A stretch of 60,677 nucleotides of DNA, the filler included, from Squatina squatina (Eukaryota): the NCBI GenBank assembly GCA_031763465.1. It is 4 parts of 4 records of this genome, joined end to end, with 100 filler letters (N's around TTAATTAATTAA, not from the genome) between each part and the next. Parts side by side here need not be neighbours in the genome. Positions count along the whole stretch, not along the records: positions 34,919 to 47,458 come from JARFOE011039009.1; 3 more parts are not named here. One strand, given 5' to 3'. A model generated the notes under the pieces. The model worked only from the letters and a program-made list of their open reading frames with translations. It made no database searches and was not told where the DNA came from. A program made the position numbers and the translations under genes. Shown here one piece after another: positions 1 through 60,677 of the stretch (position 1 is the first letter of the stretch; each line of letters starts with the position of its first letter).

Positions 1-13466: not shown

Positions 13467-13566
13467 NNNNNNNNNNNNNNNNNNNNNNNNNNNNNNNNNN
13501 NNNNNNNNNNTTAATTAATTAANNNNNNNNNNNNNNNNNNNNNNNNNNNNNNNNNNNNNNNNNNNN
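13467..13566. other. Artificial scaffold spacer N44-TTAATTAATTAA-N44
   Basis: Six-frame stop linker at 13511-13522 inside Ns; identical at 34863 and 47503. Confidence 0.95.
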
Positions 13567-13804
13567 ACTACATTTTACTTCCTGGTTTGCTGTCTATGAG
13601 AATTCTTCAATGTATTTAGTCGCTGAGCTTGCTTGATGATATCACTGTTGCTGAACGCTGGAGATCCCCTAGACTTGGCGCCAGAATCAAAATAACATCG
13701 GGAACAGTGAAATTGATGCCACAGTGATCGCTAGATTTTCGTGGGCAGCCTTCTTAGAGGTCAGCGGCGAGCGGTCACTTTCGTGCTGACTGCAAAATCC
13801 GAGC

Positions 13805-14070
13805 CATTAACTGTTTCTCTCTCCACAGATTATGCCTGACCTGCTAAGTATTTCCAGCCAAAGTGAGCAGACAGTGCTGAGTAAAAACAATAACCCNNNN
13901 NNNNNNCAATGAATCACAACCTATTCAAGACAACTAGAATCAAGCCTCATACAAAAGCAAAATATTGCTGTGCTGGAAATCTGAAATAAAAACAGAGAAT
14001 GCTGGAAATACTCAGCAGCTCAGGCAGCATCTGTGGAGAAAGAAACAGTTAACATTTCAGGTCGATGAAA
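13805..14070. repeat. Two oppositely oriented copies of a short interspersed repeat (gctggaaatctgaaataaaaacaga...)
   Basis: Copy at about 13952-14070 and an inverted partial copy at 13805-13860; related copies near 29650, 40985, 43990 and 58065. Confidence 0.6.
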
Positions 14071-15438
14071 GGTCAACCCTCATTGTCCCACCAGGATTTT
14101 TGTTCCTATGTTAATATGGCTGGAGTCTATTGTGTAAGTAATTGCCATAGACTAGCAGACTAGCTTTTCAAAAGGCAAGGCTAGACTTAAAGAATGCAAG
14201 TTCAGACATGGCACACTTGAGCCAGTTATAATTTTGATGAGTTACAATGAATTCAAAAGCAAAACATAAAATCAGCAATTGTGCAATCCCCCTCTCCCTA
14301 GATTCTTTGCAAATCCTAGTTTCACTCTGCAGTTTTTTTTTAAGACTTGAACTCTATTCAACTTCTTCCCACTGTGCCATGTACTAAACTGAGCACTTAC
14401 TGAGGCGAGGTTCCTTGCAGCTTATTTCCCCAATAAGAGTTGCTGCAATCAGCTATTCCTTAAACATTCCCATGGTTTTCATCTCCACTGCCCTATTTGC
14501 TAAATTTGCCTTTTCTCAGTTTCAACCTTTGTCTCCTTGTCCTACTCTCGCAATTTAGTTTGAAGTAATTTTCCAGATCTACCTTATGCTATCTTTTATG
14601 CACTAGTAAGATAGTAAACATTGTTGTAAATTAGAAACAATAGTGCTCCCGATACCAATCCTTGGGGAACCCAACTCAGCACTCCTCCTTCACCCTTACA
14701 TATCTCCTCCAACAAGTCGCTGCTGTAATCCCTACTTCACTGATCTTAACGGGTTGTCTTTTGTACAGAACTTCGTCAAATGCTTTTTGGAAATTTCGAT
14801 ACACTAAGTTGTAGGATTTTCAACAGTCCAATTGAGATACCACTTCCTCAAAAAGATCAAGAACCTTTGATGATTGTTGTTTACTAGGTTAACATTGTAG
14901 GTAATCCTCGGGTTTACTCCTGATAGTTAATTCCATTGTAGTAGTAAGACTAATGGGTCTGCAGTTGCCTGCATGTGTTTTACTGTCTTTCTGAAAGTGT
15001 GCATCAAGTTAGCCAGATTTCACCTTACTGGTTCTTCTCTAGTATTCAACTCTCTCATGATGACTCACAAATCTTTTCCCTGCCTTTTGTCTGCCTTAAG
15101 ATAAGTACCATCCACCTCTGGTGATTTATTTGCTTGAGGCCTTTACCCTGTCTAATACATCCTCTCATTTATATCATAATCATTCATTCTAGTTGGGTTA
15201 TCACTTCTTAAGGAGGCCGTGTTGCTTATGGCTTCCCTTGTGAATAATTGAACTTGTGACCAGCCCACAACTTGCCATATTTTGGTTATGTAGTCAAATT
15301 CATAGAATTATAGAAAGTTACATCTCAGAAACAAGTCATTCGGTGGTGGTGTTTTTCTCCATATGAGCCGTTTAGTCTAATTCACTTGTGGTATAAATAT
15401 TGGTTGGCTGCTGTGTGATTAAGTTATCTTTCAAATAC

Positions 15439-15595
15439 CTGTGAATGTGCTGTGCAAGCATATCTTCTGTAATACCCATAGTCACAAGAGGTATCCTCCA
15501 GGCAAAAACTAGCTTTGTGTCCTTCAGCAACTTTTCTGTGGGAGGAGGCATCCAGGAGATCATAAAGGATAAATTCATCCATGCTCTGTTAGTGC
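15439..15595 (-). CDS. LOX: LOX exon 4 (copper-binding and LTQ-lysine region); contains an in-frame TAA as assembled
   Basis: 157-nt exon bounded by AG and GT. Translates [51 protein letters not shown] versus canonical HYHSMDEFSHYDLLD...[20 protein letters not shown]. Confidence 0.9.
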
Positions 15596-17096
15596 CTTCC
15601 ATAGCCCTGTCCATCCTAATGGTTCTCCCTCTGAGTCTGTTTCTATTTGTATTCAAGAAACTGTAGTAAGAAAACATGAAGCATACTACTAATGCTTTGA
15701 CATATTCAACTGGAACTTCTATGAGTGATCACCCTACCAGTGCTCTTGGCACTTTGGAGTTTGCAGAGCATATAAAAGTAATAATGTTAATTAGTTCATG
15801 TTCTAATTGAGATAGACAAGCAAGTTTTCTCCNNNNNNNNNNNNNNNNNNNNNNNNNNNNNNNNNNNNNNNNNNNNNNNNNNNNNNNNNNNNNNNNNNNN
15901 NNNNNNNNNNNNNNNNNNNNNNNNNNNNNNNNCCTTTTCCTAAAATTGTCAGAGGAAAATATGGACCTAGTTCTCTGTTTGTTTTGATTAATCTTGTGCT
16001 TTCTCTCATTGTGGATCTCGTTGTGGATCTCAATGTTTCTCCTGGTATCACTGGATCTTTATATTCATTTTTACCTCTTTAGCCTTCTATGTTTTTTTGC
16101 TCTTCAGTTGAGTCACTTGTGGAAAAAGTAAGTAAATAACATTTATACTATGCAAGTGCTAAGAAGTGTCAGCACTCATACTAGCAGTGCAAGCAAGAAT
16201 AATGAAACATATAATCTATTATATTTGCTTTATCAATAAATGTTAATCAGTAAACTCACTCCCTAACAGTATGATGCAAGTTTTCACAACCAGTGACTGG
16301 ACTGAAGTAAAAATGGCCGGGTCATAAAATGAGAATCAGGAAGGAGTGGATATTGTATTCAGTGATAAAGGCAGATGTTGAAAAGGTTTCTCAGATCTTT
16401 GAGGGTTATATTGGTTAAGTTGAACCTCTGCCTTGGGAATAAGGAAAATAAATATATAATTGCTAATAAATGTTATTGTGTATACTCGCTTAGATGGAGG
16501 TGACCTATTTCTGACAGTGAAATAGTTCTACACACATCATTGTCTTGATGCATTAATAAATGTTATGTGACCTCATGATGTATAGTATGGTGCCACACTG
16601 ATCAAGGGCGATAACAAGCAACCACAATTAGATGAACCTTCATTTTTTTAATATATATCCATGTTATCCAAACCATGTTGAATTTGTATGTTGTAGTCAT
16701 GTGTCCTCATAATAATAGTAATGGGTTAACATTTGTTGGACAAAGCTGTTGTAGACTGGGGCAGGTTGACTTTGTCAGACCAGCTGTCTTAAAGGGAAGG
16801 CCATTTCAATCTAGGCACGCCATTCCAGAGATGTCCCAATCATGTTCTTTAACTTGCCTCCAATTGGATCAGAGGAGTAGAAAAGAGCACGGTTGCAAGA
16901 GAGCAACTGAAGGAAGAACAAAAAAAGAAATGGGGAAAATATAATGGCGCGGGCAATTGCCTGACAAATATAAGAATGAAAGTAATCAGCAAAGTAAAAT
17001 AATCAAATGCCATTAATATCCAGCTGAGAAACCAACACATCTGTTTAGAACATGATATTGGTACTGAGCGCATATCATGCTGAAGTTCCCACTTAC

Positions 17097-17234
17097 CGAT
17101 GACAACTGTGCCATTCCCATGAGTAACGAGGTCGACTTGGTAAGAAGTCTGCTGTGCCTTGATTCTTCACTCTCTGTGGAAATCTTAACAGCACTCGCAT
17201 ATCATAGTCCCTGACGTCCGCACTGTAGGCTGAA
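17097..17234 (-). CDS. LOX: LOX exon 3
   Basis: 138 nt, ttgcag acceptor and gtaagt donor; [45 protein letters not shown]. Confidence 0.97.
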
Positions 17235-18206
17235 CTGCAACGCAATATTGGAGAGAGAGTACCATCATCACGCGCTGAAAGTATATACAAGTACAAAAAG
17301 TTTAAAATTCACAAGAGACAGAACAACCGAGTGTGCTCTGAAGTGTGAAACGGCTGCGCTAGAATAAGGCATTGCTCTCGGAGTTGAGAGACAGGCTGAG
17401 GGCACCGAGCAGACAGGAGTGCCAGACTGCAGCCCCTCAGTATGCAGTTTTGTCTTTTTTTGGGGGGGGGCGGCGATTATACAGCACCGATGCACAGNNN
17501 NNNNNNNNNNNNNNNNNNNNNNNNNNNNNNNNNNNNNNNNNNNNNNNNNNNNNNNNNNNNNNNNNNNNNNNNNNNNNNNNNNNNNNNNNNNNNNNNNNNN
17601 NNNNNNNNNNNNNNNNNNNNNNNNNNNNNNNNNNNNNNNNNNNNNNNNNNNNNNNNNNNNNNNNNNNNNNNNNNNNNNNNNNNNNNNNNNNNNNNNNNNN
17701 NNNNNNNNNNNNNNNNNNNNNNNNNNNNNNNNNNNNNNNNNNNNNNNNNNNNNNNNNNNNNNNNNNNNNNNNNNNNNNNNNNNNNNNNNNNNNNNNNNNN
17801 NNNNNNNNNNNNNNNNNNNNNNNNNNNNNNNNNNNNNNNNNNNNNNNNNNNNNNNNNNNNNNNNNNNNNNNNNNNNNNNNNNNNNNNNNNNNNNNNNNNN
17901 NNNNNNNNNNNNNNNNNNNNNNNNNNNNNNNNNNNNNNNNNNNNNNNNNNNNNNNNNNNNNNNNNNNNNNNNNNNNNNNNNNNNNNNNNNNNNNNNNNNN
18001 NNNNNNNNNNNNNNNNNNNNNNNNNNNNNNNNNNNNNNNNNNNNNNNNNNNNNNNNNNNNNNNNNNNNNNNNNNNNNNNNNNNNNNNNNNNNNNNNNNNN
18101 NNNNNNNNNNNNNNNNNNNNNNNNNNNNNNNNNNNNNNNNNNNNNNNNNNNNNNNNNNNNNNNNNNNNNNNNNNNNNNNNNNNNNNNNNNNNNNNNNNNN
18201 NNNNNN

Positions 18207-18232
18207 TGGATCTGGGATTAAATCTGGTAAAC
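18207..18232 (-). CDS. LOX: LOX exon 2, 5' part (remainder in gap)
   Basis: Acceptor ttcttaatttgtag, then (G)LPDLIPDP, matching LOX GLPDLVADP. Confidence 0.9.
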
Positions 18233-18408
18233 CTACAAATTAAGAAACCAATGCATGGATTTAATTCAGTACTGTATTAGTAATCAAAATAAGCATGTGA
18301 TTATAAGAGTTTATTTCCAATCGATTAATTGTTCCTATATTCAGAAACAATAACTACGATTTTCTTCTTTCTGATAAAATAAATTCTAGTTGTGAGCAAC
18401 GGGCTTAC

Positions 18409-18967
18409 CATGTTGGAAGTACCTGGTACCGTACCCGGGTCTGCGGGGCCGAGCCCTGGGTCTCTCATATGTATCGTAGTAATTGTAGTAGGGATTGTCA
18501 TCAGTTTGCTTGTAGGGATTGTAAGGATCGTCCCCGGCCATGACATCCTCATTGCCAGCCCTGCGATTACCCTGGCTCGACGTGTTCTGGCCAGTTGCAG
18601 GTGGCTGTCTGATGTCCTGGGTGGGAGAGGAAGCAGCCGGAGTCTCCTCAGCCCTTTGCCTAGGTGCCCCGCTGGCTCCCCTGCCCCGAGCCCCAGCAGG
18701 CTGCGAGCTTTCCTGAGATCCGGAAGGTCTAGGGTTATTGCTATTTGTGCTCTGCCACCATTGCCTGGCACCTGCCCGCCTGGCCCCGGACGGGCGCTGC
18801 TGGGACGGGGGTAAAGAGGAGACTCCCGGCTCTGGGGCTGCGCGGGCTCCGGAGGGGGTTTGGGGGGAGCGGGCTGAGGATGAGGGTCTCCTCCTGGCAC
18901 CACTGGCTCTGCCGCTGCCTGCCGTGCTGTTGTTGTCACTCAGCAGGAAGAGACTGTTGCTCCCGCT
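18409..18967 (-). CDS. LOX: LOX exon 1, 3' part (propeptide and start of the mature enzyme); start codon in the gap 18968-19375
   Basis: Open frame not shown in the ORF track: [13 protein letters not shown]...ARQWWQS...[51 protein letters not shown]1 cleavage site G|DDP is present; donor gtaagc. Confidence 0.95.
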
Positions 18968-21900
18968 NNNNNNNNNNNNNNNNNNNNNNNNNNNNNNNNN
19001 NNNNNNNNNNNNNNNNNNNNNNNNNNNNNNNNNNNNNNNNNNNNNNNNNNNNNNNNNNNNNNNNNNNNNNNNNNNNNNNNNNNNNNNNNNNNNNNNNNNN
19101 NNNNNNNNNNNNNNNNNNNNNNNNNNNNNNNNNNNNNNNNNNNNNNNNNNNNNNNNNNNNNNNNNNNNNNNNNNNNNNNNNNNNNNNNNNNNNNNNNNNN
19201 NNNNNNNNNNNNNNNNNNNNNNNNNNNNNNNNNNNNNNNNNNNNNNNNNNNNNNNNNNNNNNNNNNNNNNNNNNNNNNNNNNNNNNNNNNNNNNNNNNNN
19301 NNNNNNNNNNNNNNNNNNNNNNNNNNNNNNNNNNNNNNNNNNNNNNNNNNNNNNNNNNNNNNNNNNNNNNNNNNNGAAGGGATTTTAAAGTTGCTGGCAC
19401 ATTCGCAAAGTTACACAACCTGCTCCCAGGCTACTCGCTATTTGTTCACGTAATGCCTAGGAACGTGCAGTTTGACAGTTCCTCTCCATTCTCGCTCCCT
19501 TCCTCCACTCCAGCCGACACGAAGGAATTTCATGGCCCCAGACAACCATCCGTTAGTTTTGCGGCTCGCCAACTAACCGGTGGGTTGTGCCAAAGTATGC
19601 ACAAAAAAAATTAGATCATCATGAGGAACAGCACGCCGATCCAGGCAAAACCTAATAACACATGGCGCGGAGGATTGAGGGAGTTAAAAGGGTGCCTCAG
19701 GGCGGCTGTGACTGAGGTTTGATCGCTGCATGTGCCATGTTATGTTGCCTTGCCATTAGAAAGTAGAACACCAGCCAAAGAAAATTAGAGACGGAAAACA
19801 GTATGTGGTCGTCTTGTGGTTTATGTACCTTCAATTTAAAGCAAACCCCGTTTTACCCAATTTTTAAAGGGAGGGGTTGTGTTCTATAATTGAAAGTTTA
19901 GTCTCGCTGAAGAACTTAGCTCGTCATCGATGCCCGCTGGCTATCCCCTCACTTTAACTGATTGGCGGGTAATATTCTTATTCTCTTAATTTTACCGTAA
20001 ACGTGGATTGTATATATATATACACATAACTATTTAAAGCCCATGTATATTAAACACACTCTTGATAACTATAGATGTATCTTTAAACAGATTTTAAAAT
20101 TGATTGGATTGGATCTATGTTCGTTTCTGAAGTGGAAAAATCATAACGGAATCTCAGCCGAAGCAACCTTTGGACCACCTATCAGTTTCAATAAATGTCT
20201 GGCCACTTCAGCTCTGAGAAACTTCACATGGAATTAATAGTCTGCTTGCAGTTATATTTGTTAAGAAAGTAAATATATCTATAAATCGTGATTCTGGNNN
20301 NNNNNNNTTTACCTTGCAAGTACGTCTGTGATTATAAATTCTTATATTCGCAAAAATATCTGTTGTCTTTTGGTGATATTTGTCATTTTCAGACATGGGC
20401 GCCTATGACGAAATTGTCTAAATGTTGTTCCCCATTTTTAGAATTTGCATGTTTTTGAAGGGAGTGCCTACTTTCTACGGGAACAGAAAATGATCAGTTA
20501 CAAAATGTGGAATATAATTGGTTACTGTTTACGTCTGACACTACACTGCAAATAGCACAGGACCAACAACTATCCGGAAAATGCCAAACGGGTAAATATT
20601 TGTGTCTTTACTTCGTGATCTGAATACTGTCATTNNNNNNNNNNNNNNNNNNNNNNNNNNNNNNNNNNNNNNNNTGTCATTCAGTTTAAAGAACCACCTA
20701 AATAACCTTTATGAAGTCATAAAACAAAATTTAGGAGACCAGTGCGGTCTCGAGTGGAATTCATGGCGAAAGATGTGTTTGATTAAAGATGAGTGCCGAT
20801 ATTGTCAGAAACTCATCTATATTTCAATACAACAATAATAGGCACACTTGATGTATTTCCCCACTCTTGCAATCCAACCATAAGGTAATTGTTGATTTTG
20901 ATCAATTATTTTCAGTGTAAATCACATCAATCTTGGCAGAAAATACATCTACAATCCTTAAACGTTTGTTGAAAGGCATTTTTAGAGATTAAAGTCTCGG
21001 AGAAACGTGTTCTGTAGAAAGGATTTAGGTGGGCAAGTCTTCGCTCAATTAGAAGAAATTCGAGACCTTTAATTAAAACATGTTAAAATGCTTACCGCGA
21101 TTCCCTCAACTTGGTGTAAAAATAATCCGTTCAAACATGATCACGCACATCAATTGTTCAACCCTTAACTGCGAACCACTATCCATCCAAAACCACCACC
21201 AATAATCACTGGGATAAAGTGTCTCTACTGATTTTAAAGTAGAACGAAGTAAAATAGTTTTTATTTTTATCTAATATGGTTTGAGTGAAAATCTGAACCA
21301 GTTCCAACCAATATCTTTCCTAAAATACTGACTGTTTCACGCAATTTAAATTCTCTCTTAATGGTGAGTGTTGCCATCCACATTTGCGCCTCCCAGTGTC
21401 TAATTTCAGTAATACTTTATTGGCTGCGTTTCCATTTTGCAGCTCTGCATCTGTTGATGAAACAAATTTTAGCTCAAAATATCTGTTTTCTTTCCAACAC
21501 ATCGATTACAGTTGTGCGATTTAACCTACGTTTATTGCACCATAAGCCACTGACAGTGCTCATTAAATATTTATCTTCAAAAAATAAGACATTATTGTAA
21601 CTCGCTCTAAATACAAAAAAAAAACCACAATAAACAAGGACGAGGAAGACTATCCTTTTCTAATTTTTCTTCTGGTAGTTCTTTACATAATTCCCAAAGG
21701 AGCTGTGACATTTTGGCAGGTACGTTATCCGGAGCAGTCATTAGAATTTGTACACTCCGGAAACATTTGGAAATACCGCAGTGTTGAGTGATATGCAGAT
21801 GTCTGACGGCAGATACTCATTTCTATTTGAGAGTTCGCGTTGCCCTTTGCTTTTTATAGTTTTAGTACCATCTAATGACTTTGGGTGTTAACCTCGAAAC

Positions 21901-23149
21901 GTTTGCCACTGTTGGTGATGTTAACACTTTTTCATTGTTTCTTTGACATANNNNNNNNNNNNNNNNNNNNNNNNNNNNNNNNNNNNNNNNNNNNNNNNNN
22001 NNNNNNNNNNNNNNNNNNNNNNNNNNNNNNNNNNNNNNNNNNNNNNNNNNGACCACTGAGTAGCGCTATTGTCTTTTAATGCAGCATGAACGTGCTGTGG
22101 ATTTGGAAATTGTGTCCATTTAATTTAAGCATCTATCTATTTTAAGCATCTATCAATGTACCTATCTATCTCTTGTTTTATAAGTAGGAGTTTTTGAAGT
22201 CACAATGATGTTATTAGCTAGAATATCATTCTATGTGAACAACATATGCTTACAACTGGCAGAAAATAGTTTCTATCCCTACGACAGCTATTGGACCTTA
22301 TGGTGGTAAGCGTATTATTTTAGTATTTACTTTTGTGGTTTTTAGGCATGTTAACATGTGAAATGATGAATACCACAGGCTTATAGAGTAGGAAAGAACA
22401 TCTAAACCTACGATGAAGTATGGCCCAAATGGAAAAAAAAAGCTTTTTCGTAAACTCGCATTTGATTGCTATATAAATAAATAGCTGGAGTCCTGCCCCA
22501 CTGAGGTCATGATTCCCAGTATAACCACGATGAACAATGTTGGTAACTACAGTTTTCTTGCTTTTTGTTTTGTTTTTTTGCCGTCTGCTAAAGAAGCTGG
22601 GTATGATTACATCAGTGCTGGCAGTCCCTTCTGTACTACACTCAAGTAGCTATTCATCACATGAGCATTGACTGTTGGCAGGCTGTTCATTCTGGCCATC
22701 AGAGCTAAGCTCAAATCTGTTCTTACCCAATATCCACACATGTGCACTTTCCAGTAAGAGTCATAAATATTATAGGAAAGTAAGCTACACTTGTTCATCT
22801 AACCAACATCACATTTGCCAGGAGTTAACATTCAGGAAATTTTTGAGGGGTGACTTCAGAAGGCTTATGCTGAACACTGAAGACTCGATTTTGTGAGGCT
22901 TCACCAGCAGTGGGTGAAAGTTACAAATTCAGGCACACAACTGATTTACTACCCATTTCCCACCAGGCAGGAAATGTTAAAAAACAACCCCCCGTGATTA
23001 GGACCAGTTCAGTGCTACAGGAGAGGTGGAAACCCATTTGGAGGGATTNNNNNNNNNNNNNNNNNNNNNNNNNNNNNNNNNNNNNNNNNNNNNNNNNNNN
23101 NNNNNNNNNNNNNNNNNNNNNNNNNNNNNNNNNNNNNNNNNNNNNNNNC

Positions 23150-23700
23150 CTCAAAAAAACTTCAAAACTCTTGTTCTGCTGAATCAGGAGTGTGGCACTG
23201 CTTTCACTTGGGCCTACCAGACCTCCATGATCACTAATTCGGTCCATGGGATTAATCTCTGAGTATAATATCAGTAAACTGGCCGTACTATGTCTATAAT
23301 TTAGATCAAGAAATCCCTTCCAGATCATTTGTGGTACAGCATTATGCCCAGTGCACCTAAGGGGAAAGGGGGAATAGAGATCCAATTACTGGGCAGCCAG
23401 CAGTTCTGCAAATGTGTATTGCCCTCTCATGTTATTGCTGTTGGTCAATGGCAAAGGTAATTAAGTTGCTGGCCATGTTGAACAATGTGCCTGTCACTTT
23501 CTTGAGCAGCAAACTGGTTGACACTGCAGACATCCAAGTAGTAGTCTGGAAGTAACCCATCACTTTCAAGTTTACTTTGACAACCACTGACAGTGCTACA
23601 CGAATGTGTGGAGGTCTTTGTGGAGTCACTGCTTCCAAAAGTACTGTCACGAACAGGTGGCTCTGCCTCCTATAAGAGACCCACTGCTTCGCCACCTGAC
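23150..23700 (-). mobile_element. Decayed PIF/Harbinger transposase fragment
   Basis: ALSVVVKV...GYFQ...KKVTGTLFNMASNLITF resembles HARBI1-like ALPVAVKV...GSFQ...REVTDALF..A..YI.F; further on, KGFLDLN resembles RKGFHSLN. Confidence 0.55.
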
Positions 23701-24160
23701 ATTATAGACAGCCCTTCCCTATTCTTGTTTGTCCTCTTCTGTGGCTAAAAACTTGGAAACTAGGAGAAAATTAGAATCAACTTACTGCAAATGAAGACTC
23801 CAACTTTGGCCCTGCAGCCTTACCTTAACACCTGTGCCATCTATGGAAGAGCAATGCATTGCATCTAATGTGTTCCTACCACAATATTGCCTTCAGCTTT
23901 CCCCTAAGTACACAACTGGATCTGTTAAATATTCCATCCGATGATCTGAGCACATTCACACTCTGGCTTGATTTTTGCCTTTTGGCAGTTTTGTTTAGGT
24001 TGTGAAATGTGAGGTATGCAAGTATCGTACAGCACTCTCAACATTGCTACCAGTCTAGCTCATTTCTAGGCTAGTGTTCTAAAATGCCTTATAACTAGTG
24101 CATTATGCAGTACCTTTCTGTGTTAGAATTAAATGACTAAAACTTAACAATTGTCTCTAG

Positions 24161-24367
<207 letters not shown>

Positions 24368-24567
24368 TAATGTTTCTGTTGTAGCAAGATTGTAATGAGT
24401 TTATAGTAAAGATTCACTGTTTTGGATTTGAGTCGAGGTAGTGTGTTTCAAGAAGCCGCTCTACATTATAAAAATGGTACATCTAGCATGCACATCCTAC
24501 CTGTTACACTTCTGCCATCACATTTCCTATATCACATTTTGCTGCATTAGGCAGATTTCTACATCAC

Positions 24568-26085
24568 GGGGGTGAAATTCGGTAGCGTCTCTGTAAAGGC
24601 GTTCCAAAAAGTTTTTGCGTCTTAATCGCATCTGGCCACGGAGGCGCTAGAATGTTGCGAAATTCTTTTTTTTAAAGTTTTTTTGGAGAGGCGCTTTCTG
24701 GAGGCACTAAATCGGCACTTAAGGCGTGATGTGCAGAGGCAAGCTGCTGCCTGCAGAGGCAAGGTGCACACACAACAGTCCAGCCCCTGACTTCACATTG
24801 CAGCAAATGACTTCAGATTGAAGGAGATGAATGCAGATTACAGGAACAAATGCCATACTGAGGGAGTTGCCACCAGAGTGAAGCCAATTGTAAGTCATTG
24901 CAGTAGTACAGTCATCAGTCACAGAGATCAGAGAACACTGTTGTACGGTTCCTTCTAGGAGATCACAGTCTGAAGGAGCCACACTCCCAGATCGGACAGC
25001 TCACTCAGTGCATGACAGCCGACTCAAGAAACTCACAGCTGAGTCAGTGGAGGATCTCAGGGGAATCAGTGCTTAATGAAGTTACTTCTTTCAGCTGAAA
25101 CACATTGTTGTCCAATTACTTGCCCACTTCCTTCATTCACATAAAAGCATGGGTACTTACCACTGTAGCTGCTGCCTTGGTCACATGCACTCCGTACCAT
25201 AGCAGCAGCAAGAAGGAGCCGAAGGTTTACCGATGATACGCTCAAGGTACTTGTCTGTGCCGTCGAAGCCAGGAGGGAACTGCTATACCCTCCTTCAGGG
25301 AGGAGTGCTGGCCTTGCATTGAGACTTGGCAGATGCATTGGCAAAGGTGCCAGAGAGCATTGACTGTTTGATTCAGAGCATAGAGGAGTCGAGCTCCAGG
25401 ATTGTGGAAGGCTCTGCTCAAGCCTTCGAGCATCACGAACATGCGCGAGCTGCTGGGCTCCCAAAAGCACACTCGGGATCCAGTTGCCATGAGTCACTTC
25501 ATGCACGATGTAGCATCATCCATTGGTGCCCTGGCTGATGGCGTCCATTGGTTAACTTCATCAATGGAGTCAGTGTTTGACCACATGGATGCTGCGAATG
25601 ATCTCGCGCAATCACAACATGATGTGATGCAGAGGATTGCTATTACCCTGGAGTCTCACCTCCAGCACAATCAATCAATGACAGATACCATGGCTTCTGC
25701 GTCCACGACGGTGGACCAGGGCTCCGACGTCTGCATCAATACGCAACAATCTGCTGTCCCGCTAACTGATGCGGAAAAGGTGGCGATGACCTGGGGGAGT
25801 GGCATTGCTGCAGTGGAGTCTGGAGGTGCTCTCCACTCTCAGGATGAGAGCATTCAGGCGTCTGCCATTACCACTCCGCCATTACAGATGCCCATGGTTG
25901 GCACTCAGGCAGCCGAGAGTGCTGCTGCACCTCCTGTGGTGGAGCAGTCTGAAGCAGGCCCATCCAGGGCCAAGACTACTCGAAGGCGTCCAAAGAAAAG
26001 ACCTGTCGAAACCCTTTCAACCTCGGAGCAGCCTTCCAGTAGTCCTGCTGCAGCCACACGGGAGTCAGTGAGAAGAAGCATCGTG
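24568..26085 (+). mobile_element. Harbinger-like element with a Myb/SANT-like accessory ORF remnant
   Basis: At about 25200-25300, RRSRRFTDDTLKVLVCAVEARRELLYP resembles the N-terminus of Myb_DNA-bind_5; a helical/low-complexity ORF follows from 25402. The 5' 400 bp are homologous to 60303-60677. Confidence 0.6.
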
Positions 26086-26346
26086 GATAGCACATATAGT
26101 GAGCTGGTCACACCGCAGGTAAAGACTGCACAGGCAGAAAAGGGATGGGTGACCACCACGCAGAGCAGTAGACGCAGGCAGGTAGAGCAGGAGTACCCTG
26201 TGGCCATCCCCCTCTCAAACAGATATACCGCTTTGGGGGAGATGGCTTATCAGGGGAAGGCAGCAGCAGCCAAGTTTGTGACACTGCGGGTGGCTCTGCT
26301 GCACAGGAAGGGAGGAAAAAGCATGGAAGGTCTATGGTGATAGGGG
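26085..26346 (+). mobile_element. CR1 LINE ORF1 fragment
   Basis: VDSTYSELVTPQVK...WVTT...PVAIPLSNRYTAL, typical of CR1 ORF1 upstream of the esterase domain. Confidence 0.6.
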
Positions 26347-29114
26347 NNNNNNNNNNNNNNNNNNNNNNNNNNNNNNNNNNNNNNNNNNNNNNNNNNNNNN
26401 NNNNNNNNNNNNNNNNNNNNNNNNNNNNNNNNNNNNNNNNNNNNNNTGAAGTTTTGGATTCCAGTGCAACCAGCAGAAAATCAAAATCAGCTGACAGAGA
26501 ACCAACATCACAGATGTTGAAAGCTGAGATCATAAGCAATGGGAGGCAGAATCATGGAGGCTTTATTGTTGGAAGAAGATCTGATTCACAAGAAACCAAA
26601 CCAACAAGAATAGAGTGGTTAATGCTTTTTAAGCACAGTAAATGATTGCTGAAGCCATGGTACTTGTACAAACTATGAAGATTTATTACATTCTTTATCA
26701 AAACCAAATATAAACATATTCCACCACAAATCCATTTACATCTACATACACATTCAGTGAAGTAATCCATTCAACAACTTATCACCAAGGTTACAATCTT
26801 CTACTAACAGCAAACATGGTAACTCTTGCTGACACACCTTCCCCTCCCTCACTAATTTCACCGTCCACACTGACAAATTCACTCTAACAGAGTTGTTTGT
26901 ATTCACAGATCTAAAACACACATCAGTATCTATAAAACAAAGTGTACTTGACAGTAACACAAAGAGTGCCTTGATCCTCATACTTCTATTAATCATGTTG
27001 GTAATACACAGAAATTGTCAGTCTTTTGATGTAAATTTAANNNNNNNNNNNNNNNNNNNNNNNNNNNNNNNNNNNNNNNNNNNNNNNNNNCAGTTATTTA
27101 TTTTTCACATGTAAATGATCCCATGAATAAAAGCTTACTATTACCTACACATGTGCATCTATGCATTTTCAGCTTATCCCCTTCTCGGCTGGGATAATCA
27201 GTAAGATATAGTGTGGAATGCACTAGGGATTCAGTAGAATCCCAGAACTTTAGCTGTCATGAATAATGCACAACAGCTGGCACATATGACACTGATGCAG
27301 ACCAGATTCAGCAGGTCAGGCCTATTCTGAACATTCCAACAGTGGCCTGTAGAACAAGAAAAAGGCATCAGACATTACAGTGAGATAATTTTTAAAATGA
27401 ACCCTATGGAAAGGATTCTCAGAATGGAGAGATTTAAATAGCTGATATTCTACAACAGTTTCTACTATGGGTACAGATTTTATTTGATAAAAATTCAGTC
27501 AGGGTATAAAAAGGTTAGCTGTGAGACACATTTAACACAATGTTTGCACAGAATGGAATGCTTTTCTTCTATTTTGATCTGGGCCTCAGTCCTGCGGGCC
27601 TCTATGCTTGGAGCCTCCAATGTAATTAGCCTACAACTGCCGCACGTTTCAGGGTGGACTGTAATGTTGCAAAGTCATCCATCATGGTGCCACAGATGTA
27701 GTTAGTAGACTTTTCCAATTGCCTTGGTATCAGTTGCACAATCTCCGATACCATCCCCAGTAGGATTAAGATCAAAGCACTCTTTGTGTTACTGTCAAGT
27801 ACATTTCAATTTATAGACATTGATTTGTGGTATGTTTTGGATCCATGAACAACTCTGTTACATATGCGTAATGTTCTGGAAGCATCCCTCTTTTAAGCAT
27901 TCAGGACCCATGAGACCTGAATCTCGAAGTTCTTCAGTCCAGGCTCATATCTCCTCGTCCTTCAGTCGACAATGTTTCCCTCCTAATCTTCCAGCCCAGC
28001 TCCTGTTGGCTAGTCTGTGCATCACCCTGTGAACGCCCCACTGGCTCAGTGTTTACTGCACTTAATTGATATCTCTGGACTAGTGCTTTGCAAGGAAAGA
28101 GTGAATTATGTCATGTGTGATGCAGTGCTGGCAGTACTAGGAACAGTTCTTGTTCCTCTTCTGCTTCTTCTCGCTGTATGACACCTAGAGGATGAGGAGA
28201 AGCAGGATTAGAATTGGTTACTGAGCAGCACAGCTCACTTCTATTTTCAGAAGGAGTCACTTCAGCATTTCATGACAGTTTGCTGGCATGTCATGTGTTA
28301 TCCAATAGCATGGGGAGGAAGAGAAGCAGCATGTCATTATAAACCTGTAGGTGGAATCTACCCTCCAACTTCCCATGTAACTCCTTTTTATGTCGGCCTT
28401 TCCAACAAGTTGCACCAGACTTTCCGACATGTTGAGGCAGGTGGGTGCCCTAGATGTGCCCCAAGTGGCACAAGCACCGACCATTCATATGTAAAACAAG
28501 GGACCTCCCTCGATTTCACCAAAGCTTCCTCTTCATAGGGGTGAGAACAGAGGTTGAGGGAGAGTACTACCAGTGGCCAATTTCTCTTTGGTGTTATGGG
28601 TTGTCTGCGCTAAGAAGAATAGAAAAAAATGACAGTGACCTCATATACAGTTGACCGCAGGTATCAGCAGGTGGACCGTAACAGTAGTGATGACAGAATG
28701 AATGAAACAAGCAATTACGAACGGCCAATTAGATTGCCCTAAGTTTCTGGCGCTAAGGGCCGAGTTGGTGAGTGCAAAGTTCAGGTCTTTGAACTCTCAC
28801 TTTAAGGCCTGCAATTTGGCACTTTGAAAAAAAAAATTCATACAGCTTTAAAAATGCTAATTTCAGCGCTAAAGGGCACTTACTTAAACACTGATTATCT
28901 TAGTTTATTTCAGCAGGCGAATTGTGGGAGGGATCTGAGGAGCTGCTATCAAGCGTCAGGCCACCTCAGCCCTTAAAGGGGTTCGTTCTGGAGACACAAG
29001 CAATGCTTANNNNNNNNNNNNNNNNNNNNNNNNNNNNNNNNNNNNNNNNNNNNNNNNNNNNNNNNNNNNNNNNNNNNNNNNNNNNNNNNNNNNNNNNNNN
29101 NNNNNNNNNGTTCT

Positions 29115-29545
29115 GGTCACTGAGACATGAGTTATTCAACCATTAGAGGCAGTATAGAGAAGAGCCACAAGGCTGATCCCTGGTGTTCTTGGTCTGAGTT
29201 ATGAGGAAGGGCTGTAAAGACAGGACTTTCAGTCTTGAAAGGAGGCACCTGAGGGGTAATCTTACAAGAGACATATCTGATGGTAAGTAGTATGGAAAAG
29301 GCAAACCTGGAAAATTAAAGTGTGAGAGTAGAACAAGAGATCACAGGTTCAAACTAGTAATAAGACAATTATGGACAGAGATCAAGCTGCTCTTCTTCAC
29401 ACAAAGAATGATCATTTCACGGAATGGACTCCTGGATAGATTAGTGCAGACAAAGCCCTTGGAATATTTAAGGCTCCTTCTGGATGGATAAACTAAACGG
29501 ATCAAATGGCCTTACTTACCAATATTTCTTTTGTGATCCTGTGTA
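29115..29545 (+). mobile_element. Old CR1 LINE 3' fragment
   Basis: agaagagccacaaggctgatccc...gagttatgaggaa...ttcttcacacaaaga...aaatggcct tail. Confidence 0.6.
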
Positions 29546-30864
29546 AAAGAAAGCATGCTAAGGTAATCAGCCAGTGTTGCCTCAATGGCTGCACCACGAA
29601 CCATGTTTGCAGGGCCTCCTAAGCCCACCATGGAGGACTGAAGCAAAGTACTGCTGGATGCTGGAAATCAGAAATGAAAACAAAGTTTCAGATAAGATCA
29701 GAACTGATGAATCTTCATTGACCTGAAACATTTGCCCTGATCTTAACAAGGCGGAGTTTCAGACGGGAAGCCTGGAAGTTCAGTGTTTCCCACAAACTTC
29801 ACAGTGTGTGTATTTTTTTTCAGCAGGATCACCACTTGGAAGTCAGCCTGATTGACATGCTTGGCTTCCATCCAGGTGGGAGCACTCCAGAGCAGGCCAC
29901 AGCCCCAGGTAGGGAGCCTGCAGCTGCTATTGGGAACTGGGAAGTGGGGTCCGATCCCCAACCCTAGGGATCTTTGTATGAAGGCTGAGGGCGGGATGGG
30001 CCTTCAATTCAGGGCAAGAGGGTAAGCTTCGGACCGGGAGAAGCGCTTCTGCTCTTCCTGACCTACAAGCAGTGCTGTAAAGGCACTTAGCTGATCGATC
30101 CGCTCCTTCCTGCCTTCTTTTACCTGCTGGGTTTCCCAACACCCGGGAAACGTGGCCAACATGGATTAAAAATAGAAACGCCGTAAAAATAGAAGCACAC
30201 ATCCTTTGTAAAAGATTTCAATGACCGACCCATTTCCTGAGAGAGTTGGTCGCCTGTCCCTTGTCCCTCTTCCATTAAAACCAGAAATGGGCGGGTTCAA
30301 GGTGGTTTGGGTTCCTGTTTAAGATTTTTAACTTCCCTCTTGACACAAAACCATCTGTTTTTGGGGGTTAAAATTACCTCCACATGGTTTCCAATGTTGG
30401 CTGTGCTCTCATTGTGAGGCACAGAGTAGAATGTGAGGGAATGAGCATCAGCAAGTAAGTTACTCCAGGAACTCTTGCATACATCCCAAAGTTCAAGTGT
30501 GCGTTGATCTGGTGGAGGCCTGATCAGGTGAGACCTAACGAGAGGAGAATTGTTTAATGTTTTAGTTTCATTAATGAGCATAAATTGCTTGTGAATTTTG
30601 CTAAAACAGTCCAGTAGAGGGCAATACACTCACTCAACATCAGTCCTACTCTGATGCAAATTCTATTTCACTATAAAACAAGCTACATCAATCTTAGTAT
30701 CAATTAAGAAAATCTAATTATTTCTGTTTATGACTTTACGTATCTAATACAATATCTTGCAGAAATAGTAAAGCAATCAACAATTTAAAACAGGAAACAG
30801 CAACTGTGATAAACCTCAGATTCAATTACCTTCTTTGGGTTATTGTTATTGGTAATTAAATAAA

Positions 30865-31416
30865 AACAACTTCCCTTTATATAGCATCTTTAATATGCAA
30901 AAATGTTGCGAGGCAGTTAACAGAAGTGTAAGGAAAAATGGACATCGACCCAAACAAGGAAAGATTAAGAGCAATGACTAAAAGCTTGGTTAAAGAGGTG
31001 GGCTTTGAGATGCAGCTTAAATGATGAGAGAGAGGTGAAAAGGTGGATGCGTTTAAAGAGGCAATCCAGAGCTTGGGGCCCAGGGTACTGAATGAAGGAT
31101 AGGAAGGGAGGGGAGAGATTCACAAGACTTCAGAGTCAGAGGAATGGTGAATACGGAGGGCACGGATATTGCAGGACTGGAGGAAATTACAAAGATAGCA
31201 AGAGAGAGGCCATAGAGGGATAGAAAACAGGAATGAGAATATTAAAATTAAGGCATTTGGAGTCGAGGAGACAAACCAGCTCAGAGAGGATAGGAGTGAT
31301 GTGCTATTGCCACATGGCATGGGGTAGGAATCACATAGTAAAATTTTAGATGATGTTTATGGAGGCTGGCCAGGAATGCATGGGAGTGATTGAGTATGGA
31401 GGTGACAAAGTCATGA
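30865..31416 (-). mobile_element. Old L2 LINE 3' fragment
   Basis: Diverged similarity to 41260-41840. Confidence 0.6.
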
Positions 31417-34400
31417 NNNNNNNNNNNNNNNNNNNNNNNNNNNNNNNNNNNNNNNNNNNNNNNNNNNNNNNNNNNNNNNNNNNNNNNNNNNNNNNNNNNN
31501 NNNNNNNNNNNNNNNNCTGGTAATGAAAATAAACCCAGTACTTTGTGTAGTTTCTTCTCAGTTTAATTGTTACCTTCCTTCTGCTCTTTGCATAATTTTA
31601 AACTGGCTTTTAGAATTTGCAATCAAGTGTATACGGCTAAATTTAGACATTTCCAAAAATGTATGATTTATGTTTTCTGATGGCAGGCTGTTATTTTGTA
31701 CCTCCATAAAATGCCATGTTCTTAAGGCTGTAGCATAATGTTGGCAATTGCACAATTTCCACAGGAAATGCTTATAGTACATTCCTAACTGTACCATACT
31801 TGAAGGTATTTCATGCATCTGCAACAAATATACTCTATGGAAAATGTTGCACGCTATGCAGTTGTTTAATATAGTTACATGATAAATAAGTCTCTTGGCA
31901 GAAACATAAGGATTAAGCAAAATACAGTTACAGAAAGTAGAACACTGAGAAACCAACCCAATTTACTGCTTGGAGTAACAAATTTTATATTTTTGGAGTA
32001 CTATTTTAAAACCACATTTTTATGAAATCTGCTGTAAAAATGTTATTTTGAAAAATGTTGTTTTTGAAAAATGCTGTGCTATAATCTTCATTTTTTTTTT
32101 CATTTACATTAAGCTCATTCTTGATTCTGAACCATTATACACTCATTGAATGCACTGATCTTGGGGTAGGATTGCTGTAGTAACAAATTATTATAATAGA
32201 ATCCTAAAGTTAAGGATTTTAATAGCTCTTAGCTCGGAAGCTCTTAGCCTAATATGCCGTTCTATGGCTTGTGGAAGAATGATGTGTTTTTTAATCCATG
32301 GATTGAGACAGAAATATTCGTTGCTTCTTACTGTTGATGAGCTCCTCGTCAGTAATATTATGAGTATTTAAATGCATGTATTCTGACCCACCTACAGTTG
32401 AACATTCTAAGACTTATTTTACTATTTCTTAGATTGATAAAAGTTTCAATTCAGAGTACTGTGCATCAGTAGTCAATCATTTCTTAAAAATACTATGGAG
32501 CAGATTTTCTAAATATTTGAGTCTGAAAGGATATTTGAGACTCGCACCTTTGTTGTAAATTGGGTTCTGTGTCATTTTTCCATCTCAGCCTTCACTTTAA
32601 ATGGCAGATATGTNNNNNNNNNNNNNNNNNNNNNNNNNNNNNNNNNNNNNNNNNNNNNNNNNNNNNNNNNNNNNNNNNNNNNNNNNNNNNNNNNNNNNNN
32701 NNNNNNNNNNNNNTCTCTCCTCACCACTATCTCCCTTCCTTTCAAAGCTGCAATCATCGCCCATCTCCTCAAAAAAAAAAAACAATGTTCCCCCTAATTT
32801 TGGGGGGTGCGCAGTCCCTTTTCAAATTTTGTGCAGCTTAGCGGGAACATTACCCTTGAGTTCTCTCTTACAAAGTACCCATCTCCAATTTCTGTTTCCC
32901 CTCAAGTCCTTGAATGTGTTATCATCTCCCAATCCCATTCCCCAGTTCCCTGCAATCGGGACAGCACTGTAAGTTGTTGTTGGAACACAATCCCAGGTCT
33001 GTTTGAGCAATTGCTTAGAATGACGACAATTAAAAGCAAGTGCCGAATACTTTTGGGTTAACCACTTGATTTATATTAGACCTGTGTTATATAGGCACCC
33101 TCCTACATGCATTCTGGCCGCTACACCAATGAAAGAGAATACTAGGACCCCATGTTTTGCCGATACAGCTGAACAAGTACAAGTACAATCATATGAATAA
33201 AGTTTAACTTATCAATATGCTCCTCACACGGGCAGCAAAATGCACAATGTTTTTTAAGAACAGAAGAATATGGGAGCAAGGAGCCGTATCCAGTTAAATT
33301 TGTCATTCTGGTCCCATTTCATGACCATCCTGTTTTACAACATGACTTGACCACTTTTTTCCCTACCATAAAATTTTACTCAAGTAATAAAAGGTATCAC
33401 ACTTATTAATGATTGCAAAGCAGTTTTTTTTTTTAACTGAATTATTAACTATTCTACCAGAGAAGGAATGTTTTAAAGATTTTCTTTGAACATTTGGTAT
33501 ATGATAGGGTAAAGAGCGACGCTGGCATAATAGAAAGCCCAAAATGTTGGCAACTTTTGAAGGTCTAGACCTGCCTTTGCAAGGGATTGTTTTCATAAAC
33601 CCTGGACAGGATTTGTCTGCATCAAGGTCTTTAATGGTTCCTGTCAGTATAAAACAGCTGGGAAACATCTGGCATCCATTTTTCAATATCACTTGGAAAG
33701 AATTTCACATGTAAATAAAACCAACATAAAANNNNNNNNNNNNNNNNNNNNNNNNNNNNNNNNNNNNNNNNNNNNNNNNNNNNNNNNNNNNNNNNNNNNN
33801 NNNNNNNNNNNNNNNNNNNNNNNNNNNNNNNCAATCTTTTTATCATTGGTTAGGCTATACATATCTTCAACATGAATGGATAACTATCCCAACTTTTATC
33901 TTTATTCCTACTTTTGTAATTTGCGGTAGCAAAAGTTATTAACATGTTTATGTCGTAGGGAAACATTCAGACTAAAGCTGTTGGTAGGCTTGTAGTGCAA
34001 AAAATATGAAATAAAAGACGATTCGGCCTTTTGAGCCTAACCCTTTACACCGAACATGGAAATCTCTCCAGTTGCGGTTCTTCATTACTTAACCTCCCCA
34101 TAGAAGTGAATAGCCACAGGCAAAGTTTCCAAGCTAAAATTGCAACTTCGGTTGACTCCTGCACCCCCATCCTCTGCACAACAGATAAGGGAACTTAATA
34201 ACTTGTTCCCGATTGGGGAAAAATTAATCTGCAATCATAGCCATCCTAAGTGTACCTGCGCTAATGAAGTGGCTTGCTGAATGTGCCAGTTTCAGTGGGG
34301 TTAGCTAAATAATTTTAAAATGCACCCTGTGTAGCTTCAGTTTTGTGCTGGAAGCACAAATTGGGACCATGTACCCCTTAAAGGACTACAGCTCCAAATA

Positions 34401-34818
34401 CCATCAGAAGTATAGGGTTATCTGATACAATTTGATAATGTAAATCATCAAATATATCCTTTAACATGCAAGTAAAATCATAACCCTAAGTCCTTTCAAG
34501 AGCTAATCAGTGTGGCGTTAACAGTTAACTTTTTTGATGAGTAGGGAAAAAACTATTTTGATTTCTCATTGATCACAATGCTGAATATTTAAGTACAACA
34601 CAGTTCAAATGAAATAATCTGCATACGTCCACGCTAACCATGCCTTGAGTATTTTAAAGATCTGCATTGTCCCTTCATATTCTTGACTCCAATAGAAGCA
34701 TTTTTAAAATTCTATTAGCACCGCTCATGCTGTTTGAAGACCCAGTATCATTCTTTCTGAACCCTTTTCAATATTTTTTCATGACTATTGTTGCCACAAT
34801 TGTACATAATTTTCATAA

Positions 34819-34918
34819 NNNNNNNNNNNNNNNNNNNNNNNNNNNNNNNNNNNNNNNNNNNNTTAATTAATTAANNNNNNNNNNNNNNNNNNNNNNNNNN
34901 NNNNNNNNNNNNNNNNNN
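34819..34918. other. Artificial scaffold spacer
   Basis: TTAATTAATTAA at 34863-34874 within Ns. Confidence 0.95.
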
Positions 34919-34994
34919 CATATTGAATGGCGGTGCAGGCTCGAAGGGCCTAATGGCCTACTCCTGCACCTATTTTCTATGTTTCTATGTTTCT
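34919..34994 (+). mobile_element. CR1-type LINE/SINE 3' tail abutting the gag remnant
   Basis: ggctcgaagggcctaatggcctactcctgcacc followed by a (tatgtttc)n tail. Confidence 0.75.
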
Positions 34995-36399
34995 AGATCA
35001 GACAGTAGAGAAACATTTACAGACTGTCAGTGCATTGGAGAAGGTGTTGGAAAACAGCAAGCAAAAGACGGCATGGCTTGAAAGTGAAGCCATCCAAATT
35101 AAAATTAAAATGGAAGAAATGAGTGATAATTGGATGCTGGAGAAAAACATGATTCAATGTACCTGCGCTTTATTAAATAAGAAGAATGAAAAATTGGAAT
35201 CCCGAAATGCTGAACTGGAAAAGTGCATGAGTCAGTCTCAGCTGCAGGTACAGGACCTTAAAGCTGCATGCCAGGTTATGCAGGAACAAAAACAAGATCA
35301 GGCGGGGAAGGGAGATCACTCTGAGTATCAGAAAGAAATCACAGAACTAAAAAGATTGGTGCCTGTAAAGAAGGGAGCGATCTGCCTGATGCAGGGGGAT
35401 GTGGAGTCAGGCACAGGAGAGGGACCCCATCAGGATGATGGGATAGAATGCGCTACTTCTCGACCCCCGCCGCAGAGTCTGGATTGCGCGCCCGTATGTG
35501 TAATAACTCAGACCAAATATAGGGCCCCCTCCAACAGCTCGGGGAGGAACGTGCCCTGGATAGTACCTTTTTGGTCTCCCACTCCCTCGACCAGTTAAAG
35601 GAATTGGCACGAGATTTGGGAAAAATAACCTTTGGACACTCTCCTGACGGAAACTTTCTAGCGGCAGAGCAGATTGTGGGGATACAAAATTTAGATGCGG
35701 GTGAGCATGAAAAACTGTTGCTCTTTGCTCTAGATCCAGAAATATATGGAGCCTTAGATCGAGAAAGCAAGAGGGGATGAGGCACGGTGGAAGCCCTTAT
35801 GGCTGCTATATGGAGGGCAGTAGGAATGGAGAGAGGAAACCCTTTTCGGGAAGGCGAAATGACAAAACAAAAGCCAGGTGGACACCCGATTGTCTTTCCA
35901 GACCGACTGTGGCCTGTCTATAATCAATGTCAGGGTGGTCAGTTGGACAGGGCAGACCTAAATGGGATACCCCTAACACACTGGCTAAGAACACTTAGCC
36001 AAATGGCACACGAGGTACAAAAGGGAGTGAGTGTCTGGTATGATCCCGAAGATGTCAACATCACTGAAGCACGGGTGTTATGAAAATGCACCCTGGCTCA
36101 TACTCAGATCCCAATTCAAAAGGCGAATTGTAACATAATGGAAGAGAAGCCCAAACAAAACATGGAAGAAGGAGGGAACACCAGTCTGGAGGGATGGAAA
36201 AGGAGGATTAGACGGGAAAAAGAACCTGACATGCTATAGCTGTGGTGGGAAAGGACACTTTGCTCGGGAGTGCAGGAAACCAAAGAAAGGGGAAAAATCA
36301 GATACGGGGGAAACCGAGGAGTTAGAAAAGGCATTGGGACTGATAATGGAAAAGATCATGAAAAAGAGAGTAAAGAAGGGTCTGGCACCTTGCACTTGA
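34995..36399 (+). pseudogene. gag: ERV gag remnant: coiled coil, capsid-like region, CCHC zinc knuckle
   Basis: Heptad-rich ORF to 35598, then same-frame ORFs 35571-35780 and 35787-36083 (KLLLFALDP...KQKPGGHPIVFPDRLW). CYSCGGKGHFAREC at 36232-36273 and TGA at 36397-36399. At least two frameshifts and two stops. Confidence 0.85.
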
Positions 36400-37217
36400 T
36401 AACCGGTTTCAGGTAGCTATAGTTTTTTGTTTTTAGTGTGAGTGTTAATGTCTTTTATAAAGCATGTATCAGTGTTTAAAACTTTGCAGTATTTTTCTTG
36501 TGTGTGACAGCTCAGCTGATAAAAACGATCTGCCTGTGAACTAATTCTGCCCCCGAGTTCTGTTCCACAAAGCTGAAGGTCATTAACCCTTTGTGGTCTT
36601 GTCTTGAATGTTGGACCAATGCGTTTGTTTGTTTGGGTCTGTCTGTGTATGCATACACATGTATCTGTTTCTTTTGTGTAAAATGTGGGTATATGTTTAT
36701 TCAATGTGAAACCTGATTTTCTAACAGTTATGTTCAGTATTTGTTCACAGTTATTTGGAAAGACCTCCGAAAAGTCACCCCCTGTTTGTGTTTTTGATTG
36801 GACTAATATAATTGGTTTGCATTGAATTGAGGTTAATTGTAACCTATTAAAAACCTGACTTTCATCAATGGCCAAGGTGAAACTCTGGTTATTGTAACTT
36901 TTCCTTCCGAAAAAACCCACATTTGATTGTTTGGGAAAGTTTTTTTTTAAATCTACATGAACCGACGTGATGGCATCAGAGAATTTTTTGCTCCGCCTTC
37001 TTAGAAACCTACATAGAAATGACAGCTGTTGTTTTAAAGCAGCAGGAAATCACCTTTGTATTGAACGGTGCAGAATTTTTTTTGATATTATTAAAATTTA
37101 AGTTTCTCAATTTGAGTGACCACGTGCCAGAAAGAAAATTATGATTTGACAAAATTAACCCCTTGGGTTCTTAAACAGAGCCACAATGGATTCTCTGTTT
37201 TCTTTTGTTTTAAGCAG

Positions 37218-39110
37218 GTGCCAGAATAGAATCGAGAGGAATTGATGCAGCTTGCAGCAGGAGACAAGGGTCTGGGCTCCCGGACCAGAAAACAACAATG
37301 GGAAACCATAAGGGAGACCGCCGTTAACATTGGAGAAGGACACAGGGAAAACAAACTGTGACTAGAGTTTACAAAAACCCAAGAGTGGGAGATAGGGAAC
37401 ACAGGGTTAAGGGTTCCAAATGCTGGAATGATTGCACGACCTTGCGAGTAAATAAGAGGGAATGGGAGGGTACATAAAGTGAAAATAATGCGAGAGGAAG
37501 TGATGAGAGTAACGGGGTAACATGGATGGGAGGCTACACTGAGGGCATGACCCAGGAAGAGGTTGAGGTTTGCAGAACACCTCTCTGGTTAACAGCTTAG
37601 ATGTAGCCACATTAGATCAGGAAGTCAGGAGAATGAGAAATCGTTTGAAGGAAATCGTGGTGGGAAGCGGAGATAAGACAACATAGGGTACCCAAGTCAC
37701 CTATGTTGGGAAAGGAGAGTGTTGCATCACTACTCAGGAGAAAGAGTTTGTATACGGCCAAAACTTTTCATGTCCCACCAATCAAACGGCATTTTAACCA
37801 CCGAAGGGGTGTATGACAACGTCCGTTTCCACTCAACAGACCAACTTGGTGCACCTGGTAATAATTTTGGTTAACCCAAAAGGCAGAAATTGAGCCTTGT
37901 GAATGACATAATTACCGGAGTAAATACCAGCACTTCACTGTACAATTGACTGGAACTTGTAACTATGAACAGAGAACTTAAGAAAGCAAAACAGCAACTA
38001 GAGGACATTTTATCCAGTGAAAATGATTGGTCACATGACAAAGTACTGCATGATCAATGAGTAATGATAGATTTGGGATATATCTTTAACCCATTATATG
38101 ATATGTTAAATCAATTTGAACGATAGGAAAAGGTGAACCTAAATGCCAGTGAGGCACAACAGAAGATGGGTCTCTGCACACTATATGGGTCATGGTTGGT
38201 AGAACAGGCGAGGGGTAATTTAGAACAGGTACAGAACAAGCAGGTGCCTATGTGGTTGACAAATGACAAATTGGTAGACCTATCAAGATATCCAGTCCAG
38301 GCTCCCATGTGTGACCGAAGACCACTGATAGAGGTCACCACAGTAGACCACTCTTGAAGGAGCCTGGAGAAACCGGCAATAGGGTTAATTTTACACTACC
38401 CAGTGTTGCCCCCTAGGGCCAAAAAGAAATGGCTGTACCAGGTAGAAAATATTGGAATCAGACAAGGAGATTCCATGATTGGATATAGAAGCCTGGCTCC
38501 CTATGTGGTAGGATCTGATCACATGAGTCCAACTGATCTAGCTGGATGTGTAAAAAAAGGCTTCAGTGGTTCTGTGTCCCAATAAGATCAGTGATCATAT
38601 CACTACTCAATGTGGATACACAGGAGGGAACGCCACATGCCAAATGTGGATGGAACTGACAGGGACATGAACCCATGTGGCATATAGAGGGAATAACATC
38701 TATTGGAGAACAGCCACCGAGGGGGTAATTGAGGCAGGACAGGTCCAGTGTCCTCTGATCAACAGCACCTTCTGTGTGCAACCAGAACATACCCTCAAAA
38801 TCAGAGACCTGTATTTGATACCAATGCTGGATAGTGAACAACAGCAAAAGGAGCAGGTCCAAGACTCACTGGAGATAGATTGGGAACTATATCTCCACCG
38901 AGCTTACAACATCCATAATCTCCCTGAGGCAGATAAATAAGCCCTGGTAAGGGCTACGAAAGGGCTAAGACAATATGAGAAATGAATATGGGTATTGCAG
39001 CAAAGTAATGCAGATAACACAATCAACATCCAGGCTATCATTATTATTCCCTGGTATGAATCGACCTGGAATTTAACCTTGGTTCATATCTGCCCTCAAA
39101 ATGAGCTGTA
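37218..39110 (+). pseudogene. env: ERV env remnant, lokiretrovirus-like class I fusion glycoprotein
   Basis: Strong acceptor ends at 37217. Cys-rich GECCITT...FSCP; basic site KRQK(L) at 37878-37892, then SLVNDIITGVNTSTSLYN and a heptad; CTLYGSWLVEQARGNLEQVQNKQVPMWL; LYQVENIG; QCPLINSTFC; PWYESTW. Multiple stops. Family assignment is from recall. Confidence 0.7.
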
Positions 39111-39134
39111 ACGTAAAAGTAATTTTCAAGGTAC

Positions 39135-39146
39135 AAGAGGGAGGAG
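39135..39146 (+). promoter_or_regulatory. Polypurine tract
   Basis: AAGAGGGAGGAG, followed after 2 nt by TGTAAGG (39149), directly downstream of env. Confidence 0.65.
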
Positions 39147-39148
39147 TC

Positions 39149-39995
39149 TGTAAGGTAGAAACAACTACAAAAGGGTTTAAAAGAAACCTTTACTTGGACA
39201 CAACTTAAAAAGGCAGAGGGAAAATGGCTTACAACCACCGAATCGAAAAATGGTCTCGAGAGCTGACCTCGAGTTTTGCAGCTGTATGGACAGAGAATGG
39301 ACAGTAAATAACCAGAGATAAGGGAACTCAGTCTTGATGACTAACATAAGCATAACGACTTGTTTTGGGGAGCGTTTGGGAGTGTTTGATAGTGTGTTGG
39401 TGTGAGAGAGACCCAGGCTTTTGTTGTGCAGGTCGTGACCTAAAATTCTGGAGCACTGGAACAATTGGGATATCAACAATATTTCAGGATGGGAGGGAGA
39501 GGGAGAGCAAATTTGGACAATAAAGGTAAGGTAATTGCAGACTAGAGAGCGCTCTTGGAGATCCTCTCTTTGAGAGCACTCAAACATGAGCAGGAGAGAG
39601 AAAGAGAGAGATCACATGCTCTAACAACAGGCTGTGGTATTCTGGCAGCAGCCCAGAATTTTAGGAACCCCGAGTTGGTCACCGGGAAGATACTACAAAC
39701 TCTCACCTGACCAGTGGAGTTGTGAGTATTAATAGGGATCTTGTGGTATTTTACTTTTACATAAACACTGTTTTCAATCTGTAAAGCTGTATATTAATTT
39801 AGTAATAATCTGTAACATCTCAACAGTGTGTATAAGTTTGACAATTAGTGTTAGTGTTAGAAATTAGTGTATTAGTGTTAGAAACAATGAAAACCACTTA
39901 AACATAACACTGTGCAGTCAAGTATGCCTACCACATATAAGTCTATAGAAATACCTGCAGACACACCCCCTTGAGCCCCAGAATAAAAGGGGGTA
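39149..39995 (+). mobile_element. Putative 3' LTR; right end uncertain, abutted by a CR1 fragment
   Basis: TG start after the PPT; non-coding; AATAAA at 39982-39987. No 5' LTR in the window to confirm it. Confidence 0.5.
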
Positions 39996-40000
39996 CCTCC

Positions 40001-40690
40001 AGGTCTGTAGTTCCCTGTTTTCTCTCTCCCTCCTTTCTTAAATAGTGGGGTTACATTTGCTACCCTCCAATCTGCAGGAACCGTTCTAGAATCTATTGAA
40101 TTTTGGAAAATGACAACCAATGCATCCACTATCTCTATAGCCACCTCTTTCAAAACCCTGGGATGTAGATCATTGGGTTCTTGGGATTTATTGACTTTCA
40201 GACCCATTAATTTCCCTGGTACTATTTTTTTTACTAACACTGATTTCTTTCAGTTCCTCATTCTTGCCAGACCCTTGGTTCTCTAGTATTTCCGGGAGGT
40301 TTTTTCTGTCTTCTTCCATGAAGACAGACACAAAGTATTTATTTAATTTCTCTGCCATTTCCTTATTCCCCATTTTAAATCTCCTATCTCTGTCTGTAAG
40401 GTACCCACATTTGCCTTCGCTAGTCTTTTCCTTTTTACATACCTATAGAAGCTTTTACAGTCTGTTTTTATGTTTCTTGCCAGTTTACTCTCATATTCTA
40501 TTTTCCCTTTCTTGTTCAATTCCTTGGTTCTCCTTTGCTGAATTTTAAAATGCTCCCAATCCTCAGGCTTACTTCTTTTTCTGGCAACTTTATAAGCCTC
40601 TTCTTTTAACGTAATACTATTTTAAATTTCTTTTGTTAGCCACAATTGGACCACTTTTCTTGTTGGGTTTTTGTGCCTTAATGGAATATC
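40001..40690 (-). mobile_element. CR1 LINE ORF2 fragment
   Basis: GNKEMAEKLNKYFVSVF and LHPRVLKEVA...PADWRVANVTPLFKKGGREKTGNYRP. Confidence 0.9.
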
Positions 40691-41254
40691 TATTGGTTTC
40701 AAGTTATGTAATGTACTGCGGTCAGGATGTTGTTGGAGTTAAGATACGGATCAGTCATGATCTAACTGAATGGCAAAACTGGCCCGACGGGCTGAGTGGC
40801 TCACTCCTGTTCCTATGTTCCTACCTCATTAACTAATGAAGCTTATTTGTTAAATGAAAACATGTAAGAGTAGAGACACAAAGCACAGGACTCCTGTAAA
40901 TAAGCCAGAACCAAGTGATCTTGGAAAAAAAACATCAGTTGAAGCAAAGGGAATTTTAAGTGCAGGTCAGAAAACAGGGCAAACCTGAAACATTAACTCT
41001 GTTTCTCTCTCCACAGATACTTCCTGATCTACTGAGCATTTCCAGCATTTTCTTTTATTTAAGCACAAGACGGAATAGAAGGCGAATGACTAATGTCGAG
41101 AAAAGCCAGTTGTCCTAAGATTAAGGAGCAACGATTGTGAGCAGGGGCTACTTGCTGGTGGTGTTGAGCATACTCCCCTGGCAGTGGAGAGACGATGATC
41201 TAGAAGGTGGCCCTCCCAGGGTGAGGCTCGTCCATTGCACCTCGGGTGTGCTGA

Positions 41255-42615
41255 AACAACAATGAAAACTTGTATTTATACAGTGCCTTTAACATAGTAA
41301 AATGTCCCAAGGTGCTTCACAGGAGGGTTATCAAACAAAATTTGACACTGAGCCACATAAGGAGATATTAGAGCAGATAATTTAAGGCTTGGACAAAGAG
41401 GTAGGTTTTAAGGAGCGTCTTAAAGGAGGAAAGGGATGTAAAGAGGCGGAGAGGTTTAGGGAGGGAATTCCAGAGCTTAGGGCCCAGGTTGCCAATGGCT
41501 GAGCGATTAAAATCAGGGATGCTCAAGAGGGCGGAATTGGAAGAGTGCAGATATCTCGGAGTGTTGTAGGCGCTGGAGAAGGTTACAGAGATAGGGAGGG
41601 GCGAGGCCATGAAGGGATTTGAAAATGAGGATGAGAATTTTAAAATCGAGGTGGTGCTTAACCGGGAGCCAATGTAGGTCAGCGAGTACAGGGGCAATGG
41701 GCGAACTGGACTTGGTGCGAGTTAGGACACGGGCAGCTGAGTTTTAGATGAGCTTAAGTTTATGGAGGGTGGAAGATGGGATGTCAGCTAGGGGAGCATT
41801 GGAATAATCGAGTCTCGAGATAACAAAGGCATGGATGACGGTTTCCGCAGTGGATGAGCTGAGGCAAGGGCGGAGGCGAGCAGTGTTACAGAGATGGAAA
41901 TAGGTGGTCTTAGTTATGGCGCAGATATGTGGTCAGAAGCTCAATTCAGGGTCAGATATGACACCAAGGTTGCGAACAGTCTGGTTCAGCCTCTGACAGA
42001 AGTTGGGGAGAGGGATGGAGTCAGTGGCTCGGGAACGGGGTTTGTGGCGGGGACCAAAAACAATGGCTTCAGTCTTCCCAATATTTAGTTGGAGGAAATT
42101 TGTGCTCATCTAGCACTGGATGTCAGACAAGCAGTCTGACAACTTAGAGCCCATGGAGGGGTCGAGAGAGGTGGTTGTGAGGTAGAGCTGAGTGTCGTCA
42201 GAGTACATGTGGAAACTGAAACTGTGTTTTTCGATGATGTCGCAGCAAGTTAATGAGAAATAGGAGAGGGCCAAGGATAGATCCTTGGGGGACACCAGAG
42301 GTAACGGTGCGGGAGTGGGAAATGAAGCCATTGCAGGTGATTCTCTGGCTACGACTGAATAGATGGTAATGGGACCAGGCACGTGCAGCCCCATCCAGCT
42401 GAACGATGGTGGAGAGGCGTTGGAGAAGAATGGAGTGGTCAACCGTGTCAAAGGCTTCAGACAGGTTGAGAAGGATGAGGAGGGATAGTTTACCACGGCT
42501 GCAGTCATCTGTGACTTTGACAAGAGCTGTTTCAGTATTGTGGCAGGGGCGGAAACATGATTGGAGGGATTCAAACATGGAGTTCCGGGAAAGATGGCCA
42601 TGGATTTGGGAAGTC
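41255..42615 (-). mobile_element. L2 LINE, 5'-truncated, with reverse transcriptase remnant
   Basis: QSCFRPCHNTETALVKV, AFDTVDHSILLQRL, SGVPQGSILGPLLF and HMYSDDTQLY (YADD box); 3' tail near 41260. Confidence 0.9.
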
Positions 42616-43099
42616 CCTGAATGTGGGATACTTGACTGCAAAATGGTACTGGGGGACTGTGTTCGCGCTCTCCCCTGGCTTATTACACAACAATGACAGA
42701 CTGAATAGATTCACTTTTGTCCTTGTTTTTTCCGTACTTTGGTCCTTCTCACGATGATCAACTTTGCTCAAGTGCAGTGTTGAGTACAAGCAGATGGAGA
42801 TGGAGTGTAAATAGCAGTGTCCGGGCGATGGAAGGAGGTGCAGCACAAAATCAAAGCCTATATTATCAACATGATACGTCTGTGTTGTCCTGTAAAGCTT
42901 ACAAATCCCCGAGAGCAGCCATGCAATGTACTGCGAGCAGCACCTGCAGTGGGCGTGCACTTAGCATTCTTCCCCACCTCCCCCTCGCCCCCACTCCTGT
43001 CGTTTGTGGGTGAAGGGAGTTCTCACCCACCCTAAACACAAGCCTGGCAAATAGGCATCTCCTCCGCACAGTGCCCAGGTTTACAGTGTGTTGCCGGAT

Positions 43100-43475
43100 T
43101 CCTGTGGGAAGCTGTGTGGAGAGGGCTGTGTGTGGGATCTGTGGGGGGGGTGGAATGTGGCGGGCGGCTGTGGGAGGGGGGATGTTGAGGGGGGCGAAGG
43201 CTGTGGTGGGTCTGTGGGGCAGCTGTATGTGGGGAGGCTGTGGGGGAGCTGCAGGGGACTGTGGGGGGGGCTGCGGTGGGGGAATGTGGTGGGGGGCTGT
43301 ATTGGGGGGAGCTGTGTGGGGTGCTCTGGTGGGGACTGTGGAGGGGGGCTGTCGGGGGAAGATGTGGTGGGGGGCTGTGTGTGGTGAGAGGCTGTGGGGT
43401 GGGGGGCTGTGGTGGGGGCTGTGTTGTGGCGGCTGTGGTGGGGGGGCTGTAGGGGGCTGTTTGAGGGGCTGTAGT
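43100..43475 (+). repeat. G-rich degenerate minisatellite (GGGGGCTGTG-like units)
   Basis: Many imperfect gggg(g)ctgtg units visible in the sequence. Confidence 0.85.
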
Positions 43476-44401
43476 GACGGCTATCTCTGGGCGAGTAGTA
43501 TTTGTTGGAATGATATTGGTCCAGTGTCATTAATGGGAGAGAGTTGAAATGGGGCCGTAATGTTGGTGGTATTGGGAGAGGGAAGGAAGAAGTGATTGTG
43601 GAAGAGAGCAGCGGAGAGAAAGTGAAGGGGAGGAATGTGGAGAGAAAGAGATGGCGTGAAGCTGGAAAGTAAAAGAGCGGTGCGAGGCTGAGCAGAGGTG
43701 ATTGTGAGGCTGTTGCGAGTGCCTGTGTGTTTGAGAAACTGGATGAAGGGGAGAGTGTCAGCAGGGATTGTAAAGGCTGGCGTGGTGCTTTGTGAGCCTG
43801 GGCACAGTGCAGAGGAGACGGCTAGAGTTTGGAGTGGATGAGTGTGGGCAGATGAAGATGGAAGTGAGGTGGAAGCTTAATGGGAATGGGCGAGGTGAGG
43901 AAGAAGATAATGTTGAAGAAAGAAACAGAGAAGAGTGAACTTGCAGAGTAAAGGAACATCAAAATATATGTTAGAGAAAGGAAAACACAGTGGATGCTGG
44001 AAATCTGAAATATAAACAGAAAATGCTGGAAATATTCAGCAGGTGGAGAAACAGAGATAACGTTTGTCGTCAGATATTTTAGCAATTGGTTTTGCGTGGG
44101 GTTTGGGCAGTGTTGGCTGTTCACTCATTCCGCACTCCTGACATATGTTTTGGATTAATAATTGTTACCTAATTTCTTCAGATTTTATTAAGAAACTCCA
44201 TGCAGTTCATTATTGTGTTACTGTTCATTGTGGCTCTGCACATACCCCAGAGAACACTTCTGTCCCCCCTCTGCTCCGTTTTATTCTCTTTTCATTTTAC
44301 ACATATCAGAAAGTTCAATCCTGCTATCAGCCGAACATTTGATTATTTCCTGTGATATGCTACAACAATCACAGGCAGGACAAGCATTGCTTAAAGATAT
44401 T

Positions 44402-45174
44402 AGGGGCGGACAATTCATGTTTTAGGCATTTCTAGCACTAAGCGCCGAATTTCACACTGGAAATGGGACTCTGAAAATTTGCCTTGAACCCTCCAATTAG
44501 CCACTGTAGATTTGGAACGTTCAAACACGTGCAAACGTTAATGTTAAGGGGCCCATACTGAACTGATCTATTCATGGTGTGCATGCAAATTCCAGTTTGT
44601 TTCCAACCTCACAGCCCACTTAATTCCACAGTTTGCTTCCAACCTCCGTTGACTTAAGTGTTTCCAACTTCCTGATAGCTGACTTAATTGCTTCCAGCTG
44701 CATGTCTCCCACATACAGCCCTGCTCACTGCTCAGATCACACACCCCTGCTCATTGCTCAGTTCACACAGCAGGCAGGGTGGTCCATCCATCCATCCATC
44801 CGTCCATCCCCTCCATCTGTCCATCCGTCCATCCATCCATCCATCGTGAAGTAATACAATGGAGCCTAATCTGACTTGCGCTGGATTCTCTGAGCTGAGG
44901 CCCGTGTCACTGCTGAAAAAAGCAGGTGTTGTCACTGCTGGATTTAGTGCACACTGACACTGCTGAATTTCAGACAGGTGGCTATTTTGGGCGCCGTGTG
45001 CACTTATGACATCATAGCGCCGCGATTAAGTTACAGCTAGCGCTTGGAGCCTCAGGGGCCTTGTGCCCATTTTGCACCATCACGTACGGGACCCGAATTT
45101 TGTGCCTGCGTTTTCATGCCGAAAATGTATGTACGCCCGTTTCGCGCTGATTTTACCCGCAAATTGGGCGCCCT
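44402..45174. mobile_element. MITE-like element with imperfect TIRs and an internal (CCAT)n at 44783-44845
   Basis: AGGGGCGGACAATT at 44402 and AATTGGGCGCCCT at 45162-45174; TA at both ends. Confidence 0.5.
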
Positions 45175-45321
45175 AGGATTTTAGACGACATATGTATACA
45201 GCAGTTTTCTTGGATAAATGGCATAAGTTTATAACATAAGTTTCCACGGTAACAGTCTAGTTAGAGAAAGGCTGTGATAAACCTCTGGTCTGTGAGGTGG
45301 GGCATGAAGGATTAGAGATTT

Positions 45322-46557
45322 AGGGCGCCCAATTCGTGGTTTTGTTTAGCGTTAAAATGGCATTAAATAGGCGCAAAGTGCTTAACGCCGACTTATAGTG
45401 TTAAGCTTTTCAGCGCAAAATTTGTCTCCCGTTAACACCAGCGCTAAACGGGCGCTAACTGCTTTAGGCCACAATCGCAAGTCTTAGCGTTAGAGTGTCC
45501 TGTTGATGTCATCAGTGGGCGCAATGCCCAAAATGGACTAACGCCATAGAATTCAACAAGGCTACTGTGCCTTAACTTTAGTGGTGTCAATGCCCCATTT
45601 TTTGGGCGTTGACACAGCTCAACTCTGAACTTTGAGTGTTATAGAAAGTTCTGGAACTGGGCTTCGTTATAACTTTATCTCCCGGCCCCACCTTGATCAA
45701 ATCATGTGACTTTTGACTTTAAAGCCTCACTCTGACTCAGTGCTGACTTCCTTTTGGTTTCATCTGAGCTTTGACTATCTTGAAGATTTCGGCCCCAGAC
45801 GCCATGGCTGATGCACTCCCGGTCGAATGGATACTCATACAACATCATGTGCAAAATCAGATGAACAGAGGAGAACTTCAAGACAGGCAGCTGGATATGG
45901 GGGCAGAGGTAAATGAGGTCAGGGCTGAGGAAGAAGCAGATGCTCAACCAGACCAACCACAACAACCACCTGACCTCCCAAAGCCAGCTGCACCACTGGT
46001 GGCACAGCCCAGGCCACTGCAGCCTCCTCCTAGTGCCCTCTGCGCCTGCCCACCCCACTGTGTGCCGGGGGGGCACTCCCTCCAGAATTGGAGGCGGCCT
46101 CCCCATCCCAATCAGCGTCAGTGGTGCAGGCTACCACCGGTTTCCCTGTCGTAGCCAAGGGCTCTTAAAGGCGCGTGTCCTGTGTCGGCAGCCACTATCT
46201 TTACGCATTGGCCACGTCAATGTCGGCCAATGTCTGGCGGCCGATCTTCCCCGTGGAATTCCCCCCCCACCACCACGACTTTGCCGGAACCCCTGAAAAA
46301 AATTCTAATTTACCTGATGGCAGAGTGGACCGTCGATCCACCTCTTCGGTGAAAGCCTGCGGCCCTTGCCCTTAAGGGAGGGGGCAGAGCAGCGGTGTAA
46401 CCAGGAAGTGACATGATATTGGCCAAGTCACTGCTGAGTCAATGCTGATTTTGCATTGCCGCGCTACGCTGGCCTGAAACAGCTTCAATGGGGCCAAGGC
46501 CGCGACACAGTGCCTCGTTGTTAGTGGTCCGAATGTTGCAGCCCAATTGGGGCCCCT
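45322..46557. mobile_element. Non-autonomous DNA transposon with TIRs
   Basis: AGGGCGCCCAATT at 45322-45334 and AATTGGGGCCCCT at 46545-46557. Internal 45943-46030 is homologous to 2879-2965. Confidence 0.6.
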
Positions 46558-46569
46558 ATAACCCTATCT

Positions 46570-46985
46570 GTCAGAGCAGCTGAGATTGTTCTCCTTACAG
46601 CAGAGAAGGTTAGGAGGAGAGTTAATAGAGGAGTTCAAAATGATGAAGGGATTTGTTGGGGAGAAATGGAGAAACCGTTTGTAATGAGAGAAGGGCCAGT
46701 GATCAGAGGACACTGATTTAAGGTGATTGGCAAAAGAGCCAGGGGGCAGGGAGAATTTGTTTTTAATGCAGCGATTTATAATGAACTGGAACGCGCTGCC
46801 TGCAAACGGAGTGGAAGCAGATTCAATAGTAACTTTCAAAAGGGAATTGGAGAAATATTTGAATTGGAGAAAACTGCAGGGCTTTGGGGAAAAAGCAGGG
46901 AGAGTGGAACTAATTGGATTGCTCTTCAAATAGCCAGCACTGGCAGGATGGGCTGAATGGCCTCCTATTGTGGTGTAAGAGTCTA
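46570..46985 (+). mobile_element. CR1 LINE 3' fragment
   Basis: FMQRFIMNWNALP..VEADSIVTFKRELEKYL and a gggctgaatggcctcct tail. Confidence 0.8.
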
Positions 46986-47458
46986 TATGGCCAAAATTGA
47001 CCCTTTTTATAGCCTTGTTAGCACCTCCATGGGGCGCTAAAGGGGCGTTAAGTAATTTCACCCAGGGTGGGGTGGGCACTATTGCATCCTGGGAAATTGC
47101 CTGGGTGGTCGCGGAGGAACTGGGTCATTATTGCCCCATCCCGTGATCAGCGCCCCGACCCAGGACCGGCGATGATGTCATCACCATGGGCGCCGACTCA
47201 TCACCCCGCGGCGACCCACTTGCACCCCGCAGCGGAATATGCCCCACGGGGCTTCAAGCTGGCTCTCAGCGGTACCCAGGCAGTCCCTTAAAGGGGAGGC
47301 CTTTAGCACCCCAGGCTGCCAGCTTTTATCTACCAAAACTCGCTTCCAAAGCCACATCTCTTTTCTCAGCAACTGTCTCCGGCTCCGACTTAATCCACGT
47401 GGATTCCAACTGAAATTCCACCCTTCATGTTTTGGATCCACCCAGGATTACAGATATC

Positions 47459-47558
47459 NNNNNNNNNNNNNNNNNNNNNNNNNNNNNNNNNNNNNNNNNN
47501 NNTTAATTAATTAANNNNNNNNNNNNNNNNNNNNNNNNNNNNNNNNNNNNNNNNNNNN
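47459..47558. other. Artificial scaffold spacer
   Basis: TTAATTAATTAA at 47503-47514 within Ns. Confidence 0.95.
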
Positions 47559-48459
47559 AGGGAATTTAGGAGCAACTTCTTTACCCAAAGAGTGGTAAGA
47601 ATGTGGAACCCACTTTCATATAATGAAGGATCAATGTGCGGACACAGCTTTGTGCTGATTAACCAAAGCAGATAACGCTAAGACAAGGCCTTTCATACCA
47701 ATTAAGCTTTACTTGCCCTCCACTTCAGTTTCCCAAACGTCATTCTGGATGATGGTCACCCATATCTCACCCAAGTGATTTGTCCCAGCCGAGAAAGTAT
47801 CAGCAGATTACTTTAATTCAGAGAGCTTTGCAGTTGAGCATGATCCGCTACCACCTAATGTAGAGATGTGCACTTTCCAGCAGCAGTAACTGGACATTAA
47901 TCAGGGACAAAGAAGCTGACTGATTTTGCTCCTTATTAGTCCAGGGATATGGAAGTCAACTGTTACACCTCGTCTGTTGGCCCTGCTGAAGTCAGCTAAT
48001 TCAGCAGGAATTGAAGCTAGGATTTTCTGGTCTGGATGATTAAGTACTGCACAGAGCAAGGCCCTGGATTACGGAGGAAGCCTGAGACAGAAAATCTTCA
48101 ATCTTAACTTCAGATTTATGGGAAGGTGTCTGTGAACAAAAATGTAAATGAGGCAGATATATGGGATTAAGAATGAAGAAGCAAAGCCAGAATATACTGT
48201 CACTGGGCTCCCATAGTGTATTTAATTAAACCAAACCATGATCCAAATATCCCTGATTTGGCACTCCCTGCCATGAGTCTGTGACAGGTTTTAGCTGTTT
48301 AATACCTCTTTCTAAAGGGCATCATTGCTACTTCATGGTCACCTTATATGTTCATACTTAGGACACTTCTGAGCACTAAGTTGTAAGAATTTACATTAGA
48401 GATTTAATTGCAGCTCAGTATTTATTCTCCAGCATCATTGCTAGTTTCATTTGGCATAT

Positions 48460-48900
48460 TGGTTGGGTGGGTCACATTGTCCGCATGCCTGATTCAAGAC
48501 TCCCGAAACAAGCACTATATTCTGAGCTCTGTCACGGCAAGCGACTTCCAGGAGGGCAGAGGATACGCTTCAAGGACGTCCTCCAAGCCTCCTTGAAAAA
48601 ATACAACATCCCCACCAACTCATGGGAATTTCTGGTCCAAGATCACCCGAACTGGAGGAGAAGTATCCGCGAAGGCGCCAGCCACTACGAGCTTCTCCGA
48701 CGGGAGCACGTTGAGGAGGCAGTGGAAGGAGCGCACGGAAACCTGAGCAATCCACCCACCTGCCCCATCAAACAGCACCTGCCCCACCTGTGGTCGGGTT
48801 TGCGGATCCAGCATAGGACGATTTAGTCATCTCAGAACCCACAACTCCGAAGTGGAAGCAAGTCATCCTCAACCCCAAGGGACTGCCTGAGAAGATGATA
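48460..48900 (+). mobile_element. RTE-clade LINE 3' end
   Basis: GHIVRMPDSRLPKQALYSELCHGKR.PGGQR.RFKD.L.ASLKK.NIPT.SWE.L.QD...WRRSI, the C-terminal signature of RTE ORF2. Confidence 0.85.
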
Positions 48901-49767
48901 ATTGCGAGGCAATGATGCATTCAGGCACTTGAGAAAGAAAATAGAGTGTTGGAGATAATATTAATACCAAACGTGTTGGAAATTCCTCTCTGCTAATTTA
49001 GGGAAACTATCATTTCAAACCTCAAGTTTTTAAATTCTGAGTATTTGAAAGAGAAGAAAAAGTGTCTTGCGAGCACACATTACCATCAAAGCCATGATCT
49101 GGAGGTAGCTGGCACACTGGACTGGAGCTGATTGTTTTTATGGGTTGATTCGAAACAGTGAGCGTCAATTTTACAAAACATAATAATACGCATAATTTTG
49201 CTCATGAAGACCGATTGCATCGCAATATAACCGCGGCTATTTAAAGAAAGTCTTCAACCAAGACGTCCAGATTAAATAATTACTCGGTCTGACATATGAA
49301 GATTTAAATACAAGTTTTTTTTTAATCAGGAAAAGGAGATTGAGCCCCCTCGTTCCTTCACTGAGTCAGTCACAGAAGTGATGCCTGTTCCTGCCTGCAA
49401 TTTCCTGTTGGCGTGAATCGGAGTGTGAATAAAAGTTTGAAAAACAAACACAACACAGCAGTTCTTTTGACATTTGTGAAGCCCTCCACAAACCACTGAC
49501 TTTCTGTCCTCTTTACCCCAGCTTGTATGTATTCAGACCTTTCTGCTAACTGATGGCAACTCCCACAAACCGATATTTAGGAGCTTTCTAAGTGCAATCA
49601 AGTGTAGGGCTTGTTACAGAATTTACCCCTAACCCAGGGTAGCTTTCGGTTAAAGCCATGAATCACTNNNNNNNNNNNNNNNNNNNNNNNNNNNNNNNNN
49701 NNNNNNNNNNNNNNNNNNNNNNNNNNNNNNNNNNNNNNNNNNNNNNNNNNNNNNNNNNNNNNNNNNN

Positions 49768-50446
49768 AGACCAGAAGCACACAAACCACTCAGGAACATT
49801 GTCGGACTCAGGCAGAAATTCCATGTCCAGCCTCCCGACTCACAGCACGGGACACAGTTGCGGGACAGACCATGTTGGTGCCCCGACCGGTCTTAACAGA
49901 TTTGGAGGCTCAGTTCAGCACATTGGTCAGGCAGCTGCTTCTCTTGGTGGTATCTTCAGCAATGTCAGCAGCACATCTACCTCAGATCGTGGGCACTGCC
50001 CAACCAGCAAAAGCATGAACTTCAACCAGACCCAAGCTCTGTCGCAATGTGCTTCTTGCATCCGCTCACCCCTTTCCACCGACAAATGTGTTATTCGGGA
50101 TCTTGAGCAGAAACTGGCGGGGAGAGAAGCAGAATTGCAGGGGCTCCAGCAAGCCCTGAACGAGAAGGAAACGGGTGCCCTTCGCACTTGCGAGGAGAAG
50201 CAGAGGCACTGCGAGCAGGGGGCGGATAGCCTTCAGCAGAGGCGCAGCGCTAAAATGAAGTCCGCCCCTCAGAAGGCCCATAGAACCCACCAGCTCCAAG
50301 TCATCCATCTCCAGCAAGAGAAGAAGCAGCTCGAGGATGACTTTGCCCAAATTCTCCAAGAGCGGGACAAACTGAACGCCAGATGCAAATCCTATGAAAG
50401 GGAACAAACTGAAATGGCTCCAAGACTGGAAGAAACTAAATGGGAG
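49768..50446 (+). CDS. LZTS1: LZTS1 large coding exon, 5' end in gap
   Basis: SGTLSDSGRNSMSSLPTHST, RFGGS, SCIRSPLSTD, LQQEKKQL and LEETKWE followed by donor gtaggt at 50447. Closest to LZTS1 among recalled paralogs. Confidence 0.85.
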
Positions 50447-50782
50447 GTAGGTCCACTGGCACTTGTAGGGAGAGAAAGAAAATTAACCTCATCGCAACGG
50501 CAACATTGAATATAGAGTCGTATGCAAACTCCTGCCACAATGGTTGCGAGGTCGAATTATTGTTCTCCACTTCTCTATGAAATTAGTAAAGCTCCATGCA
50601 GTTTGGGACTTTATAAATTAAGTACCTTTAAAACAGAAGAAGTTCATCAAAAAGCTTTAACAGAATCGATGGAAATGTTAGANNNNNNNNNNNNNNNNNN
50701 NNNNNNNNNNNNNNNNNNNNNNNNNNNNNNNNNNNNNNNNNNNNNNNNNNNNNNNNNNNNNNNNNNNNNNNNNNNNNNNNNN

Positions 50783-51858
50783 TAGCCAGGAACCCCAGGC
50801 TGCAGACCCTCACCAATGTCTTCATCACCTCGCTGGCCTGTGCAGACCTCATCATGGGGGTCTTTGTGGTGCCCCTGGGGGCCACCATGGTGGTGACCCA
50901 ACAGTGGCTGCTGGGCTCGCCTTTCTGCGAGTTCTGGACCTCCGTGGATGTCCTGTGCGTGACTGCCAGCATCGAGACCCTGTGTGTCATTGCCATCGAC
51001 AGGTACATCGCCATCACCTCGCCTCTCAGGTACCAGAGCCTGCTCACCAAAGCCAGAGCCAGGGCCATCGTCTGCCTGGTCTGGGCCATCTCAGCCCTCA
51101 TCTCCTTCCTGCCCATCATGAACCACTGGTGGGAGGACTGGGACGCCAGCTCCCGCCGCTGTTACAAGGACCCCACCTGCTGTGACTTCGTGACCAACTG
51201 GCCTTACGCCATCCTGTCCTCCACCATCTCCTTCTACATCCCGCTGGTCATCATGTTCCTCCTCTACTCCAAGGTCTTCAGCGTGGCCAAGAAGCAGGTC
51301 GAGAAGATGGAGAAGAACAAGTCGAGGTTCTGCGAGAGCCACCAGGCAGCCAGCAAGCCCGCCAGGAGGAGACCTTCCAAACTCCTGGCTCTGAAAGACC
51401 ACAAGGCTCTGAAGACACTGGGCATCATCATGGGGACCTTCACCCTGTGCTGGTTGCCCTTCTTCCTGGCCAATATCGTGAACGCCGTGTCCAGGAAGCT
51501 CATCCCCAGGGTGCTGTTCCTCTCCTGCAACTGGCTGGGCTATGTCAACTCTGGCTTCAACCCTTTCATCTACTGCAGGAGCTCCGACTTCAGGAAAGCC
51601 TTCAAGGAGCTGCTCTGCTTCGGTGGCCAAGCCCAGGAGCCCAGGCTGCCAGCAGCAGGAGGAGAAGGGGGAGCCGGTGGCTCTTGCTCGTGTTGTCCAG
51701 GTGGCCTGGGGTCTCCGGACCCCTCCTGGAGGAGCCCAGGGACCCAGGAGCCGGCTGGACAATGTGCCGGCATGCCAGAGAGCATGCCAGCAAAGGAGAT
51801 TAAGGCTCCTGGAGGGGCGATCGGCCGCCAGACATCAGCCGACAATATAGTCACCTGA
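50783..51858 (+). CDS. ADRB3: Beta-adrenergic receptor, most likely beta-3; N-terminus and TM1 in gap
   Basis: [85 protein letters not shown] and linkage to LZTS1/GFRA2 favour ADRB3 over ADRB1 or ADRB2. Confidence 0.8.
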
Positions 51859-52614
51859 TGTTTAAAAATGGCGGCGGCCAGCACACGACATGTGCCTTTA
51901 ATGGCCCTTCGCAACAACAGGGGAAACCGGTCGTTGCCAACACCAGTGGCATCGCAGGGCAGCCAGCCTCCAATTCCGGAGGTGGCGCCCCTGTGGCACA
52001 TGGGAAGATGGGGGCCGTGGGCGGGCGGTGCGTGACGTAATGATGGTGCGCAACTAACGCCAGCGCCATCAAGGCCTATACACCGCCGGGGCGCCAGGCC
52101 CAATACAACAATTTCTCATTTTTTCACTCTACGCTGATTTCCTGCCCAGGTAGCACCACTAATCGGTGCTACCTGGATGTGAAAGTACACCAATTGGGCC
52201 CCCTAAATAGTGCAATTTTAATGGGGCTGTAGCAACAGAGACCTAGGCATGCATGTACAGAAGTCTTTGAAGATGGCAGGAGAAATTGATAAAGGATGTT
52301 AAAACAGCATATTGAATCATTGGCTTTATAAATTGAGGGATAGAGTAAAAANNNNNNNNNNNNNNNNNNNNNNNNNNNNNNNNNNNNNNNNNNNNNNNNN
52401 NNNNNNNNNNNNNNNNNNNNNNNNNNNNNNNNNNNNNNNNNNNNNNNNNNNCTCACTTTAGACGATCGTACAAGATCAAGATAAGGATGTATGGGGAACT
52501 CCTGATTGTGTGTGGCTTGGCCCCACATTGCCAAAACCAGTTAAGCCATTTGAGGAAAGCGGTACAATCCAATTTTAGAGGCAACTTTAATAAAGTTAGC
52601 ATTTAGCCCACTTG

Positions 52615-52842
52615 ATAACTCCCCTATTCACCACCTTCAACATTCACTCCCTCCACCACCAGCGCACAAGATGCACTGCAGCAACTCGCCAAGGCTTCTT
52701 CAGCAGCACCTCCCAAACCACCTAGAAGGACAAGGGCAGCAGATGCATGGGAATAGCACCACCTCCAAGTTCCACCTCTGAGTCACACACCATCCTGACT
52801 TGGAAATATATCGCTGTTCATTCATCGTCGCTGGGTCAAATT
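52615..52842 (+). mobile_element. LINE 3' fragment
   Basis: aacattcactccctccaccacc...aagatgcactgcagcaactcgccaagg...gctgggtcaaa, recognised as a common elasmobranch LINE end. Confidence 0.6.
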
Positions 52843-53959
52843 TAAAAAAAAAAATTACTCCACACATAGCTTCATAACCCAAGTGGTTTTTCCTCGGTAG
52901 CTTGGGTCCAACTCTCTCTGAGAATAAATGGCGGCTCCCACCGCTCTTAATTGTATATTTTCAATTGGTAGTAAATCTTGGAATCAAGGATGCCTTGGAG
53001 TTAATTAACCTCCTGCTCATACACACCTATTTCAGAAAAAGAAACCCTTCTCTTCGTGAGGTAGAATTTTAATATGTCATTATACGATAAACATTATTTC
53101 CTTCTTTAGAATGTGGAGACAATCACGCACATTTGAATTTGGTAATTTTAACAAGTGATGTTTTGAAATGAAAATCATTTAAGGCTAATGATAAAATATT
53201 GGAGGAATTTGAAAATTAATGTAAACTTCCAGAGACACTCAAAAGATTAATTATGCATCAAATTAAAAGATAAAACAGCTTCCACTGCAAAAAAAGTGAT
53301 GGAAAAATACATTTGTAATCAATGGAATCACATTTATGTGCACCAGTCTGATTTAAATTAATCTGGTAATAAAGTATTGAGTTTCGCTTGCAGTTGTCAA
53401 ACTAGGCAAGTGTTTTCCTTTACACAGCATCTTCAAGACTGACTTTGCATGAAGATGTGGCTGCTTTACATCTCGAGTGTCATCAGTGGCATGCGTAGGG
53501 GGCACAGCTCATTTCCTCATGGCAAGGCCCCCTTATTTTCTCTTTGGTACAAAGAATAAATCCATCCGCAGCTCCTCATGAGCTACTGGCATTCTTTAGC
53601 CCGATAAAACCCCACAACAATGAGATGGATTTATTAAAAGGGTGCAGAGATANNNNNNNNNNNNNNNNNNNNNNNNNNNNNNNNNNNNNNNNNNNNNNNN
53701 NNNNNNNNNNNNNNNNNNNNNNNNNNNNNNNNNNNNNNNNNNNNNNNNNNNNCCCACAAAATCTAACCTCTGCTATTGGTAAGAACCTCCTTCCAGTGCT
53801 TCTTTCTTTCCTATCACCACCACCAGCACCAGGTTTTATTTCTGCCATGTCTATTAGATCCACTGCTTTCTAGACTCCAGTATGGGCCTACTCATGATCC
53901 TAATACTATCCCTCTTGTCATACCAAAGATCTGTGACCCTTGTCCCATCCATCTGTTAC

Positions 53960-54430
53960 GTAGGATCATGAGTAAGCCAGTCAGCCACCCGAGCCTGTCC
54001 CACCATTCAGTTAGATTGTGGCTGATCTGTATCTTGACTCCATTTACCCACCTTGGTTCCATACCCTTTAATACCCTCACCTAACAGCAATATATCAGTC
54101 TCAGTTTTGAAAGTTTCAATTGACCTAGTATCAATGGCATTTTAGGGAGGGAGTTCTAGATTTTCACTCCCCTTTGTGTGAAGAAGTGCTTCCTGACATC
54201 ATTTCTGAATGGCCTAGCTATCATTTTCTGCTTATGCCCCTTGTCCTGGACTCCTCCACCAGAGGAAATAGTTTCTGTCTATCTACTCTGTCAAATCCTT
54301 CAATCATCTTAAACACCTCAATCAGATCACTCCTTAATCTTCTATAGTCAATGGAATACAAGCCTAATCTATGCAACTGTCTTCATAATTTAACCCTTTT
54401 AGTCCCGGTGAATCTGTACTGCATTCCTTC
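53960..54430 (-). mobile_element. CR1 LINE 3' end
   Basis: Reverse complement of a CR1 tail (GVKIQISHNLTEW), similar to 40730-40820. Confidence 0.7.
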
Positions 54431-54530
54431 NNNNNNNNNNNNNNNNNNNNNNNNNNNNNNNNNNNNNNNNNNNNNNNNNNNNNNNNNNNNNNNNNNNNNN
54501 NNNNNNNNNNNNNNNNNNNNNNNNNNNNNN

Positions 54531-54710
54531 CTCAGTACTGCCCCTCTGACAGTGCGGCGCTCCCTCAGTACTGCCCCTCTGACAGTGCGGCACTCCCTCA
54601 GTACTGCACTGGGAGTGTCAGCCTAGGTTTTTGTGCTGCAGTTCCTGGAGTAGGACCTGAACCCACGACCTTCTGACTCAGAAACGAGAGTGTTACCCAC
54701 TGAGCCATGG
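54531..54710 (-). mobile_element. tRNA-derived SINE head with an internal 33-bp tandem repeat
   Basis: ctcagtactgcccctctgacagtgcggc(g/a)ctcc repeated about 2.3 times; reverse complement of the SINE head at 58505-58640. Confidence 0.75.
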
Positions 54711-57700
54711 TTGAGTTTCAGCATGTTGGTTTTGTGGTTCAATAATACAGGATGATTGAAAGCCTGAGAAATAAGCAACGTTCTCAATGATCTCTGACAC
54801 GAAGTGGCACTGGGTCCTGCTTGGATTCTGGAAAGTCCGTATCTTGTTTGCAGATAATGAACACGTATACAACATCTGAGCCCTACTCTAACCCTATCCC
54901 TGCAATCACATCCAACCCAACAGTTACATTCTGATGTAGCTCTACCAAAAAGCTGGCACAGGCACAATGGGCCAAATGGCCTCCCTTTGTGCTGTATTAT
55001 GCTGGACCATGATTAGATCATGAAGAAGTTTTCAATTGAGCTGAATTCACCGTGCCCACCCCACCCCACCACCTCCACTGCAAATTCACCACACCCTTCA
55101 GACATTTAAGCGTGTGCTGTTGAACGTCACACCAAACATGATTCCTGCTAAGCCGGGTGTGGCCATTAGTGGTCTAGTACGAGACAGATCAGATGAGAGG
55201 CTTGCTGGTGAAATTCACAGGAGCCTGTGAGTCTTCTTTCCGCTTGCACTGAGAGCCACGTAGCGAGCGATGAGCTTAATAAGTAGGTGCTGTCAGGGAG
55301 AGAGAGGGGCTGGCAGAAGGCTTATGAATCACGCCATTTTATCACATTCCCAGCACCACATGTAATCTGCACAAAAACAAAATGCACAATAATTATTCAA
55401 CAATTAACAGTTTTGCCTGATTACGGTATTGTGCATTAAGCAGAAAATTGACAGCGCACACATCACAATATTCATTTGAGAGCCAGGGACAGATTGATGA
55501 AATATCTTGCTCCTTGTATGAGCTGGTGAGCTCCCCAGCTGTGGCAACAGTTCTTAATAATAACAGGTGCCCTCTTAATTACCCATGCTTTTTTGCTAAC
55601 ACAAAATTATACAATTAACAAGGATGTGTATTCACGCCGCGCTGTGTACTGAATAATATGACACTGTTATTTCCTCAAAAACTAACATCCTTTTTCGTAG
55701 CTGAGGGCTTTGTTCAGGAACACGACTGCCACTGAATTACCAGCTGTTCCTTCACATCTGAAAGGATTGAGCTAAATGGAGCTTTTCATCACTGTAATCA
55801 AAATGGGAATTTGACGCTCTGGTGATTGAATGGCTGAGTCAGCTCCCCGCGAGCTGTTGCTGACCCATCAGAGGTGAGATCCTCAGTCCTGGGTCTCTCC
55901 AGAGTTATCCTGGTCCAGGCAGGGGTGCGGGAGGGGAAGGGTTTGGTTGGAAATTTAAATTNNNNNNNNNNNNNNNNNNNNNNNNNNNNNNNNNNNNNNN
56001 NNNNNNNNNNNNNNNNNNNNNNNNNNNNNNNNNNNNNNNNNNNNNNNNNNNNNNNNNNNNNCCTGCGCTGAGCCCCAACCTCTAAAGGAGACAGCATCCC
56101 ACGCCATCGTTCCCGTCCTTCCTTCCTTTCCTCTCAATCTGTGACCATCCACTCCCCTTGACGGCTCTGCAGCTCCCAATAACATGCCGTATCTCCCCAC
56201 ACACAATCAGCCTCATCGCTGCTTCTGCTCATCCAAGGGTCCCTCATGACTCACTCTCCTTGTCTGACTAATGGTCAGATCTTTTAAACAAACACGACTG
56301 AGCGATGCAGTTCAGAAGTAAGTCGGCAGTGGATGAAACGTGTGTGTAAATAGCAACACGTAGCCTCAACTATACAACTGGTGATTTATCATAAATCAGC
56401 AGAAATGAGGCATCAGTGGGGAGGACAAATAGCTGTACAAATTGAATATGAATGTGCAGATAGGATTAGGAGACAATCATCTGTTTCCTTTAATGACTTT
56501 TTCATTTTATTGCCATTGAAAGTAATTTTCCCAATTATATTCTGATATTGCATTAGTAGAGTTTTTCTCATTTGTAGAATATCATTGACTAAAGCTGAGA
56601 GAACAGTATGGAACGGAATTGATCAATTCTTTGATGCTGGCACTTTCATCTTTGTATCCAAATTGGTTTCGCACAAACAGATTGACTCACGGTGAAATGG
56701 AACAGCAGGATTTCATGGGATTTATCATCAGTTTCATTAGACACTTTCATCAGAAGATCATTTCGCGAAGATAAGATCATGCAAATGGGTGCAGATTACT
56801 GACCCGCATGTAATGATGTTTTCACAACATTTCAATCTTAAAACTCAAGCTTAACATTGTCACACTGCTTGCCAATTTGCCTCATCTTCTCTCCGACTCC
56901 CTCCAGCCTTGGCAATGCCCGAATGGTGCCCTTTGCCCACGGGGGCACCGCAGACTCAGGACTGAAGCTTCTGAAATCCACCAAATTCATCTGAATTGGA
57001 GCTGGCTCCGTGACATTTCTATATCAGCTTGGATACCATGTGTGAAATCGAATGGTTCACAAAATACTTGTGCCATTTGGGTCACCAAAAGTAATTGGTA
57101 CATAGGCACGTCCGAAAATGTTGGGGTAGATCTTTAACTGGTCGCCCAGGCATAAAACTGGCCTTGAGGATGAGCTGCCCATTATAGAAGCCACCCAACT
57201 TTCGTTTCCAAATTCTAAAAGGAAAGTAGTTGTAACAAACTGTGATTATCTTGACTATTTCATTCTTCTGTCCATTTCTATTCATTGTGTCTAAAGGGGG
57301 AGGTGTTGAAATTTCAGTAACGGGATATCAGTATCTAGCCTGTTCCCCTGTCTCGTATTATAACGGAGGCATGGTCTTGTTAACTTTAACCTGGCCGTAC
57401 GCTGGTCAGGTGGCACCTTGACTAGTGAGTTCTGGTCACAGAGACACAAGGGAAACAGCCAAGCTTGGGAAGCACTGCAGAGAAAGAGCCAAAGGCTGAT
57501 TCCTACAGTCCAAGATTTGAGTGACCAGGAAAGGTGGCCAAACTCAAGATCCCTCAGCCTAGAAAGGTTGGCGAATAAGAGGGGACCTTATAGAGGGATG
57601 CAAGTTAGGAAATAGAATAGGAGAGGTTAATCCAGGGTAATTCACAACTGTAGAAACTCGGTTGAAAGTGACGTCACGTGGANNNNNNNNNNNNNNNNNN

Positions 57701-58494
57701 NNNNNNNNNNNNNNNNNNNNNNNNNNNNNNNNNNNNNNNNNNNNNNNNNNNNNNNNNNNNNNNNNNNNNNNNNNNNNNNNNNACCGATCCTGTCACTTTT
57801 TTCCAAATGCTCTACTATTACATCTTTTATAATCGACTCCAGCATAGTTTGCCTGTGCTTGGTTATCGAGGTGCAGTTTAAAGAACAGTTTGGGGAAAGA
57901 ATTCACAATACTTGAATTCTCAAAGCCGAGGAGGTGCAAGACAGTCATCATCAGGAAGGGGCTAGTGGCGGTTTACTCCAGAGGCACCTCGCACCCTTAC
58001 TCCAGAGTTATCGTGCAAACTGAGCATTGCTGAGATATAGAAACCACAGGGTTAAGAAAAGAAGCAAAATGCTGAAGATGCCAGAAACCTGAAAGAGGAA
58101 AATCAGAAAATGCCGGAAACAAGTTCCATCGATGAGTCACAAAAACTGAATCGTTTACTGTTGTTCCTTCTTCCAGAGAAACTGCAACATTAAAGTTGCG
58201 ATATAAACAGACGCGAAAGTCTACTACGTTCATTTTTTTGGGTGGGGGAGGGAAGGGCCTGTCTCCAAGGTGCTCATTTGTTGACTGAACTTCATTGATG
58301 TTTAGCCAGGAGAGAGCAGCGGCAACGCAGCCTCAATCCTCTGCATCTGGGTCTGCAGCTAGATACTTCACCCACCACCAATGTGTATCAGATCATTGCG
58401 GGCAAGGCACCCATGATTTTCGGTAGCCTGCTGGCTGTGGGGCAGACACCTTGTTGTAAAGTCCCGTCTTCGGAGGATTTATCCTCAAGCTCCT

Positions 58495-58930
58495 GGCTCA
58501 ATACATGGTGCAGTGAGTAACAGTCTTGTCTTTGAGCCAGAAGGTTGTGGGTTCAAATCCCATGTGAGAGATGAGCAACTAGTCTAGGTTGACACTCCAG
58601 TGCAGTCTTGAGAGAGTGCTGCACTGTTGGAGGTTCCATCTTTCAGATGAGATGTTAAACTGAGCAGGTAGATACAAAAGATCCTATGATCACTAATCAA
58701 AGATGAGCAGAGGAATTCTCCCCAGTGTCCTGGCCAATATTTATCCTTTAATCAACATCACTGAATACAGACCATTATTGTTTTGTGGGAACTTGCTGTG
58801 CGCAAAATGGCTGCAGTATTTCCTACATTACAACAGTGACTACACTTCAAAAAGTGCTTCATTGGCTGTGAAGCGCTTTGGGTCGTCTGGTGGTCGTGAA
58901 AGGCGCTATAGAAATGCACGTCGCTCTTTC
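58495..58930 (+). mobile_element. DeuSINE (SacSINE1-like), near full length
   Basis: B-box GGTTCAAATCC at about 58550; central ccagtgtcctggccaatatt...cttgctgtgcgcaaaatggctgc (Deu-domain-like); L2-like tail aaggcgctatagaaatgc. Confidence 0.75.
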
Positions 58931-59117
58931 TTTAATAGAAGGGGTTTAATGGCGAATAAACGCTATTTCTACTAACATCACCAAGCAGTGATGTCAGCGC
59001 ACTAACTGCCGACGCAGAACATGCCATTTCCTTCACTTCACACGCGCAGCAAAGTGTGAGACTGTGCGCTGCCCCCGTGACAGATGCTGGACACAGGGTC
59101 CCGACTGCCCCCCTTAC

Positions 59118-59463
59118 CTGCACACGTGGTCAGTTTTGCAGGTCTGATGGAGCGCCAGGCAGTTTAGCTTCTCCTTGTCCTCGTACGAGCACACGGGCAC
59201 AATGGTCTGGCGGCGCCTCTCCGCACAGGCCGGGTTGTTGCAGGAGCAGAAGAGCAGCCGGTAGCTGTACTCCGCCGGCACCCGGTCAAAGAACTGCCTC
59301 AGGGACTTGTGGCACTTTCGGCGGTTGCAGGTGTCGGTGGGCGAGGTGCGCTTGACGCAGGTGGAGATGTAGTTCGAGCGGTACCTTTTGCAGGTGTCGT
59401 TCAGGTTGCAGGCCTTGGCAGCATCCAAACACTGATTGCCTCGAGCTCCAGTGGGTTCCATTC
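59118..59463 (-). CDS. GFRA2: GDNF family receptor alpha, domain-2 exon, most likely GFRA2
   Basis: ttgcag acceptor and gtaagg donor; [14 protein letters not shown]...[30 protein letters not shown]...[20 protein letters not shown]...TDHVCR. Confidence 0.8.
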
Positions 59464-60302
59464 CTGCAACACAACAATAAAGAGGGGAAGGAAAAAAAAA
59501 TTGGGCTTCACACCAGACTTAGTGGAGCAAGCTAANNNNNNNNNNNNNNNNNNNNNNNNNNNNNNNNNNNNNNNNNNNNNNNNNNNNNNNNNNNNNNNNN
59601 NNNNNNNNNNNNNNNNNNNNNNNNNNNNNNNNNNNGTTAATATGAACTTTATAAGAAATTTCTAAACTTCAATATTATATTGAGGGAGTTCTGATTTAAG
59701 TTCTACAAGGCCTGATCATTGACTTGCCGTCTCTCGGGACTTAAATCTGGGTCTTAGTACCACTGTCAGTAAAACATTCCTTCTATACTTGATGATCTAG
59801 CAGATGTATATAGATAAAAATATAAGTATAGGGTTCTGTATCAACTCGTAAACCATGTTAGACGCCAACTGTGGTGATTGTTACGATCCCAGCCCCTTTG
59901 GGACTATCCCGGATCAGGATTAATTCTCAGGCGTTCACTCTCAATCGGAGGTTGAGATTGTCAAATCTTTAAGACACTGAATGGGTCTGACGTCTGGTCT
60001 TTCTCTCTCCAAGGGAAAGGGATCACCCGAGAATATTACCATCCTCCAGATGGCGCTTTTAGCAAGTTCCAGCCAGATTGTAATATCCCAGATATTGTGA
60101 GGGAGCGGGGGTCTCTCCTCAGTAATGCAACTCTTCACCAAAAGAGTGTACGGAGCTTGGGTTCACGAGTTAGTATTACAGAAGACTATACGGGACAATA
60201 TAAAACTATACAGATGTTTAATGATGAAACAATTTGCAATTTACAGCTGGTAAGACCAGCAATGGCAACATTAACAGTTTCTTAAAAAGGTAAAAATCAT
60301 AG

Positions 60303-60677
60303 CAGGTGACATTCGGTAGCGTTCTGGTGTAGGTGTTGCAAACATTTTTAGCGTCTTAATCGCAGTGAAGGCATATTTGGATGCGAAATTCGGCATTTCT
60401 TTAACTTTTTTCCAGAGTGACACTGTTTGGAGGTGCTAACTGCTCAGTGGAGGCGCTGACTGCAGAGGAGAGCTGCTGACTGCAGAGGCGAGGCACTGAT
60501 ACAACAGTCCAGCCCTTTACGGCACAGTGAAGCAAAAGACTTCAGACTCAAGGAGCTGAATGCAGATTCGAGGAAATAATGCCAGGCTGAAGGAGTTTGC
60601 ACCAGAGTGAAGTGAATCAGACCAGACTATAGGAGAACAGTGCTGAGTAACAGAGATCAGACAAGACTGTAGGAGTA
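60303..60677 (+). mobile_element. 5' end of a second copy of the 24568 element, running off the window
   Basis: attcggtagcgt, tgcagaggc, acaacagtccagccc, gacttcaga, tgaatgcagatt and caccagagtgaag are shared in the same order with 24568-24900. Confidence 0.75.

Follow-up and report, generated by a model that had tools for sequence, protein, structure and literature searches.

Lokiretroviruses are LTR elements of fish-like vertebrates, as is the element analyzed here. Their Env is F-like, with a basic cleavage site in its early part, and an acceptor-like sequence lies directly ahead of env (PMC7947760); our element also has an acceptor-like sequence at this place, and an apparently F-like Env whose early basic site is non-canonical. 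In the portion of that paper used here, their Gag is composed of an N-terminal coiled coil ('smc') and a capsid, as in the element, the capsid likeness being one judged by eye only. According to the same portion, LEG follows the capsid in 13 of the 15 published Gags and a CCHC knuckle is found in 0 of the 15, several of which are shown incomplete. In the published lamprey loki consensus, gag and protease share one ORF, the protease coming second, and env begins some 80 nt past the pol stop. LTR families that lack pol and still transpose are already known, namely BHIKHARI and ENS-1 (part of PMC12067270) and the gag+env Athila families (PMC2410132). As described in that part, the zebrafish BHIKHARI elements Bik-1 and Bik-2 are pol-less loki relatives that are mobilised in trans and whose Gag has a coiled coil and a capsid; pol and env are both missing from Bik-2, the only ORF of Bik-1 ends in a glycine-rich C-terminus instead of a zinc knuckle, and both are young and multi-copy, unlike our element (PMC12067270). 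The chicken ENS-1/ERNI family is also non-autonomous and has a coiled-coil and capsid Gag like that of the element; it is tied to ERV-L via the RT of its partner ENS-3, with no F-like env reported in the same part of the text (PMC12067270). Such a Gag shape is therefore not loki-specific. The non-autonomous Athila families of Arabidopsis possess LTRs, gag and env without pol, as in the element, with trans mobilisation inferred; they belong to a plant Ty3/gypsy lineage, their env-like gene has no shown kinship to that of the element and their intact ORFs are under purifying selection (PMC2410132). Errantiviruses have an F-type Env, as the element apparently does, but possess pol, and no intact vertebrate homologues were found in their study (bioRxiv 10.1101/2023.10.26.564294).

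Within the Squatina squatina DNA that we analyzed (the window, the whole stretch of 60,677 nt), we observed a decayed retrovirus-like element made of a capsid gene and the remnants of two different fusion-protein genes, without detectable pol between them. It apparently belongs to an undescribed shark family. Its parts and surroundings are the following:

34919-34995, plus strand: 3' tail of a LINE-like repeat, presumably of CR1 type, at the contig start, with an 8-nt tandem repeat at 34970-34995; positions 34819-34918 are an N spacer
34996-35490, plus strand: gag coiled-coil part, 5'-truncated, 165 codons stop-free; shark-Gag profile iE 8.8e-7
35487-36167, plus strand: gag capsid part, shifted to a second frame, with 3 stops over 227 codons; profile iE 7.6e-47
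36148-36399, plus strand: gag nucleocapsid, short tail and stop codon, CCHC at 36229-36279; profile iE 1.7e-9
36400-37217, plus strand: T-rich spacer of 818 nt, no detectable pol; its 3' end is a pyrimidine tract followed by AG (splice-acceptor-like)
36417-37049, minus strand: antisense stop-free frame of 210 codons, no ATG, reached in 1 of 5000 dinucleotide shuffles
37218-37560, plus strand: weakly assigned segment whose start matches residues 34-57 of the shark Env P0004
37561-37797, plus strand: env-A remnant, the beginning of the heptad region fused, without a change of frame, to a strand from much further on, with a loss of about 220 profile positions
37803-39105, plus strand: env-B, an F-like ectodomain whose F2 part is shortened and whose basic site is non-canonical; it contains one frameshift and 8 stops
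39131-39146, plus strand: purine tract before the LTR, 14 of 16 purines
39149-40001, plus strand: putative 3' LTR of 853 nt, TG...CA, imperfect terminal inverted repeat, AATAAA at 39982
40002-40249, minus strand: coding fragment that we take to be LINE-like, its frame breaking at the LTR end

The order of gag, T-rich spacer, env region, purine tract and putative LTR was confirmed on one strand. The run from 34919 to 47458, which covers the whole element from gag through LTR, contains zero N, in agreement with the earlier note, which had reported no N gap. Self-BLAST gave a single copy and a single LTR in the window; neither a 5' LTR nor a target-site duplication is present, and the LINE tail at the contig start removes the 5' LTR, the leader and the gag N-terminus. 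At its other end, the element was probably inserted into the LINE-like fragment, a piece in which Pfam found no match. Rfam gave 0 matches across the window, and the CpG observed/expected ratio (0.29-0.45) is an indicator of decay. A purine tract does precede the LTR, as previously noted, but it is one of 13 runs of at least 11 purines in the element and is therefore called a PPT by position only. Similarly, the LTR starts with TG at 39149 as claimed, but 40001 fits better as its end than 39995; it stays putative since the window holds no second LTR. A foamy-like fish ERV is ruled out by the CCHC in Gag and the lack of GGGTG at the PPT-LTR junction (criteria from part of PMC5210030).

The identity of gag is backed by its similarity to shark Gag proteins, both in tblastn and at the profile level. 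The coiled-coil-like N-terminal part, the capsid, the single CCHC knuckle and the TGA at 36397-36399 were all recovered, but gag as a whole is not clean, with two frameshifts and in-frame stops. About 70 N-terminal codons are absent, at the LINE tail and contig edge, and the homologue P0006 aligns from residue 72 onward. Pfam gave weak coiled-coil-type matches only for the coiled-coil part, and zf-CCHC with an E of 2.1e-6 for the knuckle. Using phmmer, the capsid part matched 12 proteins with 28-38% identity and E down to 1e-21. Against PDB sequences, the capsid had no match and the Gag profile retrieved zinc knuckles and coiled coils only. The stop codon lies 39 codons past the knuckle, the same as in the homologue P0009. 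In the Gag tree, the window Gag falls in no starred clade.

The named phmmer matches were all shark proteins (12/12), with no named teleost or lamprey protein among them, and Gag or Env relatives were found in at least six shark species, with three Env clades. None of the Gag-type proteins (13 from the searches and 2 further cluster members, the longest of 653 aa) continues into Pol. Since 7 of the 15 loki Gags in the cited part of PMC7947760 are also separate ORFs, these Gag-only records do not prove an absence of pol. The Gag profile matched one of 6073 proteins of 574-2000 aa, a Gag of 579 aa; because this search missed three known Gags in that length range, the lack of a Gag-Pol is a weak negative. 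Word-index homologue searches with Env and Gag parts gave nothing among 838 and 1231 candidates.

The T-rich stretch of about 800 bp described after gag was confirmed: T makes up 38% of the spacer vs 14-22% of the parts that belong to gag and env. Across the whole window, this content is attained in 2 of 155 stretches of equal length (the spacer's own included), and T climbs within about 25 nt past the gag stop. At the other end of the spacer, the acceptor has the tied best pyrimidine tract among the 176 YAG sites of the element. The search for Pol homology inside 36400-37217 was negative, with no family by Pfam in all six frames and no match by phmmer in one frame. The earlier claim that protease, RT and integrase motifs are missing thus stands at the level of Pfam homology, but not entirely, as one integrase-end-like short motif, defined post hoc, occurs at 37383. 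Neither a target-site-like repeat nor a poly(A) flanks the spacer. We observed no RNA structure with z < -1.4 in 15 windows of the spacer, and no folding with z < -1.6 in 29 windows of the spacer plus LTR. The antisense frame had no Pfam match, no Atlas match and a flat base use by codon position. Its codon score was ordinary for a stop-free run (287/1000), in a low-power test whose null was not beaten by 3 of 5 known coding pieces. Among 77 windows of the same length, the others with stop-free frames of 210 codons are GC-rich.

An env-like region is indeed present (profile iE 6e-37 and 6e-7), but instead of a single gene it holds two paralogous deleted remnants. The env-A remnant matches profile positions 230-259 and 481-514 (hhalign E 0.0004) with 17.1 bits, a score reached by 0 of 2000 shuffles (maximum 6.4) and 0 of 2370 host frames (maximum 5.1). 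For env-B, phmmer found 8 proteins with E down to 6e-22. The two remnants share 9/29 and 10/35 residues and 16/64 third codon positions (7/29 and 9/35), values that identify them, at the level of sequence, as old paralogues. An origin of env-A by local tandem duplication is ruled out by this low residue and third-position identity and by the lack of a self-BLAST match. Concerning the segment at 37218-37560, the match of its start to P0004 was equalled by 6/5000 shuffles and 13/3171 host frames, in a search space narrowed post hoc, and the likeliest identity of the segment is the N-terminal part of env-A. The motif at 37383 shares the frame of this segment, and neither Pfam nor PDB gave it profile support; a PDB sequence search of 37217-37597 returned nothing significant. 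Assignment of 37218-37565 as the F2 subunit of env-A was unsupported (best z 0.6 for that frame). In env-B, about 27 codons precede the basic site vs 63-65 in the homologues, and no transmembrane segment was detected (top 19-residue hydropathy 1.16). Overall, the env cassette bears at least three large deletions and lacks its anchor, which makes this copy deletion-prone. With large deletions in both env genes and no transmembrane segment left, the entry genes are not intact in the examined copy, contrary to the proposal that they had been kept.

The Env looks F-type rather than gamma-type. Atlas gave, for P0004, Baculo_F at 0.92 and Fusion_gly at 0.90 with a recognition of 1580, under the tool's 2300 mark, and its best clusters were Baculo_F and Gypsy env. 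Pfam Fusion_gly (PF00523) is absent from the window and the 8 homologues, for which Pfam names no Env family, and Env had no match among PDB sequences. The R-x-K/R-R site is at the expected place in 5 of the 8 homologues, the remaining 3 being fragments or models without the site. A gamma/epsilon-type Env was examined and rejected: CX6CC and the immunosuppressive motif are absent from all 8 homologues and three window frames, TLV_coat has no match, and the four longest homologues continue for 279-434 residues after the basic site, vs the short TM subunit of the gamma/epsilon type. On the motifs and the weak Atlas evidence, the F-like reading proposed earlier stands.

The assignment to a lokiretrovirus type held as a resemblance; on the sequence features compared, membership is not established. 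Loki-Bsp Env and shark Env have the same motif order, judged by eye. Unlike lokiretroviruses, the element has no pol, a CCHC knuckle, no LEG after the capsid in the matching frame (the LEG string of the window sits only in a frame unmatched by homologues), two env paralogues and an 818-nt spacer. None of the pol domains that define lokiretroviruses (protease, RT, tether, RNase H, integrase) was found by Pfam in the six spacer frames or the three frames after, an absence that may be secondary. Lokiretroviruses are also characterised by an RT that falls in the loki clade, a Ty3/MuLV-like capsid and an Env similar to the F proteins of Mononegavirales, with a signal peptide, an RXKR site, a fusion peptide, a coiled coil and a transmembrane segment. 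In addition, the RT-based screen of Wang and Han detected no lokiretroviruses in any of 6 chondrichthyan genomes (PMC7947760). These negative genomes include three species whose proteins carry the Gag or Env type of the element, and the negative screen is equally explained if the Pol of the shark family is not loki-type.

Regarding the missing pol, the explanation that we prefer, at slightly better than even chances, is a non-autonomous derivative that lost pol before insertion and used the enzymes of a helper. The family would have combined a coiled-coil/capsid/CCHC Gag with two or more F-like env genes that lay in tandem and had diverged long ago. Transcription would start from the 5' LTR, outside the contig; unspliced RNA would yield Gag, whose single zinc knuckle would package RNA, and the spacer would be intron-like, with the acceptor at 37217 used for the splicing of an env message. 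A co-expressed autonomous LTR element, a hypothetical helper, may have supplied protease, reverse transcriptase and integrase in trans, and these would have used the purine tract and LTR ends of the element in cis. The loss of pol would predate the insertion of the examined copy, and the env cassette would have been eroding by deletions before the final rounds, which were then probably retrotransposition within germ cells rather than infection via its own Env. After insertion into the presumed LINE, the copy would have decayed by stops, frameshifts and the LINE at its 5' end. In a parent with the lamprey loki layout, a chance deletion would be expected in most cases to leave the ends of pol behind, and it would not make an 818-nt spacer. 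Counted for an early loss are a Gag ending at its natural length, the climb of T just past its stop, the lack of a target-site-like repeat or poly(A) around the spacer, the Gag-type proteins that do not continue into Pol, the negative chondrichthyan screen and the known pol-less families that still transpose; counted against it are the single, deletion-prone copy without 5' LTR or target-site duplication and the motif at 37383. A non-autonomous lineage is thus only modestly favoured over random deletion, and one broken copy is insufficient to prove the absence of pol for the whole family.

A full gag-pol-env-env provirus could instead have lost pol post-insertion, by the same process as the env deletions, the spacer being the long intergenic region of the parent. 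The heavy decay and large env deletions fit this course, as do the long pol-env stretches of fish foamy-like ERVs (part of PMC5210030); however, it needs both breakpoints outside pol, one of them at the gag stop, and Pfam detected no pol remnant in six frames, and we consider it possible but rather unlikely. The spacer might have lain between gag and pol in the parent, with Pol made from a spliced message as in foamy viruses, and 37218-37560 might be a scrap of pol, integrase end included, left by a deletion. A six-position pattern based on the integrase ends of published lokis has a single occurrence across all six frames of the window, at 37383, and the codon model prefers that frame. The pattern was loosened after the sequence was seen and found no support from Pfam or PDB. 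The codon model is itself weak, and at its start the frame aligns with the N-terminus of a shark Env, which leaves this origin very improbable. Slightly more improbable still is a foreign or antisense coding insert in place of pol: the 210-codon frame is rare in shuffles, but it is one among several segments examined, and its lack of ATG, flat base use, ordinary codon score and lack of Pfam or Atlas match argue against coding. We give the least credence to an assembly artefact joining gag and env pieces of different loci. The assembly is repeat-rich and fragmented, with 35 N runs in 60.7 kb and a contig edge 77 nt from the element start; against this, the sequence is N-free from gag to LTR with correct order and strand, a coherent acceptor precedes env and the junctions are without repeat.

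We found no precedent, in the searches made, for two diverged fusogen genes within one LTR element. Beyond the preferred explanation of a helper-dependent derivative, sharks might hold old and widespread pol-free satellite retroviruses with a CCHC Gag, at least two tandem paralogous F-like fusion proteins and a Pol from an unrelated retrovirus, a broader proposal that we regard as doubtful. If true, the paralogous fusion proteins may cooperate or use different receptors, and the borrowed Pol would explain loki-negative RT screens of cartilaginous fish despite shark Gag and Env relatives. Surveys for retroviruses search by reverse transcriptase and do not see a lineage that has none or has an unexpected type. 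Were the pol-less layout confined to one copy, the absence of pol would be ordinary decay and the family would still be worth describing; if it is common to many copies, it would represent a vertebrate gag+env satellite akin to the plant Athila families. The shark Gag and F-like Env proteins, which belong to no named family, close a gap in the host distribution of loki-like elements.

The layout described in the earlier note for the decayed LTR element at approximately 34996-40001 (plus strand, JARFOE011039009.1), in which gag is followed by a spacer, env, a purine tract and an LTR, proved to be real. A shark Gag profile aligned collinearly, across two frameshifts, with the coiled-coil part at iE 8.8e-7, with the capsid at 7.6e-47 and with the nucleocapsid at 1.7e-9, and gag contains a single CCHC knuckle. 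Its end at TGA 36399, as previously claimed, was borne out, since the stop lies where the homologues end. No 5' LTR was found within the window. We then searched 1.84 billion representatives by phmmer with single frames, stops being written X (E up to 0.001), and obtained 20 matches, 12 for the capsid part and 8 for the env part. Among the 19 looked up, 12 were named, every one an uncharacterised shark protein (six species), and 7 were without a name. These matches point to a shark as host.

The spacer (36400-37217) contains 38% T, with an abrupt T increase at the gag stop. Pfam in six frames gave no match and a motif scan inside it detected no protease, RT or integrase, in agreement with the claim that no such motifs were visible; phmmer with the one spacer frame queried gave no match either (E up to 0.001). 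Its 3' end is a pyrimidine tract followed by AG, joint best among 176 candidate sites in the element. We found neither an RNA folding signal in the spacer nor a direct repeat bracketing it. On the minus strand, a frame at 36417-37049 is stop-free over 210 codons (no ATG, 35% GC), a length reached in 1 of 5000 shuffles; it had no Pfam or Atlas match, and the codon test applied to it had low power. A splice-donor-like site lies at 36410-36419 (+), 11 nt past the gag stop, such matches numbering 17 in the element; given this site, the spacer may itself be an intron.

The claim that env was kept as an entry gene is not supported for this copy, the region consisting of two broken genes and not a single preserved one. 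The main env (37803-39105) matched the shark Env profile (iE 6e-37 and 6e-7), with a shortened F2 part, 8 stops and one frameshift; no transmembrane segment was found in it. The second remnant, env-A (37561-37797), is made of two same-frame pieces at Env profile positions 230-259 and 481-514, singly weak (iE 0.34 and 0.089) and jointly reaching 17.1 bits, a score equalled in 0/2000 shuffles and 0/2370 host frames. Third codon positions of env-A and the main env are identical at 7/29 and 9/35, which is chance level; env-A is therefore an old paralogue, and a local duplication of the main env was ruled out. The stretch 37218-37560 can be weakly assigned as a putative N-terminus of env-A, by a test whose search space was narrowed after the fact; an F2 identity of this stretch gained no support, the F2 test having failed. 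At 37326-37400 (+), a short pattern resembling published lokiretrovirus integrase ends, itself set after the fact, occurs once in the window; since it shares its frame with 37218-37560, this stretch may be a pol scrap.

The shark Env matches formed three clades, the main env joining the Env homologue P0019 (98/94; only 83 columns). In the clade of two other Env homologues, P0004 and P0012, an additional cysteine-rich region with no Pfam match precedes the F2-like part at the N-terminus. A grouping with gamma-type Env, raised in the earlier note, was checked and rejected for this Env. The Atlas placed P0004 near the Baculo_F, Gypsy Env and Fusion_gly clusters, with a recognition value weak by the tool's scale, and no F protein match for Env was found in Pfam or PDB. 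The lokiretrovirus type claimed for the element amounts to a resemblance and not to an established membership: compared by eye, the order of Env motifs follows that of the Loki-Bsp Env in the accessible published text, and Env is likely F-like judging from its sequence. In contrast, Gag carries a CCHC knuckle, seen in none of the 15 lokiretrovirus Gags of the accessible source (several cut short), and lacks, in its matching frame, the LEG motif present in 13 of those 15.

The 3' end of the element and the host exons of the window are as follows.

Features of the 3' end and host exons
5' of the TG at 39149, plus strand: purine tract (by position)
39149-40001, plus strand: putative LTR of 853 nt, TG...CA (by terminal TG/CA)
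6490-6999, plus strand: host exon, bromodomain with acidic tail (domain search), presumably BAZ1B-like
49769-50509, plus strand: host exon, coiled coil (domain search), presumably LZTS-like
50632-51858, plus strand: host exon, 7TM receptor (domain search), presumably beta-adrenergic-like
59114-59518, minus strand: host exon, GDNF-receptor domain (domain search)

A LINE-like minus-strand frame is interrupted at the CA ending the LTR (40001), which suggests that the element inserted into that presumed LINE. The putative LTR contains a short imperfect tandem repeat at 39828-39884 (+; 21-nt period, 2.9 copies). A broken LINE reverse transcriptase fragment lies at 42110-42710 (-; RVT_1 E 2.4e-10), with motifs that we take not to be those of an LTR-type helper. 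At 25384-26340 (+), an open frame of 318 codons without convincing Pfam match adjoins a repeat found again at 60305-60670. The window is fragmented and vertebrate-type, with 35 N runs; three artificial spacers of 44 N, TTAATTAATTAA and 44 N (13467-13566, 34819-34918, 47459-47558) and many 100-N gaps indicate that it was pieced together from short contigs. The element's contig (34919-47458) is without N, and the element begins 77 nt from its edge.

Overall, we lean modestly towards a non-autonomous element, in which Gag would be translated from unspliced RNA, the acceptor would serve a spliced env message, a helper would supply protease, RT and integrase, and pol would already have been gone when this copy inserted, env eroding. 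Splicing of the Pol message is known from foamy viruses. In favour of the non-autonomous reading, gag ends cleanly, and the spacer is ten times as long as the gap between pol and env in the lamprey lokiretrovirus consensus (~80 nt in the accessible source). The absence of Gag-Pol among the matches and a published RT screen, negative for lokiretroviruses in 6/6 chondrichthyan genomes in the accessible text (PMC7947760), also argue for it; three of the 6 screened species hold these shark proteins, an overlap at species level. Against it, there is just one copy, and several large deletions lie close by; moreover, the search for Gag-Pol overlooked known positives, and gag is a separate ORF in 7 of 15 lokiretrovirus entries of the accessible source. 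Deletion of pol after insertion is the main rival explanation, and we consider it less likely.

Among Repbase-derived RT names, one suffix missing from the Loki entries is presumably a skate's. It is on 0 of the 25 Loki entries in the accessible part of the list (PNAS supplement), yet on many ERV1 entries. Searches of the accessible literature turned up no account of the shark Gag/Env family, nor of F-like env genes arranged in tandem; Repbase or subscription journals may already list the family. As far as the accessible texts describe them, the element resembles BHIKHARI and ENS-1 in mode of working, without pol and with a coiled-coil Gag (PMC12067270), and the Athila gag+env families in architecture (PMC2410132). 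The Gag homologues P0009 and P0023, two Scyliorhinus torazame RefSeq models, are Gag only, apparently full-length and 82% identical, and lie on separate large contigs, with several isoform accessions. By analogy, these two Gag proteins are possibly expressed or co-opted in the manner of BHIKHARI.
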